Part shown: piece by piece, positions 1-31,910 of the stretch
How the letters are laid out: each line of letters opens with the position of its first letter
Numbering within the stretch: the stretch's first letter is position 1
Source of the DNA: an uncultured Desulfococcus sp.
GTDB lineage: Bacteria; Desulfobacterota; Desulfobacteria; Desulfobacterales; Desulfosalsimonadaceae
DNA length: 31,910 nucleotides
Direction: 5' to 3'
Assembly (NCBI GenBank): GCA_964594105.1
Contig: CAZQLG010000001.1
Coordinates: forward strand, 1 to 31,910
The notes under the pieces: model-generated
Database searches by the model: none
What the model was told of the DNA's origin: nothing
Seen by the model: the letters and a program-made list of their open reading frames with translations, nothing else
Translations under genes and position numbers: made by a program

Positions 1-77
1 TTTTACTTACGCCATATATATAAAAAGGTTGTTAAAACAATAATTTATATGAAAAATTAAGTCCATTGCATGTAATT

Positions 78-105
78 CCGGCCATGGGAGAAGTCCCACG
101 GCCGG
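78..105. repeat. GC-rich hairpin (REP-like or terminator-like)
   Basis: ccggccatggga (78-89) - gaag - tcccacggccgg (94-105); arms complementary at 11/12, and the mismatch is a G.U pair on the minus strand. Lies about 170 bp downstream of the minus-strand SBP gene; no U-tract follows. Confidence 0.6.
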
Positions 106-109
106 CTGA

Positions 110-152
110 CCCGCAATTCTCATGAACGAATCAAACTTGTGAGAAATCCGGG
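110..152. repeat. Second imperfect hairpin, possible decayed mini-MITE
   Basis: cccgcaattctcatga (110-125) pairs imperfectly with ttgtgagaaatccggg (137-152). Confidence 0.45.
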
Positions 153-274
153 CCAAATATCTTAATCAGTTTTTTAAAAAAGTTTGAAGATCTCGTTATT
201 TCTTGCCTGAAACAGCTGGTTTCAGTTCCTTCAGTCCATTTAGCCTTCCACCTTCAGCCTTCTACCTAAACTCC

Positions 275-1444
275 TTATTTCAACAATTCCCAGGTGCCGT
301 CTTTAATCTTTACCATGACAAATGCTTCCGGGCTCAGACCGTTATGATCTGTTTGGCTAAAGTTGAAAATACCGCTGACACCCACATAATTTTTTGTGCT
401 TTCTATGGCTTTGCGGATTATTTCTTTGTCGCCGTTACTGTTTTTAAGGGCGGCTGCCAGTATCTTTACCGCATCATAGGCGTAGCCGCCAAATCCGGAT
501 ACGGCGGAGTCATATTTTTTTCCATAATCAGTGACGTAAGCATTGAGCGTTTCTTTTTGGGGGTCACTGTCCGGAAGAAGCCCGGCGACCAGGATTTTTC
601 CGGTGGGCAGCATGATGCCTTCAGCCGCAGAACCGGCCAGTTCAATAAATTTGGGAGAGGCAACCCCATGGCTTTGGTACAAGGGAATATTTAAGCCGAG
701 TTGCTGCATATTTTTTGCCAGAACGGCAGGACCGGGATTTGTGCCCCAGCAAACAATCGCTTCAGGGTTATCCTGACGGATTTTTGTTAACTGGGCGGTC
801 ATGTCGGTGTCCTTGCCACCGTATGTTTCAGACTTGGCAACCGTTAAACCGAAATTCGGTGCTTGGGCAAGCAGTTGTTCCTTGCCGCTTTCACCAAACG
901 CATTGCCAACAGAAATAATACTGATTTTTTGGGTATTGTTTGCTTTTAAATTTTCATAAATAGCGGCCACCGCCAGAATATCGCTTTGGGCGGTTTTAAA
1001 TATCCATGGATTGATCGGGGAAACAATTTTATTGCCGGCCGCACAGCTGATAAAAGGGATTTTCGCTTTCTGGATCATGGGCATGACTGCCCGGGTTGCC
1101 GGCGTCGTGCTGGGGCCGATAATGGCGACCACGCCATCTTTATTGATCAGTTTTGTTGCGAGCAAATTTGCTTTACCGGGATCGCCTTCCGTATCGTAGA
1201 TTACCGCTTCCAGCATATGTCCGTCAATGCCGCCAGCGGCATTGATCTGGTCAACGACCATTTCCATGGATTTTTTTTCAGGATCACCTAAAAAGGAGGC
1301 CCGGCCGGTTACAGCAAAAATACCGCCGATTTTATAGGGTTTTTTTTCTGATGCGGAAAATGCGGTGGATGTGACCAACAGGCAAGTGATGGCAATAATC
1401 GATAAAATTATTTTCATCGAACGGTTTCGATTGATGGACAACAT
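275..1444 (-). CDS. ABC transporter substrate-binding protein, branched-chain amino acid (LivJ/LivK-like, PBP1) family, about 389 aa
   Basis: Signal peptide (MKIILSIIAITCLLVTSTAFS), KIGGIFAVTG, GGIDGHMLEAVIYD, IIGPSTT and YAYDAV motifs. Start moved from the 1528 TTG to the ATG at 1444 because AAGGAG lies just upstream. Confidence 0.9.
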   Translation of the reverse strand: MLSINRNRSMKIILSIIAITCLLVTSTAFSASEKKPYKIGGIFAVTGRASFLGDPEKKSMEMVVDQINAAGGIDGHMLEAVIYDTEGDPGKANLLATKLINKDGVVAIIGPSTTPATRAVMPMIQKAKIPFISCAAGNKIVSPINPWIFKTAQSDILAVAAIYENLKANNTQKISIISVGNAFGESGKEQLLAQAPNFGLTVAKSETYGGKDTDMTAQLTKIRQDNPEAIVCWGTNPGPAVLAKNMQQLGLNIPLYQSHGVASPKFIELAGSAAEGIMLPTGKILVAGLLPDSDPQKETLNAYVTDYGKKYDSAVSGFGGYAYDAVKILAAALKNSNGDKEIIRKAIESTKNYVGVSGIFNFSQTDHNGLSPEAFVMVKIKDGTWELLK

Positions 1445-1490
1445 AATTTTTCTCCTTTTTAAATGATTATTCAATAAAAATAATGTCATT

Positions 1491-1650
1491 TGAACAGGTT
1501 GTTGAAAAACGGTATGAGCGCAGGCCAAAGCGAAGATGTGGACAAAGCAGAATTTGACGAAAAAACGGAGTTTATGTTTATAAATGCGTGTTTTGAGTCA
1601 AATTTTAACGCCGTATTGGCAAGTGCAATAGTTTTTCAACTGCCGGTTAA
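1491..1650. repeat. About 160-bp MITE/REP-like element with terminal inverted repeats
   Basis: Left tgaacaggttgttgaaaaac (1491-1510) versus reverse complement of right arm ttaaccggcagttgaaaaac (1631-1650): 16/20 identical. The right end overlaps the TAA stop of the ACT gene. Confidence 0.7.
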
Positions 1651-2078
1651 AGTGTACTCAGCGTACTTTCATCAATGATGGTGACGCCGTTATCCATTAA
1701 AATTTTTATGGCTTCTTCGGTTTGATCAAATCTGAAAATCATGATGGCCTTATCCCCGCTTTGCTGGATGAATGCATACATGTATTCAACATTGATTCCG
1801 GCGTTTTTAAGAATATCGAGAATTCTGTGGAGTCCGCCGGGATTGTCGTCAACCTTGACAGCCACAACGCGTGTCTTTCGGACGGTAAACCCTGAATTTT
1901 TAAGCGCTTCTTCTGCTTTCGCATTGTCGTTTACAATCAATCTCAGCACACCGAAATCAGATGTGTCGGCTACCGCCAGTGCGCGGATATTGATATTGGC
2001 TTTTGACAGAATGCCGGTAATATCAGACAGACGGCCTGCTTTGTTTTCAATAAATATCGATATTTGTTCGGTTTGCAT
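1647..2078 (-). CDS. Tandem ACT-domain protein (type associated with phenylacetate-CoA ligase), 143 aa
   Basis: QISIFIENKAGRL and VKVDDNPGGLHRIL ACT repeats, NVEYMYAF; GGAGG RBS; directly downstream of paaK. Confidence 0.9.
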   Translation of the reverse strand: MQTEQISIFIENKAGRLSDITGILSKANINIRALAVADTSDFGVLRLIVNDNAKAEEALKNSGFTVRKTRVVAVKVDDNPGGLHRILDILKNAGINVEYMYAFIQQSGDKAIMIFRFDQTEEAIKILMDNGVTIIDESTLSTL

Positions 2079-2105
2079 GGAACCCCTCCTTTACCAAAAC
2101 AATTG

Positions 2106-3407
2106 TTAAATCTTACGGTTATCAATCACCCGGGCTGCTTTTCCTTCGCTGCGTGCAATGGATTTCGGTTCAGCAAGTTTTACTTTTGCAGAAACCCCAA
2201 GCGTTTCCTTGATATCTTTTGAAATTTTACTTTCCAGCTGCTGGAGCTGCTTGACTTCATCGGAGAAAAGATTTTCTCCAATTTCCACCCGAACCGTTAA
2301 TGTGTCAAGGTTGTCTTTTCTGTCTACAATCAGCTGGTAGTGTGGCTCCACGCCTTCAACCTGCATGAGCACACTTTCAATTTGAGACGGAAATACATTG
2401 ACCCCCCGAATAATCAGCATGTCGTCTGTTCGTCCGCTGACTTTGTTCATCCGAACATGGGTCCGGCCACAGACACATGGCTCCGGATTCAAGGTGCTAA
2501 TATCACGGGTTCGATAACGAATGAGCGGAAAGGCTTCTTTGGTGATGGTGGTAAACACCAGTTCGCCGCTTTCCCCATATGGCAGGGCTTCACCGGTAAT
2601 TGGATTGATAATTTCCGGGATAAAATGATCTTCAAAGATATGGAGACCTTTTTTGGCTTCGATGCATTCGATGGAAACGCCGGGGCCCATCACTTCGCTG
2701 AGCCCGTAAATATCAATGGCATCCATATTCAGTTTTCGTTCAATTTCTTCGCGCATATCTTCGGACCAGGGTTCTGCCCCGAAAACACCTGTTTTGAAAT
2801 GCAGGTCTTTAAAGGAAATCCCCATTTCTTCGGCTGCTTCTGCCAGGTGAAGGGCGTACGACGGTGTTGCGGTTAAAACCGTGGGTTTAAAATCTCTCAT
2901 AATAATGGCCTGGCGCTTGGTATTTCCGCCGGAAACCGGAATTACCGAGGCACCTAATTTTTCCGCACCGTAATGGGCACCCAGGCCGCCGGTAAAAAGT
3001 CCGTACCCGTAAGCATTATGAATAATATCCCCCCGCGTGGCACCGGCCGCTGAAAGGGCGCGGGCCATGAGTTTTGCCCAGGTATCAATGTCTCTTGCCG
3101 TATAGCCGACGACGGTTGGCTGTCCCGTAGTCCCGGAGGAGGCATGAATGCGAACAACATTTGCCATGGGCACGGCAAACATGCCAAACGGATAATTATC
3201 CCTTAAATCCTGCTTGGTGGTGAACGGAATCCGTTTCAGGTCCTTTAATGTTTTTACATCTCCGGGCAGAATGCCGGCGTCATCCAGTTTTTTTTTATAA
3301 AATGGTACGGTCGCGTAGACATGGGAGAGAACCGTCTGGAGCCTCTTGAGCTGAATGGATTCGAGCGCTTCTCTGGGCATTGTTTCATATTCAATATCGA
3401 AAATCAT
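2106..3407 (-). CDS. paaK: Phenylacetate-CoA ligase family protein, 433 aa
   Basis: AMP-binding motif [58 protein letters not shown]; TAAGGAGG RBS. Confidence 0.93.
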
Positions 3408-3428
3408 CCTTGCCTCCTTATTAAGTTT

Positions 3429-4220
3429 TTAGCCGTTTAAATTCCCCTTAAAGCTCGGTTTTCGTTTTTCGAGAAACGCCCGGGTGCCTTCCTGGGCGTC
3501 CTCGCTGGCTACGCATAGGGCAAATGCGTCGATTTCCATTTTACAACCCGTTGCCAGATCAACATCCAGTCCCTGGTTAATGGTTTGCTTGGCCATATTC
3601 AAAGAAACTTTTCCTCTGGATGTGATACCTCGGGCTGTTTTTCGGGCCTCGTTCATCAGTTCTTCAGGGGAAATAACCCTATTGACAATGCCTATTTGAG
3701 CTGCTTCTGCGGCAGAAATCATTTGACCGGTGAAAATTAGCTCCTTTGCCCTGTTTTTCCCTATGATGCGGGAAAGGCGCTGGGTGCCGCCAAATCCGGG
3801 AATTAGCCCCAGGGTGATTTCTGGGAGCCCGAATTTTGCGTTTTCAGATGCATAAACGAAATCACACGCGAGCGCCAGTTCAAGTCCGCCGCCCAGGGCA
3901 AATCCGTTGACAGCGGCAATGACTGGAATGGCAAGGTTCTGAATCGCTGCCATGGTCTTATGACCGTTTGCCGCAAAAAATTTTGCTTGAAGGGAATTTA
4001 ATCCGGCCAGTTCTGTGATGTCTGCTCCGGCCACGAATGCTTTTTCACCGCTTCCCGTCAGGATCAGGACCCGGATTTCTTCATTGGCGGCAACAGATTC
4101 AACGGCTTGAAAAATTTCATTCAATACTTCCGAATTGAGTGCATTTAATGACTTGGGACGGTTTATGGTTACAATGGCAATATTGTCAATAATCTCAAAA
4201 AGTATGCTGTTGTAGGTCAT
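3429..4220 (-). CDS. Enoyl-CoA hydratase / crotonase, about 263 aa
   Basis: NRPKSLNALN, AFVAGADI, AAVNGFALGGGLELALACD, FGLPEITLGLIPGFGGTQRL (both catalytic Glu present). Start moved to the ATG at 4220 (GGAG RBS). Confidence 0.93.
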   Translation of the reverse strand: MTYNSILFEIIDNIAIVTINRPKSLNALNSEVLNEIFQAVESVAANEEIRVLILTGSGEKAFVAGADITELAGLNSLQAKFFAANGHKTMAAIQNLAIPVIAAVNGFALGGGLELALACDFVYASENAKFGLPEITLGLIPGFGGTQRLSRIIGKNRAKELIFTGQMISAAEAAQIGIVNRVISPEELMNEARKTARGITSRGKVSLNMAKQTINQGLDVDLATGCKMEIDAFALCVASEDAQEGTRAFLEKRKPSFKGNLNG

Positions 4221-4462
4221 ATTTTTCTCCATGAAAATGTTAGATTTTTTTTGTGATGATACAGGTAAATAAATTAAGTTGACAGTTTTGTCAAACACAA
4301 CCATTATTTCAGTTGCTTGAACGCTTTATAGCTTATAGCACATGAATTGATACCATTTCATTTAATATAAGGTGAAAAATGTATCTCTTCATTTGCGAAC
4401 CATTATCGGCACGAAGCAATTGGAAGGGGTCAGTACTGCTAAAACCAGGACTCAGAAAATAT

Positions 4463-4502
4463 AAAAAGGGGGTAGCCGGAATAATTCCCGGCCAGCCCTT
4501 TT
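4463..4502 (-). terminator. Intrinsic terminator of the tRNA-Arg gene
   Basis: Minus strand GGGC-UGGCCGGGA-AUUA-UUCCGGCUA-CCCCC-UUUUU; 9-bp stem including two G.U pairs, a few nt after the tRNA CCA. Confidence 0.75.
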
Positions 4503-4508
4503 ATAAAA

Positions 4509-4585
<77 letters not shown>

Positions 4586-4856
4586 ATTTTGTTGAAAAAA
4601 AATTCAATTAACATGATTTGTTTTTTTTGTCCATATCTAATATAATATTTTATCATATCAAAATATCATATAATATTAAATTAACAAGCACACTGAAAAT
4701 AGTCTGTTTCTTTAATTGAGAATTTAGTAATTGCTACTTATAGTTTATTTTTATAAGCATTGTAATGCTTAAATATAGATAATACAAATCCGGTTATAAT
4801 TTCAAACTTTAAACGCAATGATGTGAAACAATATAAAATTGGTGGTTGATACCATA

Positions 4857-5828
4857 ATGAGTGATGCAAAGAAAAAAAATAATGGCCGGGGCAAGAGCAA
4901 TAAAAAAAAATCCAAGGATATCAATAACTTATCAATAGATGAGACAAGAAAAAAAACAAAGACCGGCAGTGGTAAAAGCCTTGTTGAATATGATCCGCTG
5001 CAGCGTTATTTGTCTGAAGTTAATCAATACAGACTGCTTACCCGGGAAGAGGAAGTCGAACTTGGCAAAAGAATCACTGAGCAAGACGATTCAGATGCCG
5101 CGTTTATTATGGCCACTTCAAATTTAAGGCTGGTGGTAAAGATTGCCCTGGATTTTCAGCGTGTGTGGATGCAGAACCTGCTGGATCTTATCCAGGAAGG
5201 TAATATCGGGCTGATGCATGCGGTCCAGAAATTTGATCCGTACAAAAATGTTAAGTTTTCTTATTATGCCTCTTTCTGGATAAAAGCATATATCTTAAAG
5301 TTCATAATGGACAATTGGCGATTGGTCAAAATTGGAACCACCCAGGGGCAGCGTAAACTTTTTTTCAAGCTTAAAAAAGAAAAACAGAAATTAATTGATG
5401 AAGGGTTTGTTCCGCATACCCAGCTTTTGTCCGATCGGTTGGGGGTTTCCGAAAAGGAAGTAATGGAAATGGACCAGCGGCTTGACGGTTGGGATCTTTC
5501 GTTAGATGCCCCGCTGAGAGAAGATTCTGATACTGAAAGAGGCGCATTTTTAAGTTCCGGTGCGACGTCCATTGAGAGCCAGGTCGCCAAAAAGGAAATT
5601 GAAACTCTTTTACAAGAAAATGTGGCGATATTCAGAACACAATTAACTGAAAGAGAGCTTGAAATATTTGATAAGCGGATATTTACAGACACGCCTTTAA
5701 CTTTACAGGATATTGGTGATAGATATAGTATCTCCAGAGAACGGGTTCGCCAGCTTGAAAAAAGTATTATTAAAAAGATGAAAGTGTTTTTCAAAGAAGA
5801 GATCCCTGATTTTAATTTATATGAATAG
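4857..5828 (+). CDS. rpoH: RNA polymerase sigma factor, RpoH/sigma32-like, about 323 aa
   Basis: DPLQRYL (region 1.2), SNLRLVVKIA, DLIQEGNIGLMHAVQKFDP, RpoH-box-like TTQGQRKLFFKL, region 4 TLQDIGDRYSISRERVRQLE. Start could be 4839 (TTG) or 4857 (ATG). Confidence 0.85.
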   Translation: MSDAKKKNNGRGKSNKKKSKDINNLSIDETRKKTKTGSGKSLVEYDPLQRYLSEVNQYRLLTREEEVELGKRITEQDDSDAAFIMATSNLRLVVKIALDFQRVWMQNLLDLIQEGNIGLMHAVQKFDPYKNVKFSYYASFWIKAYILKFIMDNWRLVKIGTTQGQRKLFFKLKKEKQKLIDEGFVPHTQLLSDRLGVSEKEVMEMDQRLDGWDLSLDAPLREDSDTERGAFLSSGATSIESQVAKKEIETLLQENVAIFRTQLTERELEIFDKRIFTDTPLTLQDIGDRYSISRERVRQLEKSIIKKMKVFFKEEIPDFNLYE

Positions 5829-5867
5829 GAATGAGCTATTCTTAGTTAGTCCAAACCGGGAAAAAAA

Positions 5868-7613
5868 ATGAAAAAGTTGATTGGTACGTTAGTTTTAATT
5901 TGTTTTGTTTTCATGCTTGAAGGGTGCGGCCTGAAGAAAGTCAATTCTGGTGCGTCAGAAGATCATTCTATGGACGCTCAGAGGATAAGCCCGCAGCAGG
6001 CTGAAGAAGATGGACGTTCCGGAAACAGCTATTATTTGTTTATGGAATCTGAATTGTTAAAAGGGCGCGGGCGTCTGGATGATGCCATTTATTTTATGAA
6101 ACTGGCAGTGGAAGAGGATCCTGAATCATTATTTTTAAAAAAAGACCTGGCTATTTTATATCTTCACAAGGAAGAAAATGAAAAGGCCCGGATGATCGTT
6201 GAAGAGATTCTTGTACAAGATCCGGAATCAGTGGATGCCCTGGTGATGTCCGCAACAATAAAAAAGACGTTAAATAAAGAAACGGATGTAAAGCCGATAT
6301 ATGAAAAAGTACTTTTAAATGATCCGAAACGGAAAAATATTTATCATATTTTGGGGAAAATGTATTTTTCAGAAGGTGATATGGATAACGCCCTTCGCGT
6401 ATATGAAAAAATGCTTGACCAGTTTCCCGATAATTATGTGGGATATTATTATATCGGAGAAATTTATGGTTTCAAAGCCGACTACGATAAAGCGGAAGCG
6501 GCGTTTTTAAAAACCCTTGAACTCCTTCCAACGCTGGATGAGGCCCGTCTTGAACTGGTTAAGCTTTATCGGTTAACCAAACAGAAAGAAAAAATAATCA
6601 CCATGTTCGAACAAATGCTGGATCGGAATCCAGACAATATTGTTTCCGCAATCGAACTGGGGCTTTTGTATAATAAAAAGGATGACGACAAAGCAGGGCC
6701 CATTTTAAAAGATTTGGGTAAACGGAGTTTAAGCGATATCAACATTATCGGAACCGTACTACAGTATCTGATCCTTCAGAAGCGGACCAATGATGCCATT
6801 ATTGTCCTTAACGGTATGTCAAAAGGTGCCCCTGAAAGTTCCGAGATTTCGTATGCCGCCGCTATTGTTAATTACGAAAAAGGAAATATGGACCTGGCCC
6901 TTGAAAATTTTAAAGCCGTCAAATCAGATACCCGGTTTTATCAGAATGCCCTGATACACATGGCTATCATTTATTATAACAATGATGATTTTGATACGGG
7001 CATTGCCGTGTTAAAGGAGGCCATGACCAAGGTCCCGGATTCTGTGAAACTGGCATTAATTCCTTATCTGAGTTCTTTTTATAAAGAAAAGGAACTGCCC
7101 GAAGAATCCATCAATTTAATCCGGGAAGGGCTTTTGATTGATCCGAAGAGTATGGACTTGCTGTTTGAATTAGGCGTCATTTACGACCAACAGGGTAAAA
7201 CCGATTTGGCTATTGAGCAGATGGGCGCTGTTCTCGCATTAAATCCGGAACATGCGGACGCGTTAAATTATCTGGGATATACTTACGCAGATAAAGGGAT
7301 TCATCTGGATGAAGCCGAAGCCATGATTAAAAAGGCCCTGTCATATAAACCGGATAATGGGTACATCATTGACAGTCTCGGGTGGGTATATTTTAAAAAG
7401 GGCCTTTTTGAAGAAGCCTTTCAGCAGCTCGAGCGGGCGGTTGAACTCATTCCCGATGATCCGATTGTTTTAGAGCATTTGGGAGATATCTATATTCAAA
7501 TGAATGATCCGGCAACGGCGCATAAATATTACGAACAGGCACTTCAGAAAAAAGATAAGGACAAAAAAGGGTTGCAGGAAAAAATGGATGCATTGAATCA
7601 GAAGGGGTTTTAG
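5868..7613 (+). CDS. Large TPR-repeat (lipo)protein, 581 aa
   Basis: Signal peptide with lipobox-like LEGC; multiple TPR helical repeats; C-terminal ALNYLGYTYAD...NGYIIDSLGWVYFKKG...DDPIVLEHLGDIY, typical of TPR proteins encoded upstream of lolB. Confidence 0.88.
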   Translation: MKKLIGTLVLICFVFMLEGCGLKKVNSGASEDHSMDAQRISPQQAEEDGRSGNSYYLFMESELLKGRGRLDDAIYFMKLAVEEDPESLFLKKDLAILYLHKEENEKARMIVEEILVQDPESVDALVMSATIKKTLNKETDVKPIYEKVLLNDPKRKNIYHILGKMYFSEGDMDNALRVYEKMLDQFPDNYVGYYYIGEIYGFKADYDKAEAAFLKTLELLPTLDEARLELVKLYRLTKQKEKIITMFEQMLDRNPDNIVSAIELGLLYNKKDDDKAGPILKDLGKRSLSDINIIGTVLQYLILQKRTNDAIIVLNGMSKGAPESSEISYAAAIVNYEKGNMDLALENFKAVKSDTRFYQNALIHMAIIYYNNDDFDTGIAVLKEAMTKVPDSVKLALIPYLSSFYKEKELPEESINLIREGLLIDPKSMDLLFELGVIYDQQGKTDLAIEQMGAVLALNPEHADALNYLGYTYADKGIHLDEAEAMIKKALSYKPDNGYIIDSLGWVYFKKGLFEEAFQQLERAVELIPDDPIVLEHLGDIYIQMNDPATAHKYYEQALQKKDKDKKGLQEKMDALNQKGF

Positions 7614-7618
7614 GCCGG

Positions 7619-8404
7619 GTGAAAGAAATTATAAGCCGGGTGAATGCCAACGTCTGCCTGGTCTTTTTTCTGGCCACTGTGCTTTTGCCGGCCTGCTATA
7701 ATATTGTAAAGAAAGACGCCGGATTTAAGTTTCAAAAAGCGCCTTCTGAAGTGAGCCGGTTTCTTTCCATCATTGAACAGAAAAATGATGCGGTAAAATC
7801 TTTTAAGGGCATTGGAAAGATTCGTGTCTGGGACTCAGATAATTCACGGACCTCCCGTGCAGCATGGCTGGGGGCGGATGATGGCCGCCTTCGAATTGAA
7901 TTTCTGGGCCTTCCCGGGCAGCCGGTCGCCAAATTGATATTTGATGGAGACCGATATTCTTTTCAATCCCATATTGATCAGCAGGAATATGGCCAAACAT
8001 GTTCAGATCCGAATTTGGAACTGGTGACCGGCGTCTCTATAAAAACCAGTGAGGTGATTGACTACCTGGCCGGCGGCGTACCGGTATATGAGCATGATTC
8101 TGTTTCGGTGGCGCCGGGGAAATCGGGGGGCAAATCTGTTCTGATTTTCAGGAAACTCTGGCTGGGCGTGGTTGAAAAAATATTTTTCAATGAATCTGTT
8201 CTTGAAAAAGTAGAAATATTTACGTGGGGAAGCAAATCATATCAGGTGGCGTTTAAGGACATAAGAGTCGTTAACGGACATCGTGTCCCGTTTCATCTGG
8301 TCATTACCAATGGGGATGATCAGGGATTCAGTTTTACTGTTGACAGGCACTGGGCGGATATTAACGTGCTGCCTTCTACGTTTGTGATTCCCCCGGCAGA
8401 TTGA
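7619..8404 (+). CDS. LolB-like / DUF4292-like lipoprotein, 261 aa
   Basis: GTG start, lipobox LLPAC, beta-rich body (SFKGIGKIRV, RLRIEFLGLPGQPV, VPFHLVI); follows the TPR gene after 5 bp. Family assignment is by resemblance and synteny. Confidence 0.6.
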   Translation: MKEIISRVNANVCLVFFLATVLLPACYNIVKKDAGFKFQKAPSEVSRFLSIIEQKNDAVKSFKGIGKIRVWDSDNSRTSRAAWLGADDGRLRIEFLGLPGQPVAKLIFDGDRYSFQSHIDQQEYGQTCSDPNLELVTGVSIKTSEVIDYLAGGVPVYEHDSVSVAPGKSGGKSVLIFRKLWLGVVEKIFFNESVLEKVEIFTWGSKSYQVAFKDIRVVNGHRVPFHLVITNGDDQGFSFTVDRHWADINVLPSTFVIPPAD

Positions 8405-8526
8405 TGGCTTTGTAAAAAGTCCAACTGCTGTGTTGCGCTGTATCCTTCGCTTTTTCAATGTACGCTAAGTACGAATCATTGCTCAGGATTTGCGCGCCTT
8501 GCATTTGGACTTTTATACTTTGCCAT
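8402..8526. repeat. About 125-bp MITE/REP-like palindromic element
   Basis: Ends atggctttgtaaaaagtccaa (8404-8424) and ttggacttttatactttgccat (8505-8526) are imperfect inverted repeats; central gtacgctaagtac. The left end matches the 31728 repeat end at 15/16 (atggctttgtaaaaag vs atggcttcgtaaaaag) and overlaps the TGA stop at 8402-8404. Confidence 0.75.
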
Positions 8527-8604
8527 GTGAATCTGATTTTTTACCGGATCATCAAGATTGTTTTATATCTGTGAAGACTTGAAATGTTTTTTGGCGCTGA
8601 TTGA

Positions 8605-9390
8605 ATGAATCATTCAACGAATGTTATCGCTTTGGAGTCCCGGCTGAGGCACTGCACAAATGTCATCACCCTGGGTGTTCGTCCCGGTTTTTCAGACTAC
8701 AGCGAAGAAGAGCGCTCGCTGATAATCAATGCCAAAAAGGTTTATTATCCGTCCTCTTTTTACGCTGATTTGTTTGCTGCCATGGGGAAGAAAATATTTC
8801 CCAGTGTTCACACCTACCGGTTTGCGCAGGATAAAATTAAACAAACAGCACTATTCAGGCTGTTGAATATTCCTCACCCGGCGACCAGAATATTTTACGG
8901 TAAAAAAAGTAGAGAAAAAATATTATCCTGTTTTAATTTTCCGTTTATTGGAAAAATTCCCCGGGGATCTGCTTTGGGCAGAGGCGTATTTCTGATTCAT
9001 AATCAAAAAGAATTGGAAGAATACAGTTGTTTGACAAAAGTGTTATATGTCCAGGAGTACCTGTTGATTGACAGAGATATCCGGGTTATTATCATTGGCG
9101 ATCGAATTGTACATGCATACTGGCGAATTAATCCTCCAGGAGAGTTCAGAAGTAATGTGGCATTAGGTGGGAGAATTGCTTTTGATGAGATCCCAAAAAA
9201 GGCGCTTGCCCTTGCCCTTGATACTGCCCGGCGGTGTGGATGGAATGATGTGGGCATTGATATTTGTGAATGCGGCAATAAATTTTATGTGCTGGAAGCG
9301 AACATGAAATACGGTAAGGCCGGTTTTAAGAAAGCAGGGATTGATTACAGTCGGCTGATGGAGGCAATGATTGGTAATGGCGAAATATAG
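8605..9390 (+). CDS. ATP-grasp ligase, RimK/LysX-like, 261 aa
   Basis: AQDKIKQ, FPFIGKIPRGSALGRGVFLI, YVQEYL, DIRVIIIG, FRSNVALGG, VGIDI, VLEAN. Confidence 0.85.
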   Translation: MNHSTNVIALESRLRHCTNVITLGVRPGFSDYSEEERSLIINAKKVYYPSSFYADLFAAMGKKIFPSVHTYRFAQDKIKQTALFRLLNIPHPATRIFYGKKSREKILSCFNFPFIGKIPRGSALGRGVFLIHNQKELEEYSCLTKVLYVQEYLLIDRDIRVIIIGDRIVHAYWRINPPGEFRSNVALGGRIAFDEIPKKALALALDTARRCGWNDVGIDICECGNKFYVLEANMKYGKAGFKKAGIDYSRLMEAMIGNGEI

Positions 9391-10546
9391 CGCAGATTCT
9401 CTTGAAGCATTAAGCAGTATTCTGGATCACCGGGAAGCGGATTTACTGGCTGATTTTGCCACACGAAGCATAGATGGCATTCGCAGATTTCCGGAAAAAC
9501 GGCTTGAGCGTGACTACCGGCAGAATTTTGCGGTTGATGTGGATCGTATTCTCCATTCAATGGCCTATACCCGCTATATTGATAAAACACAGGTTTTTTA
9601 TCTGATCAAAAATGATCATATCACGCACCGGATGCTCCATGTTCAACTCGTTTCCAGGGTGGCCCGAACGATTGGCCGGTTTCTTGGGTTAAATGAAGAC
9701 CTGATTGAGGCCATTGCCATCGGCCATGACATTGGACACCCCCCCTTTGGTCATGATGGCGAACGATTTTTATCAAACATATGCACTTTATGTAATATCG
9801 GCGGTTTTCACCACAACGTTCAGAGCGTGCATTTTTTGGACGCCGTTGAACGTAAAGGACGCGGCTGGAATCTATGCCTGCAGACGCTGGATGGGATTTT
9901 GTGCCATGATGGCGAAATCCATAACCTGCGGGTTGGGCCCATGGCCGGGAAAAAATTTTCAGATCTTGAATCAGAAATGGCGCACAAGAAATCCGGTGAT
10001 CCTGTTCGCCTTATTCCCATGTCTATGGAAGGATGCGTGGTTCGATTTTCGGATACAGTCAGCTATATTGGAAGGGACATTGAAGATGCCATCCGGCTGG
10101 GTCTTATTCATCGTTCTGAACTGCCTGCCGAGAGCGTGAGCCGTCTGGGTGATACAAACGGTAAAATTGTATATTCTCTGGTTACGGATATTATTTTAAA
10201 CAGTTACAAAGAACCTTACGTCTCTTTCAGCCCTGAAGTGTCTGATGCCTTAAAGCGTTTGAAAAAATTTAATTACGATCGGATATATATGAATCCGGTT
10301 ATTAAAAAGGAATTAAGTAAGATCGAGCAGCTTTTTAATGAACTGTTTGCCCGGTTTCTGGGTGATATTTCAGAAAAAAAGAGATCTTCGCCTGTTTTTA
10401 AAAATTTTATTAACGGCATGTCTGATGACTATATGGCCGCTCATTGCCCGGCGGAAATCGTCAGGGATTTTATTGCGGGCATGACGGATCAGTATTTTTT
10501 ACGGCAATTTCCTGAGGTGCTGCGGCCGAGGCCTATCAGGCTTTGA
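9371..10546 (+). CDS. HD-superfamily dNTP triphosphohydrolase (dGTPase-like), about 391 aa
   Basis: RQNFAVDVDRILHS...KTQV, HRMLHV, HDIGHPPFGHDGE, HNVQS, RFSDTVSY, DFIAGMTDQY. Overlaps the end of the ATP-grasp gene; start is 9371 (TTG) or 9377 (ATG). Confidence 0.85.
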   Translation: MVMAKYSADSLEALSSILDHREADLLADFATRSIDGIRRFPEKRLERDYRQNFAVDVDRILHSMAYTRYIDKTQVFYLIKNDHITHRMLHVQLVSRVARTIGRFLGLNEDLIEAIAIGHDIGHPPFGHDGERFLSNICTLCNIGGFHHNVQSVHFLDAVERKGRGWNLCLQTLDGILCHDGEIHNLRVGPMAGKKFSDLESEMAHKKSGDPVRLIPMSMEGCVVRFSDTVSYIGRDIEDAIRLGLIHRSELPAESVSRLGDTNGKIVYSLVTDIILNSYKEPYVSFSPEVSDALKRLKKFNYDRIYMNPVIKKELSKIEQLFNELFARFLGDISEKKRSSPVFKNFINGMSDDYMAAHCPAEIVRDFIAGMTDQYFLRQFPEVLRPRPIRL

Positions 10547-10597
10547 ATCTGGAGCAGATTGTGGAAATCGAACCTTGAGCAATTTAAGCGATGATTG

Positions 10598-11320
10598 ATG
10601 TACGAGAAAAGAACGTATCGTGACTTAATTAAAGTCGGCGACCTGGTGTCCTTTGGCGTGTCGGTCAAGGAAACCGATTTGTGGATTTTCGCGGACCGGG
10701 TGCTTGAAAGCAAAGCAAAAGAACATGTTTTTAAAATCAGGGGATACATCGAATCTTATATCCAGTCGTATCCCGGATTTCTTAAAACGCTTGTTCCATG
10801 GGGTGTTGATGCGCCGACCCCATTGATTGTCCGGGAAATGGCGGAAGCCGGTATCCGGGCCGGCGTTGGTCCTATGGCTGCAGTGGCCGGAGCGGTTGCT
10901 GAATCGGTGGGCATAGAGCTTCTGGCGTATTCGAATGAAATTATCGTGGAAAACGGCGGCGATATTTTTATTAAACTGAATCGGCCGTTCACCTATGCCA
11001 TTTTTGCCGGTAAATCCCCTTTAAGTATGCGTTTCGGAATTCGTTTGAATTCCCCGGGTACACCGGTTGCCGTGTGTACGTCATCGGCAACCATCGGTCA
11101 TTCTTTTAGTGCCGGGAAAGCGGATGCCGTATGTGTCGTATCCGACGCATGCGCTGTCGCAGATGCCGCAGCTACTTCAGTCTGCAATCAAGTCACGTCC
11201 GAAAAAAAAATTCAGCAAGCCATTGATTTCGGGAAACAGATTGATGGCGTTTCAGCAATCGTTGTCATTGCCGGAGAGGAAATGGGGTTATGGGGGAACG
11301 CGGAGATCGTCCCGCTGTAA
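10598..11320 (+). CDS. UPF0280 family protein (ApbE-like fold), about 240 aa
   Basis: VSVKETDL, VGPMAAVAGAVAE, IIVENGGDIF, VCTSSATIGHSFSAGKADAV, ADAAATSVCN. Confidence 0.85.
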   Translation: MYEKRTYRDLIKVGDLVSFGVSVKETDLWIFADRVLESKAKEHVFKIRGYIESYIQSYPGFLKTLVPWGVDAPTPLIVREMAEAGIRAGVGPMAAVAGAVAESVGIELLAYSNEIIVENGGDIFIKLNRPFTYAIFAGKSPLSMRFGIRLNSPGTPVAVCTSSATIGHSFSAGKADAVCVVSDACAVADAAATSVCNQVTSEKKIQQAIDFGKQIDGVSAIVVIAGEEMGLWGNAEIVPL

Positions 11321-11540
11321 TACAAAATCTTGTGATATTTTATATTCGAAAAAACGGTTGAGTTTTTATATTAAAAAAGTCAATATACCAAATTACAATG
11401 TGGTATTCAGTGAGTGTTTGAATGATCGCATGGGTGTCCGTTGTTTTCAAAAAATTCGGTGTTTTATAAGAATAGCCGTCCCGATTTCGTTTTAGGGGGA
11501 ATCATTTTGTACCGTCAACCTGAAGATGGAGAAATTTAAA

Positions 11541-11915
11541 ATGAAAAAGGTTAAGATTGCTTTTTGGCTGATTTTATTGGGTCTGACAGGGCTTGTTTTT
11601 TGGGGGAGTCATTCTTTTCTCCTTAAAAAAGAAGCGCTCGTAATTGATTATTTTATTGATAGTTATTCTTTTCCGGAACAGCAAATTGCCCTTTATTTTT
11701 TGATTTTTTTTCTTGTGGGGCTGCTTATTTCTTATTTCAGCAGCCTGTCAGAACGGTTTGTCGCGCGAAAAACCATTCGCAAATTAAATGATGAATTAAC
11801 AATTGCCGGGAAAAAGGTTGCTGACCTGGAAGCCAGTCTTGAATCACGGAAAGCAGCTGATTCAAATGCTGACCATACAATTACCAGTGGATCGGCAAGT
11901 GTCCCTGAATTATAA
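11541..11915 (+). CDS. LapA-like (lipopolysaccharide assembly protein A domain) membrane protein, about 124 aa
   Basis: Two hydrophobic segments (IAFWLILLGLTGLVFWG; LYFLIFFLVGLLISYFS) followed by a coiled-coil; GGAG upstream of the ATG at 11541. Confidence 0.6.
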   Translation: MKKVKIAFWLILLGLTGLVFWGSHSFLLKKEALVIDYFIDSYSFPEQQIALYFLIFFLVGLLISYFSSLSERFVARKTIRKLNDELTIAGKKVADLEASLESRKAADSNADHTITSGSASVPEL

Positions 11916-11961
11916 GTAACTTAATTTTTTAAAGAGCATTTCGGTTCGAAAAATTTTGTCC

Positions 11962-14622
11962 ATGACGCAGCCTAAAATTACTCCCATGATGAAGCAGTAC
12001 CTATCGATAAAGGAACAGTATATGGACTATATACTGTTTTACAGGATGGGGGATTTTTATGAAATGTTCCTGGAGGATGCGAAGACGGCATCCCGCGAAC
12101 TTGAAATTACATTAACCGCCAGAAACAAGAAAGATGATAATGCGGTCCCTATGTGCGGTGTCCCTGTCAAGGCGGCGGAGGGGTATATCTCAAGACTGAT
12201 TGACAAGGGATATAAGGTTGCCATCTGTGAACAGACAGAAAATGCATCCAAGGCAAAAGGACTGGTCAAAAGGGATGTTGTCCGTGTGGTTACCCCGGGC
12301 ATGGTCATCAATGATGCGCTTTTAGATGAAAAATCAAACAACTTTGTTTTAGGGGTGACACGACATAAAGATTTTTTTGGACTTTCTTGCCTGGATTTAT
12401 CTACCGGAACATTTCGGGTGGCTGAAACAGACAGCCCTGAATCGATTATTGAAGAAACCCATAAAATATCGCCCAATGAAATAATTCTGGCGGAATCCGT
12501 AAAAACCGATGCTTTTTTTTCTTTTTTTTTAGAATCCTTTTCCCAGACATCTGTTACATTCCTGCCGGATCGGGTTTTTTCTTTTCGTGAAGCACGCACC
12601 CGCTTGCTTGAGCAGTTTAACACCCGAAGCCTGGAAGGTTTCGGATGTGAAAAACGACATGCCGGGATTTGTGCTGCTGGCGCCCTGATTTTTTATGTTC
12701 AGGATGCGCAAAAGCAGGAAATCAAACACCTCACAGGCCTGGAAACATATGTTCTGGATCAATACCTGTTAATCGATGAGGTCAGTTTTAATAATCTTGA
12801 GCTGTTTAAAAATTTAAAAACCGGTTCGCGCCAAGGGACGCTGCTTGGCGTGATGGATGCCACCGTCACTGCCATGGGGGGAAGGCTTTTAAAAAAATGG
12901 CTACGGTACCCCCTGGTGGATATTTCAGAGATTAACGCCCGATTAGATGCGGTTGAAGAAACAAAGAACAAGATCGCCATCCGTAAATCCATTCGGGGAC
13001 ATTTAAAATCGGTTGCCGATATTGAACGGCTGGCCGGCAGAATTTCCATGGGATATTCAACCGCCAGAGATCTGCTGGCGTTGAAGCAATCCATTTTTGC
13101 CTTGCCGGAGATTGTCCTGGAATTAAAGCACCTGACGGCTGATTTGTTTCAATGGGATGAATCAAATTATTCACCGTTGAAAAAAACAGCGGAATTGATC
13201 GAAAGTGCCATTGTGGATGCCCCTCCGCCAACGGTCAATGAAGGCGGGATGATCAGATCGGGTTACAATCAGGAACTTGATGAACTGATAAAAATCTCCC
13301 GTGATGGGAAGGGATGGCTGGCGGAACTGGAATCAAATGAACGGGAAACAACCGGTATCGGGTCACTGAAAGTAAGATACAACCGGGTTTTCGGCTATTA
13401 TATCGAGGTGTCAAAAAACCAATCAAAATCAGTGCCCCCGCATTATGTCAGAAAACAAACCCTGGTAAATGCGGAAAGATATATCACGGATGATCTTAAG
13501 AAATTTGAAACCAGGGTGCTGGGTGCGGAAGAGAAACGTGCTGCCCTGGAGTTTGAGTTGTTTCGCGAAATAAGGGCGCATGTGATAGACAATAATCCCG
13601 CGATTATGCGAACTGCCCGGTTTATCGCAAAACTGGATTGCCTTTTAAGCCATGCAGCGGTTGCCGACTTAAATGATTATGTTCGTCCGGAAATAAATAC
13701 CGACGGGGTGATCCACATAGAAGACGGCCGCCATCCGGTGGTTGAAAAATTGCTGGCCGGTGAACGCTATGTACCCAATACCATCCATATGGATAACCGG
13801 GACCAACAGGTGTTGATTATTACCGGGCCCAATATGGCCGGTAAATCGACAGTTTTGCGTCAGGTGGCGATTATCGCACTCCTGGCGCAGGCAGGTTCTT
13901 TCGTTCCGGCAAGTTATGCGTCTGTTTCGGTGACTGATAGAATATTCACCCGTGTCGGCGCGTTGGATAATTTGTCCCAGGGGCAGAGCACATTTATGGT
14001 GGAAATGGAGGAAACAGCCAATATAATGAATAATTCATCGCCTGCCAGTCTGGTGATAATGGATGAAATCGGGAGAGGGACGAGTACGTTTGACGGGCTG
14101 AGCATTGCCTGGGCCGTGGCGGAGTTCCTGCATGACCTGCGCGGTGCCGGGGTTAAAACGCTTTTTGCAACCCATTATCATGAATTGACGGACCTGGTAA
14201 AGGTCAAGCCGCGGGTGAAAAATTTCAACATTGCGGTTAAGGAATGGAATGATGAAATTATTTTCCTGCACAAAATTGTTGAAGGCGGTACCAATCGCAG
14301 TTATGGCATACAGGTGGCGCGCCTGGCGGGAATTCCGGATAAAGTGATTAAACGTGCAAAAAAAGTGCTTTCAAATATTAAACATACCGGACATGTTTTG
14401 GGAGCCAAAGAAGACACCCGTGACGAAAAGAAATTATCAAACAGCGGCCAAGTCCAGCTGAGCCTGTTTCGGGCACCGGAAAATGTGATTTTTGAAAAAT
14501 TAAGAGAGTTGGATATCGCCTCGATGACACCGCTTGAGGCACTCAATTATTTAAGCCGGCTGAAGGAGAAAGCCGGTGGTGGGGCCATGGAACCGGTTAT
14601 AAAAAAAATATCTGATCATTGA
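11962..14622 (+). CDS. mutS: DNA mismatch repair protein MutS, about 886 aa
   Basis: TPMMKQY, FYRMGDFYEMF, Walker A TGPNMAGKST, QGQSTFMVEM, MDEIGRGTST, FATHYHEL, SYGIQVARLAG. Confidence 0.98.
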   Translation: MTQPKITPMMKQYLSIKEQYMDYILFYRMGDFYEMFLEDAKTASRELEITLTARNKKDDNAVPMCGVPVKAAEGYISRLIDKGYKVAICEQTENASKAKGLVKRDVVRVVTPGMVINDALLDEKSNNFVLGVTRHKDFFGLSCLDLSTGTFRVAETDSPESIIEETHKISPNEIILAESVKTDAFFSFFLESFSQTSVTFLPDRVFSFREARTRLLEQFNTRSLEGFGCEKRHAGICAAGALIFYVQDAQKQEIKHLTGLETYVLDQYLLIDEVSFNNLELFKNLKTGSRQGTLLGVMDATVTAMGGRLLKKWLRYPLVDISEINARLDAVEETKNKIAIRKSIRGHLKSVADIERLAGRISMGYSTARDLLALKQSIFALPEIVLELKHLTADLFQWDESNYSPLKKTAELIESAIVDAPPPTVNEGGMIRSGYNQELDELIKISRDGKGWLAELESNERETTGIGSLKVRYNRVFGYYIEVSKNQSKSVPPHYVRKQTLVNAERYITDDLKKFETRVLGAEEKRAALEFELFREIRAHVIDNNPAIMRTARFIAKLDCLLSHAAVADLNDYVRPEINTDGVIHIEDGRHPVVEKLLAGERYVPNTIHMDNRDQQVLIITGPNMAGKSTVLRQVAIIALLAQAGSFVPASYASVSVTDRIFTRVGALDNLSQGQSTFMVEMEETANIMNNSSPASLVIMDEIGRGTSTFDGLSIAWAVAEFLHDLRGAGVKTLFATHYHELTDLVKVKPRVKNFNIAVKEWNDEIIFLHKIVEGGTNRSYGIQVARLAGIPDKVIKRAKKVLSNIKHTGHVLGAKEDTRDEKKLSNSGQVQLSLFRAPENVIFEKLRELDIASMTPLEALNYLSRLKEKAGGGAMEPVIKKISDH

Positions 14623-14676
14623 TTCAAGAATTTTAATTAAATTATATTTAAGAATGTCAACATACTGTTGTTTTTT

Positions 14677-16329
14677 ATGTCAAAATCAAAAACTTTCATA
14701 ACGATATTAATTTGTTGTACAGTTTCAGTGTTTTGGTCATGTGCCTCATCCGGTTCAACATCAAAGAATCTTTTTTTTCAGGCGGAAGCATGTCGGAGCG
14801 AACTTCGGAAGAGTCCTGATAAACAGAAATATCGCAGCTACTGGTTCGGGTGCATTCGAAAATTCGAAACAGTCTATCAGCAGGACCCGTCGGGACCCTG
14901 GGCGGCTGCGGGCCTGTTTAATATGGGCAGTCTTTATGAAGAATTGTACAAACATTCTTTCAAGGATGGAGACAAGCAAAAAGCAAAAGCATTATTTGAA
15001 AAAATTATTCATCAATACCCGGACAGCGCATACTGCAAAAAATCGAAAAACAGATTAAAGGGCGATATTCAATCGCTTATCTTGAGCAGCGAAATCCAAA
15101 AAACGAAGGCTCCGGTTGTTTCAACCAAGCAAACAATTGTTCCAATCAAGCAAACAACGGTTTCAGTACCTCCCGAACAAGAAAAAAAATCCGGGCTGAC
15201 GACCGTGACCGGCATCCGGTACTGGTCGAATCCTGAATACACAAGAGTTGTTATTGATGCTGACCGGGCCACGCCATTTCAGAACAACCTGTTGAAGAAA
15301 GACCCTGCAAGTGATAAATTCCACCAGCGCCTTTATATTGATTTAAAAAATAGTCGCCTGGGGTGTACCAAAAAAGCCATACCGATTAACGATAGCCTTT
15401 TGAAGGCGGCCCGGGCCGGTCAGTATACGGCGGATACGGTTCGCGTGGTTATCGACATCAATTCTTTTGAAGATTATAATATTTTTTCACTTTCTAATCC
15501 TTTCAGGATTGTTATTGATGTCCGGGGACGGGCTTCTGCAAAAATAACTGCTCCTGGGAAAGATCGTAATAGCCCGGATACAGCATCTATTGCGAAGCAG
15601 TTGGCATTGGGGGTCGATCGGATAGTAATTGACCCCGGGCATGGCGGTAAGGATTATGGCGCACCAGGTTATTTGAAGGGCGTGCATGAAAAGAAAATTG
15701 TTTTAGCGATTGCAAAAAAGCTGGCTGAGAAAATTAGACGGGAACTGGGGTGTGAGGTCATTCTAACACGTAAAGGAGATACGTATCTGACGCTTGAAGA
15801 GCGGACAGCCATTGCAAATACCAAGAGGGGCGATTTGTTTATTTCCATTCATGCCAATGCCTCAAGAAATAAACGGGCCTTTGGGATTGAAACATATTTT
15901 TTGAATTTAACGACAGATGATGAATCCATCACTGTTGCGGCAAGGGAAAACGCGACGTCGGAAAAAAATATCAGTGAACTGCAGACGATATTGAATGATT
16001 TGCTTCAGAATGCAAAAATAAATGAATCCAGTCGGTTGGCGACATATGTACAAAAAGAGCTGTGCCACACAATGAAAGAAAAATATAATCGTATTAAAGA
16101 TAAAGGCGTTAAGCGGGCACCTTTTTATGTGCTGATCGGTGCCCAGATGCCAGCGATTTTGATTGAAACTTCTTTTATCAGCAACAAGACCGAATGCCTG
16201 CGCTTAAAGGATGCATCGTATCAGCGCGCACTGTGTGACGGTATTGTCAACGGTATTCGAAAATACATCAAAGAGACCCAGCCAACGGCATATTTCAGGC
16301 ATCCGGCAAAAGAAGGTCCGCAGGGATAG
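14677..16329 (+). CDS. N-acetylmuramoyl-L-alanine amidase with N-terminal TPR-like region and AMIN domain, about 550 aa
   Basis: Signal peptide with a Cys; helical repeat (AAAGLFNMGSLYEELY...YPDSAY); AMIN TGIRYWSNPEYTRVVID; Amidase_3 IVIDPGHGG, FISIHAN, AILIETSF. Confidence 0.92.
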   Translation: MSKSKTFITILICCTVSVFWSCASSGSTSKNLFFQAEACRSELRKSPDKQKYRSYWFGCIRKFETVYQQDPSGPWAAAGLFNMGSLYEELYKHSFKDGDKQKAKALFEKIIHQYPDSAYCKKSKNRLKGDIQSLILSSEIQKTKAPVVSTKQTIVPIKQTTVSVPPEQEKKSGLTTVTGIRYWSNPEYTRVVIDADRATPFQNNLLKKDPASDKFHQRLYIDLKNSRLGCTKKAIPINDSLLKAARAGQYTADTVRVVIDINSFEDYNIFSLSNPFRIVIDVRGRASAKITAPGKDRNSPDTASIAKQLALGVDRIVIDPGHGGKDYGAPGYLKGVHEKKIVLAIAKKLAEKIRRELGCEVILTRKGDTYLTLEERTAIANTKRGDLFISIHANASRNKRAFGIETYFLNLTTDDESITVAARENATSEKNISELQTILNDLLQNAKINESSRLATYVQKELCHTMKEKYNRIKDKGVKRAPFYVLIGAQMPAILIETSFISNKTECLRLKDASYQRALCDGIVNGIRKYIKETQPTAYFRHPAKEGPQG

Positions 16330-16410
16330 TTCGTTGATTTCGGCGGGATTGGCATTAATTTAAAAATTATCGAAAATAATATTTTTTTAAAAAAAGAATA
16401 AGGACAAAAA

Positions 16411-17775
16411 ATGAATAGCATACAGGCAATTTCAGTTTTTGACGGGCGTTACCGTCGTTATACAAAAGCGTTAAATGAAATATTTTCCGAATACGGATTA
16501 ATTAAGTACCGGGTATTTGTTGAAATTCAATGGCTAAAGTTTTTATTCCAGGAGCTGTCCCTTGAGACTGTCTCTGAAGAAGACATCAAGCGGCTTGATT
16601 CTATTTTTTCTGATTTTAATGTGGCTTCAGCGCTTCAAATAAAAGAAATTGAAAGAGAGACCAATCACGATGTTAAGGCGGTTGAATACTATATTAAACA
16701 GCAAATGACGGCAATGGACATGGGGCATTTGAAGGAGTGGGTGCACTTTGCCTGTACGTCTGATGATATTAATAATACGTCTTATGCGTTAATGGTGAAA
16801 GAAGGTCGGTCAAAGCTTATTGATGACATCGTTTTGGTGATTGAGAAAATTGAATTTTATGCGAAAGAATATAAGGGGGTTCCCATGATGTCCCGGACGC
16901 ATGGGCAGCCGGCAACGCCGACAACGGTTGGGAAAGAATTTGTCAATTATGCCTGGCGATTAAGGGTTGAATTGACAAATTTGAAGCTATTGTATGTCCA
17001 TGGCAAAATGAATGGGGCCAGCGGTAATTTTAATGCGCATCAATTCGTTTTTCCGGATATTAACTGGATAACGGCCAGTGAAAAGTTTGTTTCCCAATAT
17101 TTAGGCTTGACACCCATTTTATATACCACCCAGATTAACCCGAATAATTATATTTCTGAAATATTGCATAATCTGATACGCATCGCTGCAACGATTATTG
17201 ACCTGGACCGGGATATGTGGGGGTATATTTCTTTGGGTTATTTTAACCAAAAAACGATTCCCGGCGAGGTGGGGTCTTCAACAATGCCCCATAAAGTCAA
17301 TCCCATTGATTTTGAGAACAGTGAAGGGAATATGGGAATGGCCATTTCCCTCATGGAACACCTTGCGGTGAAATTATTGAATTCCAGGTTCCAGCGGGAT
17401 TTAACAGACAGTACCGTACTCCGTAATTTAGGCGCTGTTTGGGGGTACCTATTGATTGGGCTGCAAAGCACGATAAAGGGTCTTGGCAAAATTGTACTCA
17501 ACGCCAAAGCCCTTGAAAATGATCTTGACGCCAATCCTGAATTACTGGCGGAAGCGGTTCAGACAGCCATGCGGGTGTTTAAAGAAGAAAATCCCTATGA
17601 AAAATTAAAAGGCCTGACACGGGGCCGGCGAATTTCCACAGAGGATATCAGCCAATTTGTTGATGGGCTTGAAAAGATTCCGGAAGCGTTGAAAGCACGG
17701 ATGAAAAAATTGACAGTGAGTCAATATACCGGGCTTGCTGAAAAACTGGTGGATCATTATTTCAGCAAAATATAG
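16411..17775 (+). CDS. purB: Adenylosuccinate lyase (long, about 456-aa type), 454 aa
   Basis: DGRY, HDVKAVEY, HFACTSDDINN, SRTHGQPATPTT, GSSTMPHKVNPIDFENSEGN, SRFQRDLTDSTVLRN. Confidence 0.96.
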   Translation: MNSIQAISVFDGRYRRYTKALNEIFSEYGLIKYRVFVEIQWLKFLFQELSLETVSEEDIKRLDSIFSDFNVASALQIKEIERETNHDVKAVEYYIKQQMTAMDMGHLKEWVHFACTSDDINNTSYALMVKEGRSKLIDDIVLVIEKIEFYAKEYKGVPMMSRTHGQPATPTTVGKEFVNYAWRLRVELTNLKLLYVHGKMNGASGNFNAHQFVFPDINWITASEKFVSQYLGLTPILYTTQINPNNYISEILHNLIRIAATIIDLDRDMWGYISLGYFNQKTIPGEVGSSTMPHKVNPIDFENSEGNMGMAISLMEHLAVKLLNSRFQRDLTDSTVLRNLGAVWGYLLIGLQSTIKGLGKIVLNAKALENDLDANPELLAEAVQTAMRVFKEENPYEKLKGLTRGRRISTEDISQFVDGLEKIPEALKARMKKLTVSQYTGLAEKLVDHYFSKI

Positions 17776-17917
17776 TTTTTGTTTGATTAAATAAAAGTAA
17801 TACGCTAAAAGATAATATTGTTTATCTGCCAAAAGAGTGTTTTTTGGGGTTCAATATAGTTTTTTTGATTCGTTATCGATGCAGGAACTAAATATATTTT
17901 TAAAGGGGTGATAATAA

Positions 17918-18310
17918 ATGGATTTTACAATCGAATTTGATAAGCAGCAGATTGAGTCAATTGAGAATATCCTGCAGGAAGAGCTTATTGATTTAGGGGT
18001 TCAAAGTGTTATTCTGATGGATCTGGCTGGCAACGTTATTGTTAATCTTGAAAACGGTGGTGCCAGTCATGACGTGTATTCCTTAGCTGCCCTTGCGGCC
18101 GGGAATTATGGGGCGGTCAGTGCAATGGCAAATATTATTGGTGAACAGGAATTTTCTCTTCTTTTTCATAAAGGCGAAGAAGAAAGTATTCATTTCAGTA
18201 AGGTTGTAGAAGATTTATTGTTGCTTACCATTTTTAACAAAAATGTATCTTTGGGCTTTTTGCGTTTAAAAGTCGCCGAAGCGATTAAAAGAATTCAAGT
18301 TTTGATATAG
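17918..18310 (+). CDS. mglB: MglB-like roadblock/LC7 GTPase-activating protein, 130 aa
   Basis: SLAALAAGNYGAVSAMANIIGEQEF...FHKG...SLGFLRLKV closely parallels Myxococcus MglB; immediately upstream of mglA. Confidence 0.9.
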   Translation: MDFTIEFDKQQIESIENILQEELIDLGVQSVILMDLAGNVIVNLENGGASHDVYSLAALAAGNYGAVSAMANIIGEQEFSLLFHKGEEESIHFSKVVEDLLLLTIFNKNVSLGFLRLKVAEAIKRIQVLI

Positions 18311-18390
18311 TCTTTTCTGATGTTGTTTATTGCCGGGAGGGTTTTTATCATCGGCAAAATTTTAACCTATGAGTGCTGGAGGTTGGTGGT

Positions 18391-18996
18391 TTGGCATTAA
18401 TAAATCCGAAAAAGAAGGAGGTCCAGGTAAAAATAGTCTACTATGGTCCCGGCCGAGGGGGTAAAACAACAAATCTTGAATATATTAATAAGAAGTTCAA
18501 AAAACGAATTCAGAATGAAATGGTGACGGTAAAAACGTATGGAGACCGAACTCTGTTTTTTGATTTTTTACCGTTTGATATAGGAGAAATTAAAGGGCAT
18601 AGCATTAAGGTCCAGCTATACACCGTACCCGGCCAGGTAAAATATAATGCCACGAGAAGACTGGTTCTAAGAGGCGTGGATGGCTTAGTATTTGTTGCTG
18701 ATTCAATGGATTTAAGACGTGAAATGAATATTCGTTCGTTACAAAATCTTAAAGAGAACCTGGAAACATTCAATAAAAGTATTTTCAATACCCCGCTGGT
18801 ATTGCAGTATAACAAACGCGATCTGGAAGAAGAAGGCATCCCTATTCTCTCAGTCGATACACTTCAAAGAGATTTGAACAGCCGGTTAAAAGCACCGAGT
18901 TTTGCGGCAAGTGCTGTTAAGGGGGATAATGTCGCAGCAACAATGAAAAAAATTATTGCATTAACCGTCGGATCATTGAGAAAAAAACTTGAATAG
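18391..18996 (+). CDS. mglA: MglA Ras-like small GTPase, about 201 aa
   Basis: KIVYYGPGRGGKTTNL (G1), DRTLFFDFLP (switch I Arg/Thr), YTVPGQ (switch II Gln), QYNKRDL (G4). TTG start at 18391 with GGAGG 7 nt upstream gives MALIN, matching the MglA N-terminus. Confidence 0.95.
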   Translation: MALINPKKKEVQVKIVYYGPGRGGKTTNLEYINKKFKKRIQNEMVTVKTYGDRTLFFDFLPFDIGEIKGHSIKVQLYTVPGQVKYNATRRLVLRGVDGLVFVADSMDLRREMNIRSLQNLKENLETFNKSIFNTPLVLQYNKRDLEEEGIPILSVDTLQRDLNSRLKAPSFAASAVKGDNVAATMKKIIALTVGSLRKKLE

Positions 18997-19008
18997 GAGG
19001 GCAACGCA

Positions 19009-19749
19009 TTGACTACGAAGGATGATGATGGAAGCCTCGGGGCCGAGGTTTCAAGTCGATTAGATGAATTGTTTGGAGATGATGATGATTCCGAAGTGAC
19101 ACCGGTGTCAACCGTCCCTTCTGATGCAGTCAGTGTTGCTGGCGAATCAAAAAGAAAGGCCGGGAAAGCAGTTAAGCCCATGGCTGATAGTGCTTCTGAT
19201 AACCTGGACAAGGACTCTCCGATTAGAAATTTAAAGGCGCTGGTCTTTTCTATTGATTGGGAAATCACAGATGAGACAATGGTGGATTATCTTGTCGAAG
19301 TAAAGCGGCTTATGAAGGAATACAAAAACGATAAGATCCTTTCTCTTTTTTTGAAACTGCATGCATCCATCGGCAAGTATATTAAAGCCAAAAAGGCGCG
19401 CGCACACCCGGATTCCATTAAGTTTGTCGCATCTGTTTATAAAAATTTTGAAAAGGCTCTGCTGACGCCGGGAATGAAACAAAGTCAGAAAAAAAAGCTC
19501 CTGACGGTAGAAGTTAAAAAATTTAAGGATTTTAAACAACGGGTTCTTCTCCGGGATAGTACTGCCGAACCGGTACATGTTGTTGAATCTGTTGTAGTCG
19601 CGGATGATCAAAGGACGAAACCGATCAGTGGGGAAGGGCTGTCGAAGGAAACCAAAGAAGCGCTTGACTATATGCTGGAACAAATCAAAAAGGAAATTAA
19701 GGCTGAATTCCACACATTACGGCAGATAATCAAAAATCTCGGTGCCTGA
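19009..19749 (+). CDS. Conserved-looking hypothetical helical protein, 246 aa
   Basis: TTG start with GGAGG RBS 12 bp after mglA; acidic N-terminus (RLDELFGDDDD), helical core (LVFSIDWEITDE...IGKYI...AHPDS), C-terminal coiled-coil. Confidence 0.8.
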   Translation: MTTKDDDGSLGAEVSSRLDELFGDDDDSEVTPVSTVPSDAVSVAGESKRKAGKAVKPMADSASDNLDKDSPIRNLKALVFSIDWEITDETMVDYLVEVKRLMKEYKNDKILSLFLKLHASIGKYIKAKKARAHPDSIKFVASVYKNFEKALLTPGMKQSQKKKLLTVEVKKFKDFKQRVLLRDSTAEPVHVVESVVVADDQRTKPISGEGLSKETKEALDYMLEQIKKEIKAEFHTLRQIIKNLGA

Positions 19750-19838
19750 GAAACGTCCGGCCTGGCTTTTTTGTTTGTCTGTAAATGTTTCGAGTAAAAA
19801 TGATAGGGTATAATAATGATTTTTTGGAGGCTGAATAA

Positions 19839-20309
19839 ATGAACGTTTTTGCCGGTGATATGGCCAAATTGGTTCTGAAAAGAACCGTTCGGGCGGATTT
19901 GGGAGAAGTCTCGCTGGATAGTGAGATGCTTCAGGTTCTGATGGAACTTGATGGGACAAAAAATCTCGGTCAGGTTGCCCAGTCGCTAAATATGAATTTG
20001 AAACAGTTAAGACTGGTTTTAAATCGTCTATACAAACTTCATCTTTGTGAAACCGCAAAAGAAGCGATTCCCAGACTGGACAAATCTTTTTTTCATTATT
20101 TATCCGCAGAGCTGGCCCGTGCTATGGGACCCATTGCAGATGTCGTGATTGAAGATGAAATCAGTGAAATGGGGGAGAGTCAATTGAAATTTCCCGCTCA
20201 CCGTGCTGCCGAACTGGTGGATTTACTGGCTCGCCAGATTCTCAGAGAAGAGAGAAAAGTCGCTTTTCAGCAAGCCATGGTTAGAAAGCTGCGGGAAGTA
20301 AAGGCATGA
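19839..20309 (+). CDS. Hypothetical protein with winged-helix-like N-terminal half and helical C-terminal domain, 156 aa
   Basis: GGAGG RBS; VLMELDGTKNLGQVAQSLNMNLKQLRLVLNRLYKLHL resembles a wHTH; C-terminal ELARAMGPIADVVIED motif. Confidence 0.75.
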   Translation: MNVFAGDMAKLVLKRTVRADLGEVSLDSEMLQVLMELDGTKNLGQVAQSLNMNLKQLRLVLNRLYKLHLCETAKEAIPRLDKSFFHYLSAELARAMGPIADVVIEDEISEMGESQLKFPAHRAAELVDLLARQILREERKVAFQQAMVRKLREVKA

Positions 20310-20380
20310 ATCAATCAAGTTAATTGATTTTAACGTGTTACATTATTCATTGTTGCCAATTTAATTAAGGAGGAGAAGAT

Positions 20381-21559
20381 ATGACGGTTATTTGTGAAGA
20401 GTGCGGGAAGGTTTATCATATAGATCCTGATAAGCTAGACCAGTATAAAGGTAAATCCGTCAGGGTTCGTTGTGGTGAATGCGGGCATGTGACCCAGATC
20501 TCAAAGTTGATTGAAGCGACGGAGGAACCAGCTGATGATTTCGCAGCCGCTGATATCCCTGATATGCCGTCATCGGTGCCTGGTGAAGAAGAAAGAGAGG
20601 AAGAACCTGTTGACCATTCGGAACGCATGAGCGCCGGAAGTACTGATGGCCGTTCCAGTGGATGGCTTGGATTAAGAGGAAAAATGATGATTCTTTTCCT
20701 TGTCCTTCCGATTCTTCTAATGGCAGTTTCCGGATATCTTTCTCAACAGCAGTTAAACAAACTGGCGAATGAAATTACCGAGGAGAGTACCGCCCTTGTT
20801 CTGGAAGAAGGTAAGGAAAAGCTCATGCAAAAAGCCAGGGATGTGGCATTGCAAGCCGAGATCTATCTGCGCGCCCACCCGGACCTTGTAAGAGAGGATT
20901 TTTTCTATGATCCTGACTTTAGTGGAATAGCCGTGCAAAGTGTCGGGCAGTCCGGTTACACCTGCATTATTCAGCAGCCGGAAGCGGATAAAGGTCAGAA
21001 CTGGACGATCTGGGCGCACCCCAATCCGAATATTATCGGAATTGATGATATTGATATGATCAGAAAGGCGCTGGGGCCCTATTTTGAGAATTTTTGGAAT
21101 GTGCTGACCGGTGCTCTGGGAATGAAAGAGTCTGAAGGTTTTTATCGCTGGAAAGATCCGGATGGAAAAATCAGGGAAAAATATATGGCACTTGCCCCGA
21201 TTCAGCTTGAAGGGAAGCCCTTTCTCTTGATGAGTACCGCGTATATTGATGAATTTACCAACAAGACGGAGGATCTTAAAAAACGGGCCCAAAAACTGTC
21301 TGTGGATACCCGGAATCTAAATTTTGGTATTCTGATCGGGGCGATTGTTTTGATTGGTTTAATTATTATCATCTATGGTTATAGATTAACCAGAAATATT
21401 CAGTATCTGACGGAAGCAGCTGATCGTATCAGTGTCGGTGATCTTGAGGCAGAAATTGATGTTCATTCAAAAGATGAAATCGGCAACCTTGCAGATGCGA
21501 TTTCAAGGATGCAGGACAGCCTCCGGTTTTCGATTGAGCGGTTAAGACGCAGACGATAA
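20381..21559 (+). CDS. Membrane sensor: Zn-ribbon + TM + Cache-like periplasmic domain + TM + HAMP, no output domain, 392 aa
   Basis: CEEC...CGEC; TM1 MMILFLVLPILLMAVSGYL; Cache-like SVGQSGYTCII, WAHPNP, YRWKDPDG; TM2 FGILIGAIVLIGLIIIIYGY; HAMP LTEAADRISVGDL...DEIGNLADAISRM; stop about 12 codons later. AAGGAGG RBS. Confidence 0.88.
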   Translation: MTVICEECGKVYHIDPDKLDQYKGKSVRVRCGECGHVTQISKLIEATEEPADDFAAADIPDMPSSVPGEEEREEEPVDHSERMSAGSTDGRSSGWLGLRGKMMILFLVLPILLMAVSGYLSQQQLNKLANEITEESTALVLEEGKEKLMQKARDVALQAEIYLRAHPDLVREDFFYDPDFSGIAVQSVGQSGYTCIIQQPEADKGQNWTIWAHPNPNIIGIDDIDMIRKALGPYFENFWNVLTGALGMKESEGFYRWKDPDGKIREKYMALAPIQLEGKPFLLMSTAYIDEFTNKTEDLKKRAQKLSVDTRNLNFGILIGAIVLIGLIIIIYGYRLTRNIQYLTEAADRISVGDLEAEIDVHSKDEIGNLADAISRMQDSLRFSIERLRRRR

Positions 21560-21580
21560 TTTTTAAAAAATGTTATTCAA

Positions 21581-21627
21581 AACAAAACAAGCAATGTGTT
21601 AAATAACAACACATTGCTTGTTTTGTT
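21581..21627. terminator. Perfect 20-bp inverted repeat (terminator, RNA-processing stem or operator)
   Basis: aacaaaacaagcaatgtgtt (21581-21600) - aaataac - aacacattgcttgttttgtt (21608-21627). The structure is certain; the function is not. Confidence 0.6.
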
Positions 21628-21693
21628 ATATGAGAATTAAATAATATTTTTCCGGTATAATTTTTCCCGGAGGAATTCGTACAGGAAAAAATA

Positions 21694-22734
21694 ATGATTA
21701 TAATACCGAGGGAGAAATCGGCTGTTTCTGATTTAAACAGTTATTATCTTAAAATTGATAAATTAATCGAACATTATCAGGGCGCCTTGGGTACCGGTGG
21801 GGTGTATTTTAAATCTCCGATATCTGAAGGTGTTGTTTTTTTTGATGAGGACAACCTGCTCAATGGTTATTATAAAGATAAAAAAGTAGAGCTCAAAGGC
21901 GGGGCCGCTTTAAGAAAAATTAACGAAACCGCTTCAAAAAATAATTATTTGGTAACAGTGTATTATATTTTGCCGGAGAGGGTTTATTACTGGGCAAACC
22001 TTTCCAATGCGGAACCATTATATCGTGATTTGAGCTCAGAGTTTACGGACCTTGAAGGCCTGATTAAAAAGATGGAAAATGAAAAAGTTACCGGCTACAT
22101 TGATGTGAAATTCAATCAGGATGCCGGTGGTGGGCTGTTGTTTATTTACAATGGTGAAGTCATTGGCGGTGCCTCCTCCCAAGGTGTTGATGCGCTGGAT
22201 CGATCTGTTGAGTATCGGGATGATTTAATAACAAGATCCCGGGAATTCGGTGGTAATTTTAATGTTAAGAAAATTCAATTGTCAACGATTACCTCTCTGT
22301 CAAAACCCTCAGCTCCTGATAAGGAGACCAAGCTGGTTCTAAAGCCGTCCAAACCCAAAAAAACAAAAGCACTCCCTCAAAAAGATTCGCAGCGTGTTTT
22401 GCGTATGCTACAGGATCTTTTGGTGCTATTGGAGAAAGTGGTTCGGTCAAACAAACGGATAAAGGTTGATTTCGAAACCCTGTTAAACAAACAGTTTGTT
22501 GATAAAGTGGATCAATATGATTTTCTTGATCCATTTGCCGCTGAATTTCGATATTCGAACGGCAAGGTAACATTCAGCGGAAGAGCGAGCCAGAAAGAGC
22601 TTGTCGCTTCGATTACAGAGTGTGTTAAAGATATGGCGTTAAGTCTTGGCATGACAGCGGTTTTTAGAAAATATCTGGCAACATGGAAAAAAAACTATAC
22701 GGATGAAATTATTGATTTTAATATAGAAATGTAG
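21694..22734 (+). CDS. Hypothetical protein with two PATAN/DUF4388-like beta modules, 346 aa
   Basis: TGGVYFKSPISEGVVFFDEDNLLNG and TGYIDVKFNQDAGGGLLFIYNGEV; the second aligns with the PATAN segment of the next gene at 10/24 identities. Confidence 0.75.
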   Translation: MIIIPREKSAVSDLNSYYLKIDKLIEHYQGALGTGGVYFKSPISEGVVFFDEDNLLNGYYKDKKVELKGGAALRKINETASKNNYLVTVYYILPERVYYWANLSNAEPLYRDLSSEFTDLEGLIKKMENEKVTGYIDVKFNQDAGGGLLFIYNGEVIGGASSQGVDALDRSVEYRDDLITRSREFGGNFNVKKIQLSTITSLSKPSAPDKETKLVLKPSKPKKTKALPQKDSQRVLRMLQDLLVLLEKVVRSNKRIKVDFETLLNKQFVDKVDQYDFLDPFAAEFRYSNGKVTFSGRASQKELVASITECVKDMALSLGMTAVFRKYLATWKKNYTDEIIDFNIEM

Positions 22735-22803
22735 CATATATATAATTATGTTCGTGTTCGGATGATTCCATATGTCATTTTCCGCAGGGTAAAGGAATAG
22801 AAG

Positions 22804-23937
22804 ATGAGACCCAATGTTTTAATTGTTGATGATGATCAGGCATTTTTACGCTTGATCCAGAAAGATCTTGAAGGCTTTTCAGAATCATTTAATGTCTTAA
22901 CAGCTGATGCTGGAAACGCCGCTTTGGAATTGCTGAAAAAGACATATGTATCATTTATTGTCTCTGATTTAAGAATGCCGGGAATGGACGGGTTTGAGTT
23001 CCTGACAATTATTTTGAAAAAATTTCCGGATATTCCTGTTTATATGATGACCTCTTATGATAAACCAAAGACGAAGGATGTGGTTATTAAAAGTGGTGCG
23101 GCCGGTTATTTGAAAAAACCGTTTACTGCCATTGAGTTGTTTGGTGAAATAACAAAAACGTTAAATAAAAAAGCGGAAGGCGGAAGCCTTCACAATGTAA
23201 CGTTGGAAACATTTCTTCAACTCATTGAAATGGAACAGCAGACAAGTACATTGCGGGTTGTTGATAAAAAAGAAGCGCAGGGGGGTGTTCTTTTTTTCAG
23301 GAACGGTGAACTGATGAATGCCCGGGTTGGTGATATGCAGGGAAAGGCTGCCGCCTATGAAATCTTATCCTGGTCCAATGTTTCATTATCCATTGAGCAG
23401 GACTGCGTATTTCAGGAAAAGATTATCCAGGGTGATCTTCAGGCCATTTTATTGGATGCCATGCGGGTAAAAGACGAGTTGGCTGAAAAAAATGAAATGG
23501 GAGATGACGCTGAAAATAGTGAAATCCTTTTGGATGCACCGTTATCAGAAACAGAAGAGGATTTGGCGGAAGCAAAATTTGAACCACCTGTCGACCGGAT
23601 TTCGACGAAGAAACCAGAAACCACAGTAAAGGTGCACCCGATAAAAGAAGCAGTTGAATTGTCAAAACTTTCTCCGATTGATACCATTCGTATGAAAATT
23701 AAAAATTCTATTGGCGACCGAGATGGCATTTTGGATATATTCCATGACCCGAATTGGGATGCATTGATAGATCAGGCTTCAAATATCGGGAATGCCTTTA
23801 ATTGTGGGCGATTAAATGTTTTATATGTCAACCGTGAGAAAGATGATCAGTTTATCATTGTCCCGGGAGAAGAAACGACGGCCATATCAATTTCGGCGGA
23901 TGCCCCCTGGGATCGAATTATTGATGTTCTGGGATAG
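22804..23937 (+). CDS. Response regulator REC + PATAN/DUF4388 + acidic linker + C-terminal alpha/beta domain, 377 aa
   Basis: LIVDDD, VSDLRMPGMDG (phospho-Asp), MMTS, YLKKPF; GSLHNVTLETFLQLIEMEQQTSTLRV...GVLFFRNGELMNA...AAYEILSW is the PATAN signature. Confidence 0.9.
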   Translation: MRPNVLIVDDDQAFLRLIQKDLEGFSESFNVLTADAGNAALELLKKTYVSFIVSDLRMPGMDGFEFLTIILKKFPDIPVYMMTSYDKPKTKDVVIKSGAAGYLKKPFTAIELFGEITKTLNKKAEGGSLHNVTLETFLQLIEMEQQTSTLRVVDKKEAQGGVLFFRNGELMNARVGDMQGKAAAYEILSWSNVSLSIEQDCVFQEKIIQGDLQAILLDAMRVKDELAEKNEMGDDAENSEILLDAPLSETEEDLAEAKFEPPVDRISTKKPETTVKVHPIKEAVELSKLSPIDTIRMKIKNSIGDRDGILDIFHDPNWDALIDQASNIGNAFNCGRLNVLYVNREKDDQFIIVPGEETTAISISADAPWDRIIDVLG

Positions 23938-24000
23938 AAAATAGATAACTAATTTATTACATGATATGACTAATATGAAACAAGCAGCACGGATAAAGCA

Positions 24001-24369
24001 ATGAAAGATATATTTAAAGATGTAATGGGAATCGCAGGCGTCCATGGTTTAATGGTTATTACGAATGAGGGTAGCGTGCTGCTGAGCAGGTTTGATCCGG
24101 ACTATCGGCGTGAGGAGGAAAAACTTTCTCAAATCAATTGGGAGCCTTTTACCATTGAGATGAATAGTATTAAAGATGCAGAAATCGTTTATGACAGCGC
24201 ACGGTTTTATATAAAAAAAAGAGATACCGAATTTTTGATCGTGATTATCGGCGATAACGCACCGATTTCTATGGTACGCCTTAATTGTGAAATTTTGCTT
24301 CCATTGCTGAAAAAAATTCAACCGGCCAGTAAAAGAATCGGTAACCTCCTGAGGAAAAAAATATTTTAA
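24001..24369 (+). CDS. Second, divergent roadblock/LC7-like protein, 122 aa
   Basis: DVMGIAGVHGLMVITNEGSVL N-terminus and LIVIIGDNAPISMVRLNCE C-terminus match the roadblock pattern. Confidence 0.65.
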   Translation: MKDIFKDVMGIAGVHGLMVITNEGSVLLSRFDPDYRREEEKLSQINWEPFTIEMNSIKDAEIVYDSARFYIKKRDTEFLIVIIGDNAPISMVRLNCEILLPLLKKIQPASKRIGNLLRKKIF

Positions 24370-24567
24370 GAATATTTTGTTTTATTAAAAATTGAATATT
24401 CACTGATCGGTTTCCGCACATTCATCTATTTATGTATAAACTCCATCCTGTATGACATGCATAACGGTTTCTTAATATTGTTTCTTCATATATTTACGTA
24501 ATTAAAAGATTTAGCGCTGCTTTGCAACGTGAGCTGAAAACAAAAAGACTGGCCAGGAGCCACGACC

Positions 24568-26955
24568 ATGGAAAGTGTTCAAACGACAACTGAAGATTAT
24601 CAAGCCAAAATCAAATCTGCAGAAGCCTATGAGAAACATGGACTTTATGATGAAGCTTTGGAATTATATAAAGATATCTTATCCGGGGATGCTGATCTGG
24701 AAGAAGAAGTTATTCAGAAAATTAAATTCAAAGTAGATGAACTCGGTAAGGAAATTGAGGACAATGACAATCCATCTCCGTATAACCTGTCAACCGAAGA
24801 TGTCTCTCACATAAAAACCGGGCTTTCAACCGGAGAAAGCGGTCCGGATATCTATAACAGTGCCACCGCTTTCAAAGAACTTGGCTTGTACCGGGAGGCC
24901 ATTTCAGAATATAAAAAATTATTTCAGACAGATTATTTAACGGATGATTTTTTGGCGGATTTTTTGGAATGTAGCCTGGCAGTGAACAGCCCGGCAGATG
25001 TTGTTAAGGAAGTTGATCAGATTATTACCGAAAATAATATTGAGAAGAAAGCCCGGGCCGCGATTCATTTTATGCTGGGTGGTGAACTGGATAAGCGACA
25101 CTATAAAGAGCAGGCGATTAAATGTTATGAAGCGGTCCAAAAAATTGATCCGATTTATCCTCAAATTAAAAGGAGAATTGAGTCTGTTCAACCGGATAAA
25201 CGATTTGACTCTCGATATGATTATCTGTTGCGCAACAAAATCGTGGATACGGACCAGCTTCAAAAAGGACTGGCCCTGTCCAAAAAAATGAAAAAAAGTG
25301 TTGAAGCTGTTTTGATGGAACAGTTTAAAACATCCAAAGAAGATATTGGAAAGTCTCTTTCCGCTTATTACGGTTGCCCGTTTAAAGTGTTTGATGCCAA
25401 AATGGAAGTGCCTTATGAGTTGATCAGCAATTTAAAAAAACCTTTTTTAATCCAGGATGTTTGGGTGCCGCTGCATTGGGAAATCGATCATATTGAGATT
25501 TTGATCGATGACCCAAAGGATCTTAGCAAGTTAGATCATGCCAAAGCGCTTTTTAATACGAACAAGTTTATATTTTCTGTTGGTATTAAAGAGGATATTG
25601 TCGAAATTATAAACCATTTTTTTGCACAGGGGAAGACGCGCAAAAAAGAAGTCGGCACCGGGGCATCCACGGATGAATTTGATCAAATGCCGGATATCGC
25701 ATTTGAAGAGGTCGATGAAGAAGAGGATGATGGCGATGAAACATTTAACGAAGCCTCCGGAAAAGTCGTTCAGCTGGTGGATCAGGTACTGATTACGGCA
25801 TATCGCAAAGATGCATCTGATATACACATAGAACCGTCTACCATCTCAAAAAGGACAAAAATTCGTTTCAGGATTGACGGGGTTTGCCAGGATTTTCTTG
25901 AAGTTCCGAATTCCTTTGCAACAGCGATCCTGTCCAGAATTAAAATCATGGCAAATCTTGATATCGCAGAAAAACGTTTACCTCAGGATGGGAAAATCAA
26001 ATTTAAACGAAAAGGGATACCGACCTTTGAATTACGGGTCGCAACGGTGCCTACCGCCGATAGTCAGGAAGATGTTGTTATGAGAATTCTGGCAACCAGC
26101 GGCGCGATGAAACTGGAAGACCTGACCCTGACTGAAAGAAATATGGAAGTTTTATTAAAGGCAATCGCCAAGCCTTACGGCCTGGTTCTTGTTGTTGGCC
26201 CCACCGGATCGGGTAAGACAACAACCCTGCATTCAGCACTGCACCATATTAATACACCGGCGCGTAAAATTTGGACGGCTGAAGATCCAGTTGAAATCTC
26301 TCAGCTCGGGTTACGCCAGGTTGAGATTAAGAATAAGATCGGTCTGGATTTTGCCAGGGTTATGCGGGCATTTTTGAGGGCCGATCCTGACATCATCATG
26401 GTGGGTGAGATGCGCGACTATGAGACAGCATCTATCGGCGTTGAAGCCTCGTTGACCGGTCATTTGGTTTTTTCTACACTCCACACCAACAGTGCCCCTG
26501 AAACGGTGACTCGTCTTTTGGATATGGGGCTGAATCCATTAAATTTTTCTGATGCATTCCTTGCTGTACTGGCACAACGTCTGCTCCGCCGATTGTGTAA
26601 GAATTGTCGGAAAGCGTATTCACCGAGCCAGGAAGCGTTTGATGATATTGTGCACGATTATGGAGAAGAAGATTTTAAACAGACCGGAATAAAATTTTCT
26701 TCAGATCTGACGCTGTATTCACCGGTTGGTTGTGATCAGTGTAATGGATCAGGATATAAAGGTCGATTGGGAATTCATGAGCTCATGGAAGGAACGGCAG
26801 ACATCAAACGAATGATCAAAAAACAGGCCAGTGCGGAAGAATTATTTGTGAAAGCAAATGAACAAGGTATGACAACCCTTATGCAGGACGGAATCCTGAA
26901 GGTTTTTGGGGGACATTCGGATATGGATGAAGTCCGAAGGGTTTGTATTAGTTAG
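24568..26955 (+). CDS. pilB: PilB/GspE-family (type IV pilus / T2SS) extension ATPase with N-terminal TPR domain, 795 aa
   Basis: ASDIHIEP, RFRIDG, LDIAEKRLPQDG, Walker A GPTGSGKTTT, TAEDPVE, Walker B DPDIIMVGEMRD, TGHLVFSTLH, Zn site CKNC...CDQC. PilB versus GspE versus orphan paralogue cannot be resolved from this window. Confidence 0.85.
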   Translation: MESVQTTTEDYQAKIKSAEAYEKHGLYDEALELYKDILSGDADLEEEVIQKIKFKVDELGKEIEDNDNPSPYNLSTEDVSHIKTGLSTGESGPDIYNSATAFKELGLYREAISEYKKLFQTDYLTDDFLADFLECSLAVNSPADVVKEVDQIITENNIEKKARAAIHFMLGGELDKRHYKEQAIKCYEAVQKIDPIYPQIKRRIESVQPDKRFDSRYDYLLRNKIVDTDQLQKGLALSKKMKKSVEAVLMEQFKTSKEDIGKSLSAYYGCPFKVFDAKMEVPYELISNLKKPFLIQDVWVPLHWEIDHIEILIDDPKDLSKLDHAKALFNTNKFIFSVGIKEDIVEIINHFFAQGKTRKKEVGTGASTDEFDQMPDIAFEEVDEEEDDGDETFNEASGKVVQLVDQVLITAYRKDASDIHIEPSTISKRTKIRFRIDGVCQDFLEVPNSFATAILSRIKIMANLDIAEKRLPQDGKIKFKRKGIPTFELRVATVPTADSQEDVVMRILATSGAMKLEDLTLTERNMEVLLKAIAKPYGLVLVVGPTGSGKTTTLHSALHHINTPARKIWTAEDPVEISQLGLRQVEIKNKIGLDFARVMRAFLRADPDIIMVGEMRDYETASIGVEASLTGHLVFSTLHTNSAPETVTRLLDMGLNPLNFSDAFLAVLAQRLLRRLCKNCRKAYSPSQEAFDDIVHDYGEEDFKQTGIKFSSDLTLYSPVGCDQCNGSGYKGRLGIHELMEGTADIKRMIKKQASAEELFVKANEQGMTTLMQDGILKVFGGHSDMDEVRRVCIS

Positions 26956-26998
26956 TGTCTCGTCAAGATTACTCCATTTCATTCTTGACAAGACACTA
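26953..26998. repeat. 46-bp inverted repeat (mini-MITE/scar or terminator) starting at the ATPase stop codon
   Basis: tagtgtctcgtcaaga (26953-26968) versus reverse complement of tcttgacaagacacta (26983-26998): 15/16; 14-nt loop; the first three bases are the TAG stop. Confidence 0.7.
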
Positions 26999-27150
26999 TG
27001 CAGAATCAATTATTTTTTGTTCGTATTCGTAAAAAATAAAATCACTTGCAAGATTTAATGACGGATTGAGCAATAAATATTTTTTGTTGAATTAAAAATA
27101 GAAAATGAACCAACGGATAGAATTAATTCAGGAGCTGTAAAGTATATCAA

Positions 27151-27585
27151 ATGGGTCTTTTCTTTAAACGCCTTCTTAAATTTTTTAATCGGTCTTCTGG
27201 TCAGAAATATGAAGCCCCGCCAGATTTGAAATCGTATAAAAGATCCTTTAATCGTTTCCCCATTGAATTTGAAGTTATTGCATCTGTTCTTGATGGTGAC
27301 GCACATCGTGACACTGAAAGAAGTGAACTCCATGATGTGTCCGGTGGGGGCGCCATGTTTATCTCATGCTGGCCCGAAAGGTATTATCCGGGACAGCTTT
27401 TGAAACTGGATATTTTTTTAACCGGGACGGAAGATGTTCGCGCCTGCATTAAAACCGAGGCCTCTGTTGTCCGTATCCATCAAATTGAGATTAATGGTCA
27501 GAAAAGAACAGGTATTGCAGTAAAATTTCATAAGCCTTTTGAATTTGAAAGAATGGATCGTTCTTTTTTCGGTAATCTACCATGA
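27151..27585 (+). CDS. Stand-alone PilZ-domain protein with intact c-di-GMP motifs, 144 aa
   Basis: RSFNR (RxxxR), DVSGGG (DxSxxG), ASVVRI, GIAVKF. Confidence 0.88.
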   Translation: MGLFFKRLLKFFNRSSGQKYEAPPDLKSYKRSFNRFPIEFEVIASVLDGDAHRDTERSELHDVSGGGAMFISCWPERYYPGQLLKLDIFLTGTEDVRACIKTEASVVRIHQIEINGQKRTGIAVKFHKPFEFERMDRSFFGNLP

Positions 27586-28658
27586 AACAAACGTATCGCC
27601 GTGACTACAATACGATAGGCGGTAAGATGCTGGCTGCCCTGGCGCTTATGGCCGTCATTCCTTACCTTTTACTTTTTTATTTGTATCTAATCGACAAGAT
27701 TTCGATTTCCGAGACAATTGTTTTGTATTTTCCCATCATTCTGATTTCAACTGTTACCGGCTATTCCCTGATTCGAAGATCTGCGGACAACATATTCTAT
27801 TTGAGCAGGGAAACACGCCTGGCTGAAAACGGCGAGAAAAGCGAGCCGATTCAGATTGAGGCGGACCGGGAATTAAACGAGATTGCGGCGCATTTTAATT
27901 CTCTGATAGGCAAAATGGATAAGATGAAACGCAAAAATCAGGAGCAGGCTACCCAGTTGATGGTTTATTCCCGGGATTTGGCTTTATCTTATCAGAAAAC
28001 AAAACAGGAAGAAGAACTCAGAAATCGGTTGAGCCGGTATGTGGGGAATAATCTGGTTGAAAAGCTGATTGATTTAAAAGGCGGCGGGCTGGTTGATACC
28101 GAAAGACGCCGGGTGACGGTTCTTTTTGCGGACATCCGTTCTTTTACCACCATTGCTGAACGCATGACGGCTGAAGATGTGGTTTTGATGCTTAATCAGT
28201 ACTTTAGCATAATGGTCGATATTATTTTTAAAAACAATGGATTGTTGGATAAATTTGTCGGGGATCAACTCATTGCTGTTTTTGGACTTGTGGATGCGTC
28301 GGGGAATGCGGCTGAAAATGCCATTCGAAGCGCCATTGAGATGCAGGAGGCCATCGAAGAAATGATGAAAAAAAGACTCCTGGCCAATCAGGAGCTTTTT
28401 GAAACCGGTATCGGCATCAATACCGGCAATGCGATTATCGGAAACATCGGGTCCTTAAACAGGATGGATTACACGGTTATCGGTGATAGTGTGAATGTCG
28501 CCGCACGGCTGGAGGAGATGGCCATTGGCGGCGAAATTATTATCGGAGAACAGACATTTCTGGAAAATCCGGGTGAATTTAATATTGAAAGCAGAGGTGA
28601 GGTTTATGTAAAGAACAAAATGGAGCCGGTCATCTGTTATAATGTAATCCGAGATTAA
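27582..28658 (+). CDS. Class III adenylate cyclase with 2 TM helices and HAMP-like linker, 358 aa
   Basis: LFADIRSFT, DKFVGDQ, GIGINTG, RMDYTVIGDSVNVAARLE: metal-binding Asp pair, ATP-specifying Lys/Asp and transition-state Asn/Arg all present. ATGA overlap with the PilZ gene. Confidence 0.92.
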   Translation: MKQTYRRDYNTIGGKMLAALALMAVIPYLLLFYLYLIDKISISETIVLYFPIILISTVTGYSLIRRSADNIFYLSRETRLAENGEKSEPIQIEADRELNEIAAHFNSLIGKMDKMKRKNQEQATQLMVYSRDLALSYQKTKQEEELRNRLSRYVGNNLVEKLIDLKGGGLVDTERRRVTVLFADIRSFTTIAERMTAEDVVLMLNQYFSIMVDIIFKNNGLLDKFVGDQLIAVFGLVDASGNAAENAIRSAIEMQEAIEEMMKKRLLANQELFETGIGINTGNAIIGNIGSLNRMDYTVIGDSVNVAARLEEMAIGGEIIIGEQTFLENPGEFNIESRGEVYVKNKMEPVICYNVIRD

Positions 28659-28838
28659 AGCAACGCCGGCGGATATTGCGGCCCGGTGGATTCGTAGAAT
28701 TAGACGCGGATCCGTTTGCCAAAGCGGTTCTGGTTAAACGTTGGAATCTACACCGGTGAGCCGGTGCCCCCGGAAGCTGTTTCAGCTGATGATCTAAGAA
28801 GACGCGTTTTTGCATTGTGAAAGGATTATAAATAAATA

Positions 28839-29612
28839 ATGAACCCCGTTTCATCCCGGTCGATACGGACCGGAATAGTCCGGCTTTTTCTGGCCGGGTT
28901 TCTGTTAATCCCTCTCAATATTCATGCCTCAGGTGAAGATAAAACGGATAAACCGGCGTCGCAAACCAATGAGCATGTAATCCTTTTGCATGGCATGGGT
29001 CGAACAAAATTTTCCCTGCGCAAGCTGGAAGTTTATCTTTCCGAACATGGATATCAGACAATCAATGATGGGTATCCATCCACCCGTTCATCGGTGAAAA
29101 AAATATCGGATGAATATTTTCACAAAATGGTGAACCAATGCCGGGAGAATGGCGCAGACAAGATACACATTGTTACTCATTCTTTGGGCGGGATTGTTGT
29201 CCGGCAGTACCTTCAGAATCATTTACTTCCGGAAGGCAGTCGGATTGTCATGATCAGCCCGCCAAATAAGGGGAGCGAACTGGCAGATTTATTTCGGACC
29301 TGGTTTATTTATGAATGGCTTAACGGGCCGGCCGGGCAAGTGCTTGGCACAGAACCGGGGAGCCTTCCGAATTCTTTAAAGCCGGTAAGCGCAGAGATTG
29401 GTGTTATTACCGGTGACAGTACATTGAATCCTTTATATTCATTTATAATTCCCGGTGACGATGATGGCAAGGTGTCTGTGGAAAGTGCGAAACTGGACAA
29501 ACTGGCGGATTTTTTGGTCGTGTCGAGCAGTCATTCGTTTATTATGCAGCATCCGGAAGTAATGAAGCAGGTGGTTATTTTTTTGGAAAATGGAAAATTT
29601 GATCACAGGTAG
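28839..29612 (+). CDS. Secreted alpha/beta hydrolase (lipase/esterase-like), 257 aa
   Basis: Signal peptide ending NIHA; ILLHGMG, THSLGG nucleophile elbow, DDGKV, SHSFIM. Confidence 0.88.
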   Translation: MNPVSSRSIRTGIVRLFLAGFLLIPLNIHASGEDKTDKPASQTNEHVILLHGMGRTKFSLRKLEVYLSEHGYQTINDGYPSTRSSVKKISDEYFHKMVNQCRENGADKIHIVTHSLGGIVVRQYLQNHLLPEGSRIVMISPPNKGSELADLFRTWFIYEWLNGPAGQVLGTEPGSLPNSLKPVSAEIGVITGDSTLNPLYSFIIPGDDDGKVSVESAKLDKLADFLVVSSSHSFIMQHPEVMKQVVIFLENGKFDHR

Positions 29613-29676
29613 AAAGATACAAAATGGTAGCCGTTCACGGGGGGTACAACTGCTGATGCATTTCCAACCGATGAAC

Positions 29677-29786
29677 TGTAAGCATTCACAGGGTGCTGTA
29701 GATGTGAGGCGCCGAGCGCATAGACGTATTTTTGTACTTCAAGTGCTCGGCAACAAAGCAGATGCGGTGCCCTGTGAATGCTTACA
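29677..29786. repeat. 110-bp nested palindromic element between convergent genes
   Basis: Perfect 17-bp arms tgtaagcattcacaggg (29677-29693) / ccctgtgaatgcttaca (29770-29786), extendable by 7 bp with G.U pairs; inner stem gccgagcgc (29711-29719) / gtgctcggc (29743-29751). Confidence 0.8.
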
Positions 29787-29792
29787 CAAAAT

Positions 29793-30596
29793 TTAAGGTT
29801 TTTGATAGTAACCCATGGCTTCCGGCACCAGAGACCGAATGTTTTGTATACGCTTTTTGTCTGATGGATGGGTGCTTAAAAATTCCGGCGGTGCCGAGCC
29901 CCCTTTTTGGGCTGCCATCCGTTGCCAGAAACCAATGGCGGCATTTGGATCATAACCGGCCATGGACATAAAAATCAGGCCCAAATGGTCGGCTTCATTT
30001 TCATGAAGACGGCTGTAAGGTAGCATCAATCCATATTGGGCGCCCAGTCCGTACACAGCCATCCAGAGCTGCTGGGTGGCAGCCGGTTCTGTCTCAAGGG
30101 CCGTTGATAAAGCCACACCACCCATTTGCGCAATTAATCCCTGGCTCATGCGTTCATTACCATGCTGGGCGATGGCATGGGCAATCTCATGCCCCATGAC
30201 AACCGCCAGTCCGGTTTCATTTTTTGTCAGCGGCAGGATGCCGGTATAGACGACCACTTTTCCCCCGGGCATGCACCATGCGTTAATTTCATTGCTTTCA
30301 ACCAGGTTAAATTCCCATGCATAATCTGACAATTCATCGCTCATGTTATTTTGTGCAAAATATTGTTCTACCGCTTTTTGAATTCTTAAACCCGCTTGTT
30401 TAACCATAAGGGTCTGTGCCTGATTGTTGCTTAATTGATTTTCCTTTAAAAATTGGTCGTATTCGGCAAGGCTCATGGAGAGCATTGTCCCCTGCGGCAG
30501 CAGATTGAGCTGGTGCCGGCCGGTAATCGGAACTGTACTACAGGCGATTAGAAATATTCCGATGATTGCGATCAGGATTATTTTTATATTTTTCAT
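29793..30596 (-). CDS. M48 family metallopeptidase lipoprotein (YggG/LoiP-like), about 267 aa
   Basis: Lipobox FLIAC, INAWCMPGGK, GHEIAH (HExxH), ENEAD, FLSTHP. Start moved to 30596 (AAGGAG RBS). Confidence 0.92.
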   Translation of the reverse strand: MKNIKIILIAIIGIFLIACSTVPITGRHQLNLLPQGTMLSMSLAEYDQFLKENQLSNNQAQTLMVKQAGLRIQKAVEQYFAQNNMSDELSDYAWEFNLVESNEINAWCMPGGKVVVYTGILPLTKNETGLAVVMGHEIAHAIAQHGNERMSQGLIAQMGGVALSTALETEPAATQQLWMAVYGLGAQYGLMLPYSRLHENEADHLGLIFMSMAGYDPNAAIGFWQRMAAQKGGSAPPEFLSTHPSDKKRIQNIRSLVPEAMGYYQKP

Positions 30597-30626
30597 ATGG
30601 GCTCCTTTGTTAAATGAATTACCATG

Positions 30627-30718
30627 AAATAACTCATTCATAAACATTTGAAATGGTGGACAAGTTATTTTTTGATATAGTGGTGATTCGTCACCATGAA
30701 AAACTTTTTATGAAAGCC
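30627..30718 (+). repeat. About 92-bp repeat, copy 1 (inverted relative to 31728-31820)
   Basis: 81/88 identical to the reverse complement of the 31728-31820 copy before a 1-nt indel; contains the kinase TAA stop (30708-30710). Confidence 0.92.
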
Positions 30719-31622
30719 CTGCAGATATGCAGGTTTTTAAATCAGCAACAATTTCATCCACAGATTCGTAAAAGATATCTGCGCCCAGCGTAAAATGGGC
30801 CAGGATATCATTCAAGCCGGTGGGGATATAAGGGTAGAGCTTTTTTAAGTTCATAAACCGCCATTTGTGGACAATGGAGAAATCCTCCGGTTCAACCTTT
30901 GAGATGAGGTCCTTGTAAAGCAGGTTTCCGCTTGCTTTATCTTTTTCTTTCAGGTTGTGAAACCCTTTTCCGATGGCATACGTCAGAATATTTCCAATGC
31001 CAATGAGGTCTAAGCTGAACGGGTTTTCCACGGAATCGAAATCATAGTCAAAGTCTATCCAGACGTAGTTTCCGGTTCCTTTTTCTATGATGATATGGTC
31101 ATTTCTGATGTCGCCATGTTTGAAACCGTTATTATGAAGCAGCCGCAATGATTCAAAAAGCGTTACCAGTTTTTTGAGTATGCCCGGTAGCAGTTGCTCC
31201 ACATACTGTTTATGATCCGTTTGGATGGCGTTTATATAAAGATAAAAGTTTTTTCCATAAACAACATCCAGCACCCGTACATTGTTGTTTTTTTCATCAT
31301 GATAAGCGGTGCCATGCATGAAATGGGGATGCTTGCCCACCAGTTGAAGCACTTTGCCTTCTTTTTCCGGGTGCCTGAAACAAGGGATGGTGACATGGCC
31401 GATTTTTGTTTCAAATGATTCAAAAAAGGACAGCTTGATAATCTTGCGTTCCCCGGTATCCGTGTCCACGGCCTTTTTAACCCAGAATTTTGGCTCGTCA
31501 AGCCCGAACCGATCTTCCCGTTCATGCCCTTTAATAAGGTAGCGCTTGTTGCCGACGTGGATGAAATCGCCGTAGTCAATAGCAAAAAAGTTGGTGGTGT
31601 CCGTGAATATTCGTTCTTTCAT
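30708..31622 (-). CDS. Atypical Ser/Thr protein kinase-like protein, 304 aa
   Basis: KIIKL (beta3 Lys), EKEG (helix C Glu), HGDIRNDH (catalytic loop), WIDFD (DFG-like). Confidence 0.75.
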   Translation of the reverse strand: MKERIFTDTTNFFAIDYGDFIHVGNKRYLIKGHEREDRFGLDEPKFWVKKAVDTDTGERKIIKLSFFESFETKIGHVTIPCFRHPEKEGKVLQLVGKHPHFMHGTAYHDEKNNNVRVLDVVYGKNFYLYINAIQTDHKQYVEQLLPGILKKLVTLFESLRLLHNNGFKHGDIRNDHIIIEKGTGNYVWIDFDYDFDSVENPFSLDLIGIGNILTYAIGKGFHNLKEKDKASGNLLYKDLISKVEPEDFSIVHKWRFMNLKKLYPYIPTGLNDILAHFTLGADIFYESVDEIVADLKTCISAGLS

Positions 31623-31727
31623 TTGTGGTTCCGTTGTTTTCTGCCGGGATGGTAAAAAATTATTGTGTGTGGTTATGCGACGTTAACCATTGACGCGAAA
31701 AGTGCTCTTTTATGAAAATTAACGTTA

Positions 31728-31820
31728 ATGGCTTCGTAAAAAGCTTTTCATGGTGACGAGTCACCACTATATCAGCAAATAACTTGTCCATCATTTCAAA
31801 TGTTTATGGATGAGTTATTT
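31728..31820 (-). repeat. About 93-bp repeat, copy 2
   Basis: Reverse complement aaataactcatccataaacatttgaaatgatggacaagttatttgctgatatagtggtgactcgtcaccatgaaaagctttttacgaagccat; contains two internal palindromes. Confidence 0.92.
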
Positions 31821-31910
31821 GGAAGTGTTCCCCCCGGCCACGTCCGGGACCGAGTCTATAAATAACTTTTGAAAAAATGGTTAAAAATTAAGTTAACACC
31901 TTGTTAATAA

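What the first reader, a model, noticed from the sequence alone, without database searches (positions are those of the whole stretch)
20381..21559. Output-less membrane receptor whose only cytoplasmic effector is an N-terminal Zn-ribbon: a possible MglA/MglB-recruiting sensor
Seen: CxxC...CxxC Zn ribbon (aa 5-34), an acidic linker, TM1, about 200 aa of Cache-like periplasmic domain, TM2 and HAMP, then ...SIERLRRRR-stop. No kinase, MCP, GGDEF or cyclase domain follows the HAMP, and the stop is followed by a perfect hairpin, so this does not look like a frameshift. Established: the Myxococcus gliding protein GltJ/AgmX uses a cytoplasmic zinc-finger plus adjacent linker to bind MglB and MglA-GTP. 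Inference: ligand binding could be relayed through HAMP to expose or hide the Zn-ribbon/linker and locally control GTP hydrolysis, making this a functional analogue of a GPCR.
Basis: partly seen in the sequence, partly recalled or inferred. Interest (0 to 1): 0.82.

Follow-up and report, generated by a model that had tools for sequence, protein, structure and literature searches.

The report
Af1503-type receptor in MglA switch cluster
This intact membrane sensor, which ends right after its HAMP relay domain, is a bacterial relative of the enigmatic archaeal receptor Af1503 with an added zinc ribbon, and its conserved place among genes for a Ras-like polarity switch suggests testable downstream partners.

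Summary
The 392-aa ORF has an MJ0042-type Zn ribbon, a disordered linker, TM1, a periplasmic PAS/Cache-like domain, TM2 and a HAMP, then stops. All orthologues down to 45% identity end at the same place, so it is not a truncation.

What it is: a family profile matches full-length Af1503, the textbook effector-less HAMP receptor, at E = 3e-24 over the whole sensor and HAMP. As with Af1503/Af1502, the gene follows one for a STAC-like protein. Both sit in a conserved module: mglB, mglA, a STAC-like protein, the receptor, PATAN proteins, a PilB-like ATPase and PilZ.

The receptor lies within 5 kb of mglA in 17 of 51 sampled genomes that carry the family, across nine GTDB families with shuffled gene order.

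The claim that the Zn ribbon is the effector is not:
- A ribbon-less sister clade sits in the same mgl clusters.
- Ribbon-bearing paralogues sit beside solute-binding-protein genes instead.
- The linker has no conserved motif.
- The complex prediction gave no verdict.

The most conserved cytoplasmic part shared by the whole family is HAMP helix AS2 plus a basic tail.

The scan has met related Af1503-like/PATAN/Roadblock clusters before on other DNA.

The parts
20367..20373 (+). Ribosome-binding site AAGGAGG, 7 nt before the ATG
   Evidence: Read directly from the sequence.
20381..20500 (+). Cytoplasmic MJ0042-type Zn ribbon (aa 1-40; Cys 5, 8, 31, 34)
   Evidence: Pfam Zn_ribbon_4 E 2e-8. TIGR02098 above cutoff. 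The four Cys are invariant in 84 homologues. Best PDB hit is the GltJ/AgmX ribbon 7ZOK. AF2 shows four short strands at pLDDT 84-91.
20501..20668 (+). Disordered linker (aa 41-96), acidic in this lineage
   Evidence: pLDDT below 50 over aa 49-81. Length 41-87 aa, no conserved motif, and the charge flips to basic in Desulfobotulus homologues.
20669..20743 (+). Juxtamembrane GLRxK motif and TM1 (aa 97-121)
   Evidence: G97 and K101 are at least 90% conserved. A continuous helix runs from aa 98. The segment MMILFLVLPILLMAVSGYL is hydrophobic.
20744..21316 (+). Periplasmic single PAS/Cache-like sensor domain (aa 122-312), homologous to that of Af1503
   Evidence: The family profile aligns to 4CQ4 (Af1503) across this domain, total E 3e-24. 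VIA-align Z 11-12 to Tlp1, PctB, WalK and TlpB sensor domains. Foldseek TMt 0.69 to erWalK and 0.65 to TlpB.
21317..21379 (+). TM2 (aa 313-333)
   Evidence: Hydrophobic segment NFGILIGAIVLIGLIIIIYG within the continuous helix aa 289-351.
21380..21526 (+). HAMP domain (aa 334-382)
   Evidence: Pfam HAMP E 1e-12. The closest solved sequences are HtrII HAMP1 and Af1503 HAMP.
21527..21559 (+). Conserved basic helical tail (FSIERLRRRR) and stop codon
   Evidence: The family consensus ends in SIERLRRRR. This is the most conserved stretch, together with AS2. It is shared by ribbon-less and unlinked members. AF2 continues helix AS2 to aa 391.
21581..21627 (+). Perfect 20-bp hairpin after the stop, conserved in orthologous loci
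   Evidence: dG -27.8 kcal/mol, z -7.1, and none of 200 shuffles folds as well. The stem is invariant in 6 loci while the loop and flanks vary.
19839..20309 (+). o156: winged-helix + STAC-like four-helix domain, immediately upstream of the receptor (candidate Af1502 equivalent)
   Evidence: Invariant G97-P98 and A100 (at least 90%) between h1 and h2. AF2 pLDDT 86 with four helices and a 9-residue inter-hairpin linker. Af1502 (5A1Q) at Z 6.8 with 68/68 residues aligned, rank 7 of 48,161. Weak profile hit to 5A1Q at the motif, E 0.2. A homologue lies next to the receptor in the fetched loci of both clades where one is detected.
17918..18310 (+). mglB-like Roadblock/LC7 gene
   Evidence: Pfam Robl_LC7 E 1.5e-7. 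NCBIfam MglB model E 8e-17, below its cutoff. 85-98% identical in the 28 Desulfobacterales loci.
18373..18996 (+). mglA-like Ras-family GTPase (TVPGQ in place of DxxGQ)
   Evidence: Pfam Ras/Arf. TVPGQ read from the translation; that this substitution is the MglA hallmark is stated for M. xanthus Thr78 in the abstract of PMC3000849. 86-99% identical in orthologous loci.
19009..19749 (+). o246: unannotated protein following mglA
   Evidence: No significant Pfam or NCBIfam hit. Syntenic in ribbon-bearing loci. An o246-like domain is found in longer ORFs of ribbon-less loci.
21694..22734 (+). o346: tandem PATAN-like protein with a C-terminal domain carrying an invariant FLDPF motif; one of the two most persistent neighbours of the receptor (with o156)
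   Evidence: Two stretches resemble the PATAN core of the next gene. Distant homologues pass the DUF4388 cutoff. F277-L278-D279-P280-F281 are invariant. It lies next to or near the receptor in every linked locus and in L050.
22804..23937 (+). Response-regulator receiver + PATAN (DUF4388) protein
   Evidence: Pfam Response_reg E 1e-25 and DUF4388 E 1e-13.
24001..24369 (+). o122: small conserved protein, possibly Roadblock-like
   Evidence: No Pfam hit. Its family HMM weakly cross-hits MglB ORFs (E 2e-4 to 5e-4). BLASTP against MglB is not significant.
24568..26955 (+). PilB/GspE-type ATPase with N-terminal TPR and MshEN
   Evidence: Pfam T2SSE E 4e-118, MshEN E 9e-7; TPR_2 E 1e-5, 25.7 bits, just under its 27-bit cutoff. 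Present in distant linked loci.
27151..27585 (+). PilZ-domain protein
   Evidence: Pfam PilZ E 6e-7.

Best explanation
The gene encodes an intact inner-membrane receptor of the Af1503-like family. These are dimeric TM / periplasmic PAS-Cache / TM / HAMP proteins that end after the HAMP and have no enzymatic output. This lineage has added an N-terminal cytoplasmic MJ0042-type Zn ribbon on a disordered tether. Shown: homology to Af1503 over the whole sensor and HAMP; conservation of the effector-less architecture; a STAC-like partner gene directly upstream, as with Af1502 beside Af1503; and recurrent linkage of the STAC-protein / receptor / PATAN-protein triad to mglB-mglA, REC-PATAN and a PilB-like ATPase. 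Inferred: a periplasmic ligand changes the HAMP conformation. The HAMP AS2 helix and its conserved basic tail then change how the receptor binds the neighbouring STAC-like protein (o156) and/or the PATAN adaptor (o346). Through these adaptors the receptor biases the MglA-GTP/MglB switch at the membrane, and so the PilB-like motor. On this reading the Zn ribbon is a clade-specific accessory docking module. It may hold MglB, as in GltJ, but it is not required for coupling.
For: Intact, conserved, effector-less architecture. The family profile hits full-length Af1503 (4CQ4) at E 3e-24 over profile positions 120-378. The Af1503-like family is described as effector-less and often coupled to STAC proteins (PMC4834066). 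Evidence that o156 is STAC-like: invariant GP motif, four-helix two-hairpin model, and Af1502 at Z 6.8 with full coverage. Synteny is perfect in 28 Desulfobacterales loci. The cluster is retained with different flanks at 48% and 39% identity. The receptor lies within 5 kb of mglA in 17 of 51 family-bearing genomes from nine GTDB families, with shuffled gene order; my rough chance expectation is under one genome. HMM searches recover o346, o156, an o246-like domain, o122, MglB and REC-PATAN in many of the linked ribbon-less loci (o346 in every one of them). The tree places mgl linkage on both sides of the deepest, 100/100-supported split. AS2 plus the basic tail is the most conserved segment and is shared by all subgroups. 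PATAN response regulators are reported to interact with the type IV pilus motor in Synechocystis (bioRxiv 10.1101/2021.06.11.447907, title and abstract only).
Against: No physical interaction was shown or predicted here; the only complex job, on a different pair, gave no verdict. The STAC assignment rests on a modest Z for a helical bundle and a non-significant profile hit (E 0.2). Genome neighbours are related, so the 17 linked genomes are not 17 independent events. Roughly a third of sampled family members are not near mglA, and published Af1503-like contexts are transport-related, so the family is not tied to Mgl as a whole. The Zn ribbon is itself highly conserved within its clade, so it must do something that this model leaves open. 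No ligand is known.
Confidence: 0.6

Rival explanations
1. The Zn ribbon and its linker are the receptor's effector. As in GltJ, the ribbon binds MglB and the linker binds MglA-GTP, and HAMP movements expose or hide them, making a receptor-gated GAP platform.
For: The ribbon is MJ0042-type and its best solved relative is the GltJ ribbon. In GltJ the ribbon binds MglB and the linker binds MglA-GTP (PMC11135422). The gene lies 1.4 kb from mglB-mglA in a conserved cluster. The ribbon is strongly conserved within its clade. Only three such ribbons exist in this genome, so it is not a ubiquitous tag here.
Against: The ribbon-less sister clade sits in the same mgl/PATAN/PilB-like clusters. Ribbon-bearing paralogues with near-identical ribbon motifs lie next to solute-binding-protein genes with no mgl genes nearby. 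The linker has no conserved motif and even reverses charge. There is no GYF domain. The other two ribbons in the genome are on unrelated proteins. The GltJ paper itself found no correlation between ZnR-GYF proteins and mglAB operons outside Myxococcales.
Confidence: 0.2
2. The receptor is a scaffold or landmark rather than a ligand-gated switch. It anchors the Mgl/PATAN/PilB-like assembly at a membrane site, with the ribbon and basic tail acting as static docking or lipid-binding elements.
For: There is no enzymatic output. The poly-Arg tail lies next to the membrane and could bind anionic lipids (inference). The module contains several adaptor-type proteins (PATAN, Roadblock-like, STAC-like).
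Against: The periplasmic PAS/Cache-like domain and a canonical HAMP are well conserved, which is hard to explain without signal sensing and relay. Conserved periplasmic residues (Q186, G192, T194, H213, G253) suggest a ligand or partner site.
Confidence: 0.1
3. The receptor serves solute transport or uptake regulation, like the published contexts of Af1503-like receptors, and its adjacency to mgl genes has no functional meaning.
For: Af1503-like receptors are reported in transport-rich neighbourhoods (PMC4834066). Ribbon-bearing paralogues sit beside DctP-type and, from N-terminal sequence alone, other solute-binding-protein-like genes.
Against: Linkage to mglA/PATAN persists across nine GTDB families with rearranged order and different flanks. 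No transporter gene is in the window's cluster.
Confidence: 0.07
4. The gene is a truncated histidine kinase or chemoreceptor (a frameshift or pseudogene).
For: HAMP domains usually precede an output domain. A few distant relatives of the sensor+HAMP module are long multi-domain proteins (e.g. 765 and 1118 aa).
Against: Full-length orthologues are 376-436 aa and end at the same tail. 187 clusters at 50% identity score below 1e-30, and most are 360-420 aa aligned to their C-terminus. Only a 134-nt spacer with a conserved hairpin separates the gene from the next one.
Confidence: 0.01

Closest known systems
Af1503 of Archaeoglobus fulgidus and the Af1503-like receptor family, with the STAC protein Af1502 (Lupas group; PMC4834066)
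   Same: TM / periplasmic domain / TM / HAMP architecture ending after the HAMP. Sequence homology runs over the whole sensor and HAMP (profile E 3e-24 to 4CQ4). A gene for a STAC-like four-helix protein with the GP motif lies adjacent. Some paralogues sit in transport-type neighbourhoods, as published for the family.
   Different: It is bacterial. It carries an extra N-terminal Zn ribbon and tether. The STAC-like domain is fused to a winged helix and its gene lies upstream rather than downstream. The pair is embedded in an mglB-mglA / PATAN / PilB-like module, which I did not find described for this family in the searchable literature.
GltJ (AgmX) Zn-ribbon / linker switch of the Myxococcus xanthus Agl-Glt gliding machinery (PMC11135422; PDB 7ZOK)
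   Same: An N-terminal cytoplasmic MJ0042-type ribbon followed by a long flexible linker on a membrane protein. The system is associated with MglA/MglB.
   Different: There is no GYF domain, no conserved MglA-binding linker motif, and no Glt/Agl genes nearby. The rest of the protein is unrelated (receptor + HAMP). Ribbon-less relatives occupy the same mgl clusters, so the ribbon is not needed for the association.
Actinobacterial conservon (CvnA-D), a membrane HAMP kinase with MglB-like, DUF742 and MglA-like proteins (PMC4316618; PMC12236503)
   Same: A membrane HAMP sensor encoded with a Roadblock protein, a small helical/wHTH-type protein and an MglA-family GTPase. It has likewise been compared to receptor-coupled G-protein signalling.
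   Different: CvnA has a histidine-kinase module, whereas this receptor has none. PATAN proteins, a PilB-like ATPase and PilZ are part of this cluster but not of conservons. No match to DUF742 was detected.
MglA/MglB polarity module with PATAN neighbours (Makarova et al. 2006, as cited in PMC4316618; Wuichet and Sogaard-Andersen 2014)
   Same: An mglB-mglA pair with PATAN-domain proteins nearby. The GTPase carries the TVPGQ motif typical of MglA.
   Different: Published surveys report only occasional PATAN neighbours and no membrane receptor. Here a fixed multi-gene module includes an Af1503-like receptor and a STAC-like protein.

Membership tests
Af1503-like effector-less HAMP receptors | TM1 / extracytoplasmic domain / TM2 / HAMP topology | tested here: met
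   AF2 model and hydrophobic segments; Pfam HAMP.
Af1503-like effector-less HAMP receptors | The protein ends after the HAMP with no recognisable effector module, and this is conserved in relatives | tested here: met
   No domain follows aa 382. Full-length orthologues are 376-436 aa. Most of the 187 clusters below 1e-30 end at the same point.
Af1503-like effector-less HAMP receptors | Sequence homology to Af1503 beyond the HAMP (the periplasmic domain) | tested here: met
   Profile A1 against 4CQ4_A: E 3e-24, profile positions 120-378 to chain residues 6-304. With the single sequence only the HAMP is detected.
Af1503-like effector-less HAMP receptors | Genomic coupling to a STAC-domain protein (four-helix bundle, LGPx(x)A motif) | tested here: inconclusive
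   The adjacent o156 has an invariant GP(I/V/M)(A/S) motif between h1 and h2 and a four-helix model. Af1502 scores Z 6.8 with 68/68 residues aligned. However the profile hit is only E 0.2, and a Z of this size is common for helical bundles.
GltJ-type ZnR-linker(-GYF) molecular switch | N-terminal MJ0042-type CxxC...CxxC Zn ribbon | tested here: met
GltJ-type ZnR-linker(-GYF) molecular switch | A discrete linker motif that binds MglA-GTP and docks the ribbon | tested here: not met
   No conserved linker motif was found. Length is 41-87 aa and the charge is variable.
GltJ-type ZnR-linker(-GYF) molecular switch | GYF domain after the linker | tested here: not met
   No such domain; the linker runs straight into TM1.
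GltJ-type ZnR-linker(-GYF) molecular switch | The ribbon binds MglB | not testable with these tools
   The complex job gave no verdict. This needs NMR, ITC or pull-down assays.
Conservon (CvnA-D) | The membrane sensor carries a histidine-kinase module (HisKA/HATPase) | tested here: not met
   No kinase domain.
Conservon (CvnA-D) | Roadblock (CvnB) and MglA-like GTPase (CvnD) in the same operon | tested here: met
   Robl_LC7 and Ras-family genes lie 1.4-2.5 kb upstream on the same strand.
Cache sensor domains (Pfam Cache clan) | Match to a Cache profile above the gathering score | tested here: not met
   Cache_3-Cache_2 scores 13.7 bits against a cutoff of 27.7. One orthologue carries a precomputed PF17201 hit.
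Cache sensor domains (Pfam Cache clan) | Long N-terminal helix plus PAS-like alpha/beta fold in the periplasm | tested here: met
   VIA-align Z 11-12 to Tlp1, PctB, WalK, TlpC and TlpB sensor domains; Foldseek.

The most novel reading that the evidence does not exclude
The receptor is a two-handed platform. Its HAMP tail engages the STAC/PATAN adaptors in a ligand-dependent way, while the tethered Zn ribbon holds MglB, as the GltJ ribbon does. Periplasmic ligand binding would then gate local GTP hydrolysis by MglA and switch a PilB-like motor. This would be a genuine receptor-coupled small-GTPase pathway in bacteria, and the first assigned output for an Af1503-type receptor.
Probability: 0.15. 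Interest if true: 0.85.

Novelty: new variant of a known kind. Interest (0 to 1): 0.6.

Why it matters
Af1503 supplied the first HAMP structure and remains a standard model for transmembrane signalling, yet what such effector-less receptors signal to is still unknown. Only a coupling to STAC proteins and transport genes has been proposed. This locus places a bacterial Af1503-like receptor and a STAC-like partner inside a conserved MglA/MglB, PATAN and PilB-like module. That gives concrete, testable downstream candidates.

It also suggests a dedicated membrane receptor input to the MglA polarity switch outside Myxococcus. From my own knowledge, the known input in Myxococcus is the Frz chemosensory system.

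Finally, it shows that the GltJ-type Zn ribbon is an optional add-on to this receptor, which limits how far the GltJ mechanism can be generalised.

Tried and rejected
1. Complex prediction of aa 1-97 with an MglB dimer, MglA and GTP gave no verdict (score 0.00, partner pLDDT about 42). It is not evidence either way.

2. I suspected that o246, the gene after mglA, co-occurs with the ribbon, because tblastn found it only in ribbon-bearing loci. A family HMM then found an o246-like domain in longer ORFs of seven ribbon-less loci, so this was a detection artefact.

3. 'Acidic linker' as a functional trait is rejected. The linker is basic in Desulfobotulus homologues and variable elsewhere.

4. I looked for a separately encoded Zn ribbon in ribbon-less loci and found none.

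5. Synteny among the 28 closest loci is not informative on its own, because the housekeeping flanks mutS-amiC-purB are equally conserved. I relied on more distant loci instead.

6. I tried to reach archaeal genomes, including Af1503's own neighbourhood, through a DUF2226 family search. Control genomes get no handles, so Af1503's context was not examined here.

7. o122 against MglB by BLASTP is not significant. There is only a weak HMM cross-hit, so 'second Roadblock' remains tentative.

9. Foldseek and VIA-align did not list 4CQ4 among their top rows. The Af1503 link rests on the sequence profile.

10. The text of the GltJ paper does not list the MglB-contacting ribbon residues, so residue-level comparison was not possible.
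Full report
**The observation**

ORF 20381-21559 (+) encodes 392 aa behind a strong RBS.
- Pfam finds Zn_ribbon_4 (aa 1-37, E 2e-8) and HAMP (aa 334-382, E 1e-12). Cache_3-Cache_2 is only a sub-threshold match.
- NCBIfam TIGR02098 (MJ0042_CXXC) passes its cutoff. The GltJ model matches weakly, over the ribbon only.
- An AlphaFold2 model built on 84 homologues is confident (pLDDT 87). It shows a four-stranded ribbon, a disordered stretch at aa 49-81, a helix from aa 98 through TM1, an alpha/beta domain at aa 178-288, and a helix through TM2 into HAMP AS1. AS2 runs to aa 391.
- The periplasmic domain aligns to Cache/PAS sensor domains at Z 11-12. The overall architecture resembles WalK.
- The hairpin after the stop is a perfect 20-bp stem (dG -27.8 kcal/mol, z -7.1). 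Its stem is invariant in six orthologous loci while the loop and flanks vary.

**It is not a truncation**

The 120 best homologues (45-99% identity) are 376-436 aa, apart from three fragments of 270-354 aa. Nearly all carry Zn_ribbon_4 + HAMP and none has an additional domain. An exhaustive search finds 187 clusters (at 50% identity) below 1e-30, and most are 360-420 aa aligned right to their C-terminus. The four Cys are invariant. The family consensus ends in SIERLRRRR, and AS2 plus this tail is the most conserved stretch of the protein.

**What the family is**

A profile of the family matches the full-length, solubilised Af1503 receptor (PDB 4CQ4) at E 3e-24. The match covers profile positions 120-378, which is the entire periplasmic domain, TM2 and HAMP, with shared motifs throughout. 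The HAMP alone is closest to HtrII HAMP1 and Af1503.

[quoted passage not shown] They report that these receptors are often genomically coupled to small STAC proteins such as Af1502, in transport-rich neighbourhoods (PMC4834066). The same profile also matches the GltJ ribbon (7ZOK) at E 9e-8. The protein is therefore an Af1503-like receptor with an added MJ0042/GltJ-type ribbon.

**A STAC-like partner**

The gene immediately upstream (o156, 19839-20309) has a variable winged helix and a conserved C-terminal domain. G97-P98 is invariant and A100 is at least 90% conserved between two helices, which matches the LGPx(x)A signature of STAC. Its model (pLDDT 86) shows four helices arranged as two hairpins joined by a 9-residue linker. 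Against 48,161 chains, Af1502 (5A1Q) ranks 7th, with Z 6.8 and all 68 residues aligned. A profile search places 5A1Q at the motif, but only at E 0.2. I regard the STAC assignment as likely but not proven.

**The genomic context**

The window carries, on one strand:
- mglB-like Roadblock
- mglA-like GTPase (TVPGQ motif)
- o246
- o156
- the receptor
- o346 (two PATAN-like modules; its distant homologues pass the DUF4388 cutoff)
- REC-PATAN
- o122
- a TPR-MshEN-PilB-like ATPase
- PilZ

Synteny is perfect in 28 Desulfobacterales loci, but so are the housekeeping flanks, so that alone proves little. The informative cases are more distant. In Desulfobotulus (48% identity) and in a 39%-identity contig the flanks differ but the cluster remains.

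In a sample of 401 genomes of the phylum, 51 carry the receptor family and 229 carry mglA. In 17 of the 51, from nine GTDB families, the two genes lie within 5 kb on one contig. Thirteen of these loci were fetched, and they show shuffled gene orders. My rough chance expectation is well under one genome, though relatives are not independent. Family HMMs recover o346, o156, an o246-like domain, o122, MglB and REC-PATAN in many of these distant loci, and o346 in all of them. The minimal recurring core is the triad of STAC-like protein, receptor and PATAN protein (for example L050, where mglA lies elsewhere in the genome).

**The Zn ribbon is not what ties the receptor to Mgl**

- Many linked homologues are 289-302 aa and start at TM1. 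They have no ribbon, and no separate ribbon ORF lies nearby.
- A tree of the sensor core splits with 100/100 support. One clade is ribbon-less (9 of 10 mgl-linked). The other is the ribbon clade (9 linked, 7 unlinked, plus one row, L051, in which no ribbon is detectable).
- The unlinked ribbon-bearing paralogues have near-identical ribbon motifs. Several sit beside DctP-type or (judged from N-terminal sequence) other solute-binding-protein-like genes, which fits the published transport context of the family.
- The tether is 41-87 aa with no conserved motif, and it switches from acidic to basic between lineages. In GltJ, by contrast, a discrete linker motif binds MglA-GTP and the ribbon binds MglB (PMC11135422).
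- The genome has only two other MJ0042 ribbons, both on unrelated proteins.
- The complex prediction for the ribbon-linker with MglB2/MglA/GTP gave no verdict.

**Mechanism**

Shown: the architecture, the family membership, the conserved partner genes and the linkage to mglA.

Inferred: ligand binding in the periplasm is relayed by the HAMP to AS2 and the basic tail. These change the receptor's engagement with the STAC-like protein and/or the PATAN adaptors. The adaptors in turn bias MglA/MglB and the PilB-like ATPase. PATAN regulators are reported to contact the pilus motor in Synechocystis. The ribbon is probably an accessory docking module gained in one clade. A GltJ-like grip on MglB remains possible (about 0.2) but is not needed for the association.

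**Novelty**

The following are already known:
- effector-less Af1503-like receptors with STAC partners
- occasional PATAN genes near mglA/mglB (PMC4316618)
- the conservon's HAMP kinase with MglB/MglA-like proteins

I found no paper that mentions Af1503 together with MglA, Roadblock or GTPase. The ribbon-bearing variant inside an Mgl/PATAN/PilB-like module appears to be undescribed. The scan has reported related Af1503-like/STAC/PATAN/Roadblock clusters on other DNA. I reached the Af1503 link independently and tested the STAC lead here.

Noticed in passing
window 21581-21627: A perfect 20-bp hairpin lies between the receptor gene and o346. Its stem is invariant across six orthologous loci while the loop and flanks vary. 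It could be an intra-operon terminator/attenuator, a processing or stabilising element, or a protein-binding site.
   Followed up: partly
window 21694-22734 (o346), aa 275-287: The C-terminal domain of the tandem-PATAN protein carries an invariant Y-x-F-L-D-P-F-(A/V)-x-E-F-x-Y motif across 17 homologues down to 24% identity. Its function is unknown. It resembles the STAC LGPxxA motif but is not identical to it.
   Followed up: partly
one search hits P0212, P0215, P0230, P0237 and others (872-1858 aa): The receptor's periplasmic domain (about aa 137-302) recurs two to four times in very long proteins. The sensor module therefore also exists as tandem repeats in giant proteins of unknown type.
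   Followed up: no
G000 contig C225 (L055:3443-5285, minus strand): The genome has a second mglA paralogue (56% identical). It is directly followed by a 401-aa ORF with a weak PATAN-like match. The contig ends just upstream, so whether a second mglB precedes it is unknown.
   Followed up: partly
G000 contigs C597 (L054:287-1348) and C382 (L053:2345-3127): These are the only other MJ0042-type ribbons in the genome. One heads what looks, by eye, like an HDOD-type signalling protein. The other heads a protein with long acidic repeats (SFDDIDQADDSDALSF...), cut off by the contig end.
   Followed up: partly
L047:11330-12598, L048:8269-9051, L031:2062-3081: Ribbon-bearing receptor paralogues outside mgl clusters sit next to periplasmic solute-binding-protein-like genes (DctP by Pfam in L031; the other two judged only from signal-peptide-like N-termini). 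L048 also has a second ribbon-bearing ORF 1.8 kb upstream of the receptor. This suggests receptor / binding-protein pairs.
   Followed up: partly
window 24001-24369 (o122): This small conserved protein has no Pfam hit. Its family HMM weakly cross-hits MglB ORFs in distant loci (E 2e-4 to 5e-4), so it may be a divergent second Roadblock protein.
   Followed up: partly
window 19839-20060 (o156, aa 1-73): The best structural matches of the N-terminal winged helix of the STAC-like protein are winged helices in the GATOR1 and SEA complexes (Z 9.2 and 8.8), which regulate Rag GTPases. This may be no more than a generic winged-helix resemblance.
   Followed up: no

What the first reader, a model, noticed from the sequence alone, without database searches (positions are those of the whole stretch)
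24568..26955. PilB/GspE ATPase fused to an N-terminal TPR domain: possible Rosetta-stone for direct MglA-to-motor coupling
Seen: about 210 aa of TPR-like repeats precede the motor (SAEAYEKHGLYDEALELYKDIL; IYNSATAFKELGLYREAISEYKKL; IHFMLGGELDKRHYKEQAIKCYEAVQKIDPIY). Established: in Myxococcus, the TPR protein SgmX binds MglA-GTP through its C-terminal TPRs and activates pilus extension. Inference from memory, not from an alignment: YNSATAFKELGLYREAISEY resembles the HYNLGIAYKEMGL-type TPR found at the C-termini of large deltaproteobacterial TPR proteins. If that holds, effector and motor are fused here. The ATPase also shows the variant RAFLRADPD (usual RxxLRQDPD), and no pilC/pilT/pilin is nearby, so it may be a specialised paralogue.
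Basis: partly seen in the sequence, partly recalled or inferred. Interest (0 to 1): 0.72.

Follow-up and report, generated by a model that had tools for sequence, protein, structure and literature searches.

The report
PilB-type ATPase with fused SgmX-like MglA-binding domain
A pilus-motor-type ATPase of sulfate-reducing Desulfobacterales carries at its front end a copy of the small repeat domain that, in Myxococcus, lets the protein SgmX bind the polarity switch MglA, and its gene nearly always sits just downstream of mglB-mglA, so the switch probably acts on this motor directly (binding not yet tested).

Summary
ORF 24568-26955 (+) encodes a 795-aa protein. It has an N-terminal helical/TPR region (aa 1-208), a MshEN-type N1 domain (215-360), an acidic linker, and a complete PilB/GspE ATPase (397-791).

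The fusion is a conserved family: 277 hits, all about 795 aa, in Desulfobacterales.

A profile of aa 66-212 was searched against 1.84 billion proteins. [quoted passage not shown] Generic TPR proteins reach at most 28 bits. That C-terminal region is where M. xanthus SgmX binds MglA-GTP. The Myxococcaceae SgmX branch by itself is not distinguishable from TPR background.

mglB-mglA lie 5.6-6.7 kb upstream in this window. They are present in 19 of 20 related loci with enough flank.

A co-fold of the TPR region with MglA+GTP gave weak support (0.44 against 0.03 for the best control).

On a 15-sequence tree the ATPase groups with a GAF-fused paralogue, apart from canonical PilB and GspE.

MglA binding is inferred, not shown. 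I rate this a new variant of a known kind and fairly interesting.

The parts
24568..26955 (+). Whole gene: 795-aa TPR-MshEN-PilB-type ATPase (P0001)
   Evidence: ORF and translation. RBS AGGAG 10 nt upstream of the ATG. Family of 277 proteins, about 795 aa where complete.
24568..24765 (+). aa 1-66: N-terminal TPR-like hairpin (aa 4-39) plus long helix (46-66)
   Evidence: AF2 model. Invariant A18, G25, L26, E29. Weak internal repeat of the first TPR of the main domain (16.8 bits).
24793..25191 (+). aa 76-208: SgmX-C-like domain, made of a pre-helix, three TPR hairpins and a cap helix; the proposed MglA-GTP-binding module
   Evidence: AF2 pLDDT about 90. The profile A4 matches the C-terminal domain of 12 SgmX-like proteins at 31.6-67.9 bits, with library-wide domain E from 8e-14 to 0.012 (nine at or below 2.5e-4), against at most 28.4 bits for generic TPR proteins. 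hhalign to Myxococcaceae SgmX C-termini gives 95.7% over 136 columns, but see the control.
25210..25647 (+). aa 215-360: MshEN/GSPII-type N1 domain with degenerate c-di-GMP motifs
   Evidence: Pfam MshEN. Foldseek top hits are MshE-N with c-di-GMP (5htl), PilF GSPII-B, XpsE-N and PilB-N/PilZ. The RLGxxL motifs read RYDYLL and KSVEAVL here, while they are intact in canonical PilBs.
25651..25752 (+). aa 362-395: acidic, poorly conserved linker
   Evidence: Alignment A1. Low pLDDT at 360-365.
25756..26940 (+). aa 397-791: T2SSE ATPase core (N2 + CTD). Walker A GPTGSGKTT (544-552), LRADPD/Walker B region (600-617), His box (631-641), tetracysteine C677/C680/C722/C725
   Evidence: Pfam T2SSE E 4e-118. 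Invariant columns. Best PDB sequence hit is M. xanthus PilB 3jc8, E 6.5e-105.
26365..26391 (+). RAFLRADPD (aa 600-608): a marker of the clade, with A in place of the usual Q
   Evidence: Shared by TPR-PilB and GAF-PilB only. The five PilB/GspE/orphan/PilT sequences in which the motif was found have LRQDPD; it was not found by my pattern in the two Desulfobacterales GspEs.
17918..18310 (+). MglB-like Roadblock/LC7 protein (context; presumed GAP)
   Evidence: Pfam Robl_LC7. Conserved upstream of TPR-PilB in 19 of 20 loci with enough flank.
18373..18996 (+). MglA-like small GTPase (context; proposed ligand of the TPR domain)
   Evidence: Pfam Ras/Arf. P-loop, TVPGQ and NKRD conserved. Cluster-specific orthologue, distinct from a second MglA elsewhere in the genome. 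Co-fold with the TPR region scores 0.44 against 0.03 for the best control.
19009..19749 (+). 246-aa protein of unknown family directly after mglA. It is kept even in the compact cluster variants.
   Evidence: tblastn synteny. No significant Pfam hit.
22804..23937 (+). REC + PATAN (DUF4388) response regulator (context; possible second input on the ATPase)
   Evidence: Pfam. Conserved neighbour. PATAN domains bind PilB1 and PilC in Synechocystis (bioRxiv 10.1101/2021.06.11.447907).
24001..24369 (+). 122-aa conserved protein directly upstream, possibly roadblock-like
   Evidence: Synteny. Only a weak Robl_LC7 hit, E 0.16.
27151..28658 (+). PilZ protein and class III nucleotidyl cyclase downstream. 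They are present only in the closer clade of loci.
   Evidence: Pfam. Present in loci with at least 55% identity in the TPR region and absent from the distant ones.

Best explanation
This is a PilB-family (type IVa-pilus-extension-type) hexameric secretion ATPase. It belongs to a separate paralogue clade. At its N-terminus it has acquired a copy of the three-TPR domain found at the C-terminus of SgmX/Bd2492-family proteins, the part of SgmX that binds MglA-GTP.

The gene closes a conserved Desulfobacterales cluster: mglB, mglA, 246-aa protein, 156-aa protein, Zn-ribbon/HAMP receptor, 346-aa protein, REC-PATAN, 122-aa protein, TPR-PilB.

Proposed mechanism (inferred):
- The cluster's own MglA, in its GTP form, binds the TPR domain. 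This recruits the ATPase, or relieves its inhibition, wherever MglA-GTP accumulates. The SgmX adaptor step of Myxococcus is thereby short-circuited.
- MglB, acting as GAP, switches it off.
- The REC-PATAN regulator may give a second, phosphorylation-dependent input on the ATPase.
- The N1 (MshEN) domain has lost the c-di-GMP motifs, so control has shifted from c-di-GMP to the G-protein.

Shown: the architecture, the homology of the domain, the synteny and the intact catalytic motifs. Inferred: MglA binding, its effect on the ATPase, and which membrane platform the ATPase drives.
For: 1. Architecture and catalytic motifs are intact and conserved in 277 proteins.

2. The profile of aa 66-212, built from the family only, was searched against 1.84e9 proteins. 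Among the 54 non-family proteins in the top 150, the 12 with the best single-domain scores (31.6-67.9 bits; domain E for the whole library from 8e-14 to 0.012, nine of them at or below 2.5e-4) all carry the match at their C-terminal end. All 12 also have an SgmX-type N-terminus (BLASTP E 1e-22 to 1e-80, aligned from residues 1-12). The other 42, generic TPR proteins, reach at most 28.4 bits.

3. One of these proteins, P0247 (57 bits, E 1.8e-10), lies six genes downstream of pilP-pilQ. It is a full-length homologue of the putative SgmX of Cystobacter fuscus, P0122 (N-terminus 44% identity, E 1e-116; C-terminus E 2e-26). P0122 itself lies about 20 kb from pilB-pilT-pilC.

4. Literature: SgmX TPR12-14 bind MglA-GTP but not MglA-GDP (PMC7668184). 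SgmX is a homologue of Bd2492, which binds MglA 1:1 (PMC7519303; PMC3983030).

5. Synteny: mglB-mglA lie upstream in 19 of 20 loci with at least 7 kb of flank, down to 34-42% identity in the TPR region. Compact variants place mglB-mglA-246aa directly before the ATPase.

6. Co-fold of TPR(1-212) with MglA, GTP and Mg: ipSAE 0.44 (runs 0.46, 0.44, 0.42), best of 3 controls 0.03, verdict 'weak support'. The mark was reached by 58 of 80 solved complexes and 2 of 110 mismatched pairs. At 0.60 or under, however, it was reached by only 7 of those 80 and by both mismatches. The runs agree in at least 49% of contacts and the partner pLDDT is 81.

7. No separate SgmX-like protein with this domain was found in the own genome or three relatives.
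Against: - No binding experiment exists.
- The bona fide Myxococcaceae SgmX branch matches only weakly. The Cystobacter protein scores 11 bits. A profile search of that genome gave only E 0.2-7, to N-terminal TPRs.
- With the Myxococcaceae SgmX-C profile, other TPR proteins of the same genome score as high as this one (45.7 against 48.6 and 49.2).
- The link to MglA binding therefore rests on homology across a diverged family, and the SgmX-MglA interface is not known.
- The co-fold pass is in the weak band, which the tool says is 'more often wrong than right unless the guess was likely beforehand'.
- M. xanthus SgmX itself could not be fetched, so the orthology of P0122 and P0247 is inferred from length, architecture and synteny.
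- Other cluster proteins (REC-PATAN, roadblock-like, Zn-ribbon receptor) could be the true TPR ligands.
- No platform (PilC/PilM) or pilin gene is nearby, so the machine driven is unknown.
- One locus with 10 kb of flank (L044) lacks mglBA nearby.
Confidence: 0.55

Rival explanations
1. The TPR domain is a docking site for another protein of the cluster, or for a polar landmark, rather than for MglA. Candidates are the REC-PATAN regulator, the roadblock-like 122-aa protein, the 246-aa protein and PilZ. MglA/MglB would then control the ATPase only indirectly, as MglA does through intermediates in Myxococcus.
For: - The cluster holds several conserved proteins of unknown role next to the ATPase.
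- PATAN domains bind PilB1 in Synechocystis.
- PilZ binds the PilB N-terminus in Xanthomonas (PDB 7lko among the fold hits).
- In SgmX the different TPR blocks bind different partners: FrzS, MglA and SopA (PMC11580455).
- The co-fold with MglA is only a weak pass.
Against: The nearest relatives of this particular domain are the C-terminal domains of SgmX-like proteins, not their FrzS-binding or PilB-activating blocks. mglB-mglA and the 246-aa gene are the parts kept in the most compact clusters, whereas REC-PATAN and the 122-aa gene can be missing (L045, L039). PilZ is confined to one subclade.
Confidence: 0.27
2. The N-terminal region is a generic TPR scaffold with no specific tie to MglA, for example for oligomerisation, stability or chaperoning of the ATPase. 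The neighbourhood with mglBA would then reflect co-regulation of a motility or adhesion regulon only.
For: TPR-versus-TPR comparisons readily give high scores. The control shows that the Myxococcaceae SgmX-C profile does not single this protein out. Foldseek hits for the TPR part are generic: designed CTPR proteins, OGT, Hop.
Against: In the library-wide profile search, SgmX-like C-terminal domains separate cleanly from all other TPR proteins, at 31.6 bits or more against 28.4 bits or less. The matches cover the non-TPR pre-helix and the cap. Synteny with mglBA persists across loci that share only 34-42% identity in this region. The co-fold controls scored 0.00-0.03.
Confidence: 0.1
3. The protein is not a pilus extension motor. 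It powers another, unidentified secretion or fibre system, or it acts as a regulatory NTPase. 'MglA-to-pilus-motor coupling' would then be the wrong frame, even if MglA binds.
For: - No pilC, pilM, pilT or pilin gene in the window.
- The score is below the PilB equivalog cut-off (501 against 675 bits).
- The clade is separate from the canonical PilB that sits beside PilC, and from GspE.
- A complete relative genome has three further 585-614-aa PilB/GspE-type ATPases, one in a T2SS cluster and one beside a secretin and PilC.
Against: - The best sequence matches are T4aP PilBs of M. xanthus and Geobacter over the full N1-N2-CTD length.
- PilB is also the top NCBIfam model.
- All catalytic and Zn-binding motifs are kept.
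- The regulators around it (MglA/B, PATAN, PilZ) are those known to act on type IV pili.
Confidence: 0.2

Closest known systems
SgmX (MXAN_5766) of Myxococcus xanthus and its family, including Bd2492 of Bdellovibrio
   Same: It shares a homologous domain made of a pre-helix, three TPRs and a cap. In SgmX this domain (TPR12-14) binds MglA-GTP, and SgmX acts on the PilB extension ATPase. The genetic link to MglA/MglB is also shared.
   Different: SgmX-like proteins are 700-1060 aa and made of TPRs and linkers only. The domain sits at their C-terminus, and an N-terminal TPR array stimulates PilB by an unknown, apparently indirect route. Here only the C-terminal-type domain is present, it is N-terminal, and it is covalently fused to the ATPase. 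The Myxococcaceae branch is very diverged from it.
PilB, the type IVa pilus extension ATPase (M. xanthus 3jc8; Geobacter 5tsg)
   Same: Full N1-N2-CTD architecture, Walker A/B, Asp and His boxes, tetracysteine Zn site. These are the best sequence hits (E 1e-100 to 1e-105).
   Different: It has about 210 extra N-terminal residues. LRADPD replaces LRQDPD. The c-di-GMP motifs in N1 are degenerate. The score is below the PilB equivalog cut-off. It forms a separate clade and is not encoded with pilT/pilC.
MshE (Vibrio) and PilF (Thermus): PilB-type ATPases regulated through N-terminal sensor domains
   Same: The principle is the same: regulatory input comes through extra or specialised N-terminal domains of the ATPase. 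The MshEN/GSPII fold is also present here.
   Different: Those ATPases sense c-di-GMP through intact MshEN motifs. Here the motifs are lost, and the added domain is a protein-binding TPR module related to a G-protein effector.
GAF-MshEN-ATPase paralogue of the same genome (G000 contig C14)
   Same: It is the sister clade (support 99/100). It shares LRADPD, the degenerate N1 motifs and an orphan genomic position.
   Different: Its N-terminal sensor is a GAF domain instead of the TPR module, and it has no mglBA neighbourhood.
PatA-type PATAN response regulators acting on PilB1/PilC (Synechocystis), and FimX-PilZ-PilB (Xanthomonas)
   Same: These are accessory regulators that bind the extension ATPase to set where and when pili form. 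Homologous domains (REC-PATAN, PilZ) are encoded beside this gene.
   Different: They are separate proteins binding in trans. Whether they bind this ATPase is untested.

Membership tests
T2SSE / GspE-PilB secretion ATPase superfamily (PF00437) | Pfam model above gathering score; Walker A, Asp box, Walker B, His box | tested here: met
   394.6 bits against a cut-off of 24.9. GPTGSGKTT, DPDIIMVGEMRD and TGHLVFSTLHTN are invariant in the family.
T2SSE / GspE-PilB secretion ATPase superfamily (PF00437) | Tetracysteine Zn-binding motif in the C-terminal domain (PilB/GspE subgroup) | tested here: met
   C677, C680, C722 and C725 are invariant.
Type IV-A pilus assembly ATPase PilB (TIGR02538 equivalog) | Score above the curated equivalog cut-off | tested here: not met
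   501.1 bits against a cut-off of 675.65. It is still the best-scoring model and aligns over 5-562 of 564 positions.
Type IV-A pilus assembly ATPase PilB (TIGR02538 equivalog) | Encoded with pilT/pilC, and groups with canonical PilB | tested here: not met
   No pil genes in the window. On the tree it is separate from the PilBs that sit beside PilT/PilC.
MshEN c-di-GMP-binding domain (PF05157) | Domain fold or model present | tested here: met
   29.2 bits against a cut-off of 23.1. Foldseek top hits are MshE-N and PilF GSPII-B.
MshEN c-di-GMP-binding domain (PF05157) | Tandem RLGxx(L/V/I)(L/V/I)xxG...Q motifs that hold c-di-GMP (motif recalled from the MshE literature) | tested here: not met
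   The motifs read RYDYLLRNK... and KSVEAVLMEQ... here. Canonical PilBs of Cystobacter and G042 keep RLGE(L/I)L and (R/K)(I/L)G.
SgmX/Bd2492 family of MglA effectors | C-terminal-type three-TPR domain (MglA-GTP-binding region of SgmX) | tested here: met
   The family profile A4 hits this domain in 12 SgmX-like proteins at 31.6-67.9 bits (library-wide domain E from 8e-14 to 0.012). Generic TPR proteins reach at most 28.4 bits. The Myxococcaceae branch alone is inconclusive.
SgmX/Bd2492 family of MglA effectors | N-terminal TPR array (TPR1-8 of SgmX) that stimulates pilus formation | tested here: not met
   It is absent. The protein continues directly into the MshEN and ATPase domains. It therefore shares a domain with the family but is not a member.
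SgmX/Bd2492 family of MglA effectors | GTP-dependent binding of MglA | not testable with these tools
   Only a co-fold prediction is available: 0.44 against a best control of 0.03, 'weak support'.
Tetratricopeptide repeat (TPR) | Helix-turn-helix repeats of about 34 aa with the TPR consensus | tested here: met
   TPR_2 scores 30.6 bits against a cut-off of 27 on aa 1-215. There are three hairpins at 92-193 with pLDDT about 90. Foldseek hits include CTPR and OGT TPRs.

The most novel reading that the evidence does not exclude
In these Desulfobacterales the Ras-like GTPase MglA gates a PilB-type motor directly, by binding a fused SgmX-type TPR module. The 9-11-gene cluster would then be a self-contained pathway from a membrane receptor through a G-protein switch to a motor ATPase, outside the myxobacteria. 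It would be a minimal natural version of the MglA-SgmX-PilB pathway, and would show that bringing the ATPase to MglA-GTP is sufficient for control.
Probability: 0.45. Interest if true: 0.78.

Novelty: new variant of a known kind. Interest (0 to 1): 0.7.

Why it matters
In Myxococcus it is still unknown how MglA and SgmX bring PilB to the pilus machine. Direct SgmX-PilB contacts have not been detected (PMC11580455).

A widespread natural fusion of the MglA-binding module to a PilB-type ATPase is a 'Rosetta stone'. It argues that proximity of the ATPase to MglA-GTP is the essential step. It also offers a two-component system (MglA plus one ATPase) that can be tested in vitro.

The finding extends MglA-controlled motors to uncultured sulfate reducers and gutless-worm symbionts. 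It also defines a clade of PilB-like ATPases (TPR- and GAF-fused) that swapped c-di-GMP sensing for other inputs. Public annotation currently calls these proteins only 'type II/IV secretion system protein' or 'GspE/PulE'.

Tried and rejected
1. Fetching M. xanthus SgmX directly. No named access was available. A degenerate DNA pattern for the MglA P-loop region returned more than 120 loci without M. xanthus among those listed. I used Cystobacter fuscus instead. Its 1037-aa TPR protein P0122, about 20 kb from pilB-pilT-pilC, is taken as the SgmX orthologue by inference.

2. HMMER profile of aa 1-212 against the Cystobacter genome. It gave only E 0.2-7, and those matches were to N-terminal TPRs of P0122. 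This is not significant.

3. hhalign of the family profile against 29 Myxococcaceae SgmX C-termini. It gave 95.7% probability and E 1e-8 over 136 columns. I do not count this as evidence on its own. In the control, other TPR ORFs of the same genome scored as high or higher against that profile.

4. Pairwise BLASTP against P0122. There were several weak segments (E 0.006-0.08), including the recalled HY(D/N)LGIAY(K/R)EMGL region. These are suggestive only.

5. Foldseek against PDB and AFDB clusters. The TPR part hits only generic TPR proteins, and the MshEN part dominates the results. No SgmX structure was available for comparison.

6. Promoter and terminator scan of 17700-28900. It was no better than shuffled sequence for promoters, and no intergenic terminator separates the cluster genes. 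It is uninformative about operon structure.

7. The idea that this is the organism's only PilB. I rejected it as unprovable in this 85%-complete MAG, and it is contradicted in a complete relative that has a canonical PilB beside a secretin and PilC.

8. A separate SgmX-like gene in the own genome or three relatives. None was found with the A4 profile. This is 'not found with this query', not proof of absence.
Full report
**Observation**

The ORF at 24568-26955 (+) is intact and has an AGGAG 10 nt before the ATG. It encodes 795 aa. The three quoted TPR-like strings and RAFLRADPD are all present.

Domain hits:
- Pfam gives T2SSE at 397-791 (E 4e-118) and MshEN at 268-356.
- TPR_2 is above its cut-off when aa 1-215 are scanned alone.
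- NCBIfam ranks the PilB equivalog first (501 bits over the whole model), but below its 675-bit cut-off. GspE is next at 473 bits.

An AF2 model of aa 1-365 built on a 25-sequence alignment has pLDDT 80.7. It shows:
- a TPR-like hairpin (4-39) and a long helix (46-66);
- a disordered stretch, then a pre-helix (76-86);
- three TPR hairpins (92-193) and a cap helix (200-207);
- then an MshEN-type domain.

Foldseek confirms both parts. The best hits are the MshE N-domain with c-di-GMP, PilF GSPII-B, XpsE-N and the PilB-N/PilZ complex, followed by designed CTPR proteins and OGT TPRs.

No pilC, pilT or pilin gene was found in the window. None appears among the larger ORFs scanned, and no prepilin motif occurs in any frame.

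**A conserved family**

The first 260 residues find 277 proteins at E<=1e-3. The 120 listed are about 795 aa where complete. They come from Desulfobacteraceae, Desulfosalsimonadaceae, Desulfococcaceae, Desulfosarcinaceae and the Olavius symbionts Delta 1 and Delta 3. They are annotated only as generic type II/IV secretion ATPases.

In the family alignment the following are invariant:
- the catalytic motifs (Walker A, Walker B region, His box);
- four Zn-binding cysteines;
- the LRADPD variant;
- a few TPR positions: A18, G25, L26, E29, S98, G106, L107, E114, G171, P195.

**Gene neighbourhood**

The window reads, all on the + strand:
- mglB-like roadblock (17918-18310)
- mglA-like GTPase (18373-18996)
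- 246-aa protein
- 156-aa protein
- Zn-ribbon/HAMP receptor
- 346-aa protein
- REC-PATAN
- 122-aa protein
- TPR-PilB
- PilZ
- nucleotidyl cyclase

I ran tblastn of these proteins against 38 related loci. Of the 20 loci with at least 7 kb upstream, 19 carry mglB-mglA upstream: 16 keep the order from mglB to TPR-PilB (one of them without a detectable 122-aa gene), one has an insertion within it, and two are compact variants. This includes loci with only 34-42% identity in the TPR region.

Compact variants exist: mglB-mglA-246aa-TPR-PilB (L045), and one with REC-PATAN in between (L027). A short-flank locus (L039) shows a similar compact order with a Zn-ribbon/HAMP fragment in between. PilZ and the cyclase occur only in the closer clade.

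One locus with full flank (L044) lacks the cluster. Three of the four genomes without adjacency still have 1-3 MglA homologues. The fourth is a 2.5-Mb MAG.

The own genome and three relatives each have 2-4 MglA paralogues. The copy beside TPR-PilB forms a distinct, very conserved orthologue group.

**Is the TPR domain SgmX-like?**

The literature confirms the premise:
- SgmX (1060 aa) binds MglA-GTP, but not MglA-GDP, through its last three TPRs (PMC7668184).
- Its N-terminal TPRs act on PilB by an unknown route (PMC11580455).
- It is a homologue of Bd2492, which binds MglA 1:1 (PMC7519303; PMC3983030).

I could not fetch the M. xanthus sequence, so I used Cystobacter fuscus. A 1037-aa protein made of TPRs and linkers (P0122) lies about 20 kb from pilB-pilT-pilC. 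Its C-terminal domain is conserved in 40 of 41 genomes of that family, in open frames of about 1000-1100 aa in the full-length cases.

Direct comparisons with this branch were inconclusive:
- HMMER gave E 0.2-7.
- BLASTP segments gave E 0.006-0.08.
- hhalign gave 95.7% probability over 136 columns, but other TPR proteins of the same genome score equally against that profile.

The decisive test was an exhaustive profile search. I built the profile from aa 66-212 of this family only and searched 1.84 billion proteins. I then rescored the top 150 at domain level with the library size:
- 96 belong to the family itself, many of them fragments.
- Of the other 54, the 12 with the best single-domain scores have 31.6-67.9 bits. 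Their domain E-values run from 8e-14, 1.8e-10 and 1.4e-7 up to 0.012.
- All 12 carry the match at their C-terminal end, covering about 108-135 of the 147 profile positions. In seven the match reaches back to profile positions 9-17, within or before the pre-helix, and in all but one it runs on to the cap.
- All 12 have an N-terminus homologous to the SgmX N-terminus from residues 1-12 (BLASTP E 1e-22 to 1e-80).
- The remaining 42, generic multi-TPR proteins, reach at most 28.4 bits.

One of the twelve, P0247, is a full-length homologue of P0122 (E 1e-116 and 2e-26). It lies six genes downstream of pilP-pilQ, after accB-accC.

The TPR module is therefore specifically related to the C-terminal domain of the SgmX family. 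The Myxococcaceae members are a diverged branch of that family.

**Does MglA bind?**

I co-folded aa 1-212 with the cluster MglA, GTP and Mg, both proteins as alignments:
- ipSAE was 0.44 (runs 0.46, 0.44, 0.42) against 0.03 for the best of three controls. The verdict was 'weak support'.
- The mark was reached by 58 of 80 solved complexes and 2 of 110 mismatches in the tool's calibration.
- Scores of 0.60 or under were seen in only 7 of those 80 complexes and in both mismatches.
- The runs agree in at least 49% of contacts, and the partner pLDDT is 81.

Given the independent homology and synteny, I treat this as a modest increment, not proof.

**What kind of ATPase?**

The best PDB sequence matches are the M. 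xanthus and Geobacter T4aP PilBs, over N1-N2-CTD.

The own MAG (85% complete) also has a GspE inside a T2SS cluster and an orphan GAF-MshEN-ATPase. A complete relative genome has TPR-PilB plus:
- a GspE in a T2SS cluster;
- a PilB beside a secretin and PilC;
- a third 604-aa ATPase;
- two PilT-like genes.

On a maximum-likelihood tree of 15 sequences, TPR-PilB is monophyletic (support 100/98). It is sister to the GAF-fused paralogue (99/100) and separate from canonical PilB and GspE. This is a small sample, and the root is for drawing only.

TPR-PilB and the GAF-fused paralogue share two features that canonical PilBs lack. Both have LRADPD, and both have degenerate versions of the RLG-type MshEN motifs, which canonical PilBs keep intact. 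'Specialised paralogue' is therefore supported. Which membrane platform the ATPase serves remains open.

**Reading**

The best-supported explanation is a PilB-type ATPase whose N-terminus carries the MglA-binding module of an SgmX-like effector, under the control of a dedicated MglA/MglB pair. The neighbouring REC-PATAN protein is a plausible second input, because PATAN domains bind PilB1 and PilC in Synechocystis.

I put about 0.55 on direct, GTP-dependent MglA binding to the TPR domain. The main rival is another cluster protein as the ligand (about 0.27). A non-specific TPR role is less likely (about 0.1). Whether the motor is a pilus motor at all is a separate question; I give about 0.2 that it is not.

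**Novelty**

Papers found in the library describe SgmX, Bd2492, the occasional association of MglA with PATAN (PMC4316618) and PATAN-PilB1. None describes a PilB-type ATPase fused to an SgmX-type domain, or this cluster. The library does not cover all journals.

Other notes from this scan on the same window point to the same cluster and to the degenerate MshEN domain. I saw them only after forming my reading.

I rate this a new variant of a known kind, with fairly high interest. It turns an open question, how MglA reaches PilB, into a two-protein experiment.

Noticed in passing
L202:10208-12544:- (G000 contig C14): A 778-aa GAF-MshEN-T2SSE ATPase stands alone among metabolic genes. It is the sister clade of TPR-PilB and shares LRADPD and the degenerate MshEN motifs. 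This suggests a wider clade of PilB-like ATPases with swapped N-terminal sensor domains.
   Followed up: partly
L224:3004-5285:- (G000 contig C225): The genome's second MglA paralogue is followed by a PATAN(DUF4388)+cNMP-binding protein and a PilZ protein. The MglA-PATAN-PilZ theme therefore recurs at a second locus.
   Followed up: partly
L223:25-942:- (G000 contig C297): A 305-aa ORF has an N-terminal region that weakly matches the whole TPR-module profile (15.7 bits, same position as in TPR-PilB). It is followed by a beta-rich C-terminal part with no Pfam hit. It may be a paralogous module fused to another output.
   Followed up: partly
window 24001-24369 (+) and 21694-22734 (+): The 122-aa and 346-aa proteins are conserved in the cluster and have no significant Pfam hit. 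The 122-aa protein has only a weak Roadblock/LC7 match (E 0.16).
   Followed up: no
window 19009-19749 (+): The 246-aa protein directly after mglA has an acidic N-terminus and a helical C-terminus. It is the one unknown kept even in the most compact clusters (mglB-mglA-246aa-ATPase), which makes it a candidate core partner of MglA.
   Followed up: no
L213 and L214 (genome G044): One relative genome carries two TPR-PilB copies on different contigs (open frames of 789 and 810 aa).
   Followed up: no
P0208 (924 aa, from the representative library): An SgmX-like protein carries two tandem copies of the C-terminal-type domain (aa 550-669 and 792-914). The module duplicates as a unit.
   Followed up: no
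AFDB cluster hits A0A432HUC2 (491 aa) and A0A3N5RB45 (258 aa): One entry aligns over both the TPR and MshEN parts (28% identity, residues 10-362) but is only 491 aa. A 258-aa stand-alone TPR protein aligns to aa 12-207. These may be split or truncated forms of the N-terminal region.
   Followed up: no
window 27151-28658 (+): The PilZ stop codon overlaps the start codon of the cyclase gene (27582-27585). This pair accompanies TPR-PilB only in the closer clade of loci.
   Followed up: no
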